NCBI GenBank assembly: GCA_900553395.1
Contig: USDJ01000005.1
Coordinates: 10,489-74,488, forward strand
Reading direction: 5' to 3'
Source of the DNA: an uncultured Mycoplasmatota bacterium
GTDB taxonomy: Bacteria > Bacillota_I > Bacilli_A > RF39 > UBA660
Length of the DNA stretch: 64,000 nt
The notes under the pieces are model-generated. The model worked only from the letters and a program-made list of their open reading frames with translations, ran no database searches and was not told the DNA's origin. Positions 1 to 64,000 of the stretch are shown one piece after another; the first letter of the stretch is position 1; every line of letters starts with the position of its first letter. The translations under genes and the position numbers were made by a program.

Positions 1-26
1 AGGAATGTGAATATATACAGAATTTA

Positions 27-470
27 TCATTTTTTAGTTAAATTTCCTTGAACTCTATCACTTATTATTCCTCTTACTTCTTCATAAAGCTCTGGATTTA
101 TTTCTGCTAATCGTTCAACATCTCTATAAATCGTCCAATAAGAAGTATTAAATACTTTTGCTATTTCTTCAATAGTAAATCCATTTTTTATTATCCTGGC
201 TACAGCTAAAATTCTTTCTTTAATTTCATCGTTTTCTATAGTTTTAGGTTTATTTCTATCTATAATATTCTGAATATCACTACTAAATTCAGGGTGCATT
301 TTTATATACAAATTTCTATAATTAACAACTGTTGGTATACTGATAGGGAAAAAGTTTTTACTAAAAAATTCTACTGCCTCTCTAATCGAACATCCAGTTT
401 CTCTTATATAACTTCCTACTAATTCTATTCTTCTTTTTCTTTCTGCGTCATCTTTTAAATTTCTAGCCAT
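27..470 (-). CDS. SpoIIID-like DNA-binding protein with two tandem HTH modules (147 aa)
   Basis: C-terminal half '[52 protein letters not shown]' follows the SpoIIID pattern as remembered from B. subtilis (…STVHKDL…LPEINPDL…). N-terminal half '[24 protein letters not shown]' repeats the start of that pattern. Confidence 0.55.
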
Positions 471-2265
471 TATTATCCTCCATACTTAGAACACTTAAGA
501 AGGCTTCTTGTGGCACTTCAACATTACCCACCATCTTCATTCTCTTCTTACCTTCTTTTTGCTTTTCCAACAATTTTCTTTTTCTTGAAACATCTCCACC
601 ATAGCACTTAGCAAGTACATTTTTTCTAACAGCCTTAATATCGCTACGGGCTATTGCCTTTGTACCTATTACTGCTTGAATTGGAATTTCAAATTGTTGA
701 CGTGGAATTAATTTTCTTAAATTCTCAACAATAGCTTTTCCTCTATTGTAAGCAAAATCCTTGTGTACGATAAGACTTAATGCATCAACCATATCGCCAT
801 TAAGTAATATATCCATTTTTACTAAATCACTTTTTTTGTATCCTATAAGATCATAATCAAACGAAGCATAACCTTTGGTATAACTTTTTAGCTTATCAAA
901 AAAATCATATACTATTTCTGACAATGGTATTTCATAATGTATATTTACTCTTTCTGTATCTATATATTCCATTGATACATAGTTTCCTCTTTTATTTTGA
1001 CATAATTCCATAATTGGGCCTATATATTCACTTGGAACAAATATGTTTGTTCTTATATATGGTTCTCTTATTTCTTTTATTTTTTGACGTTCTGGCATTT
1101 TAGATGGGCTATCGATATTAATAACACTATTATCTGTAAGTTCTACCTCATAAATAACACTTGGACTTGTAGCTATTAAGTTTATTCCAAATTCTCTCTC
1201 TATTCTTTCTTCTATTATTTCCATATGAAGAAGTCCTAAAAAACCACATCTAAATCCGAATCCTAATGCCTTGGATGTTTCTGGTTCAAATTCTAGTGAT
1301 GCATCATTTAATTTTAGCTTTTCTAGTGCCTCTCTAAGTTCAGGAAACTTACTTGATTCTATCGGGTATAATCCACAAAATACCATTGGCTTCATAGGTT
1401 TATATCCTGGAAGCGGAGATGCACTTTTTAAAGCATTGGTTATTGTATCGCCTACTTTTACATCTTCTATTTTTTTTATACTAGCACATACATATCCTAC
1501 TTCACCTGTTGTTAATTCTTTTTTATTTTTCATATTAGGTGTATGCACACCAAGCTCCACTACATCGTATTGTGATGATGTAGCAAGCATTTTTATTTTA
1601 TCACCTACTTTTAGAGTACCATTCATAATTCTTACTAAAGCAACTATTCCTCTATAAGAGTCAAAATAACTATCAAAAATAAGTGCTTGTAATAAATCGT
1701 CTTTGTTTCCACTTGGAGGTGGTATTCTTACTATTAAAGCTTCTACTAATTCTTTTATTCCAATCCCATTTTTAGCGCTACAAAGAATTATCTCTTCCTC
1801 TTTAAAGCCTAAATTATCTACAAGTTCTTTTTTTACCTTTTCAACATTAGCATTAGGTAAATCTATTTTATTAATAACTGGTATAATAACTAAATCATTC
1901 TCCATAGCAAGATAAAGATTTGCTAAAGTTTGAGCTTCTATTCCCTGAGCAGCATCTACAACGAGTATAGCACCTTCACACGCTGCTAAACTTCTAGATA
2001 CTTCATATGTGAAATCTACATGTCCTGGTGTATCGATTAAATGAAGAATGTATTCTTCACCATTATATTTATATTTAAGCTGTACAGTATTTAATTTTAT
2101 TGTTATACCACGTTCTCGCTCTATATCCATATTATCTAGTATTTGTGCTTGCTTTTCTCTTTCTGTAATAGCCCCCGTTATATCGAGAATTCTGTCTGCC
2201 AAGGTACTTTTACCATGATCTATATGAGCTATTATAGAAAAATTTCTAATATTCTCCTGTTTCAT
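463..2265 (-). CDS. lepA: Translation elongation factor 4 (LepA)
   Basis: GTPase motifs 'AHIDHGKST', 'DTPGHVDF', 'NKID' and a LepA-type C-terminus '[21 protein letters not shown]'. Start moved from the ORF-track 2325 to ATG 2265, which follows an AAAGGTGG RBS. Confidence 0.97.
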
Positions 2266-2317
2266 TAAACCACCTTTATTAATTATATCAAAAAAACATA
2301 TTATTTTAAATATGTTT

Positions 2318-3412
2318 TTAAGCACTATATTTGTCTAAAATATAATTTTCTAACTCTTCTTTATCATTTTTTATAAATTTATTTACTAATTTATATTCCA
2401 AATCATCAATTATTTCTTTTAAGAATTTGCCAGACTTTCTATTTAGAATCTCACAAATTCTCTTAGCTTCTATTTTAATATCAGTTTTATTAGTTATATA
2501 AAGGCTATTATAGCGTTCATTTACTAAATTCTTATCTATTCCTTTTATTTCACTTACTATAGTAGAAATATAAAGTCCATATGTATATAAATTATTATAA
2601 TCTAGAATATCTTTAGTCATGAGTTCATTTATTTTTTCTATAGAGTCTCTTTCTGTAGTATTAAAGTTATACTTATCTAAGCAATCAAGTTGAGCCCAAA
2701 TTCCTATCAAATACGTGGTAGGAATAAGTTTATCCATATTCTTTAATTCTAGCACTTCATCAAGACCTAGGTCTCTTATTAAATAAATTCCATATAATGA
2801 GTTTGTACTAGAAAAAATTTTATCTAATTCCTCTTTTTTTCTATAATAAGAAAGATTTCTGAGTAACTCTTTATGATTTATTATAGCCTCTTTTAAGTCT
2901 TTATCTAATCTAAAGTTTAAAATAGTAGCAAATCTTATAGCTCTTAAAATCCTAAGAGAATCTTCTGATATTTTAATATCAGCATTTCCAACTGTTTTAA
3001 TAGTTTTATTGTTAATATCTTCCTTACCATTTAATAAATCTATTAGCTTACCATTTGAATCTATGCACATAGTATTCATAGTAAAATCTCTTCTCATTAA
3101 ATCCTCAACAAGACTGTCTACATACTCTATTTCTATAGGTTTTCTATTGTTTAAGTACTTTATCTCACGCCTAAATGTAGTAATTTCAAATCTAATACCT
3201 TTAATAATTAAAGTTACTGATCCATATTGCTCTGCTGGAAGTATAAGATCTCCAAATATAATTTTAAGCTGCTTAGGGGTAGCGGATGTACAAATATCAT
3301 AATCTACACTATCTCTTCCCATATATAAGTCTCTAGGATAACCGCCTACTAAATAGGCCTTATATCCATGACTCGATATTTTTTTTAATAGCTTAAGTGC
3401 TGCTTCATTCAC
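2318..3412 (-). CDS. cca: CCA-adding enzyme / tRNA nucleotidyltransferase (poly(A) polymerase family)
   Basis: Head-domain motifs '[22 protein letters not shown]', 'RRDFTMN' and '[10 protein letters not shown]'; 364 aa. Confidence 0.85.
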
Positions 3413-3422
3413 ATAATCACCC

Positions 3423-4553
3423 TTATTTATTATTCATTATTTCTTTATATTTATTTAAAATGTATTCATTTATATAAGACATTTTATTATTGATATCGCT
3501 TAATAATTTAAATTGGTTTCTAGCTCTATCTAAATTATGAGTTTCATAATTAGTTTTAAAATATGTATCGCCATTTATATAGTCGCTCAAAAATCTAAGT
3601 CCAAGTTCAAATGTAATAATTCTAATGGCTTCCCCCATATTGCACACTTCTTCTTCTAATAAATATGGTGCCATTTCACTTAGATAACCATCAGTATAAG
3701 ATTCGAATAGCTCAAGATCCAAATATACTTTATCTAAATCTTTTTCATCTTCACTAGAACTAGATGCAGTACTTCTTATTCCATCACCATAATCATAAAG
3801 TGAACTACCTAGCATAACTGTGTCTAAATCAATAACCGCTAGATAATCGTTAGTATCTTTATTCATCATAACATTATTGATTTTAGTATCATTATGTGTA
3901 ACTCTAACTGGAATCTTGCCTTTAGACATTAAATCAGTAATAGTAGTTGAACATTCTGAATTTTTAATAACAAAGATAATATCTTTTGCTACATCATCAA
4001 CCCTATTACATACATCCAGACTTATATCACTTAAAAATGATTTATATCTTAAACTTGTATTATGAAAGTCTTTTATAGTTTCTTCAATTGTATTTATTGG
4101 ATAATCTATCAACATTTTTTGAAAATTACCAAATGCCCTACCCGTATTATAGACTATGTTTTTATCTACAGACACATCATATGATATAGAGTTCTCGATA
4201 AATTCATATGCTCTATAATACTGTTTTTCACCAGATTCATCTAAAATTACAGCTAAGTTTTTATTGTCTTTTGTTAACACTACTTTTAAAGTCTGATGAT
4301 CATTATCTCCCCTGAATTTAAGTTTTCTTTCTATCCAGTTTGTTACATTTTCTATATTCTTCATTAATTTATAAGGCTCTTTAAATACAGTGGTATTTAT
4401 TTTCTGGAATATAAATTCTTTTTCTTCACCACTGTCCATTTTATATGTTGCCACAAAAGTCTTATTTATATTTCCACTAGAATTACCTTTTATATTGATA
4501 ATCTTGCCTGCTATATCAAATCTGTTGGCTATATTTTTTATATCATCACTCAT
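3423..4553 (-). CDS. N-acetylhexosamine 1-kinase-like phosphotransferase (NahK/LnpB-like, APH fold)
   Basis: Blocks 'IPVRVTHNDTKINNVMM', 'VIDLDTVMLGSSLYDYGDGIRS', 'EDEKDLDKV' and 'GLRFLSDYINGDTYFKTNYETHNL' align with Bifidobacterium NahK as I remember it. Not verified by search. Confidence 0.7.
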   Translation of the reverse strand: MSDDIKNIANRFDIAGKIINIKGNSSGNINKTFVATYKMDSGEEKEFIFQKINTTVFKEPYKLMKNIENVTNWIERKLKFRGDNDHQTLKVVLTKDNKNLAVILDESGEKQYYRAYEFIENSISYDVSVDKNIVYNTGRAFGNFQKMLIDYPINTIEETIKDFHNTSLRYKSFLSDISLDVCNRVDDVAKDIIFVIKNSECSTTITDLMSKGKIPVRVTHNDTKINNVMMNKDTNDYLAVIDLDTVMLGSSLYDYGDGIRSTASSSSEDEKDLDKVYLDLELFESYTDGYLSEMAPYLLEEEVCNMGEAIRIITFELGLRFLSDYINGDTYFKTNYETHNLDRARNQFKLLSDINNKMSYINEYILNKYKEIMNNK

Positions 4554-4598
4554 ATTATCACCATATTAATTATACCAAAAAAAAAGCATTAGATAAAG

Positions 4599-4620
4599 AA
4601 AAAAGCATTAGTTTAATGCT
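4599..4620 (-). terminator. Rho-independent terminator of hup
   Basis: Minus strand reads GAAGCATTA-AAC-TAATGCTT followed by TTTTTCTTT; the stem overlaps the hup stop codon. Confidence 0.7.
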
Positions 4621-4880
4621 TCTTTTAATTTTGATCCAGCTTTTGCTTTAACAGCTACTCTAGCAGGAATTTTTACAGTCTCACCAGTTCTTGGATTACG
4701 TCCTTCTTTAGCAGCTTTCTTTTCTGCAGTAAATGTACAGAAACCTGTTAAAGTTACTTTTCCTTCTTCTTTTAATCCTTTAGTTACTCCACACATAAAC
4801 GCATCTAGTGCACGAGTAGCATCTGCTTTTGTTAATCCAGCTTCTTCAGCTATATAATTTACTAAATCTGTTTTAGTCAT
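4608..4880 (-). CDS. hup: DNA-binding protein HU
   Basis: 90 aa, 'MTKTDLVNYIAEEAGLTKADATRALDAF…GRNPRTGE…IPA', the classic HU/IHF fold signature. Visibly more G+C-rich than its surroundings, as is typical of highly expressed genes. Confidence 0.95.
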   Translation of the reverse strand: MTKTDLVNYIAEEAGLTKADATRALDAFMCGVTKGLKEEGKVTLTGFCTFTAEKKAAKEGRNPRTGETVKIPARVAVKAKAGSKLKEALN

Positions 4881-4985
4881 TTTTGACTTCCTCCCTATCT
4901 AATTCAATAAGCTACCTTGCTTACAATTTAATATTATCATATATAAAATTTGATTGCAATATTTTTTTTAAGAAAATAGCCATTT

Positions 4986-6104
4986 TTACTTATTTTTATT
5001 AATAAAATCCTCTATTTTCTTGAATTCAGCGGTCTTTAAATTAGTTTCTGCTAACTCAGTAAATAGTTTCTTTTGTGTTCTATCTAATTTTTCTGGAATA
5101 GCTATATTTAATACAACATACATATTTCCTTTACTACCAGTATGTAAATCTTCTATACCTTTTCCTTTTAGTCTAAGTTTATCTCCAGTACTAGATGCAG
5201 CCGGTATAGCAATTGTAACATTGCCATATAGTGTAGGGACTTCTTTTTTACATCCTAGTACTGCATCTGTAATAGTAATTGGAAGTTCTAAATATATATC
5301 ATTATCTTCTCTTTCAAATATAGGATGTTCTTTAACTTTAAATTCTATATAAAGATCTCCATTTGAGCCACCATTTGAGCCACTATCACCTTTTCCTGCT
5401 AGTCTTAATTGATTTCCTGTATCAACACCAGCTGGTATTTTTACCTCAATATCCTTATTACTTTTAATCTTACCTGATCCTTTACATTTTGAACAAGTTG
5501 AACTATAAACTTTACCTTGACCTTTGCAGTCTGGACAAGTAGTTCTAGACATAAATGCACCTAGAAGTGTATGTTGTTCTCTAGTCACTACACCCTGGCC
5601 ATGACAAGTTGGACAAGTTTTCTCACCCTTACCACCTTTGCCATCACACTCTTTACATTCATCATACACATCTAAATTTATAGTTTTTTTACATCCAAAA
5701 GCAGCTTCTTCAAAAGTAAGATCAATTTTCATTAATCTATCTGATCCTCTTCTAGCATTAGACTTAGAGTTACTTCTACCCCCAAATCCAGAGAATCCTC
5801 CAAATGCACTTCCAAATATATCTCCAAATATATCTCCAAAATCAAAGTCTGAAAAATCAAATCCAGCTCCACCATTCATAGAATCAAATGCTGAATGACC
5901 ATATTTATCATATTTAGCTCTTTTGTCTGGATCACTTAAAACTGCATATGCTTCCTGAGCTTCTTTAAATTTTTCAGCTGCATTAGGTTCTTTAGAAACA
6001 TCTGGATGATATTTTTTTGCAAGCTTCCTAAATGCACTTTTTATTTCTTTTTCGTCAGCATCACGGGAAACTCCAAGAATCTCGTAATAGTCTCTTTTTT
6101 CCAT
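4986..6104 (-). CDS. dnaJ: Chaperone DnaJ
   Basis: J domain 'DYYEILGV…KYHPD', a G/F-rich region, and four CxxCxGxG zinc motifs ([32 protein letters not shown]). Confidence 0.97.
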
Positions 6105-6117
6105 ACAGCATCCTCCT

Positions 6118-7905
6118 CTAAATCAAACTTTTAAGTTCTTCTAATTTATCCTTAAACATACTTAAGGCATCTAATATAGGCTTTGGTGTAGTCATATCAA
6201 CACCAACTTTTTTCAATATTTCAAGTGGATAATCGTTTCCACCACTCTTTAAAAATTCTAAATATTTATCTCTAGTTTCAGTATCACCTTTAATAACCTT
6301 ACTAGCTATAGATAGTGCACTACTTAAACCAGTAGAATATTTATACACATAAAATGAAGTATAAAAATGTGGAATTCTAGACCATTCATATCTTATTAAA
6401 TCATCGCTAATTACACCATCACCATAATATAATTTATTCAAGTTATAGTAAGTGTCAGAAATTTCTTTTTCTGTTAATGGAATACCATCCATTTCCTTTT
6501 TATGCATAATCATTTCAAATTCAGCAAACATAGTTTGGCGATATATAGTAGTTCTTACACTATCTAAAAAATCAACTAAATAATATATCTTTTCCTCTTT
6601 TGTAGCAGCGTGTTTATATAAAAAATCATTTATTAACACTTCATTAACTGTTGAGGCTATCTCTGCTAAAAATATTGGATAATTTGAATCTACATAATTT
6701 TGAGATTTAGAATAATATGAATGCATAGAATGTCCTAATTCGTGTGCCATAGTACTTACAGCATCAGTTGTATCATTATAGTTTAATAGTAAGTATGGAT
6801 ATGAATCATAACATCCCCAAGAATATGCTCCTGATTTTTTACCTTTACTAGGATATATATCAATCCATTTTTCGTCAAATGCTTGATTTAAATCTTTTAA
6901 GTACTGATTACCTAAAGGTTTTAAAGCATCAAATAAAATTTTCTTTCCTTCATCAAAAGGAATAGTTTTAGTATCAATATCAACTAAATCTACATATATG
7001 TCATACATATGAACTTCATCTAATTTCAACATCTTTTTTCTTATACTCATATATTCATACATAAGATCTAGATTATCGTGTATAGTGTTAATTAAATTAT
7101 CATATACACTTTTATCTATATTATCAAGAAATAAGCTTCTCTCTAAAGTTGAAGGATACTTTTTTACATTTGTTACAAATAAGTCTTCCTTTATTTGACC
7201 TACATATGTAGATGATAATGTATTTTTCAAAGATTTGTAATAATTATACATCGAACTAAACGCATTTTTTCTTACATCTCTATTCTTACTTTTCATAAAA
7301 TTAATATAATTACTAGCTGTTAATTTTACATTTTCACCTGATTCATCCTTTACATAGCCTAGATCTATATCAGCATTATTTATATTAGAAAAAGCCTCAG
7401 AGCAATTTCCAAACGCATTTAATGCTCGTACAAATATATCCTCTTGCTCTAAACTTAGCGAATGATCTTTAAATCTAAAAATACTTTCTAAATAGAATCT
7501 ATATTCATCTAAAGCTTTATTTTCTTTTATATAATCCAAAACAGTATCATAACTAGCACTCAACATCTCGGGTTCTATAAAAGCGTACAATTCATTTAAT
7601 TGCTCATTTATTTTATCTATTCTCATTTTTAGTGCTTTAGAATCATTATTAGTTGTATCAGTATCATAATTCATTTTTGCGTAAACATAAAGCTTAGATA
7701 GTATTCTATCTTGCTTTTCTGTCAACTTTAGAAACTCATATAAACTACTTGAACTATCCATAATATGAGATTTATATTTTAATATTTCAGGGGTTAATTT
7801 ATTAACCTCTGAAATATCATTTTCTATATCTTTATCAGATTTATACATTTTACTTAAATCCCACTTATATTCATTAGGTACTTCATTACGTGTTTTATAT
7901 TCCAT
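6118..7905 (-). CDS. pepF: Oligoendopeptidase F (M3B)
   Basis: 595 aa with zinc site 'HELGHSMH' and downstream 'EIAS', the typical PepF length and layout. Confidence 0.88.
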
Positions 7906-7950
7906 ATTATCTCCTTAATTTAAGAAGTTCTAGTTGCCTAGAACTTCATT

Positions 7951-9795
<1,845 letters not shown>

Positions 9796-10437
9796 TTATT
9801 CACTAACTTTAACCATCGCTGGTCTAATAACTTTATCTTTATATAAGTAACCTTTCTGTAAAACTTCTAAAACCATACCTGGTTCAATACCTTCTCTATG
9901 TTCTACCATAATTGCATTATGATAAACTGGGTCAAATGGCTTATTAGCACCATCTATTGGTTTTACTTCAAAGTTACTCATAATATTTTGCATATTACAA
10001 TAAATCATCTTAAATCCTTCTAAAAATTTAGATACCTCGTCTTCTAGATTATCATCATCTAATTTTATAGCTCTTTCAAAGTTATCTAAAACAGGTAACA
10101 TTTGCTTAATAAAATCCTCGTTGCAGAACTTTAGCATTCTAACAACTTCCTCATCTTTTCTTTTTCTATAATTTACTAAGTCTGCCTTAGCTATTAGGAC
10201 TTCCTCTTCTAACTTTTTATTAGCATTTTTTAATGATTCAATCTCTTGCTTATGCTTATTTTTTTCTTTTTTGTGCTCTTTTTTATCTATGTGATCACTG
10301 CAATGTACATCATTAGTGCAGCCACAATTATCACCGCAATTGCACTCATTATTAGTTTCTTCATTGCAATTACAATTACTATCACAAGTTGCTTTACAAG
10401 ATGCTTCTTCACAATTACATTTATTTTCTTCTTGCAT
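9796..10437 (-). CDS. grpE: Nucleotide exchange factor GrpE with a cysteine-rich N-terminal extension
   Basis: C-terminal GrpE core 'LVNYRKRKDEE…LPVLDNFERA…FDPVYHNAIM…VLQKGYLYKDKVIRPAMVKVS'. ATG 10437 follows AAAGAGGT, 14 nt after the hrcA stop. Confidence 0.93.
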   Translation of the reverse strand: MQEENKCNCEEASCKATCDSNCNCNEETNNECNCGDNCGCTNDVHCSDHIDKKEHKKEKNKHKQEIESLKNANKKLEEEVLIAKADLVNYRKRKDEEVVRMLKFCNEDFIKQMLPVLDNFERAIKLDDDNLEDEVSKFLEGFKMIYCNMQNIMSNFEVKPIDGANKPFDPVYHNAIMVEHREGIEPGMVLEVLQKGYLYKDKVIRPAMVKVSE

Positions 10438-10450
10438 AGATACCTCTTTT

Positions 10451-11440
10451 CTATTTCGAACCAATACTATTTTTGATATACTCTAATAAAGTTATTACTC
10501 TATCATACTCCATTCGTTTAGGACCTATCAAAGCAATAGTACCTTCTTCTCCATTTATAGTATATTTCGTTTTTATTACTGTTACATCATCATCGAAATT
10601 ATTTTCACTTCCTATATAAATATTAATACCATTATCTTCTTCTTTTATAGAATTTACAATATCTTTATCTTCGAACTTACTAATAATTTCTCTTATCTTA
10701 TCTGCATTATTAAATTCGGGTTGCATTAAAATATTTTTTCTACCACTTACTTTAACCGACTCATTGGCGAAATCTGCAAAAGCATTATAAAATGCGTTAT
10801 ATAAAACCTCGTGTTGATGAACATATTTTCCAATTATAGGTTTTACCTGATATTCTAAGACTTCACTTACCATATCTATACTAGTTCCAATTATAAGTTT
10901 ATTTATAAGATCAACAGTTTGTTTAATCTCAGACGTGTCAACTTCACTTGGTAGGTAGATATTCTTATGTTCAACGTGTCCCTTATCTGTTACCACAATA
11001 GCTACTAAATTATTAGAATCAATTGGGATTACTTCTATTTTTTGAACTAAATTTTCACTTGATTGTTTTCCCAAAACTATAGTAGTATAATGAGTAAGCT
11101 CAGAAACAATTTCCATACTTTTTAATATTGCATCACTTACTACTAATGATTTATTATCTACTATCGTTTGCAACCTCAACATATCTTCTCCTGTTAATTC
11201 TTTAGGCCTCATTATATTATCTACATAATATCTATATCCAGCCTCACTAGGAATTCTTCCAGATGAGATATGTGTCTTTTCAAGTAGTCCTATTTCTTCT
11301 AGATAATTCATCTCAGCTCTTATCGTAGCACTTGAACATTTCATTATATTGCATAATGCTTTGGAACTGACAGGTCTTGCACTTTTAACATAATCCTCTA
11401 CTATCAATTTCAAAAGCATCTCTTGCCTTTTACTAATCAT
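10451..11440 (-). CDS. hrcA: Heat-inducible transcription repressor HrcA
   Basis: N-terminal winged HTH 'RQEMLLKLIVEDYVKSARPVSSKAL', 329 aa, first gene of the hrcA-grpE-dnaK operon, with CIRCE elements upstream. Confidence 0.95.
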   Translation of the reverse strand: MISKRQEMLLKLIVEDYVKSARPVSSKALCNIMKCSSATIRAEMNYLEEIGLLEKTHISSGRIPSEAGYRYYVDNIMRPKELTGEDMLRLQTIVDNKSLVVSDAILKSMEIVSELTHYTTIVLGKQSSENLVQKIEVIPIDSNNLVAIVVTDKGHVEHKNIYLPSEVDTSEIKQTVDLINKLIIGTSIDMVSEVLEYQVKPIIGKYVHQHEVLYNAFYNAFADFANESVKVSGRKNILMQPEFNNADKIREIISKFEDKDIVNSIKEEDNGINIYIGSENNFDDDVTVIKTKYTINGEEGTIALIGPKRMEYDRVITLLEYIKNSIGSK

Positions 11441-11490
11441 ACAACCACCTCTACATTAGTATATAGCTTTTTTTATGATTTATAACATTT

Positions 11491-11517
11491 TTAGCACTAT
11501 CTTTTCCTAAGTGCTGA
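11491..11517 (-). promoter_or_regulatory. CIRCE operator (proximal)
   Basis: TTAGCACTA-TCTTTTCCT-AAGTGCTGA, compared with the consensus TTAGCACTC-N9-GAGTGCTAA; 51 nt upstream of the hrcA start. Confidence 0.85.
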
Positions 11518-11537
11518 TATAAGTATAACACCATATT

Positions 11538-11564
11538 TTAGCACTGTCAATAAAAAAGTGCTAA
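11538..11564 (-). promoter_or_regulatory. CIRCE operator (distal)
   Basis: TTAGCACTG-TCAATAAAA-AAGTGCTAA, a near-perfect 9-N9-9 inverted repeat. Confidence 0.85.
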
Positions 11565-11605
11565 TTTCAATAAAATTTCACAAAAAAAGTTAGTATATCT
11601 ACCAA

Positions 11606-12361
11606 CTATTTATTATATGAATCAAAAATATAATTTTCATTTACATATTTATAATTTAAGATTATTTTCTCTTCCTTGTTTTTATAATTATAAGTAACTT
11701 CAATATTTAAATCATTGCCTTGTAACTTATAATTAATAATTTTATATTTTAAAGTATCAGCAAGAGCTTTATGATTACTAAGCGATATAAATTGATTACT
11801 AAATGAGTTATAATAAGCTCTTAAAAATGAGCCATCTATTATGTCTATTTTTTTAGCATCTGCACTAAATAATTTTTTATATTCATCATTTAATTCATCA
11901 TAACTAAATATGAAAGAATAATCATTTGAGCAAAAGCCTTCCTTTGTATCTTTTACTATATGGTATTCATCATTAGTTAAGTTATATGTAGCAAAGCTAT
12001 TATTATCAAATATTTTTTTACAATCAGCAATTTTTGTATACAAAGATTTTTCTTTAGCATTTTCTAAAATATTATTAAAAGCTATTATTATTTTTAAATT
12101 ATCGCCAGTTTCTTCAGTGTTAACTAATAAAGACAAATTTACTTTTAAAATGCTGTCTACTAACTGTTTCAACTCATCATTTGATATTTTTTTTACATTT
12201 TCTATATTATTATTTTTATTTTCAGCTATATTATCTTTAGCATTACTATTATTATCTAAATTATTTTTTTTGTTAGAATCAACAATAATAGTTAAATATA
12301 ATAAGCCTAATCCTAATATTAGCATTATAAATGCTAATACTACTATTTTTTTTCTTTTCAT
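11606..12361 (-). CDS. Hypothetical membrane-anchored/secreted protein (251 aa)
   Basis: N-terminal 'MKRKKIVVLAFIMLILGLGLLYLTIIV' signal/anchor followed by an Asn-rich linker. No recognisable domain. Last gene of a four-gene unit. Confidence 0.5.
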   Translation of the reverse strand: MKRKKIVVLAFIMLILGLGLLYLTIIVDSNKKNNLDNNSNAKDNIAENKNNNIENVKKISNDELKQLVDSILKVNLSLLVNTEETGDNLKIIIAFNNILENAKEKSLYTKIADCKKIFDNNSFATYNLTNDEYHIVKDTKEGFCSNDYSFIFSYDELNDEYKKLFSADAKKIDIIDGSFLRAYYNSFSNQFISLSNHKALADTLKYKIINYKLQGNDLNIEVTYNYKNKEEKIILNYKYVNENYIFDSYNK

Positions 12362-12374
12362 ATTTTCTCCATAA

Positions 12375-14153
12375 TCAACTAACTACTATGCTCTTTTTGG
12401 CTTCACTATATTCTTGCATTTTCTTAAGTATTTTATCCCTTTTAGCAATTATTAGCTTTAAATCATTTATCTCTTTACTATCCTTCTTATTTGCTAAATC
12501 ATCCATCACTTTAAAGTATCTGCCAGTAGGAAACTGTTCATAAAATTCTTGGAGTAATTCGCTTAAGGCGTTAAAATTTTCTTCACCCACAACATCAAAT
12601 AGATATTCTACTCGTCCTTCTTTTCTACTTTCTTTTATTTCTTTACTATAAGTCCTATAAAAATCTTTTACTAAAAAGAGCATATTCTCATATGATGTTC
12701 CACCATGTATCTTAGTAGTATTAGGTTCGTTAAATATCGTCTTCTCGTTGCTCAACATTAATTCGTGAATTTCTTGGCAAATTATTTCATTTATAATTTC
12801 ACTTAAAAGTTCACAGCTTCTTTTTTTTCCATCAGATTCTATATCAACTACATCTTCTTTATCTGAAAAGCGCTCACTTATTACATCCCAACCACTAATT
12901 ACTTTAATTTCACTTTCCGAAGCGCTTAAAAGACTTAATTCATAAACATGATTTAATTCGTGTAAAAGTGCACTATCAAGATATTCAAGAAGAGACCCCA
13001 AATTAAGGCATAGAATTGAATGCAACTGATAGTTCCCATCTTTTTTTACTAGATTTGGTGACACAAAAGCTCTAGAATTCAAATATGCCTTAGCATTTAT
13101 ACCATCATTTTTATCTAAAAGGCCTAATCTATCTATTTTTTCTCTCGTCTTAACATAACCATCTAATGAATTAATATAATTATTTAAAAATCTAGTATAA
13201 GCTTCACCTCTTCTTTGTTTTATTCTTTGAACTAATTCTTCATTAGGAATTAATTTTTTACAACTTTCATTATTTAAATAATCTTCATAATTATTTCCTA
13301 AATCTATTCCATACGATTTAAAGAAAGAGATTCTATCTCTTTTTATTGAATCTGCACGCCATCCGCCACTTAATAAAAGTTTACTATTTTCTTCTGAAAA
13401 GGCTTCTATTTTAGATTCATAAGATAAAGACAATCCAACGACACTATTAGCCACATCCATTGAAAATCCTATTTTATGGCCTGTTCTTTTTTCTTCTAGA
13501 AGAGATAATTCTCTTTCGTTTTGTGGAATAAGATCAATAAACTCTAAATATAATTGATCCTTTTCTCTATCTTCTAATTCATCTTTTAGTTTTAAACTTT
13601 TATCAACATATTCCTGATAAGGTTTTAAACCTTCTATTCTCTCTTTATAATGCTTCTTCATCATTTCATACTGTTCCAAAATAGGACCCAAAAAAGAAAA
13701 TGCTCCACTATCTATTAACGCATTCAAATTGCTAGCATTTACATTTTCGTCAAAATTTCTTAAAAATTCTACAACTTCTTCTCTTCTGTAATTTGTAAAT
13801 GCCCCTTTATCTTTTATATAAGTAGCATATTTATCAATTGGAAATAGATTTTGATAATCCAGAGTATATCCCGCAAATAATATTCTTTTCATTTCATTTT
13901 GCTTAGTATCAGCATAGCCAAGATTATCTAGCATATTATCCAAAAGTTCATTAAATATATTTTTTCTAATATCCTGCAAATTTCGTTTTAATTCTTCAGG
14001 AGTAATTACGCCTACAATAGAAATCTGACTAAATTTTTTTTCTACTTCTTCCGGGCTAACGCCGTAATAAACTGCAAAAGCATTTATTATATCCGGTAAA
14101 GATTTTTTGACAGTTTCATCACAATCTAAAATTCTAAACAATTCTTTATTCAT
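12375..14153 (-). CDS. Hypothetical protein with a single HExxH motif (about 592 aa)
   Basis: Long clean ORF containing 'ALLHELNHVYE', a possible zincin site. ATG 14153 overlaps the upstream stop as ATGAATAA. No family recognised. Confidence 0.55.
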   Translation of the reverse strand: MNKELFRILDCDETVKKSLPDIINAFAVYYGVSPEEVEKKFSQISIVGVITPEELKRNLQDIRKNIFNELLDNMLDNLGYADTKQNEMKRILFAGYTLDYQNLFPIDKYATYIKDKGAFTNYRREEVVEFLRNFDENVNASNLNALIDSGAFSFLGPILEQYEMMKKHYKERIEGLKPYQEYVDKSLKLKDELEDREKDQLYLEFIDLIPQNERELSLLEEKRTGHKIGFSMDVANSVVGLSLSYESKIEAFSEENSKLLLSGGWRADSIKRDRISFFKSYGIDLGNNYEDYLNNESCKKLIPNEELVQRIKQRRGEAYTRFLNNYINSLDGYVKTREKIDRLGLLDKNDGINAKAYLNSRAFVSPNLVKKDGNYQLHSILCLNLGSLLEYLDSALLHELNHVYELSLLSASESEIKVISGWDVISERFSDKEDVVDIESDGKKRSCELLSEIINEIICQEIHELMLSNEKTIFNEPNTTKIHGGTSYENMLFLVKDFYRTYSKEIKESRKEGRVEYLFDVVGEENFNALSELLQEFYEQFPTGRYFKVMDDLANKKDSKEINDLKLIIAKRDKILKKMQEYSEAKKSIVVS

Positions 14154-14439
14154 ATAGATCATACATCCAATCTATTAATGCATTATAGTTTTCGCCTTTT
14201 ATATAAATTTTTTCTGATTCATTATTAATATTTACATTTATAATAACCTCATCACCATCTATAATGCTGGAATTACTAGTATAGCCCTTATATTTTCTTA
14301 TTATTCTAAATAATTCATTTATTTTATCCTCGGTTACATATTTTAACGTATCATTTATTAAAACTGTCTTTAAAGTTAGATCTACTAATATTTTATCTAT
14401 CCTGCCAATTTTATTAATTTGTATTTCAATGCTATTCAT
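14146..14439 (-). CDS. Hypothetical protein (97 aa)
   Basis: ORF translationally coupled to the 592-aa gene. No recognisable motif. Confidence 0.45.
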   Translation of the reverse strand: MNSIEIQINKIGRIDKILVDLTLKTVLINDTLKYVTEDKINELFRIIRKYKGYTSNSSIIDGDEVIINVNINNESEKIYIKGENYNALIDWMYDLYE

Positions 14440-14469
14440 ATTTTCACCATATATATTATAGCATAAATT

Positions 14470-14811
14470 TCATTTACAAATATAGTCATAATCTTCGTAT
14501 TGCTTTTTTATTTCTTTTTTTGTTGCATTTAATTTTATTTTATCTTCAATTACAGATATTATCGTATTATTTTCTAACTTTAGATTATATTCATCTACAT
14601 ATTCTTTTATATCATCAAAGTATTCACTTGCAGTCACATTATCCGAAAAAATCATTTTATCAATTTGCTTATAGGTTTCGCTTTTAAAATCAAATTCAAT
14701 TTTATTTTTTATCTTGATGTCATCATATGAATCATTATGTGTACAAGTAAGCTTATTTCCACAACCGCAAGCAAAAATTAAGCATAAATATAAAAGAACT
14801 ATCTTTTTCAT
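14470..14811 (-). CDS. Putative lipoprotein (113 aa)
   Basis: Signal peptide plus lipobox-like 'LCLIFACGCGN'. Confidence 0.6.
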   Translation of the reverse strand: MKKIVLLYLCLIFACGCGNKLTCTHNDSYDDIKIKNKIEFDFKSETYKQIDKMIFSDNVTASEYFDDIKEYVDEYNLKLENNTIISVIEDKIKLNATKKEIKKQYEDYDYICK

Positions 14812-14841
14812 ATTATCACCACTTAAATATACGCAAAAGTA

Positions 14842-14876
14842 AAAGAAATGATTACGTAAATAGCAATCATTTCTTT
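14842..14876 (-). terminator. Hairpin terminator after the rhomboid gene
   Basis: 12-bp stem AAAGAAATGATT / AATCATTTCTTT with an 11-nt loop, followed on the minus strand by a T-rich tail (TACTTTT). Confidence 0.55.
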
Positions 14877-14908
14877 TATTTCTTAATATAATAACAATGT
14901 TAATTAAA

Positions 14909-16072
14909 TCATCTGCAAATTATATATAAAAGTGATAGTGAAAATATAACCAACATTATAATACCATTAATAATATCTACTTTTTGACTTTTATATTTTA
15001 CACCAACTGCCATAGATGATAGAATTCCACCTATAAGTCCACCTAGATGAGCAAAAGCATTTATTCCTGGAATAAATAGTCCTACTGATAAATTTAAAAT
15101 TATAAGAGGTATTATTTGACTCTTAATTACACTACTTAAATATACTCTATAATAATATCCAAAATATACTAGGGATCCAAGCAAGCCGAATATAACTCCA
15201 CTTGCACCCACGCTTACAATATTATCTTGTAAAAATGGCATTGAAAGTAAATTACCGATAACACCACTTGCTAGAAATATTATTGTATATTTTACTCTTC
15301 CATAAAAGCTTTCTAATTGTGGACCTATAACATATAGCGAATACATATTACATATCAAATGAAAAATACTTGCGTGTAAAAATATTGAACTAAATAATCT
15401 ATAGAATTCTAAATTTGAATCAAAAGTAGATAAATTGACTAATCCGCCATATTTATATAAAACATTAGCATCTACATCTATAAAATTTCTAGATAATAAA
15501 GATGTCATAATATACATAAATAAGCATATTCCCATAAATATATATGTTATGATAGGCTTTTTCTTAGAAAAAACCTCTTCTGCTTTTTTAGTTTCATCAA
15601 AGTTTTTCTTGTTTATATCATCTGTTAATTTTATAAATAGTTCAAGTCCTTCTTCTTTAGAATTTTCTACTTCCATAATATTCGGAAACTTATCAAGTAT
15701 AAAAGAATATTTAGATATGTCATCTAACTCTTTTATATTTGCGCACTCTATGTTATCGAACTGCTTATTTTCTAAATTTACATTATCTCCTAAATTAACA
15801 AAAATACTTAAAGTACTCATTTTAAAGGAGAACATTTTTCGCTTTATCTTCTTTAATATTTGCTTAGTTCTGAATATGTCAAAATCCAGTTGCTCATTAT
15901 TATGTATATAATTCGAAACAATCCTTATTATTTTATAATCAGCTTCACTATTCTCTAGCCAAATTTCGTCTTTCGCTCCGTGAAGGATTACAGGATTATA
16001 ACCACACTCGGTAATAAAATAATGAAGAAGTTTCATTACTATTTCATCATTTTTATTTAAAGTAATATTCAT
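14909..16072 (-). CDS. Rhomboid intramembrane serine protease (GluP/YqgP-like)
   Basis: Catalytic 'GASGVIFGLLG' and 'AHLGGLIGG', 'HASIFHLICNM'. N-terminal cytosolic domain with 'DEIWLEN…IIRIV' resembles B. subtilis YqgP. Confidence 0.85.
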   Translation of the reverse strand: MNITLNKNDEIVMKLLHYFITECGYNPVILHGAKDEIWLENSEADYKIIRIVSNYIHNNEQLDFDIFRTKQILKKIKRKMFSFKMSTLSIFVNLGDNVNLENKQFDNIECANIKELDDISKYSFILDKFPNIMEVENSKEEGLELFIKLTDDINKKNFDETKKAEEVFSKKKPIITYIFMGICLFMYIMTSLLSRNFIDVDANVLYKYGGLVNLSTFDSNLEFYRLFSSIFLHASIFHLICNMYSLYVIGPQLESFYGRVKYTIIFLASGVIGNLLSMPFLQDNIVSVGASGVIFGLLGSLVYFGYYYRVYLSSVIKSQIIPLIILNLSVGLFIPGINAFAHLGGLIGGILSSMAVGVKYKSQKVDIINGIIMLVIFSLSLLYIICR

Positions 16073-16129
16073 CCAATCACCCTTGTTATTATTTTAATAC
16101 ATTTATCATAAGATGTAAAGAGGTGTTAC

Positions 16130-16585
16130 ATGAAAAAAATTTTTAAGTTTCTTATCATTTTACTTCCATGGTTTATCGGTGGAATATTATTTAAAAGCGA
16201 TATTATATTTTATAAATATTTAAATAAGCCTAGTTTTGCACCTAAACCTATTATATTTACAATAGTATGGCCTATTTTATATATTTTAATATCAATAAGT
16301 ATTTATAAAATATATAAAAATAACAATTATAAAGACACACCAGAATATAATAAAGCTCTACTCGTAAATTATTTTTCTAATCAAATTTTCTCTTTTCTAT
16401 TTTTTACTATAAAAAGTCCATTTTTGGCACTAATAGATACATTTATCGTTTTTATAACATCACTATTTTTATACTATGAAACTAAAGAAATAAATAAAAA
16501 TTCTTCTAAGTTTTTAATACCATATATATTATGGAACACATTTGCTCTAGCACTAATAACTTCAATATTTTTTCTTAATATATAG
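16130..16585 (+). CDS. tspO: TspO/MBR family tryptophan-rich sensory protein
   Basis: 151 aa, five hydrophobic spans, 'PSFAPKPIIFTIVWPILYILISI' and 'PYILWNTFA'. Confidence 0.72.
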   Translation: MKKIFKFLIILLPWFIGGILFKSDIIFYKYLNKPSFAPKPIIFTIVWPILYILISISIYKIYKNNNYKDTPEYNKALLVNYFSNQIFSFLFFTIKSPFLALIDTFIVFITSLFLYYETKEINKNSSKFLIPYILWNTFALALITSIFFLNI

Positions 16586-17026
16586 TTAGTATTCATAAAC
16601 TATTTCACTATTTTCAGATAACAACATCATTTCATATTCACTTAAGCACTTTTTTATTTTTAAATATATGTTGTTATTTTTTATTAAAACATTAACTTTA
16701 TTTAATAAGCATTTAGGAATATCATCAACTAAATATAAAAAATCTTTATTATCTTTTACTATTCTCATATCGACCTGATTTTTATAATAATCATAATAAT
16801 CTAGCTCTTCTTTTTCCAAATGAAATATAACTCCATAATACTTATCTACATATACATATACATCATAAAATCCCTCTATATGTATATCATACTTGTCTCT
16901 TAAAGTTATAAACATTTTTTTTAAATATTTTTCAAGATCTTCCTTTTTATCAAAATTCACATTTTTTAATATTTTTTTCTTTACATATATATCTAATGTA
17001 AACTCATCAATAAACTTAATGTTCAT
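16586..17026 (-). CDS. Hypothetical protein (146 aa), weakly MecA-adaptor-like
   Basis: 'MNIKFIDEFTLDIYV…' and the C-terminal 'IYLKIKKCLSEYEMMLLSENSEIVYEY' only loosely recall MecA. The assignment is weak. Confidence 0.35.
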   Translation of the reverse strand: MNIKFIDEFTLDIYVKKKILKNVNFDKKEDLEKYLKKMFITLRDKYDIHIEGFYDVYVYVDKYYGVIFHLEKEELDYYDYYKNQVDMRIVKDNKDFLYLVDDIPKCLLNKVNVLIKNNNIYLKIKKCLSEYEMMLLSENSEIVYEY

Positions 17027-17068
17027 ACAAATCCACCTAATTTATAGTATGAAAAAAAGAACAATTAG

Positions 17069-17650
17069 CTACATTGTTCTTTCAATTTTATCATAAACTT
17101 CTTTTTTACCAATTTTAGTTACATTAGAAAATAATACAAAGTCATCACCTACTACTAAATCTAAATCCTCTAAAATTGCACCTCTCTGTTTTTGCTGCAA
17201 AGTTATTCCAACCTTATCAGTTTTAGTAGCTACTATCGTAACTGGTATTTTGTAATATTTTAAATAATTATACATCATTAAATCATCATTAGATGGTTTA
17301 TGTCTGAAATCTATTAACATAAATACTTGTTTTAAGTTTGGCCTATTTTTTAAATAATCTTCCATCATTAGACCAAATTTTTTTTGCTTTTTCTTACTTA
17401 GCATAGCAAATCCATAACCTGGAGCATCAACTAAATAAAATTTATCATTAACAAGATAAAAATTAATAGTCTGAGTTTTTCCAGGTGTAGCTGATATTCT
17501 AGCAAAGTTTTTTCTATTTATTAAAGTATTAATAAAACTACTCTTTCCAACATTACTCTTACCTACGAGTAAATATTCAGATTTTTCATCAGTAGGATAT
17601 TGACTGCGTCTTACCGCACTAATTTTTAAATCAACAGACGTAATTTTCAA
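17069..17650 (-). CDS. engB: Ribosome biogenesis GTPase EngB/YsxC
   Basis: 'GKSNVGKSSFINTL', 'DAPGYGFA', 'ATKTDK'; 193 aa. Confidence 0.92.
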   Translation of the reverse strand: MKITSVDLKISAVRRSQYPTDEKSEYLLVGKSNVGKSSFINTLINRKNFARISATPGKTQTINFYLVNDKFYLVDAPGYGFAMLSKKKQKKFGLMMEDYLKNRPNLKQVFMLIDFRHKPSNDDLMMYNYLKYYKIPVTIVATKTDKVGITLQQKQRGAILEDLDLVVGDDFVLFSNVTKIGKKEVYDKIERTM

Positions 17651-17766
17651 AGTACTTCACTCCCTTAAAAAGATGTTCTAATTATAACATGTTATGATTT
17701 TTTTGTCAAAAAGTAATATTTTAAGTCTAATATATAAATAAAAAAAATCGACATATGCCAATAAAA

Positions 17767-18024
17767 CTAATCATCTTCAAATATACCTTCACATAATTCA
17801 TCCATTGTTACACCTAATATTTTAGCAATTTTATACATAGAATAAAAAGATAGAGACTTTTGTCCACCTAGGCTCACTATATGTCTTAAATATTCATAGG
17901 ATATATCAATCTCTTCAGAAAATTCCATTAAATTAACTTTTTTATCCTTACACATTTTTCTAACATTAGTACCTACTATATATTGAACATCATCCTTACT
18001 TTTAAACCTTTTAATATTCTGCAT
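17767..18024 (-). CDS. XRE-family HTH transcriptional regulator
   Basis: 'VGTNVRKMCKDKKVNLMEFSEEIDISYEYLRHI…YKIAKILGVTMDEL'. ATG 18024 follows GGTGG. Confidence 0.7.
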   Translation of the reverse strand: MQNIKRFKSKDDVQYIVGTNVRKMCKDKKVNLMEFSEEIDISYEYLRHIVSLGGQKSLSFYSMYKIAKILGVTMDELCEGIFEDD

Positions 18025-18148
18025 ACTACCACCACACATATTATCTCATGTTTATTTTTTACTTGTATGCAAACAGATTATTTGCAAACTTTAAGTAATA
18101 TTTTGGTTTTATATAAATATACTCTACTAGATAGGACGGGAGGATTTT

Positions 18149-18652
18149 ATGATAAATAAAAGAAGTTTATGGTTTTTAACTTTATTTAGTTTAATTTTAA
18201 TATTAAGCATATATTATATAACTATGCCAAGTGAATTACTGCTTACAGGTAATACTAATAATATAAAAACAGATGACAAAGATAAAACTACTATATCTAT
18301 AGAAGAAAGTGATATATTAGTTGCTCTAAGGGTAGAGTCAGATGAAGAAATGACTAAAGAAATAGAAGACCTTCAGTCTGTTTTAACAAACACAGAGTCT
18401 ACTGTAGATGAAAAAAACAAGGCATATGAAAAAATAAAAAAGCTTAATGATACAAGAGGAGAAGAAGAAAAACTTGAGGGTCAAATTAAACAAACCTACA
18501 AATTAGATTCATTTGTAAAGATTAATGATAACGAAATTAAAGTTACCGTGAATAGTTCAGAACATAATGAAAAATTAGCAAACAATATTATGAGAACAAT
18601 TCAAGCTAATTATGAGGACTCTAAATATATAACAGTAAAATTTCAAAAATAA
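18149..18652 (+). CDS. SpoIIIAH-like protein
   Basis: 'KRSLWFLTLFSLILILSIYYI' parallels B. subtilis SpoIIIAH 'KKQTVWLLTMLSLVVVLSVYYI'. An acidic linker follows, then 'EKNKAYEKIKKLN…EEKLEGQIK…IKVTVNSSEHN…ITVKFQ'. Confidence 0.7.
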   Translation: MINKRSLWFLTLFSLILILSIYYITMPSELLLTGNTNNIKTDDKDKTTISIEESDILVALRVESDEEMTKEIEDLQSVLTNTESTVDEKNKAYEKIKKLNDTRGEEEKLEGQIKQTYKLDSFVKINDNEIKVTVNSSEHNEKLANNIMRTIQANYEDSKYITVKFQK

Positions 18653-18674
18653 CTCAGAAAAGAGTTATTTTTTT
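18650..18674 (+). terminator. Weak terminator after the SpoIIIAH-like gene
   Basis: TAACTC-AGAAAA-GAGTTA followed by TTTTTTT. Confidence 0.45.
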
Positions 18675-18758
18675 AGGCCCGCATAATCACTAAATATGTA
18701 AATCTACATAAAATAACATGAGAAAATATAAACCACTCTATTAGGAAGTGAGGGAAAA

Positions 18759-18965
18759 ATGAAAAAAAGTATTTTAACTAAAAGAGAAAAACAAGTCTTT
18801 GAAATGTTAATTACAAATAAAACAACAAAAGAAATAGCAAGTAAATTAAGTATAAGCGAAAAAACAGTTAGAAATCATATTTCAAATGCTATGCAAAAAC
18901 TAGGAGTTAAAGGAAGAGCAAGCGCTGTAGTAGAATTATTAAGGTTAGGAGAAATCTCTTTATAA
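18759..18965 (+). CDS. GerE/LuxR-type single-domain HTH regulator
   Basis: 68 aa, 'LTKREKQVFEMLITNKTTKEIASKLSISEKTVRNHISNAMQKLGV', GerE-like in size and layout. Confidence 0.8.
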   Translation: MKKSILTKREKQVFEMLITNKTTKEIASKLSISEKTVRNHISNAMQKLGVKGRASAVVELLRLGEISL

Positions 18966-18987
18966 AACGTATTTTTATACGTTTTTT
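18964..18987 (+). terminator. Rho-independent terminator
   Basis: AAAACGTAT-TTTT-ATACGTTTT followed by TT. Confidence 0.65.
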
Positions 18988-19011
18988 ACATATATTTTTA
19001 TAGGTGATATT

Positions 19012-19968
19012 ATGCTAAAAAGAATTTATACAAAAAAGTTAATAATATGTACTATTACACTATTTGCTTTATTTTTAATATATATTATTCCTGAAAAAAA
19101 AGAAGAAATAAAAATCAAAGAAGAAATAAATTACGTTAATAAAAATATTGAAACATCCCCAATTTTTCTTCTAGACAAAAATAACTATTTAGCAAGTACT
19201 AGAATAGTTACAACAAAAAAAGACATTGAGGGTTTAGCTACTGAATTAATTGAAGCTCTTATAATTGATGGTAATATGCAAGATAACATACCACCAGGTT
19301 TTAAAGCAATTTTACCAACCAACACTAAAATATTAAGTCTAAGCTTTAAAGATAATATAATAAAAGTTAATTTTAATAAAGAAGTTTTAAATACTAACAA
19401 AGAAAATGAAGAAAGAATTATAGAAGCAATAGTATACACATTAACTGGCTTAGAAAATGTTAAATTTGTAACTATATATGTAGATGGAGAAATTCTAACT
19501 AAGTTACCACAAACAAAAATAAATCTTCCTGCTACTCTAACAAGAAGAATAGGAATAAATAAAGAATACAATGTTAATAGTACAAATAACATAAGTAAAA
19601 CAACAATATATTATATAAGTGAACATAATGATCAAGAATATTATGTACCAGTTACAAAAGTAAATAACGATTCAAGAGATAAAATTGAAATTATAGTAGA
19701 TGAATTAAGCAGTAATAATGTTTACAAAACTAATTTAATGAGCTACTTAAATAATAATACTAAAGTATTATCTGTAAACGAAGATAACAATGAAATAGTG
19801 GTAAATTTTAATAGTGCTATTTTTAATGACATAAACACAAAAGAAATATTAGAGGAAGTAATATACACAATTTCTCTTTCTATAAATGATAATTATGACG
19901 TTTCAAGCATTGTTTTTAATGTAGAAAATGAAGAAATTTACAAAAGTGTTAACAAAAGTATTGAATAA
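19012..19968 (+). CDS. GerM-like (Germane domain) membrane-anchored protein
   Basis: N-terminal TM segment and two GerMN-like modules ('IEAIVYTLTGLENVKFVTIYVDGE', 'EEVIYTISLSINDNYDVSSIVFNVENE'). Confidence 0.68.
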   Translation: MLKRIYTKKLIICTITLFALFLIYIIPEKKEEIKIKEEINYVNKNIETSPIFLLDKNNYLASTRIVTTKKDIEGLATELIEALIIDGNMQDNIPPGFKAILPTNTKILSLSFKDNIIKVNFNKEVLNTNKENEERIIEAIVYTLTGLENVKFVTIYVDGEILTKLPQTKINLPATLTRRIGINKEYNVNSTNNISKTTIYYISEHNDQEYYVPVTKVNNDSRDKIEIIVDELSSNNVYKTNLMSYLNNNTKVLSVNEDNNEIVVNFNSAIFNDINTKEILEEVIYTISLSINDNYDVSSIVFNVENEEIYKSVNKSIE

Positions 19969-20012
19969 ATTTAAAAATTATTATATAATTATCTTGTTCC
20001 TTGGAACGAGAT

Positions 20013-20089
20013 GTCTCAGTAGCTCAGCTGGATAGAGCATCGCCCTTCTAAGGCGAGTGTCAGGGGTTCGAATCCCTTCTGGGACACCA
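20013..20089 (+). tRNA. tRNA-Arg (anticodon UCU), CCA encoded
   Basis: Hand-folded cloverleaf: acceptor GTCTCAG/CTGGGAC, D arm GCTC…GAGC, anticodon arm TCGCC-CTTCTAA-GGCGA, T arm AGGGG-TTCGAAT-CCCTT, discriminator A plus CCA; 77 nt. Confidence 0.93.
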
Positions 20090-20100
20090 TGTTAATAATA

Positions 20101-20127
20101 ACTTGGATTTAATATCCAAGTTTTTTT
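20101..20127 (+). terminator. Terminator after tRNA-Arg
   Basis: ACTTGGAT-TTAAT-ATCCAAGT followed by TTTTTTT. Confidence 0.75.
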
Positions 20128-20141
20128 CTTTAGCAACACTA

Positions 20142-20170
20142 AAAGGGAGCCATTAACGCCTCCCTTTTAT
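20142..20170. terminator. Possible bidirectional hairpin downstream of polC
   Basis: AAAAGGGAG…CTCCCTTTT, a short GC stem flanked by an A-run and a T-run; about 60 nt past the polC stop. Confidence 0.4.
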
Positions 20171-20229
20171 TTACTTTAGTTTCTTAATTATCCATCATAT
20201 CATCCACTATCAGTATATAACATATTTCT

Positions 20230-23200
20230 TTAATCGAATAAACTTAATTGATTGGACTCACTCATACCATTAAATATTCCCATAAGTTTCATTTTGTCCA
20301 TAAGTGTTCCCGAAATTTTAGCTCTATACTGAACTTCTTCTATACTAAGAAAGCTCCTTTTTTCTCTTTCTTCAACTATTTTTTTAGCAACTGTATCTCC
20401 TAGGCCATCTATACTTGAGAAAGGTGGATAAATACTTTTATCATCTCTAACTCCCCAAGTTGTGGCATTACTTTTATTTAGATCTACTGGTAAAAATTGT
20501 ATTCCTCGAGCTGTTGCCTCAAGACAAACTTTCAAACTTTCAAGTTGACCTAATTCTTTATTAGTTGCTTCATATCCTTTATTTTGTATTTCCAATATTT
20601 TTGCCTTTATTGCATCATATCCTTTTATCATAACTTCTACATCTACATCTGTAGCTTTTGATGTAAGCCATGATGCATAGAAGTATACTGGCATATGAAC
20701 TTTATACCAAGCTATTCTGAAAGCACTTATTACATATGCTGCTGCGTGTGCTTTAGGGAACATATACTTTATTTTGTGACAAGAATCTATAAACCATTCT
20801 TCTATTCCAGCGTCTTCCATAGTTTTTTTATGAATTGCCCAAGTATCTGGATCTTTTGATGCTTTACCTTTACGTACAAATTCCATTATTTTAAATGCTT
20901 TAATTGGAGCTACTCCTTTATACATTAAGTAAACCATAATATCATCACGACATCCAATTACCTCTTTAAATGGAACAATATTGTTCTTAATTAGTTCCTG
21001 AGCATTTCCTAACCATACATCGGTTCCGTGTGATAATCCAGATATTTTTATAAGTTCAGCAAATGTTTTTGGCTTAGTTTCTGCTACCATTCCTATTGTA
21101 AATGGTGTTCCGAATTCCGGTATACCAAGTGTACCTGTTTGACACATTATTTGCTCATTAGTTACTCCTAATGCTTTAGTACTTGTAAAAATACTCATAG
21201 TATCTTTATCATCTAGTGGTACCTTTAAAATATCAGTTCCAGTTAAGTCTTGAATCATACGAAGTTGTGTTGGATCTGAATGCCCTAATATATCAAGTTT
21301 TAACAAATCTTGGTCTATTGCATGGTAATCAAAGTGAGTGGTTCTCCAAGCACTATTAGGATCGTCAGCTGGATACTGGAAAGGAGTAAAATCTGAGACA
21401 TCCATATAATCTGGTACTACTACTATTCCTCCTGGATGTTGACCTGTTGTTCTTTTAACTCCTGTACATCCTTGCGCTAATCTCTCTATTTCAGCAGTAC
21501 GCATTACAATATTTTTATCTTCACAATACCCTTTTACAAAGCCAAATGCTGTTTTATCAGCTACTGTACCAATAGTTCCTGCTCTATAAACATTATCTAC
21601 ACCAAATAAAACCTTAGTGTATTCGTGAGCTGAAGCTTGATTTAAATCTGAGAAGTTTAAGTCTATATCTGGAACTTTGTCCGCATTAAATCCTAAGAAT
21701 GTCGCAAATGGCATGTCTTGTCCATCTTTATACATATCATTTCCGCAATCCGGACATTTTTTATCAGGTAAATCGAATCCACTCGAATAATCTGCTCCTA
21801 ATTCTTTACCATTTTCATCTTTAAATATACTCTTTTTACAATTTAAACACCTATAATGAGCTGGAAGTGGATTTACTTCCGTTATTCCCATCATAGTAGC
21901 TACAAAGCTTGAACCTACAGATCCACGGGAACCTACCAAATATCCATCATCATTTGAATGCTTTACAAGTCTTTGCGCTATTAAGTAAATTGGATCGAAT
22001 CCTCCTCCGATTATACCTCCAAGTTCTTTTTTTAACTTCTTATTTAAAGACTCATCATTTAACTCTCCATCATCTTCAGTCCAATTAGAGCTTATATATT
22101 TTTTTAACATTTCTTTTACACTATCAAAGCCTGCTATAATTACATTATGTACTTTTTCAAATGTAAGAGCATTCATTTCTTCTTGTGATATATTAGGATT
22201 TTCTATTTTTACATTATCACTGCAACATTTATAAACTATATCACCATATAATTCTTTTGCTATTCTTTCTTCTATATTAAATGGAAGTGGATCACCATAC
22301 CAATCACTAGCCTTAGAGTAAACTAAGTCAGTAACAACCCTAGGACAATCCAGATAAGACTTACCATCATCACTTTTAACTCTAGGAGAAAATGGAATTC
22401 CACCAGTATCTATTATTACCTCTATCTCCTCAACTTCATCAAGTACTTTATTAGTATTTAAAACAACTATTTCATATGCTAAATCATCACCTAAGAATTC
22501 AAAATCATTAAGCATTTCTCTTGTTGTTCTGAAATGTTGTGATGGTATTTTTGTAATGCTACTCTTAGCTAGTGGATGTCTTCCTCCACCTGGTACTTTT
22601 TGATTTACAATAATCTCCCTATATATTTTATCTTCTCTTTTAAAATGATGTACATCTCCAGTTGCAACTATTATTTTTCCAGATTGTTTTGTAGCTTCTA
22701 CAATTTTTCTTATATGATTCTCAAGTTCAAGTTGATCTTTAAAATCGCTAGTTTGTATTAAATGACTATATACTTCTGGAGGCTGAACTTCTACATAATC
22801 ATAAAAATTTATTATATTAGTTAATTCCTGTCCCTCTTTGCTTCTGGCTTCTATAAATACTTCTGATTCATAGCAACCACTTCCTATTAGAAGTCCTTCT
22901 CTTAATTCTTCAAGTTTACTTCTTAGAATTCTAGGAGTTTTATATAAATAAACGGTGTTTGCTAAAGAGATTATTTTAAATAAATTTTTTAACCCTGTTT
23001 TATTTTTAGCAATGGCATTAAAATGAAATGTTCTACCAAATTTATGTATTTCATCTTTAGAAATCAATTTATCTAAGTCAGATATAGTTTTAAAATTCTG
23101 AGAAATTAATTTTTGCAACATTTTATGAAATACTAAAGCAGTACCCTCAGCATCGTAATCTGCCCTATGATGAGCATCTTCTTCCCAAGGAACATTATAT

Positions 23201-25014
23201 CTTTTAACTAACGCTGATAAGCTATGTCTAGCAAATCCTTGATCTAATGTACGAGATAATTCTAATGTATCAATAACTGTATTAGTAAATTTACCTAGAT
23301 TATATTTTTTCATTGACATTTCAATAAATGAAATATCGAATTTAGCATTATGAGCTACCATAGGTAAATCTCCAGCCCAAGCTAAAAACTTCTTAGTAAC
23401 TTCTTCTTCTGATTCTTTACCTTTAACCATCTCATCAGTTATACAAGTAAGCTCTGTTATTTTATCAGGTATATGACGTCCAGGATCAATAAGCTCATCA
23501 AATCTGTCTATTATATTTCCATTCTCTATCTTTACAGCACCTATTTCAATCATCTGATCTCCACCAGCTGCATTAAATCCAGTTGTCTCTGTATCGAATA
23601 CTACATAAGTAGTATTCATAAGAGGTAAATCTGTTTTCCTAACTACTATATTTACAGTATCATCTACTAAAGTTAACTCTGTCCCATATAGTCCCTTAAA
23701 TATAGGAGGATTTTTAATTTTTTCTTTAATGTTTTCTAATTCTTTAGATACCTCTTCTTTATTTTCACATTCTTCACTATCTAAAAGAGATTCAAGTTCC
23801 TCTTTCTTGGCTTTTAAATCTTTTTTTATTCCTTTGTTATGTGAAGAAATAATTCCATATACGATAGGAAATGCCTGACATCCATTGTGATCTGTAACAG
23901 CAACTCCCTTATATCCCATTTTAATAGCATTACTTACTAATTCACAAGTATGCTTACCTAGGTCTAATTTAGTTACTCCGTCCATTTGACTCATCATAGT
24001 ATGAGCGTGTAATTCAACTCTTTTTAATGGTGCATCATCTATTATTTCTTCCTCTTTATAATCACTATAGTTAATGTCTAAAATATTTAATGCATCTTCA
24101 TTACTATATTTATCCTCTTTTACAGATCCCCTAAACTTATACCATTTACCACATTTTAAAGCTTTATTAAGTCTATTTGTTTCCTCTTCACCATTTACAA
24201 ATAATTTAGCATATATACTATCAGTATGATCTGTAATTTTAAGTGTTATTATTCTAAGATCAGTTCTAGTTTCTCTTACTTCAATACCAAATATTTCTGC
24301 CTCTAAAGTAATTAAAGGAATCTTACCTACGATAGTATCTATTCTCTCTACCTGAGTATCTATAACTCTACCTAAAATTACATTAGGATCATCTACAGTT
24401 TCGATTCTTTTAGGAGTATAATTCTTTTTCCAAGCTGGTTTATCTTGTGAAGGAACTGGCTCACTCAAAGATTCTAAATTTATAGTTGTAGTATTTAATT
24501 TACTATTTTCTATTTCTTCTTGTATTTTAGAAGCCTCATCTTCATCAACTAAAATAACTAGATTTATGTTTTTATATCCGGCATTATTAAGATAATGTTC
24601 TATATTAAGCTTAAACTCTTCTAACTTTTTTACCTCTGCTACATTTAAAACATAAACTTTTATGTCGTTATCTATTACTTCAATACTATTATCTAAAAAC
24701 ATACTAAGCATTGGACTTTTGTTACTAAATATTTTAATAGCGGATTTAAAATACTCAGTAAGTAAATCTACATTTGTCTTTTCACAACTAAAAACAACAT
24801 TTACATTTTCTATTTCACTAAAATAGTTTTTTAATTTATCCTTAATCTCTTCAAAAGACTCTATAGATAATGTAGTTAGTATATCAATATAAAAACAGTA
24901 ATTAGTTTTATCTTTATTACCTATTATTTTACTTAATTTAGCCCCTTTTAATTCTTCAATAGCCTGATCACTTAAGCCAAGTTTATTTATTAAAATAGAT
25001 AATTTTTCATCCAT
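20230..25014 (-). CDS. polC: DNA polymerase III alpha subunit, PolC type
   Basis: PHP 'VELHAHTMMSQMDG', embedded exonuclease 'VVFDTETTGF' and 'HRADYDAE', zinc module 'CLNCKKS…CPDCGN', pol core 'GLLKLDILGH'-like 'DLLKLDILGHSDPT'; 1594 aa. Confidence 0.98.
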   Translation of the reverse strand: MDEKLSILINKLGLSDQAIEELKGAKLSKIIGNKDKTNYCFYIDILTTLSIESFEEIKDKLKNYFSEIENVNVVFSCEKTNVDLLTEYFKSAIKIFSNKSPMLSMFLDNSIEVIDNDIKVYVLNVAEVKKLEEFKLNIEHYLNNAGYKNINLVILVDEDEASKIQEEIENSKLNTTTINLESLSEPVPSQDKPAWKKNYTPKRIETVDDPNVILGRVIDTQVERIDTIVGKIPLITLEAEIFGIEVRETRTDLRIITLKITDHTDSIYAKLFVNGEEETNRLNKALKCGKWYKFRGSVKEDKYSNEDALNILDINYSDYKEEEIIDDAPLKRVELHAHTMMSQMDGVTKLDLGKHTCELVSNAIKMGYKGVAVTDHNGCQAFPIVYGIISSHNKGIKKDLKAKKEELESLLDSEECENKEEVSKELENIKEKIKNPPIFKGLYGTELTLVDDTVNIVVRKTDLPLMNTTYVVFDTETTGFNAAGGDQMIEIGAVKIENGNIIDRFDELIDPGRHIPDKITELTCITDEMVKGKESEEEVTKKFLAWAGDLPMVAHNAKFDISFIEMSMKKYNLGKFTNTVIDTLELSRTLDQGFARHSLSALVKRYNVPWEEDAHHRADYDAEGTALVFHKMLQKLISQNFKTISDLDKLISKDEIHKFGRTFHFNAIAKNKTGLKNLFKIISLANTVYLYKTPRILRSKLEELREGLLIGSGCYESEVFIEARSKEGQELTNIINFYDYVEVQPPEVYSHLIQTSDFKDQLELENHIRKIVEATKQSGKIIVATGDVHHFKREDKIYREIIVNQKVPGGGRHPLAKSSITKIPSQHFRTTREMLNDFEFLGDDLAYEIVVLNTNKVLDEVEEIEVIIDTGGIPFSPRVKSDDGKSYLDCPRVVTDLVYSKASDWYGDPLPFNIEERIAKELYGDIVYKCCSDNVKIENPNISQEEMNALTFEKVHNVIIAGFDSVKEMLKKYISSNWTEDDGELNDESLNKKLKKELGGIIGGGFDPIYLIAQRLVKHSNDDGYLVGSRGSVGSSFVATMMGITEVNPLPAHYRCLNCKKSIFKDENGKELGADYSSGFDLPDKKCPDCGNDMYKDGQDMPFATFLGFNADKVPDIDLNFSDLNQASAHEYTKVLFGVDNVYRAGTIGTVADKTAFGFVKGYCEDKNIVMRTAEIERLAQGCTGVKRTTGQHPGGIVVVPDYMDVSDFTPFQYPADDPNSAWRTTHFDYHAIDQDLLKLDILGHSDPTQLRMIQDLTGTDILKVPLDDKDTMSIFTSTKALGVTNEQIMCQTGTLGIPEFGTPFTIGMVAETKPKTFAELIKISGLSHGTDVWLGNAQELIKNNIVPFKEVIGCRDDIMVYLMYKGVAPIKAFKIMEFVRKGKASKDPDTWAIHKKTMEDAGIEEWFIDSCHKIKYMFPKAHAAAYVISAFRIAWYKVHMPVYFYASWLTSKATDVDVEVMIKGYDAIKAKILEIQNKGYEATNKELGQLESLKVCLEATARGIQFLPVDLNKSNATTWGVRDDKSIYPPFSSIDGLGDTVAKKIVEEREKRSFLSIEEVQYRAKISGTLMDKMKLMGIFNGMSESNQLSLFD

Positions 25015-25068
25015 ACTACCACCTAATTAATAGTATACCAAAAATAAAATTTAAATTAAATATTATAA

Positions 25069-25094
25069 AAGAAAAAACATACAAATTTGTATGT
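25069..25094 (-). terminator. Terminator of the pilin-LRR gene
   Basis: Perfect palindrome ACATACAAA/TTTGTATGT (25077-25094) followed on the minus strand by TTTTTC. Confidence 0.65.
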
Positions 25095-25116
25095 TCATTG
25101 AAATAATTAATTTGTA

Positions 25117-26769
25117 TTATGGTTCAAATACTATATTTGAATCACTATATCCATCAGCCCAACCAAATGCACCACTTGGTAAGTAATTAAAATCTGATAG
25201 AGATGTCTTTCCTTTTACTATAACACTAGTTAGTTTATTTCCATAAAAAGCATAACCAATATAAGCAACGTTATCTGGTATTGTTATAGTCTTTAAATCC
25301 AATTCAGAAAAAGAGGAATTATCTAAAGTAGTTACATTAGATGGAATTTTTATATCTTCCCTTCTAGCGCCAGCATAAGAATTAATAGTAGAACCACCAC
25401 TCATTTTTCCATCAGAATATATAAAAGCTTCACTATCAGGTAATTGATTATTGGTAAATGCTCCATGTCCTAAATTTTTTATAGTGGATGGAATACTTAA
25501 AGACTCAAGCTTATTATTAGCAAAAGCTTTAATTCCTATAGTTTCTATCTTTGATGGTAAATGAATGCTTCTTAATTCATTATAAGTGAAAGCATTGTCA
25601 GCAATTTCAACAACACTATCTGGAATTGTTAAATCTAATAATTTATTTTTGTAAAAAACACCTGTTTCAATTTTTGTTAAATTTGATGGTAAAACTAGTT
25701 TTTTCAAATTATTTTCCGAAAAAGCATAAATACCTATATTTTCAACACTATTTGGAAGTTTTACACTCGTTAATTTATTTTCTGAAAAAGCATAATCACC
25801 TATATTTTCAACACCATTCGGAAGTTTTACACTCGTTAATTTATTTTCTGAAAAAGCATAACTGCTTATCTCTTTTAAATCATTTGAAAATATAATAGCC
25901 TTTATTTTATTTTTCCTAAAAGCCTTTATTCCTATAGTTTTTAAACTTGATGGAAATATTAATGACTCTATTTGATTTCCAACAAATGCTTCTTCTCCTA
26001 TAGTAACTAAACTAGAAGAAAATTTAATAGATGTAAGCTTATTATCCCCAAATGCACGAGCTCCGATAGTTTTTACACTATCAGGCAAAACTATGCTCTC
26101 TAAATTATTTGCATAAAAAGCTTCATCCTCTATAGTCTCAACGCCATCTGGAATAACTATGCTTTTTATTCCATCAGAATATGGAAAACAATAGCCGGGA
26201 CCAGCACAACGCGTTCTATAGAATAAATTACTACCGATAGCTACGACCTTCTTACCACCAATAGTACTTGGAATTACTACATCATATATCCTATTACTAC
26301 TATTAAAAAAACCACATTGGTATTTAGTTATTTTTACTCCATCTCCTGAGTCACTAACCGTAAAGCAACTTTCTGGTGTTGGCTCTAATTCTACTTCTGT
26401 ATTTGTATTTGAATTAGAATATTTACGTCCATTTATGTAAAACTCATATGTTTTAATTTTGCCTTTTTCAAATGTAATTATTCCATTAGTTGGTGTAGTT
26501 CCATCTATTGTAACGTCAACATCATCGCCATCACAAACTAAAGTGTAATCATCAATCACGCATGCAGAAGGGCTAAATTCTTCAGTTAAATTTTTATGAG
26601 CTACCGTTTGCTCTACTGCGTGCAAATAAAGTTCTGCACTTCTATCATCTGCACTTTCTTTAGAATTACCTATAATATTTATTACAATTGGAGTAGCAAT
26701 CATTGCAATTATTGCGAGTACTACTATTACAGCTAAAAGTTCTATTAATGTAAATCCTTTACTTTTCAT
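25117..26769 (-). CDS. Prepilin-signal protein fused to BspA-type leucine-rich repeats (550 aa)
   Basis: N-terminus 'MKSKG|FTLIELLAVIVVLAIIAMIATPIV' is a class III (type IV pilin) cleavage/methylation signal. The C-terminal two thirds are about 11 repeats of 22-23 aa, 'xIPxSVxxIGxxAFxxNxLxSI'. Confidence 0.8.
   Translation of the reverse strand: MKSKGFTLIELLAVIVVLAIIAMIATPIVINIIGNSKESADDRSAELYLHAVEQTVAHKNLTEEFSPSACVIDDYTLVCDGDDVDVTIDGTTPTNGIITFEKGKIKTYEFYINGRKYSNSNTNTEVELEPTPESCFTVSDSGDGVKITKYQCGFFNSSNRIYDVVIPSTIGGKKVVAIGSNLFYRTRCAGPGYCFPYSDGIKSIVIPDGVETIEDEAFYANNLESIVLPDSVKTIGARAFGDNKLTSIKFSSSLVTIGEEAFVGNQIESLIFPSSLKTIGIKAFRKNKIKAIIFSNDLKEISSYAFSENKLTSVKLPNGVENIGDYAFSENKLTSVKLPNSVENIGIYAFSENNLKKLVLPSNLTKIETGVFYKNKLLDLTIPDSVVEIADNAFTYNELRSIHLPSKIETIGIKAFANNKLESLSIPSTIKNLGHGAFTNNQLPDSEAFIYSDGKMSGGSTINSYAGARREDIKIPSNVTTLDNSSFSELDLKTITIPDNVAYIGYAFYGNKLTSVIVKGKTSLSDFNYLPSGAFGWADGYSDSNIVFEP
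25741..25872 (-). repeat. Near-identical 66-bp tandem duplication inside the LRR array
   Basis: 25741-25806 and 25807-25872 differ at only a few bases. They encode 'SENKLTSVKLPNGVENIGDYAF' and 'SENKLTSVKLPNSVENIGIYAF'. Confidence 0.9.
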
Positions 26770-26928
26770 ATATACACACTCCTATCTTATATATTCATTT
26801 TAAAATATTTTCTAATTTTAGTCAAGAGAATCTTATACTATACTTTATATATAACGCATTTATATTCATTATTATATTATTTTGGCTAAATTCTATACGT
26901 TTTATATACACTGAAGTTTATTAATTTT

Positions 26929-26963
26929 AAAAAAAAATGATTAGTTTTAAATTTCTAATCATT
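26929..26963 (-). terminator. Terminator of the infB-rbfA operon
   Basis: 9-bp stem AATGATTAG / CTAATCATT overlapping the rbfA stop, followed by a run of at least 7 T on the minus strand. Confidence 0.7.
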
Positions 26964-27287
26964 AATTTCTTTTATTTTTTCTTCTATTCTCTTTCCATAT
27001 TCAATAGATTCATCATAAATAAAATTTAATTCTGGTATATGTCTTAAGTCTATTCTTTCAGCTAAAACACGTTTTATAAATCCTTTAGCGCTTTTTAAAG
27101 CTTTTAGGGCTTCAGTTCTGTCATTTAATGAAGTAAAATATACTTTACAAAAGCTTAAATCATTTGTAACATCACAAAACGTAATTGTTATAAATTTAGC
27201 ATGAGGATTTTTAACCTCATTAGCCAAAATATAACTTAACTCTTTTTGAATACTACTATTTATTCTTTCGTTTTTAATTATATTCAT
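26955..27287 (-). CDS. rbfA: Ribosome-binding factor A
   Basis: '[14 protein letters not shown]…[19 protein letters not shown]…[12 protein letters not shown]'; 110 aa, and overlaps the infB stop by 4 nt. Confidence 0.93.
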
Positions 27288-29377
27288 TTTTTCTCTACCA
27301 TTTCATAGGCTTCTATTACATCGCCAACTTTTATATCGTTAAAATTAGTTATAGTTATACCACATTCTAAGCCTTTTTTAACTTCTTTAACTGAATCTTT
27401 TTCTCTTTGAATAGAATTGATTTCTCCATCATAAATTACTACACTATCTCTAATTATTCTTACTTTTGAATTAGATTTAAGTACTCCATCTAGTACATAA
27501 CTTCCTGCTATTGTTCCTACTTTAGAGAATTTAAACAATTGTCTTACTTCTGCAGATCCAATAACTTTTTCTTCGTATTCAGGATCTAGCATTCCTTTCA
27601 TTGCAGCTTCCATATCTTCAACAGCCTTATAAATTATATCGTAAAGTCTAATCTCTACTCCTTTTTCTTTAGCATAATCTTTTATAGAATTATTAGGTCT
27701 TATATTAAATCCTATTATTATAGCATTTGAAGCACTTGCTAGTACTATATCACTTTCGGTAATGGCTCCCACACTGCTTCTTAATACTTTTACTTTAACA
27801 CCTTCTACTTCTATTTTTTCTAAAGAATTTTTAACAGCTTCACTTGAACCATTAACATCAGCTTTTACTATAACATTTATTTCTTTTGTACCTTCTTTTA
27901 TTTTAGCAAATATATCTTCTAGGCTAACAGTACCTTTAGAGTTTTGTTTTAAGTGCTCTTCTGTTTTTCTCGCCTCACCTATGCTTCTTGCTTGTTTTTC
28001 TGTTTCAAAAGCCATAAACTTATCTCCAGCGCTTGGTGTTTCATTTAAGCCTGTTATTTCAACTGGCTGTGATGGATATGCCTCAGTTATTTCTTCACCT
28101 TTGTCATTTTTTAATGTTCTAACTTTACCAAAAGTAGTTCCTACTACTATCGGATCTCCTAATCTTAGCGTACCATTTTGTACTAAAATAGTAACAATTG
28201 GACCTACTTGCTTATCTAAACGTGCTTCTACGACACTACCACTTGCATAACGTGCTGGATTAGCTCTATAGTTTTCCATCTCAGCTACAAGTAAAATATT
28301 GTCTAAAAGTTCTTCTATTCCAGTTCCTTCTTTTGCACTTATATTAGTATATATAGTATCTCCACCCCAAGAATCTGGTGTAAGGCCATATTCTGCTAAT
28401 TCAGACATTACTCTTTCTATATTTGCACCTGGTTTATCTATTTTATTTATAGCTACTAATATAGGTACTCCTGCAGCTTTTGCGTGGTCTATTGCTTCTT
28501 TTGTTTGAGGCATAACTCCATCATCCGCTGCAACTATTATTATTACAATATCAGTAATACTCGCTCCTCTTGCACGCATCTCTGTGAAGGCTGCGTGTCC
28601 TGGTGTATCTATAAATGTTATAATCTCATCTTTAACTTTTACTTGATATGCACTTATAGCTTGAGTTATTCCTCCAGCTTCGCCACTTGCTACATTAGTT
28701 TTTCTAATAGTATCAAGCAAAGTTGTTTTTCCATGATCTACGTGTCCCATAATTGTTACAACCGCTGGCCTTTTACGTAAATCTGCTTCTTCATCATTTA
28801 TCTCAAATTCTTCAAATTTTGTTTCATCTATTATATGTTCTCTTTCGATTTCTTTTCCATATTCTGAAGCTAAAAGAGATGCATTATCAAAGTCCACTTT
28901 GTTATTTACAGTGGCAAGAATACCTAGCATAAATAGCTTCTTTATAAGCTCACTTGATTGAACCCCCAACACTTTAGCTAAATCTGCTATTGTCATTCCA
29001 TCTTTATATATAATAACATTTGTATTTTGATGGGGACCATTACTAATAAGTTTCTCCTTATTTTTATACATTTCTTTCTTTTTCTTAGCTAATTCTTTTT
29101 TTCCTACTTTATTTTTATTTATGGGTTTTTCCTGCTTTTTTTGCTTTGAGTTATTAACTATATTTTCTATTTTGCTCTTTTCTTTTTCTATAAGTTCGTC
29201 TTCGTATTCTAACTCAGAATCGTCTTCTATAGAAATAGTATTATCAAGCTCTGTTATTGCGTCTTCATCTAAATAGTCATCTTCTACTGACGCATTTATT
29301 CCTAATTTTTTACAATAGTTTAATATCTCATCCACAGTCTTTCCTACATCTTGTGCATATTCTAATACACTCATCAT
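27284..29377 (-). CDS. infB: Translation initiation factor IF-2
   Basis: '[14 protein letters not shown]', 'DTPGHAAF', 'AINKIDK', and a conserved C-terminal domain. Confidence 0.98.
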
Positions 29378-29393
29378 ATTAGCACCCTCTTTC

Positions 29394-29819
29394 TTAAATT
29401 TTTCTAACTATAGTTCCTGCCTCCTCAAAGAAAGCTTTAGATAGTTCATCTGGATATTCAGAATCGTAAACTATCTCACTTACGCCACTACTTACAAGTA
29501 GTTTTGCACATATATGGCAAGGATAAGTAGTTACATAAGCTACACTGCCATCTAAATCTATTCCATTCCTAGCAGCTTCTGATACTGCGAGTTGTTCAGC
29601 ACAAAGTGCTCTACAAACTTCTCTTCTCTGACCACTAGGTATTTTTAATATATCTCTTATACAACCAACATCACGGCAGTCTCTAATTCCACCTACGGTA
29701 TTATTATAGCCTTGAGCAACTACAAGCCCACCTTTTACAAGTACTGCACCCACCTTTGCTCTAGAGCATTCAGACTTTTCTGCTTGCTCATAGGCCATAT
29801 TCATATATACATTATCCAT
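29394..29819 (-). CDS. ComEB-type deoxycytidylate/cytidine deaminase-family protein with a CAE zinc motif
   Basis: '[29 protein letters not shown]' and '[20 protein letters not shown]' (the family consensus is HAE…PCxxC). AGGAG RBS 6 nt before ATG 29819. Confidence 0.78.
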
Positions 29820-29827
29820 TTTTACTC

Positions 29828-30307
29828 CTATAAGTTAACTTCCATCTTTTTATTTTTGGGTTCATATTTTCTGCATTTTACACCACATTTATCAAGCATT
29901 AATTTTGAAACTACACAACCTGGGGTATCTTTATATTTATCACTTAAATAAATTACTTCTTTTATCCCAGCTTGTATAATAGCTTTAGCGCATTCATTAC
30001 ATGGGAACAATGTTACATATAATATACAACCGCAAACAGAAGATCTTGCATTTAAAATTGCATTAAGTTCAGAATGACATACATATGCATATTTAGTATC
30101 AACAAAAGATCCTTCTCTTTCCCATTTCATATCTAAATCATCATCAAATCCTATAGGTGCTCCATTATATCCAGTAGATATAATTTTATTATTACTATTT
30201 ACTATACAAGCACCTACTTGACTATTTGGATCCTTACTTCTTTGTGAAGATAAAATAGCTATCCCCATAAAGTATTCTTCCCATGATAGATAATCTGATC
30301 TTTTCAT
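29828..30307 (-). CDS. dCMP deaminase (DCTD/T4-type)
   Basis: 'SQRSKDPNSQVGACIV', 'YVCHSELNAILNA' and 'FPCNECAKAIIQAGIKEVIY' are the canonical dCMP deaminase blocks, and are very close to animal DCTD as I remember it. Confidence 0.88.
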   Translation of the reverse strand: MKRSDYLSWEEYFMGIAILSSQRSKDPNSQVGACIVNSNNKIISTGYNGAPIGFDDDLDMKWEREGSFVDTKYAYVCHSELNAILNARSSVCGCILYVTLFPCNECAKAIIQAGIKEVIYLSDKYKDTPGCVVSKLMLDKCGVKCRKYEPKNKKMEVNL

Positions 30308-30564
30308 TAACTCACATCCATTTTCTTTAAATCTTCATATATTTCATCTGGAATTTCTACTTCTAACTTTTTATTTAAAATTTTTGATTTTTGAGCTTTC
30401 TCAAATGTTGCTATATCTCTTTTTAAATAAGCACCTCTACCGTTTATCTTACCCGATACGTCTATTACAACATTTCCATCAGTTGTTCTAACTACTCTTA
30501 TAAGTTCCTTTTTAGGTAATTTTTCTCCTGTTATCACACAAGTTCTCATTGGTATTTTCTTCAT
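30307..30564 (-). CDS. ylxR: YlxR-family RNA-binding protein (DUF448)
   Basis: 'PMRTCVITGEKLPKKELIRVV…GRGAYL'; sits directly after nusA. Confidence 0.85.
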   Translation of the reverse strand: MKKIPMRTCVITGEKLPKKELIRVVRTTDGNVVIDVSGKINGRGAYLKRDIATFEKAQKSKILNKKLEVEIPDEIYEDLKKMDVS

Positions 30565-30568
30565 ATTA

Positions 30569-31753
30569 TTACTCCAAAATATTTATTCCAGCTTCTCTTA
30601 CTTGCTCTAATGTTTTTATCTCAAGATTATAATGGGTAAGACGACTAGCTAATTTAACATTTATACCGTGTCTTCCTATTGCTAAACTTAAGTTTTGATC
30701 ATCGACTACTACCATTGTTTCTTTAGTCTTTTCATCTAATATAAATACTCTTAAATCTTTAGCAGGAGCAAGTGCATTTTGTATAAATTCAACAGGATCT
30801 TTAGAATATTTTACAACATCTATTTTTTCATTACCTAACTCATTTAGAATATTAGCTATTCTAGTGCCTCTTTCACCTATACAAGCACCTATTGGATCTA
30901 CATTACTATTTTCTGAATAAACAGCTATTTTAGTTCTATTACCAGCATCACGAGCTACACTATATATTAATACAGTTCCATCGTTTATTTCTGGTATTTC
31001 AAGTTCGAATAGTCTTTTTATGAATCCATAATGTTTACGAGATAAAAGTATTAAAGCTCCTTTAGAGTTTATGTCAACTTTACTAATATATACTTTAATA
31101 TTTGAGCCCATCTTTATTTGTTCACCTGGTATTATCTCACTTTTTGGAAGTAAACCTTGAGCTTTCCCTAGGTTTATATAATAATTATTCTCATCTTCCA
31201 TCTCAACTATTCCAGACATCATTTCATCTTGCTTTTCACCAAACTCTTTAGCTATATTATTTCTTTCTGCTTCTCTTACTTTTTGAATAATAACTTGTTT
31301 AGCAGTAGATGCAGCAACACGTCCAAAATCTTGTGGTGACACTTCTTCTTCTATAGTCTCTCCTACTTTTATATCTGGATCTATTTTTTTTGCATCTTCT
31401 AATGTTATATGTAATTTATTGTTAAAAACAAATGGTTTATATCTCATTTCTTCCGGCAAATCTTCTAACTCTTCATCCTCTAATTGTTCTTCTGTTAATA
31501 TTTCTTCATCTGAAAGAGGTATCTGATCCTCGTCTAATGATTCCTTATGATTTTTATCAAGTACTACTGTTTTATATGAATATATTTTAAATATATTATT
31601 ATCTTTATCAATTTCAACTCTTGAATTTGATAATCCATAATGCTTTTTATAAGCACTATTTAAAGCAGATACCATAGATTCATACATATATTCTCTATCA
31701 ATACCTTGCTCTTCTAATAAATCTAAAGCTTTTCCAAATTCTTTATTATTCAT
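30569..31753 (-). CDS. nusA: Transcription termination/antitermination factor NusA
   Basis: S1 'GIVEMEDENNYYINLG', KH motifs 'GACIGERGTRI' and 'LAIGRHGINVKLASRL'. ATG 31753 lies 1 nt after the rimP stop. Confidence 0.97.
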   Translation of the reverse strand: MNNKEFGKALDLLEEQGIDREYMYESMVSALNSAYKKHYGLSNSRVEIDKDNNIFKIYSYKTVVLDKNHKESLDEDQIPLSDEEILTEEQLEDEELEDLPEEMRYKPFVFNNKLHITLEDAKKIDPDIKVGETIEEEVSPQDFGRVAASTAKQVIIQKVREAERNNIAKEFGEKQDEMMSGIVEMEDENNYYINLGKAQGLLPKSEIIPGEQIKMGSNIKVYISKVDINSKGALILLSRKHYGFIKRLFELEIPEINDGTVLIYSVARDAGNRTKIAVYSENSNVDPIGACIGERGTRIANILNELGNEKIDVVKYSKDPVEFIQNALAPAKDLRVFILDEKTKETMVVVDDQNLSLAIGRHGINVKLASRLTHYNLEIKTLEQVREAGINILE

Positions 31754-31754
31754 A

Positions 31755-32009
31755 CTATTCACATCCCTTCTCTTTTGAACAAACATCTAATATATAACTA
31801 TCCGTAATATAATCCACACTGTCTAGTAATGAATCAATTATATGAGTAACCTTAACACAATCATCTAAATCAATAATACCATTTTTATCTATAATAACTC
31901 TCAAGAAAAAATTATTATCCTCCTTAACATATAATACATCATCTATCGTGTATCCTTCTTTTAAAACTGATCCTTCTATTAAATCCCTTACTTTACTTGC
32001 AATATCCAT
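31755..32009 (-). CDS. rimP: Ribosome maturation factor RimP, N-terminal domain only (84 aa)
   Basis: 'VRDLIEGSVLKEGYTIDDVLYVKEDNNFFLRVIIDKNGIIDLDDCVKVTHIIDSLLD' matches the RimP N-domain. ATG 32009 follows TTGGAGG. There is no room for a C-terminal domain before nusA. Confidence 0.72.
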   Translation of the reverse strand: MDIASKVRDLIEGSVLKEGYTIDDVLYVKEDNNFFLRVIIDKNGIIDLDDCVKVTHIIDSLLDSVDYITDSYILDVCSKEKGCE

Positions 32010-32020
32010 TAGTACCTCCA

Positions 32021-32054
32021 ATTAATTTAAAGAGTGGGTTTTATTCCCACTCTT
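32021..32054 (-). promoter_or_regulatory. Leader hairpin upstream of rimP-nusA
   Basis: Minus strand reads AAGAGTGGG-AATAAAA-CCCACTCTT followed by TAAATTAATT and the GGAGG RBS. Confidence 0.4.
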
Positions 32055-32154
32055 GCTTGCAACAATATAATTATATCATAAAAATTATAATTTACATAGT
32101 TTTTTTACATTATTATTTATTTTTTTTGGTATAATTATCTAGGAGGAACAAAAA

Positions 32155-32859
32155 ATGAATGAAAATAAGAAAGATTTTAAAAACATGATTCTAGGTTTTG
32201 GAGTAATTACACTATACTTAGTTGCTTCATTGTCTTCATTAAATATATTATCCATTTTTAACATTAATTACAATAACTTTAGTTTACTAGGAAAAGCCAT
32301 ATACGCTATAACCTATGAAGCATTACTTACACTAATCATCATATTTATATATAGAAAAGATTTTATACCAGACTTAAAAATTTTCGTAAAAAATAATGCT
32401 AAATATTTTAAAAAATATATTAAATATTGGTTTTTAGTAATCATACTTATGATTTTAAGCAATGGTATTGTTACAATGTTTACAAACACAGATACTGCAG
32501 CGAACCAAGAAATAATAGTTAATACTCTTAAAAAAGCGCCTATATATATTTTTATAACTACAGTATTTATAGCGCCTATATTGGAAGAATTAGTGTTTAG
32601 GTTATCGTTTAAAAAAATATTTGCACACACAAATTTTCTATTTATATTATTCTCTGGATTTATATTTGGGAGCATGCATGTTATAGGCTCTCTTAATAAC
32701 ATAACTGATATTTTATTTATAATTCCATATAGTATTCCTGGATTTATATTTGCATATACATATACAAAGTCAGAAAATATATGTGTACCAATTAGTTTAC
32801 ATTTTATACACAATGGAGTTAGTATGTGCCTACAAATAATTTTAACTTTTTTAATTTAA
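32155..32859 (+). CDS. CPBP family intramembrane glutamic endopeptidase (CAAX protease/Abi)
   Basis: 'APILEELVFR', 'FGSMH', 'HFIHN'; multi-pass membrane protein. Confidence 0.8.
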   Translation: MNENKKDFKNMILGFGVITLYLVASLSSLNILSIFNINYNNFSLLGKAIYAITYEALLTLIIIFIYRKDFIPDLKIFVKNNAKYFKKYIKYWFLVIILMILSNGIVTMFTNTDTAANQEIIVNTLKKAPIYIFITTVFIAPILEELVFRLSFKKIFAHTNFLFILFSGFIFGSMHVIGSLNNITDILFIIPYSIPGFIFAYTYTKSENICVPISLHFIHNGVSMCLQIILTFLI

Positions 32860-33251
32860 AAAAATTGATATTATAAATTACCCTTAAATAGTTCACAACA
32901 ATAAAAAGTATAGAAATTGAGATTACTTTACTAGAATAACTTCCCATTAGATATTAATATTCTATATTAGAATTAGAGTTGATATAACCGCTCGACTAGT
33001 CAAATACATTAATTCTAAAAATGCAAAATATTTTTCTTTTGGAACTACTTTTACAATGCGGTGTTTATTTATCTTATTAGTGTTGAACAAATAATTATCA
33101 TTTTAAATTAAACTTGAAGACAAATTTAATTCAACTAATCCATTATTATAAAATGTAAAGTATCCATATTTTTCGTATCATAAAGCAAAACTACACTTTT
33201 TAATTTTTATTCTATAAACATTCTAGTTTCTTAAAAGAAAGAAAATTTATT

Positions 33252-33280
33252 ATATAAAAGGATTGACATTAAGTCAATCC
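33252..33280 (-). terminator. Terminator after the CheY-like gene
   Basis: Minus strand reads GGATTGAC-TTAAT-GTCAATCC followed by TTTTATATAA. Confidence 0.65.
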
Positions 33281-33301
33281 TAATTTGTGAAACAAAACAC
33301 A

Positions 33302-33682
33302 TCAATCTTTTCTACTTATCATTTTTTCAACTATACATTCAACATTAGCTTTAGAGAATGGTTTGTTAAGCATATCAACAATATCATAAGAAAATGCTTT
33401 AGAAATAGTTTCTTTAGTATCATCCCCAGAAATGATGCAAATTGGATATTTTCTAAATAAGTTATTATTTTTAAAATAATTGAGAACCATGAATCCATCA
33501 TATTCAGGCATATTCAAATCAAGCAACATACCTATTATATTGTACTCCTTATTAGAAGTAATAATATCTATTGCTTCCTTTCCATTAGACGCCTTTAAAA
33601 CTGTATAATCCTCTCCTAAAGACTTTTCGATAATATTTTTTATTATCATTGAATCATCAGCTACTATAATTGCATTCTTCAT
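33302..33682 (-). CDS. Single-domain response regulator (CheY-like receiver)
   Basis: 'IIVADDSMIIKN…MLLDLNMPEYDG…ICIISG…LNKP'; 126 aa with no output domain. Confidence 0.85.
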   Translation of the reverse strand: MKNAIIVADDSMIIKNIIEKSLGEDYTVLKASNGKEAIDIITSNKEYNIIGMLLDLNMPEYDGFMVLNYFKNNNLFRKYPICIISGDDTKETISKAFSYDIVDMLNKPFSKANVECIVEKMISRKD

Positions 33683-33684
33683 AT

Positions 33685-35934
33685 TTATCCCTTTCTTAAA
33701 TACTTTTTAACAACATTAATAATTCTATTAGCTTCATTCATAAGGCTATCGTAATGACCTAAAATATATTCTAAGTCATTTTCTTTTCCTTTAATTTCAT
33801 GATTATATGAGAGCTCAGCCAATTTAGTAAAGCCCAAATATTTACTATCACTTTTCATAGCATGCGCAAGTATTGCGTAATTATTTAAATCTTTAGACTC
33901 TTTAAATTCTTTCATTTTAGGTAATCTTGTCTCTGATTCAGTAAGAAATGCTTCTAATGTTTCATCATACATTTCCATATCACCTAAAAGTTCTAATCCC
34001 TTATCAACATCTATTCCTTTATCTTTTAAGAATTGAACGTTATTATTATCATCTTTTATAACATTATCGTTAACTTTATCTATATTTTTATCTATTTCTT
34101 TATCATTATCATTTTGATTATTATTTTTTATACTATCTTTTAAAAATTTAGCTAATACCCTATTTAATTCTAATTTTTCTATTGGCTTAGATAAATAATC
34201 ATCAAAGCCAACTTCTAAATACTTTTTTTCTTTACCATTTAATGCATCCGCTGTAAGAGCTACTATTGGTATACTAAATCCATTTATTTCTTTTAGTCTT
34301 TTCAAAGTCTCAACGCCACTCATCTTTGGCATCATTATATCCATGAATATTATATCATATTTTTTATTTCTTTCAATACTATTTATACAATCAAATCCAT
34401 TATCCATGCATTCTATTTCTACACCATATTCTTTAAATAGTTTCTGAGCCACTCTTAAGTTCAATTTATTATCATCTACAACAAGAATTTTCTTACCAGT
34501 TAAATCTAATTTTTCTTCACTAAGAGTCTTTTTCTCACAAGTTCCTGTACCTATCTTTTGCATTAAATAAATCGTAAAAGTAGAGCCCTCTCCATACTCA
34601 CTTTGTACAACTATTTTCCCGCCCATCATTTCAACAAGCCTTTTAGTAATAGCAAGGCCAAGTCCAGTTCCTTCTGTTGTTGTATTTTTATCCTCATCAA
34701 GTCTTTCAAATTTATTAAATAGTTTACTTATTTGTTCAGTTTTTATTCCTCTACCTGTATCTGCAATAGATATTGCTAATTTACATTCATCTTTAATATT
34801 TACACAACTAACCTTAAAATCTATATATCCGTATTCAGTATATTTAGCGGAATTAGTTAAAATATTAGTTATGACTTGTTTAACTTTTCCAGCATCACCA
34901 TATAATACTTTAGGTATATCAGGTGCAAAATCACATCTTACCTCAATAGGTTTCTCACCAATTCTAGCTCTGATTAGTTTCGTCAAATTTTCTAAGTTTT
35001 CTCTTAAGTCATACTCGGTATTAACAATTTCCATTTTATCAGCTTCTATTTTACTTATGTCAAGTATACCATTAACTATTTCAAGTAAATTTCTAGAAGC
35101 CATAATTATGTCTTTGGCATCCTCTTTTGCATCGTCTAGTGATTCTGCATTTTCAATGCATTCACTAAATCCTACTATAGCATTTAATGGAGTTCTTATC
35201 TCATGAGACATATTACTTAAGAAATCAGTCTTAGCATGGTTTGCTTGCTCTGCTTGTACTTTGGCAAGTTCTAGTTCATTTATTAACTTCATATCTGGAT
35301 TTTCTATAGTAAAATACATAAGGATAGTAATAAATGTTTCCATTGAAGTTATAATCAATATATGCGGAAACGTTGCTTGAATAAATGTGGCTATAAGACC
35401 TATTGTTAAATATGCAAACATTGGAATATATTTTTTGCTCTTTAAATTTTTGAAATTCTTAAACATACAAATTAACCAAGATACTATACATATTCCAGAA
35501 ACAATATATGTAACATTAGCACTCGGACCATAAGTAAAAATTCTTCCATTATCTCTGTTACTATATAAAGGTAAAATAAGTACTATAAAAATTGAGATTG
35601 TACAAAATATAGTTAAAATAGTTGTTATTTTTTTAAATACTTTTAAATCCACTTTTTTTAAAGATATTGTAAAAATATACGCGGTCATTAAAACTATCCA
35701 CACCACTAAGTAACACAAATATAATTTACATATCTGAATTAAAATAATTGATTCATAATTAATCACAGCAAGATATGTGCTTAAAATATCTAAAATCATA
35801 CCAACAAAATTAAATATAATTAAACAAGAAAAAATTTTATTTTCTATAGTTGGCATTTTTTTCTTTGAAAAATAAATTATCATTATTAAAACAATGTAAA
35901 ATAAACTTAAAATTTGAAAATACAAACTACTCAT
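33685..35934 (-). CDS. Hybrid sensor histidine kinase (multi-TM sensor, HisKA, HATPase, REC, HPt)
   Basis: About 6-7 N-terminal TM segments; H-box '[11 protein letters not shown]'; 'DTGRGI' and 'GTGLGLAI'; REC '[10 protein letters not shown]…[11 protein letters not shown]'; HPt '[13 protein letters not shown]'. Confidence 0.9.
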
Positions 35935-36021
35935 TATCTACCACCTAGTTTAAATTATACCACATATAATTTAAATTTCAATTAAATTGATCAAATCCTT
36001 TATATTTAAATACATTTTTGA

Positions 36022-36046
36022 CAAAAAAAGTGGGTTTTAACCCACT
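36022..36046 (-). terminator. Terminator after the AMP-ligase gene
   Basis: AGTGGG-TTTTAA-CCCACT directly after the stop codon, followed by TTTTTTTG on the minus strand. Confidence 0.65.
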
Positions 36047-37759
36047 CTAATTATGTTGAAACTTCATTCTTTTTATTAAAGTTTTATAATCCATTTTTCC
36101 TAATGCTGTTTCAGGAAAATCTTCAACTGGAACAAATTTCACCGGTTGATGGTATCTATCAAGATTCATTTTACATTGTGATTTTAACTTATCAACAAGT
36201 GCTGGTGTTATACCCAATGTTCCGTTTTTCATTTTTATAAAAGCTACTGGAACATTTCCTTTATATTCGTCTTCCATTGGAACTACAATACTACTCTCTA
36301 TCTCATCTACTTTTTCAAGTTCTCTTTCAATACTATCCGGATATACATTAACACCACTAGATTCGAACATTCTATCTAATCTTTGAGTATAAAATACTAT
36401 TCCATCTTCATCTATATAGCCCATATCTCCAGTATGTAACCATTTTTTTCCATCTTTTTCTAACGATATCGAATGTTTTTTGGTATTTCCAAAGTAATCT
36501 TGTACCATTACAGTTGGACCGGAAATACAAATTTCACCATCTTCATTATATCCAAATTCTTCTCCTGTACTAGGGTCAACTATTTTAAAATCCGTATTAA
36601 CCATTGGTATTCCTATGCTTCCAACTTTATTGCACCCATTAAATGAGAATGTAACACCAGCAACAGCCTCAGTTAATCCATACCCTTTACATACAGAACT
36701 TGTACAATTATGTGCTTTTAAAAATTCGTTAAATTCCTCTTCATTTTTCATTTTATCAGCACCATATACTACATATTTTAGGCAAGACAAATCTGATTCT
36801 TTTAATTTTTTATTACTCATCATAGCATTAAATAATGTTGGCACTCCAATAATATGATTAGGACGTTTTTTTAATAATTTTGGCAAATCATTTTTACTAA
36901 ATTTAGCAACTAAAATTATAGAAACCCCATTACATAATGGCAAATGTACTGAGCTGCATAATCCAAAGCCATGAAATATTGGCATTATAGTAAGCATTTT
37001 ATCACCAGCAGAAAAATTAGATGCCATAGCACCAAACTGTGTAATCATTGAATTAATATTATCATTTGATAATGGAACAGTTTTGGCATCTCCAGAAGTA
37101 CCACCAGTATGAAGTAAAACTGCAATCTCATCTTTTGAATAAGAATTATGTGTATAAGTAGCTCCCTTGCCATTTGCTATAAATTTTCTCCAAGAAATTA
37201 CATCAACATTTTGTAATCCTTCAGAATGTAACTGTTTGCTTTTTTTTCTTATTTTAAACACAATTTTTTTAACTAAAGGCATTGATATACCAGCACTACA
37301 TGAAATTACTTTTAAGTCATCGCCAGAGATTTTAGGCACTACATCATCTAGTGCTACTACATATTTACAATTTGTTTCTTTTATATATGAATTAATTTCT
37401 GCTTGACTTTTCAAAGGATGTATCATATTTGGTATTGCTCCAATATTATTTAAGGCATAAATTGATGCTAATGCCTCTGGTGTATTAGGCATGCAAACAG
37501 CTACTACATCGCCTTTTTTCACGCCCAACTTAGAGAATGCCCTACTGCATTCGTCAATCATTTCAAATAATTTTTTAAATTTAATTTTTCTGTCATAATA
37601 GTCTATTGCTAACCCATTCATATTGTTAATATTGCTTAAATATAAATGTTCATATAGTGTTCTTTTGGGCGTTGCAATATTCCTATTTTCTTCTGGTATA
37701 TATCTTAACCAACGTTTTTCAACAGATGGTTTATTATTATTTTCACTTATCTTAGTCAT
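36047..37759 (-). CDS. AMP-dependent acyl-CoA/acyl-ACP synthetase family ligase
   Basis: 'LLHTGGTSGDAKTVP', 'KGYGLTEA', 'LHTGDMGYIDEDG'. ATG 37759 lies 2 nt after the upstream stop, behind AAGGGG. Confidence 0.85.
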   Translation of the reverse strand: MTKISENNNKPSVEKRWLRYIPEENRNIATPKRTLYEHLYLSNINNMNGLAIDYYDRKIKFKKLFEMIDECSRAFSKLGVKKGDVVAVCMPNTPEALASIYALNNIGAIPNMIHPLKSQAEINSYIKETNCKYVVALDDVVPKISGDDLKVISCSAGISMPLVKKIVFKIRKKSKQLHSEGLQNVDVISWRKFIANGKGATYTHNSYSKDEIAVLLHTGGTSGDAKTVPLSNDNINSMITQFGAMASNFSAGDKMLTIMPIFHGFGLCSSVHLPLCNGVSIILVAKFSKNDLPKLLKKRPNHIIGVPTLFNAMMSNKKLKESDLSCLKYVVYGADKMKNEEEFNEFLKAHNCTSSVCKGYGLTEAVAGVTFSFNGCNKVGSIGIPMVNTDFKIVDPSTGEEFGYNEDGEICISGPTVMVQDYFGNTKKHSISLEKDGKKWLHTGDMGYIDEDGIVFYTQRLDRMFESSGVNVYPDSIERELEKVDEIESSIVVPMEDEYKGNVPVAFIKMKNGTLGITPALVDKLKSQCKMNLDRYHQPVKFVPVEDFPETALGKMDYKTLIKRMKFQHN

Positions 37760-37761
37760 TT

Positions 37762-39228
37762 TTAATGACACCCCTTACTAAGCTTTTTTTGCTTTTGCTT
37801 TTGAGCTTCATCTTTTTCTTTTAACTCAATAACCATTCCTTCTATCAAATTTTGAAGTTTCATTGTGGATACTTCAACATCATCTAAAGGCGAAACATAA
37901 AATGGTTCTGCAAACCTGATTCTATTCTTTTTTCCATAATAGATAGCCATTGGAATAATTGCTGTTCCTGTTTTTTGTGCCATTGCAACTGCGCCTTTAT
38001 GAAATGGTAATATAGTTTTTTTTCTTCCTTCTTCTGTTTTGTTTTTTCTTGTACCTTCTGGAAAAATTAAGACATTATCACCATATACCAATCTAGTTGC
38101 TAATTGCTCTGATGTTTCTTTTCTACTATTAGGATCTTTTCTGTCAATAAATACCGCACCTCTTGTCAATTTAAAAATTCTTCCTCTAAATGAGTCTTGA
38201 ATCTCTGAAGCTGCAAATCCAGCATAATATTGGTGTTTTCCTAATCCTAAATCTATCAAATAATTATCACAAGATTTAACATGATTTGAGCAAAACAACT
38301 TTCCATCTTGATAAGGTACATTATCTTTATTTTCTATAATAGGTTTAAATTTCAATTTCATAACAGGATACATTAATGTATACATTAGTCTATAGGCTTT
38401 TTTTCCTTTATTTAATTCTTTCGTATTTAATTTTAAACTTCCGCTTTTTAAATGAGCATAATACTGATTATAATATCTTTTTTTCTCTTCATCGCTCATT
38501 TTTTCTATCTCTTGAGATGTAGCATGTAAAAACTCCCCTGGTTTCACTAAATTTACTGATAATTCATCTATTTTAGTTTCAACTTCATCCCAACTATTAA
38601 CTCTTATAATATTATCGTGAGATACGTCTTTATTATAAGGATTATCAATAAGTATAACTCTAACTCCGTTTTCTGCTAAGTATAAAGCAACATCAGATTT
38701 ATCTTCTATCATTATATCAACATGTAGTTTTCTACATCCTAATAATTTATCCCTAGGACTATCTTTTTCAGAACAATATTGTTTAGAATCAAAAGTTAAT
38801 GAATTTTTTTCTAACCACTTATTTAGCAACTTTCTATAACGGTAACCAAGCAAATTACTACTTGTAACAAATTTTCTGGCTGTAATCAAATGCAAATTAT
38901 ATCCCTTATTTTTTAAATTGCTTAAAGTAGTTTTTGCTCCATCTCTTAATGAACATTCTTTACAATACTTTTCTAAAACCTTACTGCCATATAATAACTC
39001 TTTAGATTTTGAAAGTCCGAATATTTCACCAAAACTATAAGCTTCTGGTAATACTGGCTCTTTCTTTAACATTTTAGCCACTTTAGTATTATAAAAGCCA
39101 TTCAAGTCAGTTAAAGTTCCATCTACGTCTACTCCAATTATAGGATTGTTCTTTTTATTATTCTTTTCCACAAGTCTTCCCCCTTTAAAATTGATTGTTA
39201 TAATAACACTTATTTCACTATTTGTCAA
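37762..39228 (-). CDS. Fusion protein: HAD-type phosphatase/nucleotidase-like domain plus PlsC-type acyltransferase
   Basis: N-terminal 'IGVDVDGTLTD…HLITAR…IMIEDK' (HAD motifs). C-terminal 'NHVKSCDN' (HX4D) and 'IFPEGTRKN' (PlsC block III). The true start may be GTG 39171. Confidence 0.72.
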   Translation of the reverse strand: MTNSEISVIITINFKGGRLVEKNNKKNNPIIGVDVDGTLTDLNGFYNTKVAKMLKKEPVLPEAYSFGEIFGLSKSKELLYGSKVLEKYCKECSLRDGAKTTLSNLKNKGYNLHLITARKFVTSSNLLGYRYRKLLNKWLEKNSLTFDSKQYCSEKDSPRDKLLGCRKLHVDIMIEDKSDVALYLAENGVRVILIDNPYNKDVSHDNIIRVNSWDEVETKIDELSVNLVKPGEFLHATSQEIEKMSDEEKKRYYNQYYAHLKSGSLKLNTKELNKGKKAYRLMYTLMYPVMKLKFKPIIENKDNVPYQDGKLFCSNHVKSCDNYLIDLGLGKHQYYAGFAASEIQDSFRGRIFKLTRGAVFIDRKDPNSRKETSEQLATRLVYGDNVLIFPEGTRKNKTEEGRKKTILPFHKGAVAMAQKTGTAIIPMAIYYGKKNRIRFAEPFYVSPLDDVEVSTMKLQNLIEGMVIELKEKDEAQKQKQKKLSKGCH

Positions 39229-39310
39229 ACTGTTTGTTATTTACTCACTTTTTTTTGGAAAAATGAGAAATTTTTCTAATAAAAGATATACTTTTTATAT
39301 ATTAGTTATA

Positions 39311-40753
39311 TTAGTTAAGGCCCTCTAAATATTTTCTTATTCTTTTTTGAGCATGAGATGTATGCGCATCTTTTAGCCAACCTTCGTTAGGGTGTGATGA
39401 TTTATCTGATTCTATTAACACTCTATCTCCATCACTTAAAACGTAACCTCTTGAAACTTGTTTATCATTAACTTTAGCACCCACCAAACTATTTCCTAAT
39501 GAATTCTTTAGTCTATAAGCAAGATCTATCACTGTCGAACCTTTAGGTAATTCTATTCTATCGCCTTTTCTTGTAAACACAGTTATTGTTCCAGATAATA
39601 TTTCCCTTCTTACTTGTTCTACAAACCCTTCATTATCCTCAAATATTTTGTCTATTTCTGATAATGATCCTAACATTTGAAATTTTTTGCTTACTTCTTC
39701 TTGCATTCTATATCTTGCTTTTCCTTTATTTATATCCCAATATGTAGTAATTCCAAAAGAAGCAACTCTATCCATATCAAACGTTCTTATTTGATTTTGA
39801 ACCAAATTATGATTTGGCCCAAAGACAGTTGTATGAAGAGATTGATACATATTAGCTTTAGGGTTACATATATAATCTCTAAATGTAGATTCTACTGGTT
39901 TATATAATGAATGAATAAGTCCTAAGGATACATAACAATTTCTTATTTGATCTACCATTATTTTTAATGATAATAAATCATGTATTTTAGACCAATCATT
40001 TACTTCATGAAGTCTTTTATATATACCATATATGTTTTTAGTTCTTACTTTTATTTCATATGGAATTCCTTCTGCAATAAGTATATCTGAAATACTTAAT
40101 AGCATATCTGTTAAAATGTTAGCATTAGCTTGACCCCTTCTCATTAATTCCTCGCTTATTTTTTTATATTCATCTGGATTTAGATAGCTAAATGCCAAAT
40201 CTTCTAATTCAGTTTTTACTCTATATTCACCAAGATAGTATGCAAATGGAACAAATATTTCTAGGGTTTCTATAGCATTTTCTCTTTGCTTTACAGGAGT
40301 TTTATATTGTAACGTTCTCATATTGTGAAGTCTATCAGCTAATTTTATTATCATAATTCTTACATCTTTAATAACACTCGTTAATATTTTTCTTGTATTT
40401 GCTAAATTTTGTTCAGCTTTGGTAGAAAAGTTCATTCTACGTATTTTTGTTACTCCATCTACTAAAATAGCTACTTCTTCTCCAAAGTTGTTAACAATAT
40501 CTGCTCTTGTTGCTTTGGTGTCTTCTAAAGTATCATGTAAAAGTGCTGCACATAAAGTTGGAGTATCAGCGTGCATTTCTGCCAATATATAAGCGACATT
40601 TAACGGATGTGTTATATAAGGTTCACCACTTTCTCTTAGCTGTCCACTATGAAGATAATCAGCATAATTATATGCATTTTTTACAAGTTCTGCTCCATTT
40701 GGATTATACTCTTTTACAAGACTTAACAAATTAGTAATAGTTATTTTAGACAT
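39311..40753 (-). CDS. Rel/SpoT homologue (HD hydrolase, synthetase-like and TGS domains) lacking the C-terminal regulatory half
   Basis: 'HPLNVAYIL…LHDTLEDT' (HD), 'NMYQSLHTTV', TGS 'ITVFTRKGDRIELPKGSTVIDLAYR'. Ends at 'AQKRIRKYLEGLN'. AGGAGG RBS before ATG 40753. Confidence 0.9.
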   Translation of the reverse strand: MSKITITNLLSLVKEYNPNGAELVKNAYNYADYLHSGQLRESGEPYITHPLNVAYILAEMHADTPTLCAALLHDTLEDTKATRADIVNNFGEEVAILVDGVTKIRRMNFSTKAEQNLANTRKILTSVIKDVRIMIIKLADRLHNMRTLQYKTPVKQRENAIETLEIFVPFAYYLGEYRVKTELEDLAFSYLNPDEYKKISEELMRRGQANANILTDMLLSISDILIAEGIPYEIKVRTKNIYGIYKRLHEVNDWSKIHDLLSLKIMVDQIRNCYVSLGLIHSLYKPVESTFRDYICNPKANMYQSLHTTVFGPNHNLVQNQIRTFDMDRVASFGITTYWDINKGKARYRMQEEVSKKFQMLGSLSEIDKIFEDNEGFVEQVRREILSGTITVFTRKGDRIELPKGSTVIDLAYRLKNSLGNSLVGAKVNDKQVSRGYVLSDGDRVLIESDKSSHPNEGWLKDAHTSHAQKRIRKYLEGLN

Positions 40754-40764
40754 AAAACCTCCTA

Positions 40765-40797
40765 TAAAAAATAACAAGCATAAAATAGGTGCTTGTT
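40765..40797 (-). promoter_or_regulatory. Terminator-like hairpin in the rel leader
   Basis: Minus strand reads AACAAGCA-CCTATTTTA-TGCTTGTT followed by ATTTTTTAT, then AGGAGG. Confidence 0.4.
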
Positions 40798-40952
40798 ATA
40801 ATTATTGGCGCATTAAAGAATCATAAGAAATTATATTCATATAACAATTAGTTATTACTTCAAATAATCTTATACATTCCATATATACACCTCAAATAAT
40901 TTATTTAAATAAATATTACTATTATTTTTTTGTTATGTCAATATTCATATAG

Positions 40953-40980
40953 ATAAAAAGTGAAATAATTAAATTTCACT
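40953..40980 (-). terminator. Terminator after the 507-aa gene
   Basis: Minus strand reads AGTGAAAT-TTAATT-ATTTCACT followed by TTTTTATC. Confidence 0.65.
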
Positions 40981-40993
40981 TCAAATACAAATA

Positions 40994-42517
40994 TTATCTA
41001 CTTTTAGCTGGCTTTTCAACTTCAATTTCTTCTTCATCTGATTTTTCTTTTTTTCTTGATAATAAATTTTCCTTTATTCTTTTTAACCAACCTTTTCTTT
41101 TCTCTGAAAATAGTTGCTCTAAATTTTCTTTTACATCAGATACAGAAACATACTCTCCATTATCTACATAATCATATTCACTTAATCGTAAATTTGATGA
41201 TAGTTCAGCGTACATTGATGGAATTCCATTTTTATAAGCATTTTCTTTTCCTATTACTCTTCTAACATCAGTTTCAGTTATTTTTTTATTTTTTAATAAC
41301 TCTATTATACTGCAAAGTTTAAACGTTCTTTTTAACTTTCTAAGAGCTTTTTTGCTTAGTGATAACTTTTCATCTGTTTCTTTTACATAATAAATCTTTC
41401 CCTTATTCTTTTTATAATAATCTTGTAAAGCCTTATTAAAATCTTTTCTATTTACATATTCACCATTTGGAAGAACTATTTCTTCTTCACCGACTTTTAA
41501 ATCGATTACTGCTTGAGGTAGTACTTCACCATCTATAACTGTAGATAAAGTCCTTTTTGTAGCATCTTTTCTAGGTGACAACTTTATAGTTTGAATTTCA
41601 TCTACTCCAGACATTATGTCTTCATACACTTGATTTATTAAAGCATTAGAATTATCAACTATAACATCAGCCAAATCCTCAGATACAGGCACTGGTTTTG
41701 GATCTTTCTTTGGATCAGTTGGTTTTACTGGAGCTGTTGGATCCTTTGGATCTTTCTTTTCTGGATCCTTCGCTGGAGATGGTGCAGGTGCTGGAGTTGG
41801 CTCCGGAGTTGGTGCAGGTACTGGAGTTGGTGCTGAAGTTTTTTCTCTTTCAGCCTTTCTCTTCTCATAATAGTCTTTCTCCCATGGTGTTAATGTTTGA
41901 AGGGTTTCTGGCCCACCAACTTCTAACAACACTCTTGGTGATGTTTTTACTATTTTTTCATATTCCTCTAGCTTTTGCATATCTAGTTTTAATCTAGATA
42001 ACCTATCTGCACAAGCTTGGCTTCTTTCAGATAATGCCTTATATTTATTTCTAGAATGCTCAGTTATATTATGGTTTTCATCGTACTCATACTTAAAAGC
42101 TCTAAGTGAATGTAATGCTACTTGAAATCTTATATCTGCTTCCTCTATATCAAATTCTAGGCGTTTTTTTTCTTGATAAATAATTTTTCTATACTTGTCT
42201 TGAGTCTCACCTAATTCGTATAAATATACATTTGTATAATCTGGCGTATTATTAATCTCATCTTGTAAAGCTTTTTCTTTTGCTAAATATGCATTTTCTA
42301 AATCTCTCTTAACAATTTCTCTATAATTTGGATTAGGTAATGAAGATGTATTCTCAGATACATACTCTCTTAAGTATTCCTCTATCTCAGATTCTTTATT
42401 AGCTTTTAATCTTTCCAATTGTAATCTTAAGTGAGTGACCTTACCATTTCTCTCTTTTTTTAACTCATCTATTTTATCCATAAATGGTTTCATTAATTCA
42501 TCTATTCTATTTTTCAT
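40994..42517 (-). CDS. Unknown modular protein A (507 aa): coiled-coil N-domain, Pro-rich linker, soluble basic C-terminal module
   Basis: Clean ORF. Residues 1-227 are paralogous to the N-terminus of the 47701-49359 product. The linker is 'APTPVPAPTPEPTPAPAPSPAKDPEKKDPKDPTAPVKPTDPKKDPKP'. No family recognised. Confidence 0.7.
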   Translation of the reverse strand: MKNRIDELMKPFMDKIDELKKERNGKVTHLRLQLERLKANKESEIEEYLREYVSENTSSLPNPNYREIVKRDLENAYLAKEKALQDEINNTPDYTNVYLYELGETQDKYRKIIYQEKKRLEFDIEEADIRFQVALHSLRAFKYEYDENHNITEHSRNKYKALSERSQACADRLSRLKLDMQKLEEYEKIVKTSPRVLLEVGGPETLQTLTPWEKDYYEKRKAEREKTSAPTPVPAPTPEPTPAPAPSPAKDPEKKDPKDPTAPVKPTDPKKDPKPVPVSEDLADVIVDNSNALINQVYEDIMSGVDEIQTIKLSPRKDATKRTLSTVIDGEVLPQAVIDLKVGEEEIVLPNGEYVNRKDFNKALQDYYKKNKGKIYYVKETDEKLSLSKKALRKLKRTFKLCSIIELLKNKKITETDVRRVIGKENAYKNGIPSMYAELSSNLRLSEYDYVDNGEYVSVSDVKENLEQLFSEKRKGWLKRIKENLLSRKKEKSDEEEIEVEKPAKSR

Positions 42518-42565
42518 ATATTCCCCTCCATAAAATTAGTGTCTATAGTAGCACATTTTTTTATT

Positions 42566-42811
42566 TTAGTCAATTTCATCATCATCTGAAGAATTAAGAG
42601 CAAATTGACTCAAAACATAATCTAGTTCGTTATTGTCTTTAACTTCTTCTAGTATTATTTTATCTTCTTTTACTTTTTCCACTGCTATCATTATTTCAAG
42701 TGGTTTTGAATTCGTTATTAAATAAACATAATTAACATTATGAAAATTTAATTTATCTACTATAATGTACTCCTTACTATCATCCAACTTAACTATTTGT
42801 CCTATATTCAT
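42566..42811 (-). CDS. Small acidic protein (81 aa), DUF1292-like pattern
   Basis: 'IVKLDDSKEYIIVDKL…NYVYLIT…IILEEVKDNNELDYVLSQF' with a C-terminal 'SSDDDEID'. The resemblance to DUF1292/UPF0473 is judged by eye only. Confidence 0.45.
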   Translation of the reverse strand: MNIGQIVKLDDSKEYIIVDKLNFHNVNYVYLITNSKPLEIMIAVEKVKEDKIILEEVKDNNELDYVLSQFALNSSDDDEID

Positions 42812-42829
42812 ATTATTAATCCCTTTCTA

Positions 42830-43198
42830 TCAATCAACATATTCACAATCTAGTGAATAATCTTTTAAAACTATAAATTTTAATTTATCGTACTCTATAG
42901 ATTTATTAGTATTTGGATTTGTTTCTTTTTTTAAAGCTCCATAACTAATTAAATCGCTTACATTTATTTCTATTACAGTCCCTATAATAGATAGTTCTTT
43001 ATATTCATCCATATTAGAATATATATACGATTTTCCAGCTAAGCAAGCATTACTTACCAATGTTGTATATTTTTTCTCTTCATCATCTTTAGCAGACTTA
43101 AGAAGTGATGGAAAACTAACTAGAAAAATTGCTGCTAAAACTATAACTATAGCTAAAAGTTCTGTTAGTGTAAAACCTTTATTATTAATATTTTTCAT
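42830..43198 (-). CDS. Type IV pilin-like pseudopilin (prepilin N-terminal cleavage/methylation domain)
   Basis: 'MKNINNKG|FTLTELLAIVIVLAAIFLVSFPSLL'; about 122 aa from ATG 43198. Confidence 0.8.
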   Translation of the reverse strand: MKNINNKGFTLTELLAIVIVLAAIFLVSFPSLLKSAKDDEEKKYTTLVSNACLAGKSYIYSNMDEYKELSIIGTVIEINVSDLISYGALKKETNPNTNKSIEYDKLKFIVLKDYSLDCEYVD

Positions 43199-43218
43199 AG
43201 CATCACCAGTATAATTAA

Positions 43219-43247
43219 ATTTTAGCACAAAATTTAAAAATAAACAA
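43219..43247 (-). promoter_or_regulatory. Candidate sigma-A promoter for the pseudopilin operon
   Basis: Minus strand reads TTGTTT, a 17-nt spacer ending in TGC, then TAAAAT (extended -10 type). Read by eye. Confidence 0.35.
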
Positions 43248-43275
43248 CAAAAAAAGATTAATATTCTTAATCTTT
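43246..43275 (-). terminator. efp terminator
   Basis: Minus strand reads AAGATTAA-GAATA-TTAATCTT followed by TTTTTTGTTG; overlaps the efp stop. Confidence 0.65.
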
Positions 43276-43831
43276 AAGCTCTTGATGCGTATTTACCATC
43301 TGCAGTATATACTGATACAACTTCTCCTTGTTCAATAAATAAAGGAACCCTTACTACTAGTCCTGTTTCTAATGTTGCATCTTTTGTTGCATTGTTAGTA
43401 GTATTACCTTTTACAGCTGGTTCTGTTTTAACAACCTCTAAATCAACTTGAGCTGGTAATATAATACCAAGTAACTCTCCTTGATAGAAAGATATTAACA
43501 CATCTAATCCTTCTTTTAAATAATTAACGTTATCTCCTAATTGATCTTTTGATAATTCAATTTGTTCATAAGTTTCCATATTCATGAAATTATAAGAATC
43601 TCCATTGGCATATAAAAACTGCATTCCTACTTTTTCAACCATAGCTTTTTCAAGTTTTACACCTGAGTTAAATCTTTTTTCTACAATTGAACCTGTACGT
43701 AAGTTTTTAAGTTTTGCTTGAACAAATGCTGCACCTTTACCAGGCTTAACATGTGAAAATTCTAAAACTGTATAAATATTATCCTCAAAAAGGATTGTCA
43801 TTCCATTTTTAATATCATTTACGTTAAACAT
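43274..43831 (-). CDS. efp: Elongation factor P
   Basis: 'FSHVKPGKGAAFVQAKLKNLRTG'; 185 aa with three-domain EF-P layout. Confidence 0.97.
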   Translation of the reverse strand: MFNVNDIKNGMTILFEDNIYTVLEFSHVKPGKGAAFVQAKLKNLRTGSIVEKRFNSGVKLEKAMVEKVGMQFLYANGDSYNFMNMETYEQIELSKDQLGDNVNYLKEGLDVLISFYQGELLGIILPAQVDLEVVKTEPAVKGNTTNNATKDATLETGLVVRVPLFIEQGEVVSVYTADGKYASRA

Positions 43832-43851
43832 ATTTTCCTCCTTTTTGAATA

Positions 43852-44019
43852 TTATTTAGTTTCTTTATGAAGCGTACTTTTTTTACACTTTGGACAGTAT
43901 TTATTTAATTCTAAACGCTCAGTAGTATTCTTTTTATTTTTTTCAGTACGGAAATTTTGGTCTCCACATTCAGTACATTTAAGAGTTATTCTTTGTCTAG
44001 CTTCTCCTTTTTTTGCCAT
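43852..44019 (-). CDS. rpmG: 50S ribosomal protein L33
   Basis: '[44 protein letters not shown]'. The ORF-track N-terminus 'MKKGGET' is the translated AAAGGAGG RBS. Confidence 0.93.
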
Positions 44020-44062
44020 AGTTTCTCCTCCTTTTTTCAATATTCCAATATATTATAGCAAA

Positions 44063-46135
44063 TTATCCATAAATTTCAAAGTATTTTTGACTAACTTTTT
44101 GACTAATTCTCTTATTTATATGACTCATATCAATATAAGATGTACTTTCTAAAGCTACATCTGGAGAAATTACTGTAAATACCACTTCTGGATTATCATA
44201 TGGAGCATATCCTGAAAAAGTAGCTGTTGTAGTAGCTGTATCTATAACTCCATCACCATTTGTGTCAAGAAAACTTTGAGCAGTTCCCGTTTTACCAGCA
44301 GGATTATGAGAAAAATCTATATATCCACTTCCTGTACCACCATAATTTAAAACTTGTCTAAATCCTTCTTTAACTCTATCAATATATTTAGAATCAGTAG
44401 AAACTTTATTTAAAACTTTAGGTTCAGCTTCATATATAAATTTTGAAAATTCTCCTTCACTAGAATCAAATACTGCTTTAAGTAGGTATGGCTTCATTCT
44501 ATTTCCATCGTTTGCTATAGTTGACATATATTGAGCTATTTGAATAGGTGTATATGTATCGTATTGCCCAATTGAAAAATCTAGTAGTAATCCTGATAAT
44601 CTGTTTTCACCTTTATATCCTAATGATTCATTAGGTAAATCAATTCCTGTCTTTACTCCCAAGCCAAATTCGGCAAAAGTAGATCTATATATATCAAATG
44701 CCTTTTCATCTATTACAAGAGGTTTATTATATTCATATTTCCCTCCACCTACTTTAATCGCAGTATAAAACTGATAAACATTAGAGGAATATTTAAGTGC
44801 AGCAAGGTCATCTATGTATCCATAATCAAATAAAGAGCATTTAATTGGAGTCGCTGCTATTTTTATACAAGAATCATATCTTACTTCACCTATTTGAAGT
44901 GCACCAGTATTATATCCAACTATATGTGAAGCACCTTTTACTATAGATCCTGGAGTAACCGATGAGGTAACAACACCAGGAGTATAATCAAATATAGTAT
45001 AGCTTCCATCATCGTTTACTTTTATTTGTTTTCCAGCCATAGCTAGTATTTCTCCAGTTTTAGGATTATTTACTATTACGTATGCTTTATCAAAATAATC
45101 TGTAAATCTTTCTTGTTTAGCAATAACTAGTTCTTCTTCTAAGATATGCTCAACTTCCTTTTGTAATTCAATATCAATAGTAAGGACTATATCATTACCT
45201 CTAGTTCCCTTTTTTAATTCGGTATGACTACTATCATCATTTATTTGGTATACTGCTTTATTTCCTTTTAGATAATCTTCATATTGAAACTCTAAATAGC
45301 TTGTACCTACTCTATCTGTTAGGCTATAGCCTTTCTTTAAATATTCCTCTTTTAAATTATACGGAATACCACTAGTACTAGACGATACACTCCCTAATAT
45401 AGTTTTAAAAACTGTTCCATATGGATAATATCTATCCCAATCAAGTTTTACATCAACACCTTTTAATTTATCTATATTCTCTGCTATTTTAGCATATTCT
45501 TCATCAGTAACATTTACATTTTTTATTATCTTTTCTGTATAGTAATAACCTTTATTCATTAAATTATATATATAGCACGCCTCATAATCTAAATCACTAT
45601 ATTGGGCAAGCTCCTCATCAGTTACTCTTTCTATTTTATACTTTTCTATTTCTTCACTAGTTATTTTTCTATTTTTTAAACTTTCTTTTTCCTTGTTAGT
45701 TATTTTTTTTGATGCCTCACTAGGGTTGTTTAAAACCCAAAACTTTCTTAACATAGTATCAGTTAATTTAGAATAATCAACATTTATATAATTAGCTAAA
45801 CTATATGCAAGTTTAATTTCTTCCTTGGCTGTTATATTAACTGGCTTTTTATAATATATAGTCTTAACCGAAATATTATCTACTATTATATTTCCATTTC
45901 TATCATATATTCTACCTCTAGGCGTAGAATCTCCTTCAACAATATTTACAGTCAGCTTTGAAAGATGACTAGTATAGTATTTATTTTTGATTATTTGAAT
46001 ATAAAATAATTTAGATGTTAATATCGCCATAACACCAATTATAAATATTACTAATATTTTATATCTTTTTTCAATTATTTCCTCTATATTTACTCTTTTT
46101 TCATGGTATTTATATTTGTTTATTTTCTTTTTCAT
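44063..46135 (-). CDS. Class B penicillin-binding protein (PBP2/SpoVD/FtsI-like transpeptidase)
   Basis: N-terminal TM anchor, then transpeptidase motifs S-I-V-K ('GSIVKGAS'), 'SSN' ('YSSNVY') and 'KTG' ('GKTGTAQ'). Confidence 0.9.
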   Translation of the reverse strand: MKKKINKYKYHEKRVNIEEIIEKRYKILVIFIIGVMAILTSKLFYIQIIKNKYYTSHLSKLTVNIVEGDSTPRGRIYDRNGNIIVDNISVKTIYYKKPVNITAKEEIKLAYSLANYINVDYSKLTDTMLRKFWVLNNPSEASKKITNKEKESLKNRKITSEEIEKYKIERVTDEELAQYSDLDYEACYIYNLMNKGYYYTEKIIKNVNVTDEEYAKIAENIDKLKGVDVKLDWDRYYPYGTVFKTILGSVSSSTSGIPYNLKEEYLKKGYSLTDRVGTSYLEFQYEDYLKGNKAVYQINDDSSHTELKKGTRGNDIVLTIDIELQKEVEHILEEELVIAKQERFTDYFDKAYVIVNNPKTGEILAMAGKQIKVNDDGSYTIFDYTPGVVTSSVTPGSIVKGASHIVGYNTGALQIGEVRYDSCIKIAATPIKCSLFDYGYIDDLAALKYSSNVYQFYTAIKVGGGKYEYNKPLVIDEKAFDIYRSTFAEFGLGVKTGIDLPNESLGYKGENRLSGLLLDFSIGQYDTYTPIQIAQYMSTIANDGNRMKPYLLKAVFDSSEGEFSKFIYEAEPKVLNKVSTDSKYIDRVKEGFRQVLNYGGTGSGYIDFSHNPAGKTGTAQSFLDTNGDGVIDTATTTATFSGYAPYDNPEVVFTVISPDVALESTSYIDMSHINKRISQKVSQKYFEIYG

Positions 46136-46247
46136 TGTATATTATATTTAATTGAAAAAAGTAAAAATATGTTTTTAACATTTAAATCACCTACTATTAT
46201 TTTATTCATTATTATTTTATTTACTCATATATTATAATGGTGAATAT

Positions 46248-46508
46248 ATGAAAGGTTTAATCAAAAATTATATAGATTTATTATCGATAGATAAGCTAAA
46301 GAGTTTTGCTTTAAAAAACGATATAAACTTAAATGAAGAACAACTAGAATATATATTAAATTTAACTAAAAACAGTTGGGAAGATATACTTATTAACGAT
46401 GATAAATACTTCAAACTATTACAAGACAAAATTGATCAGTCTAATTTAGATAAAATTAGAGAATTATTTTTATATTACAAAAACAGATATAAAGGATATT
46501 TAATTTAA
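46248..46508 (+). CDS. Small hypothetical protein (86 aa), possibly DUF2624/YqfT-like
   Basis: Lies next to nfo, as yqfT lies next to yqfS in B. subtilis. Helical, 'LSIDKLKSFALKNDINLNEEQLEYIL'. The assignment is weak. Confidence 0.4.
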   Translation: MKGLIKNYIDLLSIDKLKSFALKNDINLNEEQLEYILNLTKNSWEDILINDDKYFKLLQDKIDQSNLDKIRELFLYYKNRYKGYLI

Positions 46509-47372
46509 GACATCTGAAATTAGATTAGAATTAAACTTCTTGGATTTTATCATAGCAATTTCTTGTTTGTAAGGAGCACATCCTTCTATAAAAGGTGTTT
46601 CTAATATTTTAGGAATATCTTTTATTTTTTCATGATAAATAATATTAATTAATGTATCAAATCCTATAGTCCCATATCCTATATTTTCATGCCTATCTTT
46701 CCTAGCACCGATCTCATTTTTAGAATCATTTATATGTATAACTTTTAGAAAATTTAAACCGATTTTCTCATCGAACTCACTTAATAATTGATCAAAATTT
46801 CTTACATCATATCCAGCATCATTTAAATGGCAAGTATCAAAACATACTCCAATATTTTCTTTATGTTTTATTCCATCTATAATTGATTTTAATTCATCAA
46901 AATTGCGACCGATTTCTGTACCTTTTCCTGCCATTGTTTCTAAACATATAACAACTCTTGTATCATCACCTATTGCCATATTTAAAGAATCTACAATATT
47001 TTTTATCCCCTTTAAAACTCCTAGTCCCACATGGCTTCCGGGATGCAATACTACACTTTTTATTCCTAATTTAGAAGCCCTATCTATTTCTTCTTTTAAA
47101 AATCTAACATTAAAGTCAAAGTTTTTATCATTAGCCAAATTTATTATATAGGGAGCATGTATTACTACATTATTTATATCAATACTATTTTCATTCATAA
47201 TTTCAATAGCTTCTTTTGTCAACGTATCATTTATTGGCACTCTAACTGTGTTTTGTGGTGCTCCTGTATAAAACATAAAACAATTTGAACCATACCCTAG
47301 AGCACTTTCAACACTTCCTTTAAGCTGTGTTTCCTTATTAAATTGCACGTGTGAACCTATTATTAAACTCAT
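46500..47372 (-). CDS. nfo: Endonuclease IV (AP endonuclease family 2)
   Basis: 'IHAPYIINLA', 'VLHPGSH', 'LETMAGKG', 'CFDTCH', 'IHINDS'. ATG 47372 follows AGGTG. Confidence 0.93.
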   Translation of the reverse strand: MSLIIGSHVQFNKETQLKGSVESALGYGSNCFMFYTGAPQNTVRVPINDTLTKEAIEIMNENSIDINNVVIHAPYIINLANDKNFDFNVRFLKEEIDRASKLGIKSVVLHPGSHVGLGVLKGIKNIVDSLNMAIGDDTRVVICLETMAGKGTEIGRNFDELKSIIDGIKHKENIGVCFDTCHLNDAGYDVRNFDQLLSEFDEKIGLNFLKVIHINDSKNEIGARKDRHENIGYGTIGFDTLINIIYHEKIKDIPKILETPFIEGCAPYKQEIAMIKSKKFNSNLISDVLN

Positions 47373-47394
47373 TTTAATCACCTATATTAGTATA

Positions 47395-47425
47395 ACAAAA
47401 AAACATATTATTTAAAATATGTTTT
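47395..47425 (-). terminator. Terminator closing the four-gene unknown cassette
   Basis: Minus strand reads AAACATAT-TTTAAATA-ATATGTTT followed by TTTTGTT. Confidence 0.65.
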
Positions 47426-47431
47426 TAAATT

Positions 47432-47686
47432 TTATTCTCCATATTCATCATTATATTGAATCTTATAATCTTCTATTAACTCATTTAAAATGACTGGATT
47501 ATTTATTTTCTGGCAATAAGTTTTACCATCTTTTACAATTTCTTTTAATACAGCATAATCATTAGTTGGTTCTCCATTTGAATCTAATAGTACTGATAGA
47601 AAATAATTTTCTTCTGTAAGTTCACTGTTCAATAACAATAAATAATTTTTATTATTAGCTAGCGTAACAACTTCATCAACCCTCAT
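47432..47686 (-). CDS. Small acidic protein (84 aa), DUF1292-like pattern
   Basis: 'VVTLANNKNYLLLLNSELTEENYFLSVLLD…YAVLKEIVKDGKTY…NNPVILNELIEDY', acidic C-terminus; starts 14 nt after the 552-aa gene. Confidence 0.45.
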   Translation of the reverse strand: MRVDEVVTLANNKNYLLLLNSELTEENYFLSVLLDSNGEPTNDYAVLKEIVKDGKTYCQKINNPVILNELIEDYKIQYNDEYGE

Positions 47687-47700
47687 AATAATATTCCTTT

Positions 47701-49359
47701 CTACATAGCATGTGAATGTCTTAACTCTTCTTCAGGTTCCTCTACTGGACTATTTTTAGTTTCTGGTTTAACTTTTGCTTTTGACTTGTCCATTTTTTTG
47801 GCAAAAGAGTTTAATTTTCTAAATAAAATCTTTTTCTCATCGTCGTTTAATTTTTCACTAGACTGTATTTGTTCAAACAAAATCTCAAAAGATTGATCAT
47901 TTTCAGGATCATTAAAATTAAAATCTTTTTTAAACATTTTTATTTTATTATTAATTCTTTTATATTCATCTGATCTTTTTGGTATTAATAATCCTGTTCC
48001 TAACGCACCAAGACCTCCAAGCCCGGTACCTAAAGTTAATTTTGTTAATAATGCTGCTGTGGCTTGGGCTGAACCTGCTTTTATTGCAGCTGCTTTAGCT
48101 GCTGTTGGAAGAACTTTTCCCCCAATTGTCCAAATTCCAGTATGTGCATTAAAACTAGCTGCTGCTCCAGTCATTGAAGATATTGTATTAGCTAGTGCTG
48201 TGTTAGCACCATGAAGAGCTACCTTTTCACCAGCCGCCGCGGCGTGCCACATACTACCATTAGATAGCATCTGAGAAAATAATCCTGCTGTTTGAGTAGC
48301 CTTTGCTGATGCTACTAGCGCTGGCAATAATTGTGTAATTAATACGACAGTTGCTACTGCTAATGCAGTTATACCTATAGCTATTAAAATTTGTTTCTTA
48401 TGATTTTTAATCCATTGCCATGGAGTAGTTTTTACAACTGCGACCGGCTCCTCATCTGGTTTTATCGGAACTGGAGTTGGTTCAGTTGGATCTTTCTTTT
48501 CTGGATCCTTCGCTGGATCTGATGGATCCACTGGATCTTTCTTTTCTGGATCGTCCACTGGAGTTGATGGGTCTGTTGGATCTTTCTTTTCTGGATTATC
48601 CACTGGAGCTGTTGGATCTGCTGGGTCTTTCTTTTCTGGATTATCCACTGGAGCTGTTGGAGTTGGCGCTGGAGATGGAGTTTGAATTTTATCTCTTTCA
48701 GCCTTTCTCCTCTCATAATAATTCCTTTCCCATGGCGTTAATGTTTGAAGTGTTTCTGGTCCACCAACTTCTAACAACACTCTTGGTGATGTTTTTACTA
48801 TTTTTTCATATTCCTCTAATTTTTGCATATCTAGTCTTAACTCAGCTAACTTATCTTTAATTGCGTTACTTTTGTCAAATAATGCTTTATACTCTTTACC
48901 ATTAGTTACATTGTGATTTGCATCATACTCATACTTAAAGCCCCTCATCTGATGCATAACATTTTCGAACTCTAGTTCAACTTCTTCTATTCTAAATTTT
49001 AAATGTTCCTTGGCCTGATAAATAATTTTTCTATATTCGTCCTGAGCTTCACCTAATTCATATAAATATACATTTGTATAATCTGGTGTTTTATTAATCT
49101 CATCTTCTAAAGCTTTTTCCCTTGCTAAATATTCATTTTCCAAATCTCTCTTTTGAATATCTCTATAATTTGGATTTGGCCATTGAGCAGGATTTTCAGG
49201 AACAACTTCTTTCAAATATTCTTCTATTTCAGATTCCTTATTATTTCTTAATTTTTCTAATTGTAACTTTAGGCCTCTAGTTTGATTGTTTCTTTCTTTT
49301 TTTAACTCGGCTAATTTATCCATAAATGGTTTCATTAATTCATCTACTACACTATTCAT
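47701..49359 (-). CDS. Unknown modular protein B (552 aa): coiled-coil N-domain, PEKKDP repeats, TM plus Ala/Gly-rich membrane module, charged tail
   Basis: N-domain paralogous to the 40994-42517 product. Followed by 'PVDNPEKKDP' repeats, the TM segment 'ILIAIGITALAVATVVLITQLLPALVASA', and the Gly-zipper-like 'LTLGTGLGGLGALGTGLLIP'. AGGAG RBS 8 nt before ATG 49359. Confidence 0.7.
   Translation of the reverse strand: MNSVVDELMKPFMDKLAELKKERNNQTRGLKLQLEKLRNNKESEIEEYLKEVVPENPAQWPNPNYRDIQKRDLENEYLAREKALEDEINKTPDYTNVYLYELGEAQDEYRKIIYQAKEHLKFRIEEVELEFENVMHQMRGFKYEYDANHNVTNGKEYKALFDKSNAIKDKLAELRLDMQKLEEYEKIVKTSPRVLLEVGGPETLQTLTPWERNYYERRKAERDKIQTPSPAPTPTAPVDNPEKKDPADPTAPVDNPEKKDPTDPSTPVDDPEKKDPVDPSDPAKDPEKKDPTEPTPVPIKPDEEPVAVVKTTPWQWIKNHKKQILIAIGITALAVATVVLITQLLPALVASAKATQTAGLFSQMLSNGSMWHAAAAGEKVALHGANTALANTISSMTGAAASFNAHTGIWTIGGKVLPTAAKAAAIKAGSAQATAALLTKLTLGTGLGGLGALGTGLLIPKRSDEYKRINNKIKMFKKDFNFNDPENDQSFEILFEQIQSSEKLNDDEKKILFRKLNSFAKKMDKSKAKVKPETKNSPVEEPEEELRHSHAM
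48481..48654 (-). repeat. In-frame tandem repeats (about 42 nt / 14 aa) encoding the DPEKKDP-x-DP-x-x-PV linker
   Basis: 'ggatctttcttttctgga' recurs four times. Protein reads 'PVDNPEKKDPADPTA PVDNPEKKDPTDPST PVDDPEKKDPVDPSD PAKDPEKKDPTEP'. Confidence 0.85.
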
Positions 49360-49416
49360 TTCAACCACTCCTCACTAATCTACATAATATCATAAAAACA
49401 TAAATTTGGCAAATTA

Positions 49417-49716
49417 TTACTTATTTTCTACCATATTTATAGTACTAACAATAAATTGAGCACTAATATCTTCTAGTGCATTTATATATGAATAAACTGC
49501 TTCTAAAAACTCAGGTTCACTCAAATCTGCTCTTTTTATATTTAACATTTCTTTGTTTAACATTATATTAGGCATTATTCCCATTTTATAGCAAAGAAGA
49601 GAATAATTAGAAATTAATTCTTCTAACTCTTTTATTATTTCACTTCTCTTATTTTCTATTGGAAGTAATTTATAATACTCCATAAGTCCTACAAACGCTT
49701 CTTTTTGTACTTCCAT
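49417..49716 (-). CDS. Hypothetical small protein (99 aa), sequence pattern suggests helical
   Basis: Its ATG overlaps the upstream stop (TAATG). No motif recognised. Confidence 0.5.
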   Translation of the reverse strand: MEVQKEAFVGLMEYYKLLPIENKRSEIIKELEELISNYSLLCYKMGIMPNIMLNKEMLNIKRADLSEPEFLEAVYSYINALEDISAQFIVSTINMVENK

Positions 49717-50081
49717 TATCTCATCACCTTTACTGGTGCTTTAAAGCTATCATTACTATATCCATATGTATTTATGAATCGCTCCATAGCTTTTGTAGCC
49801 GAATGGATATTACTTACCATTTGATATTTTCTTTTAAAGGCTTCAAAATTTTTTATTGCAATAGCTGTTTGACCAGATTTTTTAGATTTTAACTTTTCTT
49901 GTCTTGCTATTTCATTTTTTCCAACAATTTTTTCTATCTGCTTTTCTATATAGAGTATTTCAGCTCTAATGCCGTTAATTTCATCCATTGATCTATCACT
50001 AGAATTTAATAGCTGATTTAATTTTAATTGTAAATCTAATTTTTGATTCTCTAATGAATTTACATCTGACCAACTTATCAT
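49716..50081 (-). CDS. Hypothetical small protein (121 aa), coiled-coil-like
   Basis: AGGAGG RBS ('taggaggctttattATG'). Heptad-like 'LENQKLDLQLKLNQLL…IRAEILYIEKQIEKIV'. No family recognised. Confidence 0.5.
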   Translation of the reverse strand: MISWSDVNSLENQKLDLQLKLNQLLNSSDRSMDEINGIRAEILYIEKQIEKIVGKNEIARQEKLKSKKSGQTAIAIKNFEAFKRKYQMVSNIHSATKAMERFINTYGYSNDSFKAPVKVMR

Positions 50082-50107
50082 AATAAAGCCTCCTACTTAG
50101 TATAATA

Positions 50108-50136
50108 AATATACTATAAATACTACTATTTTTCAA
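50108..50136 (-). promoter_or_regulatory. Candidate sigma-A promoter of the four-gene cassette
   Basis: Minus strand reads TTGAAA, a 17-nt spacer, then TATATT; located 11 nt after the pcrA stop and about 25 nt before the RBS. Confidence 0.4.
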
Positions 50137-50146
50137 GATTTTTAGA

Positions 50147-52258
50147 TTAATTTTGTTTTTTTATACTTTTATGCCCCTTCATAATCTTCCTTATTCCAAA
50201 AGGATGCGGGAATGCTATAGTTAGAATTGATTTATCTATTGTAACTATTACTCCTTCGCCAAATTCATCATGCACTACTTTTTCTCCTACCATATATTCC
50301 AAATTAAGATCTACATTTTTATACTTATCAGGTTTATTATAAGTAATTTTATTGAAACCAGTCTTTTTAGACAATTCTAATTCTTTGTTTATGTATTCAT
50401 CACTAATTTCATTGATAAACCTACTAGGAGGATTTGAATCATATTGTCCAAATAGTAATCTTCTTTTAGCATTTAATATTGTTAATTTCTTCTTAGCCCT
50501 TGTAATTGCTACGTAGCAAAGTCTTCTTTCTTCCTCAATATCGCTTTCGCTACATAAACTCATATTATGTGGAAATATACCCTCTTCTAGTCCTATTAAA
50601 TATACATAATCAAACTCGAGTCCTTTTGCACTATGAACTGTCATAAGTGTAACCACATTTGTATCATTTTTATGTTCTTCTAAATCAGAAACTAAACTTA
50701 TTTCGTCTAAAAATTCAGCTAGTGAAATTATGCCATATCTATCTTCAAAATTTTTAGTTATTGACTTAAATTCTTCTAAGTTTTCAAGTCTTGATTGTGA
50801 TTCTATAGAATCTTCATCTTCTAGTTCTTTCTTTATACCAGTTTTTTCTAAAATTAGATCTACAAGTTCAGTTAAAGAAAGTTCTTCACTCTTATTTTGT
50901 AAATCAAGTATTAGATTTTTAAATTCTAATTCTTTACCACTATCTATAATATTAAATATACTATCGTTCATAATATTTGCTTTTGTAGTCAAATTCTCTA
51001 AGGTCTTTAAACCTATGCCCCTTTTTGGTATATTTATTATTCTATTTAAACTGATATCATCACTAGGATTATAAATTAATTTTAAATAACAAATTAAATC
51101 TTTAATTTCCTTTCTGTTATAAAAGTAAAAGCTTCCTACTACTTTATAGGGAATATTTTCTCTGAGGAAATACTCCTCTATATTTCTAGATTGTGCATTA
51201 GTTCTATATAAAATAGCTATTTTATCTAAACTAACATTATTATTTATCAAAGTTTTAATGTCTTTTAAGACAAAGCTAGCCTCATCTTTTTCATCTTCAC
51301 ATCTCTTATATTCTATCTTATCACCAGCATCATTATCAGTCCAAAGATTCTTTTCTTTTCTTTTTTTGTTATTTTTAATTACATCATTTGCTGCATTTAA
51401 AATATTTTTTGTAGATCTATAATTTTGCTCTAATAAAATGACTTTTGCATTATTATAATCGTGTTCAAAATTTAATATATTTCTATAATTAGATCCCCTA
51501 AATCCATATATACTCTGATCAGGATCACCAACTACACATATATTTTTATATTTACTGCTTAGCATTTTAGTTAATATATATTGAACTTCATTTGTATCTT
51601 GATATTCATCTATCAAGATATATTTGTACTTTTCTTGGTAGTAAGCTAATATTTCTGGATATTTTCTAAATAAAAGGATTGGCAGCATAAGTAAATCATC
51701 AAAATCAACACTATTATTTACTCTAAGCTTTTCTTCATACCTTCTATATACTTTTAAAACAACTTCATCCATTTCGTTTCCTACAAATTTTTCTAACTTA
51801 TCTGGATCTATAAGCTCGTTTTTAGCACTACTTATTCTATTTCTTATGGTTTTAGGATTAAAAAATTTAGGATCAAAATTTAAATCTTTTAAGATTTTTT
51901 TTATTGTGGATAAAGTATCATCTGAATCAACGATTGTAAAATTACTTTTTAAATCTAGTTTGTCATAATTTTTTTTAATAATAGAAAGTCCAAATGAATG
52001 AAATGTGGAAATTTGAATTTTCTTAGTATCTACACCAAGCATTTTTTCCACTCTTTCTTTCATTTCATTAGCAGCTTTATTTGTAAAAGTAATTGCTAAA
52101 ATATTATAAGGATCTATGTTCTTTTCTTCTATTAAATAAGCTATTTTTGTAGTCAATACTTTAGTTTTTCCACTACCCGCACCAGCAAGTATTAACATAG
52201 GTCCATCTATATTTTTAACAGCTTCTATTTGCTTATCATTTAAACTATCTAAATTCAT
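50147..52258 (-). CDS. pcrA: ATP-dependent DNA helicase PcrA (UvrD family)
   Basis: 'LAGAGSGKTKVL', 'DEYQDTN', 'QNYRST', 'TVHSAKGLEF', 'RRLCYVAITRAK'. Start taken as 'MNLDSLNDKQIEAV'. Confidence 0.95.
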   Translation of the reverse strand: MNLDSLNDKQIEAVKNIDGPMLILAGAGSGKTKVLTTKIAYLIEEKNIDPYNILAITFTNKAANEMKERVEKMLGVDTKKIQISTFHSFGLSIIKKNYDKLDLKSNFTIVDSDDTLSTIKKILKDLNFDPKFFNPKTIRNRISSAKNELIDPDKLEKFVGNEMDEVVLKVYRRYEEKLRVNNSVDFDDLLMLPILLFRKYPEILAYYQEKYKYILIDEYQDTNEVQYILTKMLSSKYKNICVVGDPDQSIYGFRGSNYRNILNFEHDYNNAKVILLEQNYRSTKNILNAANDVIKNNKKRKEKNLWTDNDAGDKIEYKRCEDEKDEASFVLKDIKTLINNNVSLDKIAILYRTNAQSRNIEEYFLRENIPYKVVGSFYFYNRKEIKDLICYLKLIYNPSDDISLNRIINIPKRGIGLKTLENLTTKANIMNDSIFNIIDSGKELEFKNLILDLQNKSEELSLTELVDLILEKTGIKKELEDEDSIESQSRLENLEEFKSITKNFEDRYGIISLAEFLDEISLVSDLEEHKNDTNVVTLMTVHSAKGLEFDYVYLIGLEEGIFPHNMSLCSESDIEEERRLCYVAITRAKKKLTILNAKRRLLFGQYDSNPPSRFINEISDEYINKELELSKKTGFNKITYNKPDKYKNVDLNLEYMVGEKVVHDEFGEGVIVTIDKSILTIAFPHPFGIRKIMKGHKSIKKQN

Positions 52259-52366
52259 TTTTTTACCTACTTTCTTTAACATTATACTAAACATTCGTTT
52301 ATATAACAACAAAATTCACAAAAAAAAGAGCAAGTGCTCTTGTATAAATTTTAAAAATCAATTTTA

Positions 52367-52927
52367 TTAATCTTGGACTACTTCTTTTTTATATTTTTTA
52401 TAAAGTATCTTCATATCTCCAGTTGATATATCATCAATTGTTGTTATATCTACAGGAGTTTGATATAGTTTTTCTGGCATAATACAAGTCAAAAAGTCAG
52501 GATCATTAATTTTGTCTAAGTCTTTGGCCATCTCTAAAAATAATCTATATTTTTTTAACTCTTTCTTTTCTCTTGATGCTTTAACTAAGCAAGATCCATA
52601 CCAAGCTATTAAAACAGAATAAAAGGCTAAAATTGCTTGATTTTTGAAAGTAACTTTTACTAAAATGGCTGCTAATGTCTGAATTATCAATGCTGTAATT
52701 AGGCAAATTTGACCAATGTTTAAATCAGAATATTTTCCACCCATCATTATTTCTCTTGCTTTTGCTTGGATTAACATTTTTTCTTTTATATTTTTAATAC
52801 TTAAATCGCCATCAACTCGCAATGTACTACCATCAAAGTATTCAACTATGTAACCGCCTTCATTATTAGGTTTGCAACTTTTTATTGTCTCTTGTCTTTT
52901 TGCTCCTGGGTAAGTAAATTTCATCAT
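52367..52927 (-). CDS. Hypothetical membrane protein (186 aa, about 2 TM)
   Basis: Central hydrophobic hairpin 'ICLITALIIQTLAAILV…AILAFYSVLIAWYGSCLV'. No family recognised. Confidence 0.45.
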   Translation of the reverse strand: MMKFTYPGAKRQETIKSCKPNNEGGYIVEYFDGSTLRVDGDLSIKNIKEKMLIQAKAREIMMGGKYSDLNIGQICLITALIIQTLAAILVKVTFKNQAILAFYSVLIAWYGSCLVKASREKKELKKYRLFLEMAKDLDKINDPDFLTCIMPEKLYQTPVDITTIDDISTGDMKILYKKYKKEVVQD

Positions 52928-53048
52928 ATCACCTCTGAATGTTAACTATTATATATTAATTTTTGATTTTTGTCTATACAACTCTTTAAATTGCTTTAAC
53001 AATTTTTTTATTTGAGAATATAATACTATTGATTAGGAGGAGAAAATT

Positions 53049-54041
53049 TTGAAAAAAATAATTATTTCTTTAATTGCATTTGTGATAATAATTTTACTTG
53101 CTATCGGAATTTTTTACAAAAAGGATAGTAGTAGTAAAAAAGATCTTAAATCAATTACAGTTGCAGAAGTAGCACATAGCATTTTTTATGCACCTATGTA
53201 TGTAGCACATTCTAAAGGTTACTTTGCTGATGAGGGGCTTGATGTGGAAATAGTACTTACAAGTGGTGCTGATAGCGTTGCTGCTGCCGTTATGAGTGGA
53301 GACGCACAAATAGGATTTTGTGGTAGTGAACAGTCTATTTATATTTATAATGGGGGAGAAAAAGACTATTTAGTTAACTTCGCAGGTCTTACTAAGAGAG
53401 ATGGCTCTTTCATAGTTGGAAGACAAGATAAAAAATTCGATATTTCTGATTTAAAAGGTAAACATATAATTGCAGGTCGTGAAGGTGGAATGCCTGCTAT
53501 GACACTTGCTTATACATTAAAAGAAAATGGTATCAGTCTGGATGACCTAAATTTTGATACATCAATTGCCTTTGCATCTATGTCTGGAGCATTTATAGGT
53601 GGAACTGGTGACTTTGTTGCACTATTTGAACCTACAGCCCTACAAATAGAAAAAGAAGGATATGGAACTGTTGTTGCATCACTTGGTAAATTAGGAGGTA
53701 TAGTACCATATACTACATATATGTCAAGAAAAAGTTATATTGAAAGGAATAGTGAAACATTAAAAGGATTTACTAAAGCCATACAAAAAGGTATTGATTT
53801 TACTTTAAATAGTAGCGATAGTGAAGTCGCTAAAGCTATAAGTGACTATTTTCCTGATACATCTTTTAACGATCTAGTAGAAGTTGTTAAAAGATATAGA
53901 GAAAATGATTCTTGGTTTGACACTACTTATATAACTGAAGAAGGATTCAAAAGAGTACAAGATATAATGAAAAATTCAAATAAATTAGAAAAAGAAGCAC
54001 CATATAAAAAATTAGTTGATAATAGTTTCAGTCAAAAATAA
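53049..54041 (+). CDS. ABC transporter substrate-binding protein, NMT1/THI5-SsuA-like (NitT/TauT family)
   Basis: TTG start behind AGGAGG, an N-terminal anchor, and 'ITVAEVAHSIFYAPMYVAHSKGYFADEGLDVEIV…GADSVAAAVMSGDAQIGF'. Confidence 0.78.
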   Translation: MKKIIISLIAFVIIILLAIGIFYKKDSSSKKDLKSITVAEVAHSIFYAPMYVAHSKGYFADEGLDVEIVLTSGADSVAAAVMSGDAQIGFCGSEQSIYIYNGGEKDYLVNFAGLTKRDGSFIVGRQDKKFDISDLKGKHIIAGREGGMPAMTLAYTLKENGISLDDLNFDTSIAFASMSGAFIGGTGDFVALFEPTALQIEKEGYGTVVASLGKLGGIVPYTTYMSRKSYIERNSETLKGFTKAIQKGIDFTLNSSDSEVAKAISDYFPDTSFNDLVEVVKRYRENDSWFDTTYITEEGFKRVQDIMKNSNKLEKEAPYKKLVDNSFSQK

Positions 54042-54046
54042 TAATT

Positions 54047-54070
54047 AATCAGTCAAAAGGCTGATTTTTT
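54047..54070 (+). terminator. Terminator after the SBP gene
   Basis: AATCAG-TCAAAAGG-CTGATT followed by TTTTTT. Confidence 0.55.
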
Positions 54071-54072
54071 TA

Positions 54073-54101
54073 CATTTTAATATAAAAAAAATAAGCATTA
54101 A
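54073..54101 (-). terminator. Terminator after the VanZ-RDD gene
   Basis: Minus strand reads ATAAGCA-AATTTAA-TGCTTAT followed by TTTTTTTT; overlaps the stop codon. Confidence 0.6.
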
Positions 54102-55201
54102 ATTTGCTTATCTTTATTAATAGTGCTTTTAAAAAGAACACCAGTATATTTATCATAATGTGCTTTTGATTTAAATAATATTGTAAATATATTAATTATA
54201 TAAAATAAGAACAATCCTATAAATACCACTCCAAATAAGCATAATTTTTCAACAGTATTAAAATAGGAATAATTATTTAGTTTAAAAAGTCCTAAAGCTA
54301 CAAAGTAGACAAGTCCAAAATAATTAAAGTAAGTAATTAATGCTCTTAAGAAAAGTCTAAGAATTTTTTTATCAGGAAAATTTAACTTAACATTTAAAAA
54401 CTTTCCACCCAAGGTTGAACAATCCATAAAATAAGGAATAATAACAAAGTAAAGTATAAATAATATATATTTAGTATATGAATTTTTAATAAATAGATTT
54501 ATTAGAATTAATAAAAACATATAAATAAACGTATCAAGCAAATACAGAGTTATTCTTCTTAAACCAGAAACCCTTTCCCCTACTTGTTTTGACTTTTCAT
54601 CTATTTTATCTCTACTAGGAAGGTGGTTTAAAAATAATCCCATAATTAAATATCCTATTCCACCACCTAATGTATTTAAAAGCAAATCATCAACATCGAA
54701 TAATCTATATGGCCTAGGATAAATGAAATATAATCCAGATAATTGTGTAAGTTCGAAAAACAATGATAATAAAAATGTAAAAAACACTGTTTTTTTGAAA
54801 CTACATTTATAATAATATCTTAAATACATACCAAATGGCATAGTCATAAATATGTTAAACACAGCTACATAAATACAAGGATTCGCTAATGATTTTAAAT
54901 ATGTATGAGGATTTGTTAATACAAAACTTGACTTATCTATAATATCCTTAACAAATGAGAAAGGCATTAAATTAAAATATGGACTAGTCATTTCTTCTAC
55001 TTCACTAATTTCAGGTAGTGGAAGTATTACTAAAAAATAAATAGTAATTAAATAAAGTATAAAAGAATATACAATAAACGTTCTAAATTTGTTTATAGAA
55101 CCATATCTATGATACTCAATTAATATAAATGGAATTGTAAATATAAATGCTACTATAGGAAATGCAAATAGTGCTGTTTTGATTACTTCAATATAATTCA
55201 T
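54098..55201 (-). CDS. VanZ-like domain fused to an RDD domain (membrane protein)
   Basis: VanZ: 'NIFMTMPFGMYL…FFELTQL…RLFDVDDLLLNTLGGGIGYL'. RDD: 'GLRRITLYLLDTFIYMF…STLGGKFLNVKL…HYDKYTGVLF'. Confidence 0.7.
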   Translation of the reverse strand: MNYIEVIKTALFAFPIVAFIFTIPFILIEYHRYGSINKFRTFIVYSFILYLITIYFLVILPLPEISEVEEMTSPYFNLMPFSFVKDIIDKSSFVLTNPHTYLKSLANPCIYVAVFNIFMTMPFGMYLRYYYKCSFKKTVFFTFLLSLFFELTQLSGLYFIYPRPYRLFDVDDLLLNTLGGGIGYLIMGLFLNHLPSRDKIDEKSKQVGERVSGLRRITLYLLDTFIYMFLLILINLFIKNSYTKYILFILYFVIIPYFMDCSTLGGKFLNVKLNFPDKKILRLFLRALITYFNYFGLVYFVALGLFKLNNYSYFNTVEKLCLFGVVFIGLFLFYIINIFTILFKSKAHYDKYTGVLFKSTINKDKQI

Positions 55202-55202
55202 T

Positions 55203-57260
55203 TTACCTCTCTTTTACAATGCTTTTACTACATAAATATGTCAACAAAAAGTAACCTCCGTAAATAACTATCAAAAATATTGCAGTCATAATAATTGAAG
55301 GAAGTAATTTTTCATTACCAAATGTCTGTAATATGAACTGTGCAAATTTTATTCCAAAGAATGAATGTACTATAGCTAATGCTAACGGAAACATAAAGAA
55401 TATACCTATCTGACTAAATAAAGCTTTATTAATCATTTTTTCATCAGCGCCAAGTTTTCTTAGCATTCTAAATCTTTCTTTATTATCAGTTGATTCAGAT
55501 AGTTCTTTTAATGCTAATATTGCTGCTGACGACATTAAAAATATCAAACCTAAATAAAGACCTATAAAAGTAGCAAGTGCTCCAAGACCTATTGATGCAT
55601 CTTTGATATCAATTTTAGTGTTTATTGTAGTCCAAGTATCTTTGTTATAATGTAAACTGATTGTAGAAGTCAATTTTTTTTCAAATTCTAATCTTTTTGC
55701 TTTATTATTAGTTTTATAATTAGCAACTAGAATCTCTTTAGCAATATTGTCATCATTAACTACCACATCAGGTACTACTATTATACCATCATTAGCATGA
55801 TTTGAGCCAATATCTATAAATCCATTAACACAATTAGTGTATTTTGGAGATAAAGTATGTCCATTGACATTTATGCTAGTATTATATTTTAGACCCATAT
55901 TTCTAACTTCAATCATAGATTTATAATCTGCTATTATTAGATATTCGTCATTTTCTAACTCATATCTTTCCAAGCCATAAAGCTTAGCTAACTTATTATA
56001 ATCACTTAACTTAATATAAAGTTCTCTTTTATCAGTATTCATAAGCTCATACTTTTTATTTATATATTCAATACTCTTACCTAAAGTAGCCTTTAATGTT
56101 AAATCATCTTGTTTATATAAATTAATAAATAATATTTCATTAAAATAATCATCTAAATTAATATCTATATTTTTAAGTGAATCTAGTAAAGGCACATAGC
56201 TATCAGAAAACGCAGCTTTATTTTCATCATCTAAATATTCATAAGATAGATTTCTTAACTTTTGTATTTCAACATCGACAGGAGTTAATTTACTAATATT
56301 ATAAGATAAAGAATTTTTTAAAGACAATGATGATGAAAATATACATATAGTTATAAACAGCATTAAACATATAATAGTCATAGAAAATACCATTGTATTT
56401 ACTTTACTACTTATTTGCCTTAGTGTAAAACTGTTTAAATTTTTGTAATAAATATTTTTCATTGACATCACAAGCTTCAATATGAGGCCTGATAATGACC
56501 AGAAAATTAAGAAAGTTGAAATGGCACCTAATGATATAGGAATAAATATTTTATATGCTTGATCTAATTTTTCTATTCCATCTGTAACAAGATAATATGC
56601 ATATCCAAGCGCTATAGATGAAATTATAAAGATTATTACACACAAAACTGGATTTTTAAGTTTTATTTTTTCTGACTTCTTATTAGCATACAATAAATTT
56701 ATAAGTTTTACTTTATTTATGCTTATCGTATTAAAAATCATAAGAATTAAATACATAATACTAAAATAAATAATTGTTTTTAAGAAAGCTTTATAAGAAA
56801 ATGTAAACGCAAATCTTGTCATGTCAGCATCAAACATATTAACAACAAATATACTCATTAACTGTGATAACATTACTCCAATTAAAAGACCTGCTATTAA
56901 AGATATTATTCCTATAAAAATAGTTTCTAGAAATAATATTATCGATATTTTTCTCTTGCTCATTCCAAGAACTAAATAAATTCCAAATTCTTTTTTTCTT
57001 CTTTTAATCAAAAATCTTGACGCATATATAATTAAACATCCAAGAACAAACGAAACAAATATACTCACTCCTGATAATATACTATTCATTATATCAATTA
57101 TCTCATAAGTAGATTTAGAAACATTTATCATGACTGTTTGACTATCTATAGCATTAAAAACATAAAAAATTGCTACACCAAGTATAAGAGTAAAAAAATA
57201 TATTGCATAGTCTTTTATACTCTTAGCTATATTTTTAAGAGAGATTTTACAAAGCATCAT
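55203..57260 (-). CDS. BceB-type FtsX-family ABC permease (10 TM with a large extracellular loop)
   Basis: 685 aa with two FtsX modules flanking a roughly 200-aa hydrophilic loop. Overlaps the upstream ATPase gene. Confidence 0.85.
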   Translation of the reverse strand: MMLCKISLKNIAKSIKDYAIYFFTLILGVAIFYVFNAIDSQTVMINVSKSTYEIIDIMNSILSGVSIFVSFVLGCLIIYASRFLIKRRKKEFGIYLVLGMSKRKISIILFLETIFIGIISLIAGLLIGVMLSQLMSIFVVNMFDADMTRFAFTFSYKAFLKTIIYFSIMYLILMIFNTISINKVKLINLLYANKKSEKIKLKNPVLCVIIFIISSIALGYAYYLVTDGIEKLDQAYKIFIPISLGAISTFLIFWSLSGLILKLVMSMKNIYYKNLNSFTLRQISSKVNTMVFSMTIICLMLFITICIFSSSLSLKNSLSYNISKLTPVDVEIQKLRNLSYEYLDDENKAAFSDSYVPLLDSLKNIDINLDDYFNEILFINLYKQDDLTLKATLGKSIEYINKKYELMNTDKRELYIKLSDYNKLAKLYGLERYELENDEYLIIADYKSMIEVRNMGLKYNTSINVNGHTLSPKYTNCVNGFIDIGSNHANDGIIVVPDVVVNDDNIAKEILVANYKTNNKAKRLEFEKKLTSTISLHYNKDTWTTINTKIDIKDASIGLGALATFIGLYLGLIFLMSSAAILALKELSESTDNKERFRMLRKLGADEKMINKALFSQIGIFFMFPLALAIVHSFFGIKFAQFILQTFGNEKLLPSIIMTAIFLIVIYGGYFLLTYLCSKSIVKER

Positions 57261-58014
57261 TTAAGTCACCACCAAGAAGTGAAATAACATCAATAATTTT
57301 ATTAAAGAACTCTTTTCTAGTATCATTTCCTCTTCTTAATTCATTAAATATTTTGCCGTCTTTTATAAAAATAACTCTTTTAGCATAACTTGATGAAAAG
57401 GCATCGTGTGTTACCATAAGTATTGTAGCCTTTAAATTTTCGTTTAAATAGTTAAGTTTTTCTAATAACATCTTTGACGATTTAGAATCAAGTGCACCTG
57501 TTGGCTCATCTGCTAGTATAAGCTTAGGATTTGTAATTACTGCTCTTGCACTTGCTACCCTTTGCTTTTCTCCACCACTCATTTGATACGGATACTTATC
57601 TAATACATTTACTATGTTTAGTTCTTTTGCTATCTTATTTATTTCTTTATCTATTTCTTTAAACTTAACATTCTGAATAGAAAGAGCTAATGCTATATTT
57701 TCATATGCAGTTAATGTGTCTAATAAATTAAAATCTTGAAATATAAATCCTAATTCTTCGCGCCTAAATTTAGTAAGCGAATTACCTTTTAACTTAGTAA
57801 TATCACAACCTGCTACATAAATATGTCCTGATGTTACCTTATCAATAGTAGAAATACAATTAAGTAAAGTCGTTTTTCCACTTCCACTAGCTCCCATAAT
57901 AGCAACAAATTCGCCCTTCTCTACTTCGAAAGAGATATTATTTATAGCCTTTGTTAAACTAGACTTATTTCCATAATACTTCTCTATATTTTTTATTTTT
58001 AAAATTGTTTCCAT
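57247..58014 (-). CDS. BceA-type ABC ATPase
   Basis: 'GASGSGKTTLLN', 'LSGGEKQRVASARA', 'ILADEPTGALD'. ATG 58014 follows GGAGG. Confidence 0.9.
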   Translation of the reverse strand: METILKIKNIEKYYGNKSSLTKAINNISFEVEKGEFVAIMGASGSGKTTLLNCISTIDKVTSGHIYVAGCDITKLKGNSLTKFRREELGFIFQDFNLLDTLTAYENIALALSIQNVKFKEIDKEINKIAKELNIVNVLDKYPYQMSGGEKQRVASARAVITNPKLILADEPTGALDSKSSKMLLEKLNYLNENLKATILMVTHDAFSSSYAKRVIFIKDGKIFNELRRGNDTRKEFFNKIIDVISLLGGDLNDAL

Positions 58015-58081
58015 ATTTACCTCCACAATAAAATTATATTATAGTATTATTTTTTTGTCGCAAGTTTAATATTAATAAATA

Positions 58082-59101
58082 TTACAATTTTGTAACATCA
58101 TAATAATCATTTTTCATAATAGTTATATAAATAGACGTATACTTACCAACCTCAGATTTAACATCAACTATGTGTCCTAACTTTTCACACAAATTTTTAA
58201 CTATGTATAATCCCATTCCAGTAGATTTAACCTTTTCTCTTCCGTTAGTTCCTGTAAACGATTTATCAAAAATTCTAGGTAAATCACTTTCTTCTATTCC
58301 TATGCCATTATCAGTGATAATGATTACTACTTTATCGTCATAGTTTTTTGAGGATATTTTTATGTAAGAATCTTTATTTTTCTTATACTTTATACTATTG
58401 TTTATTATTTGATTTAAAATAAATTCTAACCATTTAATATCAGTTCTTATATATAAATCATCAATATCTACAATAAAATTTATTTTATTTTCTAATATAT
58501 CGTCTTTATTTTTTAAAGCAACTTGGCTTATAACTTGGTCTAACTTGTACTCTTTGATTATAAAATCTTTTTCTGTATTCTCACTTCTTACATAATACAA
58601 AACTTGATCTATGTAATTATCTAATTTTGATATTTGATGTATGTATTTTTTATCTAAAAATCTTTTATCATTGTGGCACATAAGTATTAATGATGAAATT
58701 GGAATTTTAACCTCGTGTATCCACATTTCTATATATTCTTTAAAATCGCTTATACTTAAACTACAACGATTTATTTCTTCTATCATTGATTTATTTATTT
58801 CATAAAGTTGATCAAATATAATGTTACCTTCATAAAATGAAGGTCTATTTAATGTTTCTAAAACTAAGTACTTTTTATCCAATAAGTCTATATTATTTAC
58901 TAATTTATTATAAAAATTTTTCTTTCTAATAAAATCGTATAAAATTATAATAATTAAAAGAAGTGCTAGTATTACCATTATGGCTACAATTAGTGAAACC
59001 TGAGTTTTGAATGCTAATAACATTAATGCAATAATTAAACTAAAGGCAAGATAAATCAAAATAATTATAATTTTATCTTTTAAATAAGCCGCAAATTTCA
59101 T
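58082..59101 (-). CDS. Intramembrane-sensing histidine kinase (BceS-like)
   Basis: Two N-terminal TM segments with almost no external loop; H-box-like 'WIHEVKIPIS'; 'DNGIGI' and 'STGMGLYIV'. Confidence 0.85.
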   Translation of the reverse strand: MKFAAYLKDKIIIILIYLAFSLIIALMLLAFKTQVSLIVAIMVILALLLIIIILYDFIRKKNFYNKLVNNIDLLDKKYLVLETLNRPSFYEGNIIFDQLYEINKSMIEEINRCSLSISDFKEYIEMWIHEVKIPISSLILMCHNDKRFLDKKYIHQISKLDNYIDQVLYYVRSENTEKDFIIKEYKLDQVISQVALKNKDDILENKINFIVDIDDLYIRTDIKWLEFILNQIINNSIKYKKNKDSYIKISSKNYDDKVVIIITDNGIGIEESDLPRIFDKSFTGTNGREKVKSTGMGLYIVKNLCEKLGHIVDVKSEVGKYTSIYITIMKNDYYDVTKL

Positions 59102-59760
59102 AATAAAATATACCCTATTTTCTTTCTAGTTTCTATTGTATCAAAGTAACCATTATCTCTTAGTTTAGCTCTTAATCTACTTATATTAACAGTTAAAGCA
59201 TTGTCGTTAACATATTCTTCCATTTTCCAAAGACAAGTCATTAATTCATCACGTGTTACTATATTGCCTCTATTATTAAGCAAATAATTAAAAATAATCA
59301 TTTCATTTTTAGTTAATATTATTTGAACTTTATCATTTTCTAATGAACACGAACCTAAGTTTAAATTCAAATCTCTATATTTTAGTGTATCTTTAATAGA
59401 ACCTACTCTTTTCAAAATAGATGATATTCTAAGTAGTAAAATAGTAGGATTATATGGCTTAGTAATATAATCATCTGCCCCATATGAAATCGACAAAGCT
59501 TCATCTATTTCTGATGATCTACTCGTAACCATTATAATTGGCATATTTGATTCTTTTCTTATTTCTTTTATTAATTCTTCACCATTCATATAAGGAATAT
59601 TAATGTCTAAAAGCAACAAATCAGGATTATATTTAATTATTTTTTCTTTTGAATTTTTAAAATCATCTAATATAATTCCAGAGTATCCTGATGAATCAAG
59701 AAGTGCTTTTAACTCTAAGCATATATTTTTATCATCTTCAACAATCATAATTTTTTTCAT
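59098..59760 (-). CDS. OmpR-family response regulator (BceR-like)
   Basis: REC 'IMIVEDDKNI…LLLDINIPYMNG' plus a winged helix 'LTKNEMIIFNYLL…TVNISRLRAKL'. Overlaps the HK gene by 4 nt. Confidence 0.9.
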   Translation of the reverse strand: MKKIMIVEDDKNICLELKALLDSSGYSGIILDDFKNSKEKIIKYNPDLLLLDINIPYMNGEELIKEIRKESNMPIIMVTSRSSEIDEALSISYGADDYITKPYNPTILLLRISSILKRVGSIKDTLKYRDLNLNLGSCSLENDKVQIILTKNEMIIFNYLLNNRGNIVTRDELMTCLWKMEEYVNDNALTVNISRLRAKLRDNGYFDTIETRKKIGYILL

Positions 59761-59869
59761 ATATCACCACTTCTAACAATATTATATCACGTATAATTAA
59801 AATCTAATATTACAGTTTTGTAATGCACCAATAAACTAGAATTTCATAACCTATTACTAGGGGGGAAAT

Positions 59870-60958
59870 ATGAGAAAAATTTGTGTATACGCTATTAGTA
59901 AAAATGAAGAAAAATTTGTAAATCGTTGGTATGATTCTGTTAAAGAAGCCGATGATATATACGTTTTAGATACAGGATCTACCGATAATACTGTAGAAAT
60001 GTTAAAAAAATTAGGAGTAAATGTAAGTATCAAAGAAATTACTCCTTGGAGATTTGATGTAGCAAGAAATGAATCTTTAAAAATGGTTCCTAGTGATGCT
60101 GATGCATGTGTTTGCATAGATTTAGATGAAGTTCTAAATCCAGGCTGGAGAAATGAACTAGAAAAATCTTGGAAGGATGACACAACAAGATTAAGATATA
60201 CATACAATTGGAAGTTAGATTCAAACAACAAGCCTTTAATTAGTTTTTTATATGAAAAAATACATTCAAGAAATGATTATAAATGGACTCATCCGGTACA
60301 CGAAGTACTTGAATACATTGGAAAAGATAAAGAAAATTTTGTTCTAAATGAAAATATTGTTTTAAATCATTATCCCAATCCTAATAAATCAAGAAGTGAA
60401 TATCTACCATTATTAGAGCTTTCTGTTAAAGAAGATCCAAGTGATGATAGAAATATGCACTATCTAGGAAGAGAATATATGTATTACGGAAAGTGGAATG
60501 AGGCTATAGATACTTTAAAGAAACATCTGAAACTAGAAAAAGCTACTTGGAAAGATGAAAGATGTGCCTCTATGAGATTCATAGGAAGATGTTATAAAGA
60601 ACTAAATGAAATTGAAAAAGCTAGAGAATGGCTAAATAAAGCTATAATAGAAGCTCCCTATTTAAGAGATCCCTATGCAGAATTATTAGTACTAGAATAT
60701 TCAAATGGAAACTATAAAGAAGCTATAAGCTTAGGAGAAAAAGCTCTTAAAATAAATAAAAATACAAAATCATATATTAATGAACAATTTAGTAATGATG
60801 ATGTAATTTATGATCTTTTAAGTATTTGCTACTACTATGAAAAAGATTTAAATAATTCACTTTACTATATAAACAAAGCTTTAGAAATAAGGCCAAATGA
60901 TGATAGACTAAAAGAAAACAAAAAAATAGTTGAAGAAGAAATAAAGTTCTCTAATTAG
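59870..60958 (+). CDS. Family-2 glycosyltransferase fused to TPR repeats (SunS-like architecture)
   Basis: 'ICVYAISKNEEKFVNRWYDSVKEADDIYVLDTGSTDNTVEML', 'WRFDVARNESL', 'CIDLDE', 'HPVHEVL', followed by TPR-like 'YLGREYMYYGKWNEAIDTLKKHL…'. Confidence 0.75.
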   Translation: MRKICVYAISKNEEKFVNRWYDSVKEADDIYVLDTGSTDNTVEMLKKLGVNVSIKEITPWRFDVARNESLKMVPSDADACVCIDLDEVLNPGWRNELEKSWKDDTTRLRYTYNWKLDSNNKPLISFLYEKIHSRNDYKWTHPVHEVLEYIGKDKENFVLNENIVLNHYPNPNKSRSEYLPLLELSVKEDPSDDRNMHYLGREYMYYGKWNEAIDTLKKHLKLEKATWKDERCASMRFIGRCYKELNEIEKAREWLNKAIIEAPYLRDPYAELLVLEYSNGNYKEAISLGEKALKINKNTKSYINEQFSNDDVIYDLLSICYYYEKDLNNSLYYINKALEIRPNDDRLKENKKIVEEEIKFSN

Positions 60959-61021
60959 GGAACTTTTATCATTAACAAAAAGAAATATTATTCATAATAT
61001 AAACTAGTGAGGAGGAACACC

Positions 61022-61768
61022 ATGAAAAACATTTTAAAAATCAAAAACCTAAAAAAAATATATCACACTAAAACTCAAGAAATCATGGCAGTTAAAGATT
61101 TCTCATTTGATATTAAAAAGGGAGATTTTATTGCTATTGTAGGTCCTAGTGGATGTGGTAAATCAACTATATTGTCAATTTTATGTGGACTAGAAAAAAA
61201 ATCTGATGGAATTATTAATTTAGATAAAAATGAAAAAATAGGTTATATGCTTCAACAAGATTCACTATTTGAATGGAGAAACATTTTAAATAATTGTCTA
61301 TTAGGTCTAGAAATAAACAATACGTTAAATGAAGATAGTAAAAATAAAGTCATCAATTTATTAACTACTTATGGACTAAAAGATTTTATATATAGTTATC
61401 CAGACAATTTATCAGGTGGTATGAGACAAAGAGTTGCTCTAATAAGAACACTTGCTACAAATCCTACACTATTACTTTTAGATGAGCCTTTTTCTGCACT
61501 TGATTATCAAAGCAGATTATCAATATCTGATGATATATATACAATATTAAAAAAAGAGGGAAAAAGTATGATAATGGTCACACACGATATAGCAGAGGCT
61601 ATAAGTATGTGTGATAAAGTAATTGTTCTATCTAATAGGCCTGCTGTTATAAAAAATATATATGACATAAACTTAGAAAATAGGTCTACACCAATAAATA
61701 ATAGAAAAGATAAAAACTTTTCTTATTATTATGATGCCATATGGAAGGATATTGATTTTCATGTATAG
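61022..61768 (+). CDS. ABC transporter ATPase (SsuB/TauB-like, NitT/TauT family)
   Basis: 'GPSGCGKST', 'LSGGMRQRVALIRTL', 'LLLDEPFSALD'. ATG 61022 follows GAGGAGG. Confidence 0.9.
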   Translation: MKNILKIKNLKKIYHTKTQEIMAVKDFSFDIKKGDFIAIVGPSGCGKSTILSILCGLEKKSDGIINLDKNEKIGYMLQQDSLFEWRNILNNCLLGLEINNTLNEDSKNKVINLLTTYGLKDFIYSYPDNLSGGMRQRVALIRTLATNPTLLLLDEPFSALDYQSRLSISDDIYTILKKEGKSMIMVTHDIAEAISMCDKVIVLSNRPAVIKNIYDINLENRSTPINNRKDKNFSYYYDAIWKDIDFHV

Positions 61769-62552
61769 CAAAGAACACTTAGATTTTATTAGAAAGAACA
61801 AAAAAAATAAAATTATCATAAGATTTTTTCAATTACTCATCATATTAATTTTCATTTTCACATGGCAATTATTAGCGAATTTTAAAATAATAAACACTTT
61901 TATATTTTCAAGTCCAAAGAAAGTTATTGAAACTATAATAAAACTTTATACTAGAGAAAATTTACTAACTCATATATGGGTTACAGTTTACGAAACTTTC
62001 TTAAGTTTTAGCATAGCGACTATATTAGGAACTATAATTGCAGCTATATTGTGGTGGAATAAAAAGCTAGAAAAAATACTGGAACCTTATCTAACTATAT
62101 TAAATAGTCTTCCTAAAGTAGCCTTAGGGCCTATGATTATTATTTGGTTTGGTGCTGGAATTAAATCCATAATATTTATGGCACTTCTAATATCACTCAT
62201 AATAACAATTATAAATGTATATGAAGGATTTGATAGTACCAATTTAAACAAAATAAATCTTCTAAAAAGCTTAGGTGCTAATAAACGACAACTATTTTTT
62301 AAGCTTATTTTTCCAAATAGCTTAAAAAATATAATTAGTGCACTAAAAATAAATGTAAGTATGTCTCTAATTGGAGTTATAATGGGAGAATTTTTAGTTT
62401 CCAAAAAAGGAATTGGATATTTAATTTTATATGGCTCTCAAGTATTTAATTTAAGTTTAGTAATTAGCGGCATCATAATTCTTTGTGTAGTTGCTGCACT
62501 TATGTATTACTTAGTAAGCTATTTAGAATCAAAAATAAAAAATAAGGCATAA
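61761..62552 (+). CDS. ABC transporter permease (SsuC/TauC-like)
   Basis: Six hydrophobic spans and the EAA-loop-like 'LKSLGANKRQLFFKLIFPNSLKNIISALKI'. The start overlaps the ATPase stop (ATGTATAG). Confidence 0.85.
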   Translation: MYSKEHLDFIRKNKKNKIIIRFFQLLIILIFIFTWQLLANFKIINTFIFSSPKKVIETIIKLYTRENLLTHIWVTVYETFLSFSIATILGTIIAAILWWNKKLEKILEPYLTILNSLPKVALGPMIIIWFGAGIKSIIFMALLISLIITIINVYEGFDSTNLNKINLLKSLGANKRQLFFKLIFPNSLKNIISALKINVSMSLIGVIMGEFLVSKKGIGYLILYGSQVFNLSLVISGIIILCVVAALMYYLVSYLESKIKNKA

Positions 62553-62576
62553 AACAAAATGTGCCTTATTTTTTTA
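62542..62576. terminator. Bidirectional terminator between convergent genes
   Basis: ATAAGGCA-N12-TGCCTTAT, with an A-run before it and a T-run after it. Overlaps both stop codons. Confidence 0.6.
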
Positions 62577-63446
62577 TCTTATTTCATTTAGGTCTATTTT
62601 TTTACTCATTTCTTGTTCTAATAATTCTGGGTTATTTAATATATATTGAAACAAATTAAACGATTTAGCAAAATAATATCCGTCAGCTATTCTCTCATCT
62701 ATATTTATTCCAAATTCACAAACACTTCGAATCTCCTTTTTTCCACGTTCATTAATAACTTCTTCCTTTTTTATTTCACCTATAGTAGTTAATGATGAGC
62801 TAGTACCAAAGTTAGTTATATTGTGATAAATTGCTCCACATTTAATAGAACCTAAATTAGAAACTATCATACTACTATAGTACAAATTATCTTTAATAAG
62901 TGATTTAGGCAAAATTCCTTTTTTATCACACCACTTAAAAAGTCCAAGAATTGGTATTCTAATTATATTAGGCAATTTACCTAAAAAATCTATAGCGTTA
63001 TTAGCGCCTTTTTTCTTTACACTATCTCTTCTAATTGGATTAACTTTTTCTGAAATTTTTTTACTTATAGAAAATAAATTATCATTATCATCTATAGGAA
63101 TCATTACCATCATTTCTTCACTATCATCATTAAAAGATATTTTAGCTATAAAAGAAAGTATTATCTCATTATGTTCATATATATGTCTATTAGCTACAAA
63201 TCTATTAAGTTTAGGTCTATTATAAATAAGTTTTCCTAGTGCTGTGGCAAAAACGTGAAAATAAGATATTTTATCTTGATCTTCTTTATGATTATCCATA
63301 TATTTAACTAAGTTTGTTACATCTAATTTTTGATTAATATAAACATCACTATTACATCTATTTGGTTTTAAATCTATACATATTTGTGATAATCCACTTA
63401 TATTTTTTATTTTTTTGGCATCCTTTCTGCCTAAAATATTTTTCAT
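62574..63446 (-). CDS. Stand-alone 2-oxoacid dehydrogenase E2 / CAT-fold acyltransferase-like protein with a DER (not DHR) motif
   Basis: The C-terminus 'FGINIDERIADGYYFAKSFNLFQYILNNPELL' aligns with the E2 catalytic motif 'DHRxxDG…F…LExPxxLL'. 290 aa with no lipoyl domain. Confidence 0.62.
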   Translation of the reverse strand: MKNILGRKDAKKIKNISGLSQICIDLKPNRCNSDVYINQKLDVTNLVKYMDNHKEDQDKISYFHVFATALGKLIYNRPKLNRFVANRHIYEHNEIILSFIAKISFNDDSEEMMVMIPIDDNDNLFSISKKISEKVNPIRRDSVKKKGANNAIDFLGKLPNIIRIPILGLFKWCDKKGILPKSLIKDNLYYSSMIVSNLGSIKCGAIYHNITNFGTSSSLTTIGEIKKEEVINERGKKEIRSVCEFGINIDERIADGYYFAKSFNLFQYILNNPELLEQEMSKKIDLNEIR

Positions 63447-63507
63447 ATTACTCTCCTAACTATATATAATTATATCAAAAAAATAAGTCTTTATAAACTT
63501 ATTTTAT

Positions 63508-63834
63508 TTATATTAAATTTGCATCTTTTAAAACGTGCCATATACAAGAGTAACTTCTTTTACTATAAAATTTGCAAAATTTTCTAATAGATGCATTACT
63601 TCTTTTATATAAACTTATTATGTAAGCTTTTTCTTCTTCTGAAATAGTATTAGATGGCTTTCTTTTGGTGTTACCGTGGACTAGACTTATAGTACCATCT
63701 TCTATTTCCTTTTTTAATTTGAGTAAATATTTTTCATGGTACCCAGTTATTTTAGCTACTTCTTTATAAGTCAAAAAGCTTTCACCTGACATTACTTTTT
63801 TTATTAATGATACTGCTTCTTCTTTTTTTGACAT
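63508..63834 (-). pseudogene. N-terminal HTH fragment of an ISLre2-type transposase
   Basis: 'FLTYKEVAKITGYHEKYLLKLKKEIEDGTISLVHGNTKRKPSNTISEEEKAYIISLYKR' matches the N-terminal region of ISLre2-family transposases as I remember them. The ORF stops long before any DDE domain. Confidence 0.45.
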
Positions 63835-64000
63835 ACTATCACCAATTTCAATATAGCATATAAGTAATAAAATTGCAAGATAAATTATTTGTTTTTCTCT
63901 AAACAATGAATATATTCTATAGTATAATTCTTTTTATATTCCCTATTATTATCTGATTTGAAACGCTTATGTCTTTTTTCATATCTCTTATATGTACCAT

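What the first reader, a model, noticed from the sequence alone, without database searches (positions are those of the whole stretch)
25117..26769. Type IV prepilin signal fused to a BspA-type leucine-rich-repeat array, as a solitary gene next to polC
The N-terminus 'MKSKG|FTLIELLAVIVVLAIIAMIATPIV' is a textbook class III cleavage/methylation signal. Beyond a roughly 190-aa region lie about 11 LRRs of the BspA/LRR_5 type. The gene has its own terminator and no assembly genes nearby. An LRR adhesin presented as a minor or tip pilin, or exported through the prepilin pathway, would be an unusual way for a Gram-positive organism to display a host- or cell-binding module.
Basis: partly seen in the sequence, partly recalled or inferred. 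Interest (0 to 1): 0.6.

Follow-up and report, generated by a model that had tools for sequence, protein, structure and literature searches.

The report
Type IV pilin carrying LRR adhesin
This gene encodes a "modular" type IV pilin, a pilus subunit with a leucine-rich-repeat binding domain fused to its end; the design is already catalogued, and the gene is one of many such pilin genes scattered through this small gut-bacterium genome.

Summary
Window 25117-26769, on the MINUS strand, is an intact 550-aa ORF with four parts: a class III (prepilin) signal MKSKG|FTLIELL; a predicted pilin head (55-residue alpha-1 helix plus a beta-sheet); a short low-confidence linker; and a BspA-type LRR solenoid. 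Pfam scores are N_methyl 28.8 bits (cut-off 21.2) and LRR_5 E=2.6e-96. The solenoid has 11 contiguous 22-aa repeats, 2 more after an insertion, and a degenerate first unit.

The genome has one bifunctional prepilin peptidase, one PilB and one PilC, on another contig.

"Solitary" and "unusual" do not hold. The 1.16-Mb genome has 15 N_methyl hits and at least 6 pilin-LRR paralogs. Raynaud et al. 2021 already list the architecture IPR012902-IPR026906 among the most frequent "modular pilins". Half of the top 120 database homologs share it.

The position between rbfA and polC is species-specific and lies at a rearrangement junction.

Best reading: a PilD-processed modular pilin that displays an LRR adhesin on a type IV filament, probably at the tip. 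Processing, assembly and ligand are all inferred.

Verdict: new member of a known kind, modest interest.

Side observation: congeneric genomes of about 1 Mb carry 10-73 prepilin genes served by a single PilD.

The parts
26797..26825 (-). Promoter-like site, TTGACT-17 nt-TAAAAT, upstream of the gene
   Evidence: 10 of 12 matches. This is a consensus match only. The region is AT-rich, and such sites are no more frequent here than in shuffles.
26779..26783 (-). Ribosome-binding site AGGAG, 9 nt before the ATG
   Evidence: Read directly from the sequence.
25117..26769 (-). CDS of the 550-aa modular type IV pilin (prepilin signal + pilin head + LRR_5 solenoid)
26755..26769 (-). Leader peptide MKSKG (residues 1-5) of the class III signal. 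The predicted PilD cleavage site is after Gly5, leaving Phe as mature residue 1 and Glu as mature residue 5.
   Evidence: Pfam N_methyl residues 2-25 and TIGR02532 residues 4-26, both above cut-off. G5 is nearly invariant and F6, T7 and E10 are invariant in 32 homologs. Cleavage itself is inferred.
26584..26754 (-). Alpha-1 helix of the pilin module (residues 6-62; the model shows a helix at 8-62)
   Evidence: AlphaFold models. phmmer against PDB hits only pilins and pseudopilins over this stretch.
26410..26583 (-). Beta-sheet head of the pilin module (residues 63-120; six strands between 69 and 118)
   Evidence: pLDDT about 76-87. The Foldseek test of the head alone was inconclusive.
26281..26409 (-). 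Flexible linker (residues 121-126, pLDDT below 50) and N-terminal cap hairpin of the LRR module (residues 127-163, with the conserved C..F...Y.C motif)
25222..26280 (-). BspA-type LRR solenoid (residues 164-516): a degenerate first unit, 11 contiguous 22-aa units (204-445), a conserved 27-aa insertion (446-472), then 2 more units
   Evidence: LRR_5 E=2.6e-96. Repeat register. pLDDT 90-98. Foldseek hits 4fs7 at E=9e-11, plus 4gt6, 4fdw, PcpA 4cp6 and TpLRR 6mlx.
25709..25861 (-). Recent tandem duplication of one 66-bp (22-aa) LRR unit: 2.3 copies, 94% identical
   Evidence: Tandem Repeats Finder. It corresponds to units 314-335 and 336-357.
25120..25221 (-). C-terminal cap (residues 517-550), ending ...GWADGYSDSNIVFEP. 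It is conserved in all pilin-LRR paralogs. There is no LPXTG motif and no C-terminal TM segment.
25067..25096 (-). Intrinsic-terminator-like hairpin (9-bp stem, 4-nt loop) followed by UUUCUUUU
   Evidence: dG -10.4 kcal/mol, z -3.05.

Best explanation
The gene encodes a modular type IV pilin. The proposed mechanism has four steps, all inferred. (1) The prepilin is inserted in the membrane through its hydrophobic alpha-1N segment. (2) The genome's single bifunctional prepilin peptidase (PilD; A24_N_bact + Peptidase_A24 domains, contig C9) removes the MKSKG leader and N-methylates Phe1. (3) The single PilB ATPase and PilC platform, on the same contig, extrude a filament built mainly from the small conserved major pilin (139 aa, contig C4). 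(4) The 550-aa subunit joins through its pilin head, most probably at the filament tip because of its bulk, and holds out a ~350-residue BspA-type LRR solenoid on a short flexible linker as a ligand-binding (adhesive) module. The ligand (host, mucus, food particle or another microbe) is unknown. The gene is one member of a dispersed, diversifying family in which related pilin heads carry different cargo modules. Shown here: the sequence signatures, the predicted folds, the presence of the machinery, the paralog family, and precedent for the architecture. Inferred: cleavage, methylation, polymerisation, tip location and adhesion.
For: The class III signal is above the curated cut-offs in two libraries. 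G-1 is nearly invariant and F+1 and E+5 are invariant across 32 homologs. The AlphaFold model (mean pLDDT 88.7) shows helix 8-62, a beta-sheet at 69-118, a low-confidence linker at 121-126 and an LRR solenoid at pLDDT 90-98. Structural matches are to BspA-type LRR surface proteins and adhesins. PDB sequence hits of the head are exclusively pilins or pseudopilins, including S. sanguinis PilE1. PilD, PilC and PilB sit together on C9, with a pilin-LRR paralog and two small pilin-like ORFs beside them. The first 24 mature residues match the predicted major pilin at 21 of 24 positions (64% identity over 48 aa), which is compatible with packing in one filament core. There is no LPXTG motif, no C-terminal TM segment and no Sec-type signal, so the pilin N-terminus is the only anchoring device. 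The ORF is intact, with an RBS, a promoter-like site and a terminator, and its GC content matches its neighbours. Precedent: S. sanguinis PilB (vWA module) is a crystallographically and functionally proven modular pilin adhesin, and the architecture IPR012902-IPR026906 (BspA LRR) has 18 + 6 entries in Dataset S1 of that paper. PilD is single-copy and conserved in 18 of 19 genomes of the genus, all of which carry many such substrates.
Against: Foldseek with the head alone found no significant pilin match (best hit C. difficile PilW, TMq 0.35, E 1.3). The pilin fold therefore rests on secondary-structure topology and sequence motifs. The machinery is minimal: this 94.7%-complete assembly has no PilT and no PilM (the PilM_2 hit is FtsA). 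Whether it builds long pili or short pseudopili is open. With 15 or more prepilins for one machine, not all can be tip subunits of the same filament. Two sortases exist, so other display routes are available. The ligand is unknown, and adhesion is inferred only by analogy with other LRR_5 proteins.
Confidence: 0.68

Rival explanations
1. The protein is a PilD-processed but non-filamentous surface protein. On this reading the class III signal serves as a general export and anchoring route. The mature protein stays anchored in the membrane by alpha-1N, or forms only short pseudopilus-like or bindosome-like assemblies. The LRR is then exposed at the cell surface instead of on a long pilus. The precedent is the archaeal sugar-binding proteins with class III signals, which are assembled by the Bas 'bindosome' system (established knowledge, not tested here).
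For: There are very many substrates per machine: 15 in this genome and up to 73 in a congener, with a single PilD. No PilT or PilM was found. The machinery is Com- or T2SS-like in its minimal composition. The cargo modules are large and diverse.
Against: A small major pilin conserved across the genus exists, which implies a real filament. Alpha-1N is nearly identical to that major pilin. The only experimentally studied modular pilins (S. sanguinis PilB and PilC) are found in pili (PMC9934059 listed). A peptidoglycan wall is expected, since a PBP transpeptidase gene lies in the window. A membrane-anchored 550-aa protein would have to span that wall.
Confidence: 0.2
2. The N-terminus is an ordinary uncleaved signal-anchor TM helix. 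On this reading the protein is a type II membrane protein with an extracellular LRR and has no link to the pilus machinery.
For: There is no direct evidence of cleavage. The gene is unlinked to the machinery.
Against: The full G|FTLIELL consensus with Glu+5 is invariant across homologs, which an ordinary TM anchor would not require. A prepilin peptidase with a methyltransferase domain is present and conserved. The region after the TM segment continues as a 55-residue helix followed by a beta-sheet, as in pilins.
Confidence: 0.05
3. The gene is a silent or decaying paralog, a reservoir cassette for recombination with expressed pilin genes, and is not itself a working gene.
For: The family shows module swapping: head identity is 89% between an LRR-bearing paralog and a non-LRR paralog. 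Contig breaks fall inside paralogs. There is a recent intragenic repeat duplication.
Against: The ORF is an intact 550 aa with its own RBS, promoter-like site and terminator. The fold is predicted with high confidence. DNA identity to paralogs is only about 76%, so it is not a recent silent copy.
Confidence: 0.05

Closest known systems
Modular type IV pilins of Streptococcus sanguinis: PilB (vWA module) and PilC (lectin module) (Raynaud et al. 2021, PMC8179133; PMC9934059)
   Same: Both occur in a monoderm host. Both have a class III signal, a small pilin module and a short linker leading to a bulky, generic ligand-binding module. Both are proposed to be tip-displayed adhesins.
   Different: The cargo here is a BspA-type LRR solenoid, not a vWA or lectin module. 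The gene is unlinked to the pil locus and is one of many paralogs. No PilT or PilM was detected here. Nothing has been tested experimentally.
InterPro architecture IPR012902-IPR026906 (N_methyl + BspA-type LRR), listed in Dataset S1 of Raynaud et al. 2021 (18 proteins, plus 6 with two LRR_5 hits)
   Same: The domain architecture is identical. 60-63 of the top 120 database homologs also share it.
   Different: The paralog expansion and lineage context described here are not in that paper.
BspA-family LRR_5 surface proteins and adhesins: Tannerella forsythia BspA, pneumococcal PcpA (4cp6), Treponema pallidum TpLRR (6mlx), GBS HupY/LrrG (NF047961)
   Same: The LRR_5 repeat type and fold are the same, and a surface-exposed binding role is assumed.
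   Different: From general knowledge, those proteins are anchored or exported through Sec signals with choline-binding, lipoprotein, LPXTG or T9SS devices. This one has a prepilin N-terminus and no C-terminal anchor. Its HupY score of 174 bits is far below the 1250-bit cut-off, so it is not an ortholog.
Large tip-located minor pilins with extra domains: ETEC CofB, Thermus ComZ, T2SS GspK (as discussed in PMC8179133)
   Same: All are pilin-fold subunits enlarged by an extra structural domain and placed at the filament tip.
   Different: Their extra domains are specific to type IV filaments and are not generic repeat modules. They are encoded within the machinery operons.
Archaeal class III-signal sugar-binding proteins (the Sulfolobus 'bindosome')
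   Same: Many non-pilin-like cargo proteins share a prepilin-type signal and one peptidase.
   Different: They belong to a different domain of life and a different machinery (Bas). The comparison is relevant only to the rival explanation and was not tested here.

Membership tests
Type IV pilin / class III signal protein (PF07963, TIGR02532) | A short basic leader ending in Gly(-1), a hydrophobic residue (Phe or Met) at +1, and Glu at +5 | tested here: met
   The sequence is MKSKG|FTLIE. N_methyl scores 28.8 bits (cut-off 21.2) and TIGR02532 scores 30.2 bits (cut-off 16.3). F6, T7 and E10 are invariant and G5 is nearly invariant in 32 homologs.
Type IV pilin / class III signal protein (PF07963, TIGR02532) | A long N-terminal alpha-1 helix (about 50 residues, hydrophobic first half) packed against a C-terminal antiparallel beta-sheet | tested here: inconclusive
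   Both AlphaFold models give a helix at 8-62 and six strands between 69 and 118. Foldseek with the head alone found no significant PDB match (best hit C. difficile PilW 7t31, TMq 0.35, E 1.3). phmmer against PDB hits only pilins, but mainly over alpha-1N.
Type IV pilin / class III signal protein (PF07963, TIGR02532) | A cognate prepilin peptidase, assembly ATPase and platform protein encoded in the genome | tested here: met
   PilD (PF06750 + PF01478), PilC (T2SSF, GspF 274 bits) and PilB (T2SSE 420 bits) lie on contig C9. PilD is single-copy in 18 of 19 congeners.
Type IV pilin / class III signal protein (PF07963, TIGR02532) | Actual leader cleavage, N-methylation and incorporation into a filament | not testable with these tools
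   This needs biochemistry or proteomics.
BspA-type leucine-rich repeat (LRR_5, PF13306 / IPR026906) | A match to the LRR_5 profile with repeated units of about 22 residues | tested here: met
   E=2.6e-96 over 4 stretches. There are 13 regular 22-aa units.
BspA-type leucine-rich repeat (LRR_5, PF13306 / IPR026906) | The repeats fold as a curved beta-solenoid like solved LRR_5 proteins | tested here: met
   pLDDT is 90-98 over residues 200-520. Foldseek hits are 4fs7 at E=9e-11, 4gt6 at 8e-10, 4fdw, PcpA 4cp6 and TpLRR 6mlx, each at probability 1.00.
Modular pilin, in the sense of Raynaud et al. 2021 | An N-terminal IPR012902 pilin module fused through a short linker to a domain not specific to type IV pilus biology | tested here: met
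   Domain order. The linker at 121-126 has pLDDT below 50, between two confident modules. The architecture IPR012902-IPR026906 is listed in Dataset S1, and IPR026906 is the BspA LRR entry.
Modular pilin, in the sense of Raynaud et al. 2021 | A direct role of the grafted module in a pilus-mediated function (adhesion) | not testable with these tools
   This is inferred only by analogy with PilB and with LRR_5 adhesins.
Sortase-anchored LRR adhesin (internalin-like, LPXTG) | An N-terminal Sec signal and a C-terminal LPXTG motif + TM segment + basic tail | tested here: not met
   The C-terminus reads ...GWADGYSDSNIVFEP, with no LPXTG and no hydrophobic tail. The internalin models score only 16 bits against cut-offs of 1275-1600. 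Sortases do exist in the genome, but this protein lacks their signal.
Competence (Com) pseudopilins ComGC to ComGG | A score above the equivalog cut-offs, a small size, and a location in a comG operon | tested here: not met
   ComGC scores 24.7 bits against a cut-off of 75, and ComGD, ComGE and ComGF are all below cut-off. The protein is 550 aa and is not in an operon with the ATPase.

The most novel reading that the evidence does not exclude
In this genus of uncultured, reduced-genome (0.9-1.6 Mb), low-GC gut Firmicutes, the type IV filament machine has become a main platform for surface display. A single conserved PilD/PilB/PilC set serves 10-73 prepilin genes per genome, most of them 300-670-aa modular pilins. 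Related pilin heads are recombined with interchangeable cargo modules: BspA LRRs, Ig-like domains, and an unassigned module ending in 'G[VI]RPVIE'. The genes are scattered as single units among housekeeping genes and at rearrangement junctions. The result would be a large, fast-evolving repertoire of pilus-tip adhesins, functionally comparable to the variable surface-protein families of other host-associated microbes. The target gene would be one cassette of that system.
Probability: 0.4. Interest if true: 0.6.

Novelty: new member of a known kind. Interest (0 to 1): 0.32.

Why it matters
As a single gene it adds little. Modular pilins are an established concept, and the N_methyl + BspA-LRR architecture is already listed, though no member has been characterised.

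It would matter in two ways. First, the LRR_5 cargo is one of the architectures flagged 'no clear function' in the 2021 survey. A binding partner for any member would fill that gap. Second, the genus-level picture is not described in the papers I could find. It comprises one peptidase and machine, tens of dispersed modular pilins making up several percent of the genes in a ~1-Mb genome, heads shared between different cargos, recent repeat duplication, and non-conserved locations. It suggests how genome-reduced, uncultured gut bacteria may attach to hosts, particles or partner cells. That bears on the open question of why these lineages resist cultivation.

Tried and rejected
- Foldseek of the pilin head alone against PDB gave no significant hit. 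Most PDB pilins lack alpha-1N, and a long single helix dominates the model, so I treat this as inconclusive and not as evidence against the pilin fold.
- Naming the organism failed. An exact look-up of the protein found nothing or was withheld. InfB homologs carry no names. The congener accession GCA_910584085.1 appears in no paper. The 'RF39' label comes only from an earlier AI note and is unverified.
- PilM: the only PF11104 hit is FtsA (194 bits, above its cut-off).
- PilT: the two additional T2SSE-family ATPases are TadA/CpaF-type and VirB11-like, not retraction ATPases.
- Functional linkage to polC or rbfA is rejected. There are separate terminators on both sides, and neither adjacency is conserved.
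- Phase-variation signatures: there is no homopolymer longer than 7 nt inside the gene, and no convincing inverted repeats around the promoter.
- Recent horizontal acquisition is rejected. The gene's GC is 29.8%, against 27.5% for the window and 30-32% for polC and infB.
- The idea that pilins are the only surface-display route is rejected. Two sortases and a multi-TM LRR_5 protein exist.
- The TANB77 'conserved pilin' paper describes a Tad/CpaF-type cluster, which is a different system.
Full report
**1. What is there**

The finding's coordinates delimit a real ORF, but on the minus strand. It encodes 550 aa, starting MKSKGFTLIELLAVIVVLAIIAMIATPIV.
- Pfam gives N_methyl at residues 2-25 (28.8 bits, cut-off 21.2) and LRR_5 at E=2.6e-96 in four stretches.
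- NCBIfam gives TIGR02532 (30.2 bits, cut-off 16.3). It also gives sub-threshold hits to ComGC, GspG, PilA and to the LRR adhesin HupY/LrrG.
- By register the repeat region has 11 contiguous 22-residue units (204-445), a 27-residue insertion conserved in paralogs, two more units (473-516), a degenerate first unit (~164-186) and a conserved C-terminal cap.
- Two adjacent units are a recent 66-bp duplication: 25709-25861, 2.3 copies, 94% identical.
- There is no LPXTG motif and no C-terminal TM segment.

**2. Transcription unit**

On the coding strand the order is nusA, ylxR, two deaminase genes, infB, rbfA, the target, then polC.
- rbfA is followed by a small hairpin and T9.
- A TTGACT-17-TAAAAT site follows, with AGGAG 9 nt before the ATG.
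- After the stop codon there is a 9-bp hairpin plus a U-run (dG -10.4 kcal/mol, z -3.05).
- The gene therefore looks like an independent unit. Its GC content (29.8%) matches its neighbours.

**3. Structure**

- An AlphaFold model built with 32 homologs has mean pLDDT 88.7. It shows a helix at 8-62, strands between 69 and 118, a low-confidence linker at 121-126, a capping hairpin, and then a solenoid at pLDDT 90-98 running to the C-terminus.
- Foldseek against PDB returns BspA-type LRR surface proteins: 4fs7 at E=9e-11, 4gt6, 4fdw, pneumococcal PcpA 4cp6 and T. pallidum TpLRR 6mlx. The condition 'the repeats do not fold as LRRs' is therefore not met.
- The head modelled alone (pLDDT 77.4) keeps the same helix-plus-sheet topology, but it gives no significant Foldseek hit. 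The best geometric match is the C. difficile minor pilin PilW.
- By sequence, the head hits only pilins and pseudopilins in PDB: MshA, S. sanguinis PilE1, geopilin, GspG and PilA.
- I rate the pilin fold as probable, not proven.

**4. Machinery**

The genome (1.16 Mb, 23 contigs, 27% GC, 94.7% complete) has one.
- Contig C9 carries PilC (T2SSF), a 256-aa PilD with both A24_N_bact and Peptidase_A24 domains, and PilB (T2SSE, 420 bits).
- Beside them lie a 292-aa pilin-LRR paralog and two small pilin-like ORFs.
- The two other T2SSE-family ATPases are TadA-type and VirB11-like. The sole PilM_2 hit is FtsA.
- The machine is therefore minimal, with no PilT or PilM detected. It resembles Com or T2SS-type sets.

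**5. The gene is not solitary**

- A motif scan and a six-frame HMM search find 14-15 prepilin genes in this genome.
- Four complete genes are prepilin + LRR_5: C2:109927-111351, C2:98977-100686, the target, and C9:36466-37344.
- Two more LRR C-termini with the same cap are cut by contig ends (C9:2-895 and C14:2-703), so the assembly breaks inside this family.
- Other prepilins carry Ig-like domains or an unassigned module ending in 'G[VI]RPVIE'.
- The head of the LRR-bearing C2:109927 gene is 89% identical over 102 aa to the head of the non-LRR C14:794 gene. One carrier is thus combined with different cargos.
- The target's head is 68% and 64% identical to those two.
- At DNA level the target is about 76% identical to its paralogs over the 5' head (including ~55 nt upstream) and over the 3' cap. 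The family is old and diverged.
- A 139-aa small pilin (C4:82625-83044) shares 21 of the first 24 mature residues with the target. It is the likely major subunit.

**6. Position**

- In 11 of 12 congeners, rbfA is followed by a transglutaminase-core gene, rpsT, gpr, one or more small pilin genes, and der.
- In this genome that block lies intact on contig C4. It sits next to a 738-aa gene whose size and position match the RecD2-type gene that flanks the other end of the nusA operon in congener G003. The ~6-kb block from the Rce1-like gene through rbfA has therefore been relocated.
- Upstream of polC, five of six congeners have a small pilin followed by one large gene and then polC. efp-sized ORFs precede the pilin in G005 and G006.
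- None has a pilin-LRR gene upstream of polC. G008 has a different 302-aa modular pilin there.
- G005 has a 492-aa modular pilin after rbfA, but with a non-LRR cargo.
- The target thus sits at a species-specific rearrangement junction. Its neighbours say nothing about its function.
- No congener has a close ortholog; the best full-length match is 36% identical.

**7. How widespread**

- Of the 120 best database homologs, 63 carry both PF13306 and PF07963 by precomputed Pfam, and 60 do by my regex. Almost all come from unnamed metagenome assemblies.
- None of the 80 LRR_5 loci in named GTDB representative genomes, which matched only in the LRR region, has the prepilin signal. The fusion looks lineage-restricted and is not a general property of LRR_5 proteins.
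- The closest homologs are again scattered among housekeeping genes: three or four prepilin genes in 13 kb, next to a ZIP transporter gene, dinB, nrnA and pgk.

**8. Genus-level picture**

- N_methyl hits per genome are 10-73 in the 19 genomes of the genus, own genome included: G005 73, G018 49, G002 47, G015 46, G008 34.
- Most other families of the class have 0-7. G019 has 16 and G024 has 24.
- Most of these ORFs are 300-670 aa.
- The PilD N-domain is single-copy in 18 of 19 genomes of the genus. In the sampled genomes of the class, its presence tracks the higher counts of substrates.
- I found no paper describing this. The RF39/TANB77 literature retrieved concerns a Tad-type pilus or general genome reduction.

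**9. Comparison with the known**

- Raynaud et al. 2021 (PMC8179133) showed that S. sanguinis PilB is a pilin module fused to a vWA adhesin. They surveyed InterPro and found more than 1,200 modular pilins in 264 architectures.
- IPR012902-IPR026906 is the seventh most frequent architecture (18 proteins, plus 6 with two copies). It sits among the architectures with 'no clear function'.
- IPR026906 is the BspA-type LRR / LRR_5 entry.
- The target meets the architectural definition of a modular pilin. The functional features cannot be tested here.

**10. Verdict**

It is wrong on 'solitary' and overstated on 'unusual'.
- This is a new member of a known, catalogued but uncharacterised kind.
- My confidence is about 0.9 that it is a PilD substrate, and about 0.65-0.7 for the full chain of processing, filament incorporation and adhesion.
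- The more interesting lead is the family-level expansion, which I rate separately in the novel case.

**11. Limits**

- The organism's name could not be verified. An earlier AI note says order RF39.
- Counts from six-frame motif searches include fragments and pseudogenes.

Noticed in passing
window 42830-43228 (-): A second, small prepilin gene (about 122-132 aa, ...NNKGFTLTELLAIVIVLAAIFLV...) lies just downstream of efp. Its orthologs in congeners sit upstream of polC, with one large gene in between. About 16 kb, including the target gene, therefore separates it from polC only in this genome.
   Followed up: partly
window 26955-32859, compared with G000 contig C4:79582-87946: The ~6-kb block from the Rce1-like gene through rimP-nusA-ylxR-deaminases-infB-rbfA has moved relative to 11 congeners. 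In those genomes rbfA abuts a transglutaminase-core gene. Here that gene abuts a 738-aa gene on C4, RecD2-like by size and position only. The target pilin gene sits at the new junction.
   Followed up: yes
congeners G001-G018 (genome search): There is a very large expansion of prepilin genes in genomes of about 1 Mb: up to 73 N_methyl hits in G005 (1.3 Mb), mostly ORFs of 300-670 aa, with a single-copy PilD. It is not described in the papers I could retrieve.
   Followed up: partly
L108 (G002:C26:8700-14300) and further G002:C26 N_methyl hits to ~15524: There is a tandem array of small (133-161 aa) major-pilin-like genes after gpr in congener G002: 6 in the fetched locus and 10 N_methyl hits in all on that contig stretch. 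G004 has two copies. This could be a variable major-pilin locus.
   Followed up: no
G000 C9:2-895, C14:2-703, C16:15240-15324: Three contigs end inside pilin or LRR paralogs: two LRR C-termini and one prepilin head. The assembly breaks in this repeat family, so the true paralog count is higher than the complete ORFs suggest.
   Followed up: partly
G000 C14:794-1873 compared with C2:109927-111351: Nearly the same pilin head (89% identity over 102 aa) carries a non-LRR cargo ending in '...YTRPVITLKK' in one gene and an LRR array in the other. This is direct evidence of cargo swapping within the family. Pfam finds no domain in the non-LRR cargo at E<0.01.
   Followed up: partly
G000 C7:14723-16417: A 564-aa protein has several TM segments, a zinc-ribbon-like CxxC..CxxC motif and a C-terminal LRR_5 array, but no prepilin signal. 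The same genome therefore displays BspA-type LRRs in a second, different way.
   Followed up: no
G000 C9:37932-39677 (L002:9933-11678): PilC is 581 aa, with an N-terminal extension of about 170 residues ahead of the region that matches the GspF/PilC models. No Pfam or NCBIfam family matches the extension.
   Followed up: no
G000 C3:112399-113736 and C7:38394-39593: A TadA/CpaF-type ATPase and a VirB11-like ATPase are encoded elsewhere in the genome.
   Followed up: partly
window 29394-30307 (-): Two different dCMP/cytidine-deaminase-family genes sit between ylxR and infB, where many Firmicutes have ylxQ. The arrangement is the same in congener G003 (L114).
   Followed up: no
window 18149-19968; G000 C9:43085-44125; G000 C4:83098-84108; L114: Sporulation-associated genes are kept in this 1.16-Mb genome and its congeners: SpoIIIAH-like, GerM-like, YlbJ, gpr and SpoVIF. 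That is unusual for strongly reduced Firmicute genomes.
   Followed up: no
G024:C4:27501-27998: An LRR match in a 0.9-Mb genome of the same class contains two in-frame TGA codons. This could reflect a TGA=Trp code in that lineage, or a pseudogene.
   Followed up: no

Follow-up and report, generated by a model that had tools for sequence, protein, structure and literature searches.

Three genes follow one another closely on the minus strand of this locus, encoding a prepilin, a small acidic protein and a 507-residue protein, and the question they raise is whether this arrangement says anything about what the large protein does. The original prediction, drawn from the window (the whole stretch of 64,000 nucleotides analyzed here), held that the three genes form an operon, took this to suggest a surface or secretion-related function, and linked the large-protein family to the class III signal-peptide pathway. 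As a description of the unit it is accurate: read from the window, three intact, co-oriented ORFs run in the order prepilin, acid81, p507, with 18 nt between the pilin stop and the acid81 start, 48 nt between the acid81 stop and the p507 start, and motifs as described. At least 19 species of one genus of uncultured gut Bacillota, whose genomes measure ~1.1 Mb and whose MAGs came from Hadza, rabbit and ruminant samples, have the trio in this order, and it stays intact despite varying neighbors upstream (efp, lon-like, ABC transporter, other pilins) or downstream (polC or relA). The unit and its immediate surroundings comprise the following features:

43274..43831, minus strand: efp (elongation factor P; Pfam EFP_N, EFP and Elong-fact-P_C), the upstream neighbor, outside the unit
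43247..43274, minus strand: putative efp terminator, an 8-bp A/T-rich stem then U7 (-4.7 kcal/mol, z -1.9)
43219..43247, minus strand: P1, a promoter-like site with an extended -10 (TTGTTT, 17 nt, TGc, TAAAAT), read from the sequence and its conservation
42830..43198, minus strand: small type IV pilin or pseudopilin, 122 aa (leader MKNINNKG, then FTLTELLAIVIVLAAIFLVSF; two conserved Cys)
42566..42811, minus strand: acid81, a small acidic DUF1292-like protein, 81 aa (pI 4.3, net charge -10)
42545..42573, minus strand: P2, an internal promoter-like site across the acid81 stop (TTGACT, 17 nt, TGc, TACTAT), likewise read from sequence and conservation
40994..42517, minus strand: p507, the 507-aa paralogue, an ORF conserved in orthologues
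40953..40982, minus strand: predicted intrinsic terminator 3' of p507, a 10-bp stem and a U-run (-12 kcal/mol, z -3.9)

We scored promoter-like sites against a background in which 0.5% of coding windows attain a score of 11. In 16 of 18 orthologous loci P1 reaches a score of 10 or more, also where efp is not upstream, and its spacer is 17 nt each time; it corresponds to the candidate extended -10 promoter proposed after efp. The terminator proposed for efp itself fares less well: the stem and the U7 are present, but the hairpin is weak in the window, and hairpins at orthologous loci are similar or better. Within the genus, efp is 92-97% identical. At the other end of the unit, the predicted terminator after p507 is strong, as none of 200 shuffles was as good, and a hairpin is found in every orthologous locus. 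Neither the 18-nt nor the 48-nt gap of the window copy contains a hairpin, and the 150 nt ahead of acid81 hold no promoter-like site above background.

Independent promoters or terminators between the genes were what the original prediction had named as evidence against its operon, and here the result is divided. The window has no internal terminator, but P2, which had been missed and is stronger than P1, lies ahead of the large gene in a conserved, near-consensus form (TTGAC[TGA]-17-TGnTA[GA]AAT, score at least 11) in 13 of 19 loci, so the unit does not look like a single operon free of internal promoters. In one species (G012), acid81 is absent, and both a strong terminator and P2 stand between the pilin and the large gene. 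What the sequence supports is a conserved block, co-oriented and tightly spaced, with one putative promoter upstream and one predicted terminator downstream. In the genus, the pilin gene sits between P1 and the DUF1292-like gene, and we would expect pilin and acid81 to be co-transcribed, p507 to be reached by read-through from P1 and from its own, stronger P2, and one terminator to close the unit. Throughout the genus, pilin and acid81 are very closely joined, with 1-18 nt between them.

The first of the three products is, judging from its sequence, credible as an ordinary, stand-alone type IV pilin with a class III signal peptide. The window signature, KG followed by FTLTELLAIVIVLAAIFLVSF, has the G at -1, the F at +1, the E at +5 and a hydrophobic helix; all of these are conserved across 19 orthologues, save that two have Ala at -1, and so are two Cys and an NPKT motif. 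The window pilin scores 18.5 bits with Pfam N_methyl (PF07963; gathering cut-off 21.2), orthologues score 19.4, 19.5 and 23.2 bits (the last in G021), and a related pilin from another genus scores 29.2; NCBIfam returns N-terminal matches to PilA, ComGC and GspG. The family is confined to one genus (about 50 clusters, 44-97% identity). Two species (G024 and G026) carry a C-terminal extension of ~230 aa on the pilin, for which a DUF1566-like identity found no confirmation in Pfam. A GTG-started ORF of 132 aa reaching 43228 is unlikely to mark the true start, since orthologues start at ATG. As stated originally, no pilB, pilC or pilD gene lies nearby: none is within the window, and contig C9 of this genome carries all three (prepilin peptidase PF01478, 57.3 bits; PilB, PF00437, 420.5; PilC, PF00482, 101). 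The pilin would presumably be cut by the PilD of contig C9 and then handled by the PilB/PilC machine encoded there.

While the pilin gene is ordinary, the interest of the locus lies in the adjoining acid81/p507 pair. p507 divides into three parts:

41834..42517, minus strand: N-domain, residues 1-228, a long, all-helical bundle common to p507 and its paralogue p555 (AF2 pLDDT about 90)
41672..41833, minus strand: linker, residues 229-282, 35% proline, predicted disordered (pLDDT below 50)
40997..41671, minus strand: C-domain, residues 283-507, two repeats of the type LPNGEYV...AL..YY, basic (pI 8.8)

The linker differs in length and sequence among orthologues, and the C-domain is modeled with low confidence (pLDDT 56 when modeled alone, 60-85 inside the full-length AF2 model). 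We found no signal peptide and no hydrophobic or membrane segment in p507; hence there is no link from p507 itself to either the class III pathway or the surface, and the proposed surface or secretion role and class III tie of its family are not supported. Pfam, NCBIfam, PHROG, PDB-sequence and fold searches matched neither the large protein nor its small partner to a described system. Pfam, NCBIfam and PHROGs gave nothing significant for p507, p555, acid81, acid84, o99, o121 or distant relatives, bar weak DUF1292 matches; the p507 C-domain had no match in these three, in PDB sequences or among folds; and PDB sequence-profile searches with alignments of full-length p507 and of its C-domain returned nothing. 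Foldseek of the AF2 model against PDB and viral libraries proposed BAR-like and SMC-like folds, which we discarded as generic, non-specific long-helix matches (E at least 0.008, TM at most 0.23). Fold matches of the separate C-domain model are meaningless, the model being too poor, and a phage or defense origin drew no support from PHROGs. Searched against 1.84 billion proteins, the C-domain profile nonetheless recovers the representatives of 158 clusters (E<=1e-3), so that relatives of this domain fill at least 158 clusters, at 50% identity, in public metagenomes. In distant relatives, the LPNGEYV domain stands as a clear tandem at the N-terminus of membrane proteins.

Adjacency of pilin and pair holds in at least 19 species of the genus but fails at six distant loci (L073, L075, L076, L129, L130 and L132), where a large protein is followed by an acid81-type gene (A1 HMM, E 1e-13 to 9e-20) with no pilin neighbor. 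Another locus, L078, reads acid81-like gene, large gene, polC; it has no pilin, yet it keeps the same GGTGATTAT-ATG leader. G026 reads efp, pilin, polC, and the pair is absent. The 158 C-domain representatives and the six distant pilin-free loci indicate that the pair predates the pilin and can occur on its own; the partner conserved with the large-protein family is thus the small acidic DUF1292-like protein rather than the pilin. As the pair is both older and separable, the pilin neighborhood says little about the role of p507, and adjacency kept within one genus of small, syntenic genomes is in any case weak evidence of common function. We therefore lean, by a little, towards reading the stretch as a composite, in which an orphan type IV pilin gene adjoins a separable, cognate pair of an undescribed family, acid81 and p507. 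We infer that the link between p507 and the pilin is one of co-location and partial co-regulation, specific to this genus, and that p507 is no class III substrate; the proposed tie of the large-protein family to that pathway should not be propagated. acid81 apparently depends on the promoter of the pilin and follows the pilin gene at 1-18 nt, so a functional tie between the pilin and the pair could still exist.

acid81 has a pI of 4.29 and no hydrophobic segment, which fits the small, strongly acidic, soluble DUF1292 profile, and a ribosome-binding site lies in the 18-nt gap ahead of it. The window protein has no Pfam match at E<=0.1; 12 of 15 acid81 orthologues match PF06949 (DUF1292) at E<=10. 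When ten orthologues were compared singly with PF06949 (cut-off 24 bits), one scored 27.7 bits, seven reached 13.7-23.5 bits with alignments that cover profile positions 3-74 of 75, and the other two were unmatched. A canonical DUF1292 protein is separately present in the genome, within an ireB-ruvX-DUF1292-mltG operon; hhalign detected no similarity between it and the acid81 family, so the DUF1292 assignment of acid81 comes from the Pfam model only. PDB sequence-profile searches with the acid81 alignment and with the canonical DUF1292 protein returned nothing. To our knowledge, no function has been assigned to DUF1292/UPF0473, a family conserved throughout Bacillota; DUF1292, YrzB and UPF0473 appear in none of the titles and abstracts among the full-text literature matches. 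Our best guess is that p507 and acid81 form a cytoplasmic adaptor-scaffold pair.

A second such couple lies elsewhere in the window:

47701..49368, minus strand: p555, the first-copy paralogue, with the same N-domain and a Gly/Ala-rich membrane hairpin replacing the LPNGEYV domain (sequence comparison)
47432..47686, minus strand: acid84, the small acidic partner of p555, of a second, distantly DUF1292-like type (hhalign to the acid81 family)

p507 and p555 are 60% identical over about 290 N-terminal residues, with nucleotide identity of up to 97% in patches, and the hydrophobic segment of p555 spans residues 324-356. acid84 aligns with the acid81 family at E 1.6e-4 and a probability of 50% by hhalign, and its homologues come after hairpin-bearing relatives in L076 and L129. 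The type of C-module and the type of small gene covary in eight of eight loci. Large proteins with the LPNGEYV domain only (p507, P0110, P0094, P0128 and P0136) are accompanied by an acid81-type gene only, p555 with the hairpin only by an acid84-type gene only, and P0119 and P0120, which have both modules, by both small genes; similarity of the hairpin between p555 and P0119/P0120 is weak (28-29% identity, E 4e-4 to 4e-3 in a nine-sequence database, for a Gly/Ala-rich sequence). The partners are also opposite in charge, the p507 C-domain having a pI of 8.8 and acid81 one of 4.3. Gene neighborhood and charge would be consistent with acid81 being a cytoplasmic ligand, adaptor- or chaperone-like and dedicated to p507, whose LPNGEYV domain it would bind, and acid84 might do likewise for the membrane-hairpin module of p555. 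The common helical N-domain could let p507 associate with the membrane-anchored p555; the two chains would then rebuild the one-chain form of distant relatives, in which two LPNGEYV copies and the hairpin are followed by both small genes. Our tentative, and still doubtful, reading is that DUF1292-type proteins are module-specific cytoplasmic ligands of an undescribed, widespread Bacillota large-protein family, with one subtype for the LPNGEYV tandem domain and another for the Gly/Ala membrane hairpin. Its modules would here be split over two proteins that re-associate by a gene-converted helical domain and are transcriptionally coupled to a pilin.

Could the trio instead be one type IV pilus or pseudopilus unit, in which p507 and acid81 are cytoplasmic accessory factors that, for instance, scaffold or regulate the pilin or PilB/PilC? 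At least 19 species keep the order and the tight spacing although both flanks have changed, acid81 lacks its own promoter-like site and starts 1-18 nt past the pilin stop, and the genome relies heavily on prepilin-type proteins (at least 14 ORFs by ORF scan). We nevertheless consider this unlikely, given that seven loci have the pair but no pilin and G026 has the pilin but no pair, that 13 of 19 loci have a promoter-like site ahead of p507 and a terminator follows the G012 pilin, that p555 and acid84 have no pilin, and that p507 is dissimilar to PilM/N/O, PilZ and other known pilus accessory proteins. acid81 might also be a cytoplasmic chaperone for the pilin before membrane insertion, p507 being merely the next gene. 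The presence of acid81-type genes beside LPNGEYV proteins in seven pilin-free loci, the pilin kept without acid81 in G026 and the lack of any acid81-like neighbor beside at least 13 further prepilin genes in the ORF scan of the genome make this scarcely credible, even though the 1-18 nt spacing with a ribosome-binding site in the gap is consistent with translational coupling and acid81 apparently depends on P1 throughout the genus.

LXG-type T7SSb effectors, such as TelE of Streptococcus gallolyticus, are encoded with small helper and immunity genes. p507 and p555 might by analogy be polymorphic effectors secreted by T7SSb, with an N-terminal helical targeting domain, varied C-modules and small acidic chaperones or immunity proteins. 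Their architecture is LXG-toxin-like (a ~200-aa helical N-domain, a variable linker and unrelated C-modules), the paralogues show patchy gene conversion, and the small partner genes covary with the C-module. Two EssC-like ATPases (1540 and 1544 aa) are also found in the genome, as are YukD-like proteins (87 and 82 aa) and WXG-like small proteins that score under the cut-off (25 and 20 bits), with T7SS genes on contigs C11 and C14. The LXG domain (PF04740), however, has no match in p507 or p555 or, at E<=1, anywhere in the genome, the small partner also accompanies distant LPNGEYV membrane proteins in which the helical domain is missing, and G019 (95% complete) carries the trio without any EssC-like match. 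p507 orthologues are single-copy, syntenic and not island-borne, and a terminator directly after p507 leaves no immunity-like gene downstream. We accordingly disfavor an effector role as very improbable.

We narrowly prefer an orphan pilin gene beside a cognate pair. The eight-of-eight rule is a concrete, testable lead, as it says which small protein goes with which domain. If the module-ligand reading is true, binding partners would be defined for the first time for DUF1292, a family found across the Firmicutes, and the neighbors PBP2, FemAB and MltG would then hint at a cell-envelope role.

Compared with known systems, the pilin resembles type IV pilins and pseudopilins (PilA, ComGC, GspG) in its short basic leader with a final Gly, in Phe at +1 and Glu at +5, in a helix of ~20 hydrophobic residues, and in a small globular head with two conserved Cys; the genome has the prepilin peptidase, PilB-type ATPase and PilC platform of such systems. 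It departs from typical type IV pilins in being encoded apart from the assembly genes, genus-restricted and, in the window copy, just under the Pfam cut-off. p507 and p555 resemble LXG-type T7SSb effectors in architecture only, with their helical N-domain, linker, differing C-modules and covarying partners in a genome that has T7SSb, and differ in lacking the LXG signature, in having a C-module found without the helical domain and in their syntenic single-copy orthologues. The acid81-type proteins share with DUF1292/UPF0473 (PF06949; B. subtilis YrzB type) their size of 75-90 aa, their acidity and, in most orthologues, near-full profile coverage; they differ in being very divergent, with one orthologue over the cut-off, and in being paired with a specific large protein.

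The three genes lie on the minus strand of the window (contig C5:10489-74488), part of a 1.16-Mb genome (23 contigs, ~27% G+C, 94.7% completeness), and the open reading frames, order, gaps and motifs described for them in the original prediction are all present in the sequence:

43274-43831, minus strand: efp, upstream of the trio
42830-43198, minus strand: pilin (pilin122), 122 aa from the ATG at 43198
42566-42811, minus strand: acid81, 81 aa, after an 18-nt gap with the ribosome-binding site AAAGGG
40994-42517, minus strand: p507, 507 aa, after a 48-nt gap with GGAGGGG
39311-40777: relA, downstream of p507

3' of the p507 gene, a hairpin of -12 kcal/mol (z -3.9) forms a convincing terminator. 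The proposed efp terminator also has its hairpin, followed by U7, but it is weak (-4.7 kcal/mol, z -1.9). A single-sequence search places relatives of p507 in 19 of the genus's 27 species genomes and detects none in other genera; beyond that search, two further species, G021 and G001, carry the trio. Guts of rabbit, sheep, goat, mouse and Hadza humans are the sources of the related genomes, which are metagenome-assembled ("uncultured Bacilli/Bacillota bacterium"). In 17 loci, pilin, acid81 and large gene follow one another in this order, 1-18 nt and 10-66 nt apart. Upstream, efp is found in most loci, and a lon-like gene, an ABC transporter, other pilins or extra paralogues in others; because this neighbour varies, the trio is taken to move as one block. 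Downstream lies polC in most loci and relA in the window's clade. In most species, polC has the element TTTTTGATATACTAT and a GGTGGTAG ribosome-binding site directly after the trio's terminator; across loci L056-L070, this extended -10-like element is conserved ~40 nt upstream of polC. Identity to the window is 92-97% for efp and 72-77% for PBP2; it is 44-60% for the pilin, 47-68% for acid81 and 23-35% for p507.

The block is separable. In G026, efp is followed by a pilin122 orthologue (HMM E 9.5e-52) and directly by polC, and the acid81/large-gene pair was not detected anywhere in that genome (81% complete). G012 lacks acid81, and its pilin is followed by a strong terminator (-11.9 kcal/mol, z -5.1) and then the large gene's promoter. 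Contig L078 lacks the pilin but carries an acid81-like gene, a 344-aa relative and polC; its small gene nevertheless has a GGTGATTAT-ATG leader identical to the one found before the genus's pilin gene. After efp, G014 and G008 show neither pair nor trio.

The candidate extended -10 promoter before the pilin proved to be a conserved element, P1 (TTGnnn-17-TGnTAAAAT, ~20 nt before the start codon); its score is 10 or higher in 16 of 18 loci, and the spacer is 17 nt throughout. A second predicted promoter, P2 (TTGAC[TGA]-17-TGnTA[GA]AAT), lies across the stop codon of acid81 and reaches a score of 11 or more in 13 of 19 loci; among 380 coding windows, just 0.5% do so. In loci with P2, the C-terminus of acid81 is E-[IF]-D(-E), encoding TTGAC; loci without it have a different tail. 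As P1 and P2 are conserved and no promoter-like site above background was found upstream of acid81, the likely layout, judged from these signals, is that P1 would drive the pilin and acid81, transcription reading on into p507, that P2 would drive p507, and that a single terminator would close the unit. The operon reading is borne out in part, as a complex unit with a predicted internal promoter.

On sequence grounds, acid81 is probably a divergent DUF1292-like protein. The window's copy has no Pfam match; 12 of 15 orthologues match PF06949 (best 27.7 bits, cut-off 24), and the remaining scores are 13.7-23.5 bits over nearly the whole profile. The protein is strongly acidic, with a pI of 4.3 and a net charge of -10. 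The 84-aa acidic protein after p555, acid84, bears a marginal likeness to the acid81 family (hhalign E 1.6e-4, probability 50%). The genome's canonical DUF1292 protein (94 aa, 48.9 bits) is encoded elsewhere, in a UPF0297 (IreB/ReoM-like)-ruvX-DUF1292-mltG operon at C9:22472-24510 (locus L072). By a family-wide search, acid81-like genes are present in 50 of the order's 86 genera, mostly beside other uncharacterised proteins, and a pilin is nearby in only 1 of 29 inspected loci. FemAB-like genes adjoin them in L080 and L132. Such neighbours (the mltG operon, FemAB-like genes) suggest a possible cell-wall theme.

An AF2 model from 21 homologues divides p507 into a helical N-domain predicted with confidence (residues 1-228, pLDDT ~90), a disordered linker (229-282, 35% proline) and an alpha/beta C-domain modelled with moderate confidence. 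Family, PDB-sequence and fold searches with p507 gave no significant match. Only 10 relatives came up in a word-indexed search; of 1.84 billion representatives scored with a C-domain profile, 158 matched at E<=1e-3. In the distant ones among these, "...NQDARxV...GGxFLGNxGIxLPNGEYVxxEExxxAL..." units form an evident tandem at the N-terminal end of membrane proteins, ahead of a transmembrane segment. The 555-aa paralogue p555 (47701-49368), the first copy, shares the first ~290 residues of p507 at 60% identity. Their N-domain coding DNA is a mosaic of 90-97% identity patches (up to 97% at gene positions 532-620, window 41898-41986; ~90% at 232-290) beside patches of 53-67%, a pattern consistent with gene conversion between the paralogues.

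We examined the contigs of seven distant relatives of the C-domain: L078 and six other loci. In each of the six, an acid81-type gene follows the large gene (A1 HMM E 1e-13 to 9e-20), and the pilin is absent from all six. Pilin adjacency is kept within the genus but does not extend to these loci.

Modules of the large proteins and their small partner genes
P0110, P0094, P0128, P0136: LPNGEYV twice, transmembrane segment, outer domain; acid81-type only, after the large gene (P0110 also with a homologue of the window's 99-aa ORF)
P0119, P0120: LPNGEYV twice plus Gly/Ala hairpin; acid84-type, then acid81-type, after the large gene
p555 (window): hairpin only; acid84 only, after the large gene
p507 (window): LPNGEYV only; acid81 only

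The hairpin of P0119 and P0120 is weakly like that of p555, and their acid84-type proteins match acid84 at blastp 1.3e-6 and 5e-3 and each other at 1.5e-14. With the pairing obeyed in 8 of 8 loci, these comparisons indicate that the conserved link is that of the small protein with a module of the large protein. The 99-aa ORF upstream of p555 (49417-49716) has its homologue (L073:3337-3630, blastp 3e-10) directly after P0110, so it may belong to the same system as the LPNGEYV proteins.

We propose that the acidic DUF1292-like proteins would act as dedicated cytoplasmic ligands of particular modules, acid81 binding the basic (pI 8.8) LPNGEYV domain and acid84 the hairpin. As both modules sit on a single chain in distant relatives, and here on two chains with a common helical N-domain, p507 and p555 may associate through that domain. 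Alternatively, the two could be type VII effectors: the genome has two T7SSb-like loci (C11:10847-19434 and C14:21882-26757) that encode two EssC-like proteins (1540 and 1544 aa), two YukD-like ones (87 and 82 aa) and several WXG-like ones of ~100 aa. However, there is no LXG match, the C-module is also found without the helical domain, no gene lies between p507 and the terminator, and G019 has the trio with no EssC match, all of which argue against an effector role. Nearly every genome of the genus carries EssC-like genes.

The first gene's product is, by its sequence, a type IV pilin, a known kind of protein, with FTLTELLAIVIVLAAIFLVSF directly after the leader MKNINNKG. Across 19 orthologues the -1 Gly (Ala in two), +1 Phe, +5 Glu, hydrophobic helix, two Cys and NPKT motif are kept. 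Pfam N_methyl gives the window's copy 18.5 bits and the G021 orthologue 23.2 (cut-off 21.2), and NCBIfam gives N-terminal matches to PilA, ComGC and GspG models. The family is narrow (~50 clusters, 44-97% identity). Orthologues in G024 (L057:4888-5988) and G026 (L124:5659-6714) are modular pilins with an extra C-terminal domain of ~230 aa that has no Pfam match. The prepilin peptidase and pilus machinery sought elsewhere in the genome are on contig C9: a 256-aa peptidase, a 515-aa PilB-type ATPase and a 581-aa PilC-type platform protein, accompanied by three further pilin genes. At least 14 prepilin-motif ORFs, many of 300-570 aa, are dispersed over the genome (besides the window, on C2, C4, C6, C9, C14 and C16), so an orphan pilin gene is normal for this organism. 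One, at 25117-26769 on the minus strand, fuses a pilin N-terminus to BspA-type leucine-rich repeats (LRR_5, 318.7 bits); it lies directly upstream of polC, where most other species have the trio. The class III signal may be a general surface-display route in this lineage. A link of the p507 family itself to that pathway is unsupported, as neither a signal peptide nor a hydrophobic segment was found in p507.

The acid81/p507 pair belongs to no described system. Tad-like gene sets occur on contigs C3 and C7, and the C3 cluster (C3:110193-115212; CpaF-type ATPase, TadB/C-like, ParA-like and two 122-aa TadE-like proteins) is reminiscent of a pilus cluster reported in the uncultured gut order TANB77 (PMC11680825).

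Follow-up and report, generated by a model that had tools for sequence, protein, structure and literature searches.

Two neighbouring genes of one uncultured gut bacterium, found in a 64,000-nucleotide stretch of DNA (the window), encode proteins that share an N-terminal head and continue into unrelated C-terminal tails. The first, copy A (40994..42517, minus strand; an ORF of 507 aa), has the canonical family architecture of head, linker and C-module. A clade of uncultured gut Bacilli possesses a lineage-restricted, single-copy core protein of which copy A is the orthologue in the window. The second, copy B (47701..49359, minus strand; 552 aa), consists of head, repeat-bearing linker and membrane tail, and is an accessory paralogue that occupies a second fixed locus in some lineages only. 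The explanation that we favour, with a probability of roughly 40%, is that the head is a scaffold and the tail sets its location in both the core protein A and its membrane-tailed accessory paralogue B. Our best guess is that the head proteins form a cytoplasmic helical-bundle scaffold with one soluble and one membrane-anchored version.

The initial annotation judged by eye that the two products align along their first 225 or so residues and are about two thirds identical, and this similarity persists in a proper alignment: residues 1-226 of copy A and 1-224 of copy B are 71% identical at the amino acid level with one 2-residue gap, all of the shared blocks quoted earlier are found there, and BLASTP aligns the two proteins at 60% identity over 310 aa (E 1e-118). 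Both heads then run into Pro-rich linkers, and past the linker BLASTP finds no significant match between A and B, as had also been described. The DNA encoding the heads is 78% identical, the codons of identical residues differ synonymously in 36 of 158 cases, and the NG86 method gives a dN of 0.18, a dS of 0.72 and a dN/dS of 0.25. Taken together, these values indicate that the similarity is real and old, and that the head has been maintained by purifying selection with no recent copying. Both reading frames lie on the minus strand at the coordinates first given. Copy B begins with the ATG at 49359, which has GAGGAG 8 nt upstream and a promoter-like site at 49412-49384; because a GTG at 49368 falls within this ribosome-binding site, the original start is correct. 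The ATG of copy A, at 42517, is likewise preceded by a ribosome-binding site (GGAGGGG). Copy A is identical to family member P0001, and copy B has the orthologues P0073 and P0002.

The head of copy A (41840..42517, minus strand) is modelled by AF2 as a long helical bundle, mostly with pLDDT above 90 and with helices at residues 4-52, 65-90, 95-139, 153-191 and 211-228, and it opens with a charged helix (MKNRIDELMKPF...). The head of copy B, supported by BLASTP, alignment, codon comparison and NG86, lies at 48688..49359 on the minus strand; both heads are acidic, with net charges of -2 (copy A) and -7 (copy B). In copy A the head is followed by a Pro-rich linker (residues 227-278; 41684..41839, minus strand) with 19 Pro in 52 residues, which is predicted to be disordered (residues 246-282 have a pLDDT below 50); most family members have an acidic linker at this place, with lengths that range from 0 to 173 aa. 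The C-module (residues 279-507; 40994..41683, minus strand), modelled with a pLDDT of about 70, has an alpha/beta core; a long terminal helix of basic character follows, then an acidic stretch, and the protein ends in K-S-R. No hydrophobic segment, signal peptide or transmembrane (TM) segment was found in copy A, in agreement with the earlier description of its tail as soluble, and its terminal helix is absent from the strongest amphipathic windows.

The acidic, Pro-rich linker of copy B (residues 225-308; 48436..48687, minus strand) holds a tandem repeat at 48487-48661, for which TRF reports a period of 45 bp, 3.9 copies and 87% matches. The length of copy B differs by strain, being 552 aa here and 536 aa in P0002, the linker of which is visibly shorter. 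Hydropathy and composition agree with the tail as first read from the sequence, namely a TM helix, an Ala/Gly-rich segment and a charged end. The predicted TM helix (about residues 321-349; 48313..48399, minus strand) is preceded by KNHKK and reaches Kyte-Doolittle 19-residue means of up to 2.27. Next come an Ala/Gly-rich segment (about residues 350-435) and a Gly-rich hydrophobic stretch (about 436-459), together at 47983..48312 on the minus strand. Ala and Gly account for 49 of 157 residues in the Ala/Gly-rich region, whose net charge is +9, and the Gly-rich stretch, with a hydropathy of 1.47 over residues 441-459, may be a second membrane span. The charged C-terminal tail, defined by composition from KRSDEYKR to RHSHAM (47701..47982, minus strand), is conserved in P0002, P0073 and the sister lineage L006; the B tail of L006 is near that of the window as judged by eye, and the Ala/Gly-rich segment looks closely conserved there.

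A profile search of 1.84 billion proteins gave 66 family clusters (at 50% identity), roughly 54 of them full length. The tail of copy A is present in 51 of the 66, the cluster of copy A itself among them; of the remainder, 12 are fragments and three have a different tail. The tails known to accompany the head are the A module and the window-B, P0037, P0062/L011_B and L001_B types, and the B-type tails are hydrophobic or membrane-type and of about four unrelated kinds. Copy A matches the family of head plus tail A over its full length, and copy B over the head only. Within clusters, members from several assemblies hold their length (A, 507-509 aa; B, 552 aa), and the A-type protein P0071 of L006 is 72% identical to copy A over the whole protein. 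The head is marked by the motifs IMKPYFDKK, NKExEIxEY, FKYEYDExH and TPWEKEEYDRRK, and the C-module by LPNGEYxN, KNKG, CSxxKL, GxYI and WL; 35 of the 51 tail-A clusters end in [KR]x[KR]-COOH, against 3% expected. A homologue search with a 55-sequence alignment gave at least nine close matches, and a profile search of genome contigs found three loci with a 10-sequence alignment and no match with a two-sequence head alignment. Word-indexed homologue searches started from the head or from tail A by itself matched no sequence, the query included. Neither copy has a Pfam or NCBIfam match at E ≤1, nor do any of the 55 members; no meaningful match was found in Pfam, NCBIfam, PHROGs or PADLOC for A, B or the other B-type proteins, and a PDB profile search returned nothing below E 0.1. 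The family is unannotated and lineage-restricted; it is normally represented by a single fixed head-plus-tail protein, and membrane-anchored copies occur occasionally. It should be mentioned that one protein, P0068, resembles a natural recombinant of a B head and an A tail with its crossover in a 36-residue block that is identical in the two heads. On its 2.6-kb contig, the upstream flank of the B locus is joined to an ORF starting 241 bp downstream, a gap equal to that between A and relA in L002; because a real recombination would delete efp, rpmG and the PBP gene, we regard P0068 as an assembly chimera.

At every locus examined, the A gene is single-copy and syntenic amid housekeeping genes, and it is found in gut genomes labelled "MAG: Bacilli bacterium". 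The order efp, pilin-like gene, 81-aa gene, A, and then relA or an ORF of ~1560 aa recurs in L001-L008 and L012, and spans lineages whose A proteins share only about 30% identity. The locus of copy B lies between pcrA and nfo; a head-bearing gene follows pcrA, a 121-aa gene and a 99-aa gene in the window, L001, L011 and L015 (head HMM, E 3.4e-10 in L001 and 1.4e-18 in L011), and is absent from this locus in L004, L012 and L014. The neighbouring genes comprise efp, rpmG, a bPBP, nfo, pcrA, relA, an acyltransferase, an AMP-binding enzyme, two-component systems and an ABC transporter; a single tRNA is the sole Rfam match in the window. The neighbourhood of efp, rpmG, relA, pcrA and the ~1560-aa ORF is equally compatible with a role in translation or replication.

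One might imagine that the family acts in translation, in the stringent response or in DNA replication. The basic C-module of A and its acidic-then-basic C-terminus would then attach to ribosomes, to nucleic acid or to a component of the replisome or helicase, and A would owe its place next to efp, rpmG and relA, and B its place next to pcrA, to this function. The persistence of this synteny at about 30% protein identity speaks for it, as do the conserved terminal [KR]x[KR] behind an acidic stretch, which resembles a docking peptide, and the Lys/Gly motifs KNKG and GK of the C-module. We nevertheless consider it unlikely: searches by sequence and by fold found no domain that binds nucleic acid or associates with ribosomes, the core of the C-module (residues 279-470, pI 5.5) is not basic as a whole, a membrane-embedded paralogue fits such a role less easily, and a gene order conserved in small, streamlined genomes need not imply a common function.

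Each head gene of the window is accompanied by a small gene. The 81-aa gene directly upstream of copy A (42566..42811, minus strand) occupies the corresponding site in L001-L004, L006-L008 and L012, with identities of 53-58%, and its orthologues match the DUF1292 family (UPF0473, YrzB-like; PF06949) at E 1e-5 to 6e-4, with scores of 26.5 bits in L008, 23.5 in L012, 23.0 in L003 and 21.0 in L001, one of them above the gathering score of 24. The 84-aa gene directly downstream of copy B (47432..47686, minus strand) is a remote homologue of the 81-aa gene; the two are unlinked by BLASTP, and their sole link is a profile comparison of the two families (hhalign, A6 vs A7; probability 94.8%, E 5.5e-8, 72 columns). 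The window's own 81-aa and 84-aa proteins have no Pfam match at E ≤10. Homologous small genes also flank the B-type gene P0037 in L015. As a homologous DUF1292-like gene stands beside each head gene, the duplicated unit consists of two genes. The canonical DUF1292 gene lies within the ireB-ruvX-DUF1292-mltG operon. The orthologues of the 81-aa gene agree with DUF1292 in size and in their acidic C-terminus. That operon exists separately in the clade (L017), and the small genes beside the heads are extra paralogues. A search of the literature found no functional study of DUF1292, yrzB or UPF0473. That these small proteins are tied twice to a specific large partner provides a testable hypothesis of interaction.

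A constant head with swappable tails had been taken as the hallmark of a polymorphic effector or adaptor family, in which a constant trafficking head would carry interchangeable toxic or adaptor tails beside small immunity or chaperone genes. Part of this description stands: the head is separable and occurs with about five unrelated tails. Also in its favour, a small gene adjoins each head gene, and the linkers are repetitive and vary in length among strains. The interchangeability is not supported, as the C-terminal partner is largely fixed (one tail is common to 51 of the ~54 full-length clusters), on a head that is no known annotated domain, and the tails are conserved between related species, showing no strain variability. 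The small genes are 53-58% identical where the A protein is only about 30% identical, the opposite of what immunity genes show. Polymorphic toxins (LXG/T7SS, Rhs, CdiA) likewise combine a constant N-terminal part, alternative C-terminal parts and a small adjacent gene, but their secretion domain, toxin domain, strain-level tail variation and variable immunity gene were looked for here and none was found. Pfam and NCBIfam reveal no N-terminal secretion or trafficking domain (signal peptide, LXG, WXG100, PT-TG, Rhs/YD or haemagglutinin repeats) and no toxin domain in A or B. No phage or defence match was obtained from PHROGs or PADLOC, and the neighbouring genes include no secretion gene and show no linkage to T7SS, T6SS, Tc or CDI. 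There is also no co-varying immunity gene directly downstream, the DUF1292-like genes lying upstream of A and downstream of B. With A single-copy and syntenic, polymorphism of the effector type is not supported; the reading of swappable effector tails has only weak backing, and that of an effector or toxin family is already largely refuted and, in our estimate, extremely unlikely.

In most cases a B head is similar to the A head found in the same lineage. In a single neighbour-joining tree of the heads, drawn without support values or a species tree, the head of copy B groups with those of copy A, P0070 and P0071, and in the same tree the B head of P0062 stands beside the A head of P0046 (44% identity). 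The tails of P0062 and L011_B are homologous (E 6e-33), yet their heads are only 24% identical. L001 is an exception, its A and B heads being only 20% identical. In the window, residues 178-213 of the two heads form the block of 100% identity, with a dS of 0.30 against 0.90 elsewhere, just 6 differences in 108 nt and a longest identical run of 58 nt; recent gene conversion was considered as a possible cause of this block. B heads that track the A head of their own lineage are the pattern expected of co-assembling or gene-converting paralogues. It is conceivable, though decidedly unlikely, that the heads and their DUF1292-like partners constitute a new module, specific to the clade, that serves as a cytoskeleton or organises the membrane, and that was duplicated as two genes together to yield soluble and anchored versions. 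Because the heads would co-assemble, gene conversion or co-evolution would have maintained their similarity within each genome. If so, it would supply the first candidate binding partner for DUF1292, a widespread Firmicute domain found in the ireB-ruvX-mltG cell-wall operon.

Foldseek returned no match at E ≤0.001 for the full model against PDB or for the C-module against PDB and BFVD. At weaker scores, most of the best PDB matches of the full model, including the top three, are BAR or F-BAR domains, led by amphiphysin (3sog; E 0.032, probability 0.94) and including Bin1, Hof1, SNX1 and APPL. BAR domains are crescent homodimers with a basic membrane-binding face, and the head could be supposed to form a similar crescent dimer, built from three long helices, which would bind or curve the membrane, with the tails adding anchorage. 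The predicted head is all-helical and of comparable size (about 200-230 residues), its helices at 4-52, 65-139 (kinked) and 153-191 suit a three-helix antiparallel coiled coil by length and order, and paralogue B bears a membrane anchor. However, none of the matches is significant (TMt 0.30 and rmsd 13 Å for 3sog; TM-scores of 0.2-0.36 and rmsd of 10-14 Å overall, with E ≥0.03), and the net charge of the head, -2 to -7, is unlike the basic face of BAR domains. Because coiled coils of chemoreceptors, HlyD and SH3BP5 score about equally, the matches reflect long helices in general, and we regard a BAR-like membrane shaper as very unlikely.

The scaffold reading is consistent with the confidently helical head and disordered linker of the AF2 model, and with a TM segment in B and none in A. 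It also draws on the tail census, the synteny, the purifying selection on the head, the pairing with small genes, the lineage pattern of the heads, the [KR]x[KR] ending and the housekeeping surroundings; the L001 exception, the lack of database or fold matches for either domain and a neighbourhood that suits translation or replication equally well speak against it. The head would serve for oligomerisation or partner binding, and the tail would decide where it is located. Copy A would be either soluble or attached peripherally through its basic terminal helix; copy B, which keeps the head and flexible linker and has a predicted membrane-embedded tail in place of the soluble C-module, would be integral to the membrane. 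We speculate that A and B might assemble together or compete for a common partner, which may be the DUF1292-like protein, and that B would tether the assembly to the membrane.

The importance of these observations is modest, and no new toxin, effector or defence system is revealed. They define an unannotated family (about 66 clusters at 50% identity) for which our searches found neither a Pfam model nor a structural relative, and give its domain boundaries, motifs and syntenic address. They also show how an orphan family of uncultured gut Bacilli has evolved at the level of domains, a conserved core protein having given rise to membrane-anchored paralogues that retain the head. New here are the two-gene duplicated unit, the resemblance of B to A heads within a lineage, and the conserved [KR]x[KR] C-terminus of the A-type proteins.

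Among known systems, DivIVA and GpsB of the Firmicutes are two cytoplasmic coiled-coil scaffold paralogues with a homologous N-terminal domain and different C-terminal domains, and are small, fast-evolving morphogenetic adaptors; the N-terminal part of DivIVA is a lipid-binding domain of about 60 residues. The present pair likewise combines, in one genome, a shared head with different tails, an analogy in logic without homology: none of the 55 members matches PF05103, the Pfam model of the DivIVA N-terminal domain, the bundle that forms the present head is about 225 residues long, and one of the paralogues is a predicted integral membrane protein. In tethers of the ZipA, FtsA and EzrA type, a membrane anchor and a globular or helical domain are connected by a long flexible linker. 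Pfam, PDB profile and Foldseek searches found no homology to them, and the head here is N-terminal and the anchor C-terminal, but the same elements recur, namely a structured cytoplasmic domain, a long Pro-rich or acidic low-complexity linker and a membrane-associated element, with soluble and membrane-bound alternatives coexisting.

The window is AT-rich (approximately 27% GC) and its coding sequences are almost all on the minus strand, including those of the two paralogues, copy A (40994-42517; 507 aa) and copy B (47701-49359; 552 aa), each of which is an open reading frame (ORF) that starts at the ATG used in the initial annotation and has a good ribosome-binding site. In a BLASTP comparison, the two proteins are 60% identical across 310 residues (E 1e-118), and no further segment aligns outside this stretch; as had been claimed, they share an N-terminal head and have unrelated tails past the linker. 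The heads (the first 226 and 224 residues, respectively) are 71% identical with a single 2-residue gap, and all the sequence blocks quoted earlier are found in this alignment. At the DNA level, the heads are 78% identical, and the synonymous differences are dispersed, with 36 of the 158 codons for identical residues differing (NG86: dN 0.18, dS 0.72, dN/dS 0.25). Judged from these sequence comparisons, the similarity is far above chance and reflects an old duplication or conversion, maintained by purifying selection.

The expected difference between a soluble tail A and a membrane tail B was confirmed. Copy A is without any hydrophobic segment, and copy B has a strong transmembrane segment at approximately residues 321-349, followed by an Ala/Gly-rich stretch, a second hydrophobic Gly-rich stretch (approximately 436-459), and a charged tail. 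The linker of copy B contains a 45-bp tandem repeat (48487-48661; 3.9 copies, 87% matches) that codes for PVDNPEKKDPxDPxA units, and strain variants of this protein are of unequal length (552 aa versus 536 aa in cluster P0002). Two long antisense ORFs on the plus strand, 41698-41997 (99 aa) and 48477-48860 (127 aa), overlie the Pro-rich linkers of copies A and B. The linker DNA is repetitive and GC-richer, and these ORFs are most likely reading-frame artefacts of such DNA rather than genes.

Neither protein has a Pfam or NCBIfam match, and word-indexed homologue searches in which one domain was the query also returned no matches. A two-sequence head profile, run exhaustively with HMMER against 1.84 billion cluster representatives (E ≤1e-3), identified 66 clusters, which were sorted locally by their tails with iterated profiles. 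A homologue of tail A is present in 51 of them, copy A's own cluster included; 12 are short fragments, and the other three, P0002 (the copy B orthologue), P0037, and P0062, carry non-A tails. By these counts, head and tail A belong together as an essentially fixed pair, with copy A as the window's orthologue. A typical member has 480-680 aa in the order head, linker, and C-module, with a head that ends at residue 246 (median) and has lineage-specific coiled-coil insertions, and a linker of 0-173 aa in which Asp and Glu together average 33%. No consistent Pfam family was found among 55 members, and the family profile matched no PDB sequence. The protein family is unannotated, with no detectable relatives. 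At the extreme C-terminus, 35 of the 51 A-type clusters (head, linker, and tail A) have an acidic stretch followed by [KR]x[KR]-COOH, a motif expected from composition in approximately 3%. The commonest form is KTR, copy A has KSR (40997-41005), and the motif resembles a peptide for docking or recognition. The C-terminus of copy B likewise has an acidic stretch, followed by RHSHAM.

In an AF2 model of copy A built on the 55-sequence alignment, the head is mostly above pLDDT 90, with long helices at residues 4-52, 65-90, 95-139, and 153-191, plus a helix at 211-228. The model shows a disordered linker and, at a pLDDT of approximately 70, a C-module of mixed alpha/beta structure. A second model, of the C-module by itself, gave a pLDDT of 70 and a pTM of 0.56, and Foldseek found no match for this module in the PDB or BFVD. 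For the full model, the top PDB matches of the Foldseek search were BAR/F-BAR proteins and other long coiled coils, with E values of at least 0.03 and TM scores of approximately 0.3, and none reached E ≤0.001. The predicted head fold is a generic long helical bundle, and a BAR-like membrane shaper, the function to which the first of these matches would point, is highly improbable.

The sources of the related loci are human-gut metagenomes and MAGs that bear no label other than "Bacilli bacterium". Genes for head-bearing proteins occupy two places in these chromosomes. At the A locus, the order is efp, a pilin-like gene (120-132 aa), a 79-91-aa gene, A, and then relA or an ORF of approximately 1560 aa, and this order is constant in loci L001-L008 and L012, even with A proteins that are just approximately 30% identical. 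Copy B marks a second fixed place, where pcrA comes first, then a pair of conserved small genes (of 121 and 99 aa), then the head gene, and then nfo. At this place, L001 has a gene with a recognisable head (675 aa; E 3.4e-10 with the head HMM), as do L011 (at least 912 aa; E 1.4e-18) and L015 (P0037), and there is none in L004, L012, or L014. The other genes that surround copies A and B in the window are ordinary chromosomal ones. This gene neighbourhood suggests a translation- or replication-associated factor, a role that we consider unlikely.

Several of the neighbours should be mentioned in their own right. The two small genes directly downstream of pcrA, 49417-49716 (99 aa) and 49716-50081 (121 aa), both minus, are kept at all the related loci. 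Between lineages, the 99-aa protein is approximately 60-67% identical, and L017 has a homologue of it immediately downstream of P0062 (E 4e-15). The product of the 121-aa gene is a coiled coil, and its FliJ-like match is weak and below threshold. An orphan prepilin-type gene (42830-43228, minus) with a KGFTLTE motif and weak ComGC/PilA-type matches is kept in all loci between efp and the 81-aa gene. Additional pilin-like genes lie near pcrA in L004 and L012, and no pilus assembly genes are among the neighbours examined. A 488-aa ORF (37762-39228, minus) is an unusual fusion of an NT5C-type 5'-nucleotidase/HAD-like N-terminal part and a C-terminal acyltransferase (PF01553).

Each copy is accompanied by a small, acidic gene on the minus strand, of 81 aa upstream of copy A (42566-42811) and of 84 aa downstream of copy B (47432-47686), and hhalign shows the two families to be remotely homologous (94.8%, E 5.5e-8). 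The 81-aa protein has orthologues that match PF06949 (DUF1292; E 1e-5 to 6e-4), similar small genes lie on either side of P0037, and a DUF1292 gene lies ahead of the head gene at the B locus of L001. The homology of the small genes and the DUF1292 matches indicate that the duplicated unit comprises two genes, a DUF1292-like gene and a head gene. That this pair is a duplicated assembly module, held alike within genomes, seems quite unlikely. A canonical ireB-ruvX-DUF1292-mltG operon is separately present in the clade (L017, 6131-8187).

In a neighbour-joining tree of the A and B heads, the window's B head has as its closest group the A heads of its own species and of the sister species, that of P0037 clusters with particular A-types, and that of P0062 clusters with the A-type P0046 (44% identity). 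The B-type proteins of P0062 and L011 have homologous tails and heads that are just 24% identical. By these placements, a B head usually resembles the A head found in the lineage to which it belongs, probably through repeated duplication or gene conversion; an exception is L001, with A and B heads that are 20% identical. An apparent recombinant, P0068, joins a B head to an A tail at 593-2116 of a 2.6-kb contig (L009; ena:ERZ27287345:k141_386149). On this contig, the upstream flank of the B locus is joined to an ORF beginning 241 bp downstream, the same distance as the A-to-relA gap in L002. Its flanks, if real, would demand the deletion of efp, rpmG, and a PBP gene, and P0068 is most likely a metagenome assembly chimera across a near-identical 36-residue block, a caution on "recombinants" drawn from databases.

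The initial annotation had seen in the constant head and swappable tails of the two genes the hallmark of a polymorphic effector or adaptor family. The B tails are indeed of unrelated kinds (the window type, the P0037 type, the L001 type, and the type shared by P0062 and L011, with mutual homology at E 6e-33), all with hydrophobic Gly-rich segments past the linker, so that a head with more than one tail stands; "swappable" fits poorly, with 51 of the 66 clusters sharing tail A. The tails are kept between species and do not vary from strain to strain, the small genes next to the head genes are conserved rather than co-varying, the proteins lack a secretion signal and a toxin domain, and there is no secretion apparatus; PHROGs and PADLOC also gave no matches on the window. 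An effector family is therefore scarcely credible. We favour, with a probability of roughly 40%, a clade-specific cytoplasmic scaffold or adaptor, in which the helical head would mediate assembly, such as oligomerisation, or partner binding. A would be the core form, soluble or peripheral, and B an accessory form of some lineages, tethered to the membrane by its anchor; the two may co-assemble or have a common partner, for example, the DUF1292-like protein. Paralogues that have one domain in common and differ in another are an ordinary phenomenon.

Follow-up and report, generated by a model that had tools for sequence, protein, structure and literature searches.

The interval between pcrA (50147-52312) and nfo (46500-47381) in the window, a 64,000-nt stretch of DNA from an uncultured Mycoplasmatota bacterium, reads as two independent conserved two-gene modules, g1-g2 and g3-g4, that are neighbors in this lineage. 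The first-pass annotation had described the four genes as a self-contained cassette, a unit that did not survive comparison with relatives, where the two pairs occur independently. We give about an even chance to a scheme in which g1-g2 would form a pcrA-associated heterodimer and g3-g4 a lineage-restricted adaptor, tethered to the membrane by g3 and obligately partnered by cytosolic g4. g1/g2, the membrane module of g3, and g4 are three orphan families of abundant uncultured gut Bacilli, conserved and under purifying selection. In agreement with the initial remark that no product fits a named family, searches of Pfam, NCBIfam, PHROGs, PADLOC, and PDB sequences were negative for all four. The findings on g3-g4 and g1-g2 offer no new mechanism yet.

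Gene pairs and transcription signals

All four ORFs were recovered on the minus strand with the layout first reported, including the 1-nt overlap of g1 and g2 (TAATG), seen by direct sequence reading, and the 14 nt between g3 and g4. The order pcrA-g1-g2-nfo, without g3-g4, was found in L017, L019, and L021, and in L018 and L020 pcrA-g1-g2 is followed by other genes, again without g3-g4; these five relatives with g1-g2 but without g3-g4 (L017-L021) are more distant lineages. Overall, g1-g2 directly follow pcrA in at least six lineages, irrespective of the next gene downstream. The g3-g4 pair was found without g1-g2 in nine lineages (L001-L006, L008, L013, and L015), four times just after rplJ-rplL, and is embedded in housekeeping operons beside rplJL, tuf, or pcrA. 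Since relatives carry the pairs separately, the four-gene 'system' read from one genome dissolves.

Transcription signals were scrutinized across the interval. The promoter proposed for g1, TTGAAA-17-TATATT (50108..50136, minus strand), is present ~10 nt past the pcrA stop with 10/12 matches, but is a pattern only, because such sites occur at the background rate in DNA as AT-rich as this (28 hexamer pairs observed vs 22±4 in shuffles). A hexamer scan also located TTGCCA-17-(TG)TATTAT in the g2-g3 gap (49384..49412, minus strand), a further promoter-like site whose -10 is extended and which was counted for independence of the pairs. As that gap has no hairpin or terminator (z -0.33), read-through from g1 into g3 is also possible, and all four genes may be cotranscribed in this genome. 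Downstream of g4, an A/U-rich hairpin with an 11-bp stem and a U-tract (47395..47426, minus strand; dG -8.7 kcal/mol, z -2.5) matches the terminal structure described at first reading and is a terminator candidate.

g1 (49716..50081, minus strand) encodes a basic protein of 121 aa (pI 9.7) and g2 (49417..49716, minus strand) an acidic protein of 99 aa (pI 4.6) whose start overlaps the g1 stop; together they are a translationally coupled pair, one basic and one acidic. Both look helical from their sequences and from weak coiled-coil profile matches, the only ones obtained for g1 (e.g., FliJ at 6e-4), and neither had a significant family match in Pfam, NCBIfam, PHROGs, or PADLOC, nor did their profiles retrieve anything from PDB sequences. 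Homologs of g1 in L017-L021 are 38 to 52% identical and lie directly after pcrA, while those of g2 are 59 to 67% identical, always come next after g1 behind pcrA, and share an invariant N-terminus, MEVQKEAF; this distribution was determined by a pattern-based scan of JGI metagenomes. At the population level, 17 g1 variants were intact, with an in-frame 2-codon indel, and dN/dS relative to L010 was 0.26. Neither gene was found on the viral contigs scanned (IMG/VR). Adjacency, translational coupling, and charge complementarity suggest that the two products would assemble into a cytoplasmic heterodimer, whose role may be in DNA repair or in concert with PcrA.

Architecture of g3 and its putative partner g4

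g3 (47701-49359, minus strand) encodes 552 aa, as first reported, from an ATG 8 nt past AGGAG, and public gene calls give the same length. Its modularity was also correctly recognized: a distinct N-domain, a linker, and a membrane module were resolved, all coordinates below being on the minus strand. The N-domain (48679..49359; aa 4-230 in a 555-aa numbering) was modeled by AF2 as a putatively cytoplasmic bundle of long helices (7-55, 68-93, 97-151, and 157-192; pLDDT 85-96). It is followed by an acidic, Pro-rich, disordered linker (48448..48678; pI 4.2, pLDDT <50) of 45-nt tandem repeats (repeat family D1) encoding a 15-aa unit, PVDxPEKKDP... The membrane module opens with a conserved basic juxtamembrane motif (VVKTTPWQWIKNHKKQ) and TM1 (48304..48447; TM1 at aa 327-355, with conserved G332 and TQLLPA; alignments A2 and A5); TM1 has a mean hydropathy of 2.1 and an N-flank net charge of +3.5. 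A predicted extracytoplasmic loop of 88 aa (48040..48303; aa 356-443) comprises helix, helix, beta-hairpin, and helix (AF2 pLDDT 84-95), and its net charge is +0.4 vs +3.5 and +3.7 in its flanks. TM2 (47983..48039), a glycine-zipper segment (LTLGTGLGGLGALGTGLLI), was assigned from alignments and from hydropathy and charge, AF2 confidence being low here. The tail (47701..47982) is a putatively cytoplasmic, basic three-helix segment with an acidic end, judged from AF2, composition, and charge, and closes on a loosely conserved pattern in which the last residue is M, L, or R and the one before it is basic or small. The positive-inside rule and the fusions to J-domains described below point to an N-in/C-in topology with the loop facing the cell envelope, in which TM2 is modeled at low confidence. 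Neither g3 nor g4 matched a known fold. For g3, Foldseek against the PDB returned nothing below E 0.05, the best matches being generic BAR/coiled-coil bundles at E>1; Pfam, NCBIfam, PHROGs, and PADLOC gave no significant match, and a profile of the C-module found nothing among PDB sequences.

Relatives of g3 were gathered by an exhaustive HMMER search with the C-module, used instead of a word-indexed profile search that gave one protein only and was probably swamped by low-complexity words. The resulting family comprises ~96 clusters and is lineage-restricted, occurring in uncultured gut Bacilli. What defines it is the C-terminal membrane module, i.e., the basic juxtamembrane motif, TM1, the 88-aa loop, the glycine-zipper TM2, and the basic helical tail. 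The initial description of a conserved helical N-domain with a variable C-module therefore applies to the in-genome paralog p507 only; in the family as a whole, it is the C-module that is conserved and the N-domain that varies. The N-domain type of g3 is common only to P0001-P0007 and p507. An N-terminal DnaJ domain was detected in 3/81 family members by a Pfam scan (E 7e-17), two of which carry HPD, at residue 33 and residue 48, respectively. The g3 of the window had no DnaJ (PF00226) match and no HPD motif.

g4 (47432..47686, minus strand) encodes 84 aa and is acidic, as first noted (pI 4.3). In 10/10 distinct loci examined, it directly follows a g3-type gene, at a distance of -1 to +21 nt. 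Its identity is 48 to 65% between lineages in which the N-domains of g3 do not align, with a mean column identity of 67% and a dN/dS of 0 to 0.06, indicating strong purifying selection. AF2 predicted five strands and a C-terminal helix (pLDDT 90.4), a fold for which Foldseek found no match in the PDB or BFVD (none below E 0.05). Sequence searches gave no significant match in Pfam, NCBIfam, PHROGs, or PADLOC, and nothing against PDB sequence profiles. Adjacency, conservation, and the AF2 model are consistent with g4 being cytosolic and obligately paired with the membrane module of g3.

A second small acidic protein, p81 (81 aa; 42566..42811, minus strand), is encoded upstream of p507, is conserved in L009, L011, and L019, and resembles g4 weakly (E 0.01; hhalign probability 22%). 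Both are ~80 aa, acidic, and share a similar N-terminal beta-strand pattern with DUF1292 (PF06949; YrzB-like small acidic proteins), and L008 encodes a small acidic protein of 75 aa, alignable with p81, for which a weak DUF1292 match is precomputed. Membership of g4 in DUF1292 was rejected: 0/20 g4 homologs matched at E<=5, g4 and p81 of the window did not match, and the hhalign probability between them was as low as given above. PADLOC-DB models matched none of g1-g4, p81, p507, or the upstream 186-aa protein.

Readings of g3-g4

That g3-g4 might be a new membrane-scaffold or envelope system had been offered in the first-pass annotation as an equal alternative, and it is a viable reading. The N-terminal domains of the g3 family are exchanged freely, with a helix bundle here and a J-domain in some relatives, which suggests a swappable cytoplasmic domain on a fixed anchor. 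As a membrane-tethered adaptor, g3-g4 would hold that domain at the membrane and link it to the envelope. Acidic g4 (net charge -9.5) would bind the basic segments that g3 conserves on its cytoplasmic side (+4 in the juxtamembrane segment and +6 in the tail), as adjacency, translational coupling, and charge complementarity suggest, and the loop would face the cell envelope. MapZ/LocZ, DjlA, ARC6/ZipN, and ZipA likewise combine a cytoplasmic domain, a flexible Pro-rich or acidic linker, a membrane anchor, and a small extracytoplasmic domain, and DjlA and ARC6 contain a J-domain, as do some members of the g3 family. The resemblance of g3 to MapZ, DjlA, and ARC6-type scaffolds is one of architecture only, with no sequence or fold similarity detected. 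Unlike these proteins and ZipA, g3 has as its anchor a predicted hairpin of two TM segments that includes a glycine zipper and continues into a cytoplasmic tail, and it has an 84-aa obligate partner.

Within the loop, profile comparisons identified a motif of ~55 aa (48115-48288, minus strand; QM..NS..WH...E...LH..N..L...I...TG....FN..TG.WT) that is also found in proteins PHROGs calls tape-measure proteins (TMPs; E down to 1e-74) and in the TMP of Faecalibacterium phage FP_Taranis. The C-terminal repeat of Firmicute phage TMPs shares it as a helix-helix-beta hairpin (NS.AW...E..L...N..L....TG......G.W) at profile E ~1e-11 to 1e-4. By tblastn against cultured phage genomes, the g3 loop and P0147 had no match, and annotated TMPs were reached only with a C-terminal fragment of a TMP; a profile of the TMP-like motif retrieved nothing from PDB sequences. 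Unlike a TMP, g3 is a 552-aa protein with a single copy of the motif between TM segments, has no PHROG match, and lies in a chromosomal housekeeping context. We rejected g3 as a phage tail TMP, given that PHROGs returned no TMP match, that only the ~55-aa loop motif is common, and that g3 does not occur on viral contigs. A phage-borne origin was similarly rejected, as g1, g2, the g3 C-module, and g4 were all absent from IMG/VR viral contigs. A motif common to a host membrane protein and phage TMPs gives a concrete starting point, open to experiment, for asking how the tape measures of siphophages interact with the Gram-positive envelope. A bolder version of the adaptor, which we consider unlikely, is that g3-g4 would be an undescribed envelope-coupled membrane platform of one clade of uncultured gut Bacilli. 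Its two-TM glycine-zipper anchor would carry on the outside a small domain that phages have also built into TMPs, which would point to a shared envelope or membrane ligand, and the novel-fold cytosolic g4 would fit interchangeable cytoplasmic domains, such as coiled coils or J-domains, to that anchor. If true, this would be a new modular system for membrane or division organization, and it would help to learn which structures the C-terminal repeats of tape measures recognize as the genome is injected.

The bona fide N-terminal J-domains in 3/81 members could instead mean that the whole family is a membrane-anchored cochaperone or proteostasis platform (DjlA-like), the non-J N-domains being client or adaptor domains. 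This is improbable, as the g3 of the window, which lacks HPD, and ~96% of scanned members (78/81) have no J-domain, and the J-domain may be one of many cargo domains. We hold a role in anti-phage superinfection exclusion to be quite improbable as well. Here, the loop would mimic the TMP domain and block TMP insertion or DNA injection (Ltp/Sie-like), with g4 and the N-domain signaling or executing the response. The loop motif in common with phage TMP C-terminal regions, the tandem paralogs in L002 and L004, and the fast turnover of N-domains fit such a role. However, PADLOC returned no match, g3-g4 is absent from viral contigs, the pair belongs to ribosomal or housekeeping operons and not to defense islands, and g4 is highly conserved. 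Furthermore, the phage-facing loop is conserved while the cytoplasmic domain varies, the opposite of what an arms race would predict.

The GxGGLGxxGxG zipper in TM2, together with TQLLPA and G332 in TM1, suggests tight helix packing or oligomers, and the g3-g4 pair is tightly coupled. A pore, channel, or holin-like protein, formed when TM2 with its glycine zipper oligomerizes together with the conserved polar TM1, and with g4 serving as a cytosolic gate or neutralizer, would account for these features, but we regard it as very improbable. Profile, PDB, and Foldseek searches matched no known channel or holin, and both the housekeeping context and the vertical-looking inheritance speak against it. 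It also leaves unexplained the J-domain fusions and the size and variability of the cytoplasmic domains.

The LXG/T7SSb polymorphic-effector layout suggested at first reading was not supported. The TelE locus encodes two small LXG-binding proteins, an effector, and further partners (10.64898/2026.03.12.711312). The g1-g4 genes give a similar gene-order impression to it (TelE of Streptococcus gallolyticus with its Gallo_0559/0560 helpers and TipE) and to TelA-LapA3-LapA4: two ~100-aa helical-looking proteins, a modular protein of ~550 aa that has a helical N-domain and a glycine zipper, and a small downstream gene. By analogy, g1 and g2 would be Lap-like helpers binding the g3 N-domain, an AF2 long-helix bundle, the C-module a TelE-like glycine-zipper toxin, and g4 an immunity protein or chaperone; one N-domain type also sits on two different C-domains in this genome (g3 and p507). 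The accompanying statement that no LXG or WXG motif and no secretion ATPase is visible proved accurate within the 64-kb window. Pfam and NCBIfam scans detected no LXG domain (PF04740) in g3 and no WXG100, Lap1 (DUF3130), or Lap2 (DUF3958) match in g1, g2, or their homologs, which have no WXG motif; g2 contains no Trp and g1 only W4. None of the 81 family members carries an LXG, WXG100, Lap, or toxin domain, and Foldseek against the PDB gave no LXG/Esx-like match for g3. T7SSb machinery (EssC, EsxA, EssA/B, and EsaA) was not seen in the window, where PolC is the only ORF >1000 aa and the remaining large ORFs have annotations, leaving no ATPase of EssC size. Unlike the pairs of LXG loci, g1-g2 track pcrA rather than g3. 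The family pattern is the reverse of that of a polymorphic toxin, with the would-be toxin module kept in ~96 clusters and the N-domains unrelated. The strong purifying selection on soluble g4 beside a conserved module makes it unlike an immunity protein. J-domain fusions at the N-terminus imply cytoplasmic life, and g3-g4 sits in housekeeping operons (rplJL, tuf, or pcrA). With domain scans, synteny, g4 selection, and J-domain fusions in agreement, the polymorphic-toxin reading is largely refuted, and a T7SSb/LXG-like cassette is barely credible.

The paralog p507 and the g3 N-domain

p507 (40994..42517, minus strand) is a paralog that, by nucleotide and protein comparison, is the donor of the g3 N-domain and linker and bears a different, soluble C-domain. 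Its orthologs lie after efp in L009, L011, L012, and L019. The DNA encoding the g3 N-domain and the 5' part of p507 are 80 to 86% identical, with the offset between them constant at ~6842-6848 nt, whereas p507 and its L019 ortholog are just 25% identical at the protein level. Hence, the g3 N-domain is, on this comparison, a recent segmental copy from neighboring p507, and g3 a chimera, which cleanly illustrates how a domain can be shuffled onto a membrane anchor that itself stays fixed. The combination of hypervariable cytoplasmic N-domains and tandem paralogs, the latter in L002 and L004, is unusual for a plain housekeeping scaffold.

Conservation of the pcrA-nfo interval

Four minus-strand ORFs lie between pcrA (50147-52312, minus strand) and nfo (46500-47381, minus strand), in transcription order g1 (49716-50081, 121 aa), g2 (49417-49716, 99 aa), g3 (47701-49359, 552 aa), and g4 (47432-47686, 84 aa). 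The descriptive part of the first-pass annotation holds. The sequence itself shows that g1 and g2 overlap at TAATG, that an AGGAG is present, and that 14 nt separate g3 from g4, and g4 is followed by a hairpin and U-tract (11-bp A/U-rich stem, dG -8.7, z -2.5), with no comparable hairpin in the g2-g3 gap. From the ATG 8 nt past AGGAG, g3 encodes 552 aa, or 555 aa if the ORF is opened mechanically at an upstream GTG. The proposed promoter, TTGAAA-17-TATATT, is present approximately 10 nt past the pcrA stop, but in a region this AT-rich such hexamer pairs are no more frequent than background (28 observed versus 22±4 in shuffles). Another promoter-like sequence, this one having an extended -10, lies in the g2-g3 gap. 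None of the four products had a meaningful match in Pfam, NCBIfam, PHROGs, or PADLOC; g1-g4 are real ORFs that could be placed in no family. Convergent to nfo, and overlapping its 3′ end by 9 nt, is an 86-aa ORF (46248-46508, plus strand) that is probably a real small gene, since its position is conserved in five relatives' loci (L009, L011, L012, L019, and L021).

The four genes had been read as one self-contained cassette. Comparison of the pcrA-nfo interval with relatives' loci from GTDB genomes and public assemblies instead split the unit. A g4 homolog (48 to 65% identity) was found directly 3′ of every g3-type gene, at a spacing of -1 to +21 nt, in 10 distinct loci with varying neighborhoods (murF/lon/ZIP, tuf/dacA, or, in four, just after rplJ-rplL), and g1 and g2 were absent from all 10. 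Scanning metagenomes with g2 recovered five loci in which pcrA, g1, and g2 directly adjoin in that order, with 60 to 76%, 38 to 52%, and 59 to 67% identity, respectively; none of the five contained g3-g4. The gene 3′ of g2 was nfo in L017, L019, and L021, and another small gene in L018. Because each pair occurs without the other, g1-g2 and g3-g4 are very probably independent. Parsimony favors an insertion or relocation that brought g3-g4 in between g2 and nfo in the lineage of the window. The system-level claim is thus unsupported, leaving two orphan gene pairs, each conserved independently of the other, in a clade of uncultured gut Bacilli.

Where rplJ-rplL lies immediately 5′ of g3-g4 (L013, L015, L016, and L004), the site may be the ancestral location of the pair and is probably highly expressed. 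In L020 (4912-6258), pcrA-g1-g2 is followed by spoVG-, yabP-, yabQ-, and divIC-like ORFs, which, judged from their translations, hint that the clade forms spores.

The g3 family and its chimeric member

Searching 5.8 billion proteins with g3 returned only 18 clusters, whose alignment revealed two shuffled modules. The N-domain (aa 1 to ~230) and Pro-rich linker were common to P0001-P0007 only, while P0008-P0018 had the C-terminal membrane module (TM1, loop, glycine-zipper TM2, and basic tail) with unrelated N-termini. An exhaustive HMMER search of 1.84 billion representatives with a profile of this C-module gave 165 matches, of which 96 reached E<=1e-10 and had the complete module, in every case at the C-terminus.

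The window also encodes a paralog of the g3 N-terminal part, p507 (40994-42517, minus strand). It matches g3 at 61% identity across aa 1-310 and ends in a different, soluble C-domain. At the DNA level, the 5′UTR/RBS, N-domain, and linker of g3 (48478-49371) align to p507 (41693-42529) with 80 to 86% identity and an offset that stays at ~6842-6848 nt, a segmental duplication, yet p507 shares only 25% protein identity with its L019 ortholog. Hence, g3 of this lineage is a recent chimera of a p507 head and the ancestral g3-family membrane module. The linker consists of 45-nt tandem repeats. The earlier impression of a conserved N-domain and variable C-module derives from p507; across the family the conserved part is the C-module. 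Such an arrangement reflects domain shuffling of an ordinary kind rather than the architecture of a polymorphic toxin. Metagenomic P0003, in which a g3-type N-domain is joined to a p507-type C-domain, arose either by natural recombination between the paralogs or as an assembly chimera. In L002 (528-4527) and L004 (3010-6879), one g4 is flanked by two divergent g3 paralogs (g3a-g4-g3b).

A Pfam scan of 81 g3-family members detected a DnaJ J-domain (E 7e-17) in three, two of which carry the HPD motif near the extreme N-terminus (residues 33 and 48). As J-domains act with cytosolic DnaK, the N-terminal region would be cytoplasmic. With positive N- and C-flanks (+3.5 and +3.7) and a near-neutral 88-aa loop (+0.4), the positive-inside rule agrees, predicting an N-in/C-in hairpin with the loop outside. 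The AlphaFold2 model (81-row alignment, mean pLDDT 76.6) comprised a confident long-helix bundle (7-55, 68-93, 97-151, and 157-192), a disordered linker (235-310), TM1 as a long helix, a helix-helix-beta-hairpin-helix loop (pLDDT 84 to 95), a low-confidence glycine-zipper segment, and a basic three-helix tail; Foldseek found no PDB match below E=1. Swappable cytoplasmic heads, J-domains included, are one lead from this family.

Weaker C-module matches covered only profile positions ~49-115 (g3 residues ~361-418), corresponding to a ~55-aa motif, NS.AWH...EK..LH..N..L....TG....FN..TG.WT (P0137-P0147, P0123-P0174), with no match in Pfam or PDB. They comprised 450-530-aa Gln/Ala-rich proteins and short fragments with the motif at residue ~4, and 1000-2970-aa coiled-coil giants with one to three tandem copies near the C-terminus. 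Four giants (P0136, P0140, P0161, and P0171; 1051-1634 aa) were assigned by PHROGs to the tail tape-measure proteins, with E values as low as 1e-74, and one C-terminal fragment matched annotated tape-measure proteins, including that of Faecalibacterium phage FP_Taranis. Firmicute phage tape-measure proteins carry the motif as tandem repeats near their C-termini. This sharing between a host protein and phage is a second lead, and we infer that host and phage alike use the motif as a small domain facing the envelope. g3 is not itself a tape-measure protein, and g3 and g4 were absent from IMG/VR viral contigs.

Putative partner proteins and proposed function

The best-conserved component was g4 (67% mean column identity, dN/dS 0-0.06), whose acidity (-9.5) complements the basic g3 juxtamembrane segment (+4) and tail (+6). 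Its model (pLDDT 90.4, pTM 0.78) is a five-stranded antiparallel sheet with a C-terminal helix and had no significant structural neighbor in PDB or BFVD; this novel fold is the third lead. An initial guess of divergent DUF1292 was unsupported by tests. L008 contains a 312-nt, 97% complementary inverted repeat (2223-2534/3619-3930) duplicating the last 50 nt of g3 and complete g4, the second copy sitting behind an unrelated 269-aa single-TM protein.

That g1 and g2 are real genes was borne out by intact ORFs in population variants (17 for g1, including an in-frame two-codon indel, and 6 for g2) and conservation over six lineages. Column identity in the g2 alignment averaged 75%, and the g2 N-terminus, MEVQKEAF, did not vary; dN/dS for g1 was ~0.26 versus L010, a figure based on few substitutions. 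Family-alignment profiles of both found no match in PDB or Pfam. The two are translationally coupled, g1 being basic (pI 9.7, +6.6) and g2 acidic (pI 4.6, -6.5), and we infer that they form a heterodimer. Because the pair always follows pcrA and is often itself followed by nfo, it may be connected with PcrA or with DNA repair.

The closest architectural parallels to g3-g4 are cytoplasmic adaptors tethered to the membrane, such as MapZ, DjlA, ARC6, and ZipA, with no homology to them detected. Tentatively, the functional part being less likely than not to be right, g3-g4 would act as an adaptor tethered to the membrane, its loop facing the envelope and its cytosolic subunit obligate, and g1-g2 would be a pcrA-associated heterodimer. 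The LXG/T7SSb effector layout suggested at first pass fails on every defining feature open to testing: unlike the TelE locus, these genes have none of them, and the 81 family members contained no LXG, WXG, or toxin domain in the Pfam scan. Within the 64-kb window there is no EssC candidate.

Other proteins in the window

Downstream of efp, a second conserved orphan cluster (40994-43228, minus strand) comprises the genes for a 132-aa pilin-like protein (42830-43228) whose N-terminus bears a methylation motif, for an acidic protein of 81 aa (42566-42811), and for p507; L009, L011, L012, and L019 keep this order. A 595-aa orphan ORF (12375-14162, minus strand) had no Pfam match at E<=1e-5. In a 550-aa BspA-type leucine-rich-repeat protein (25117-26769, minus strand), Pfam N_methyl (7.9e-7) marks a prepilin-type methylation motif at the N-terminus, an unusual combination that suggests pilin-like processing of a surface leucine-rich-repeat protein.
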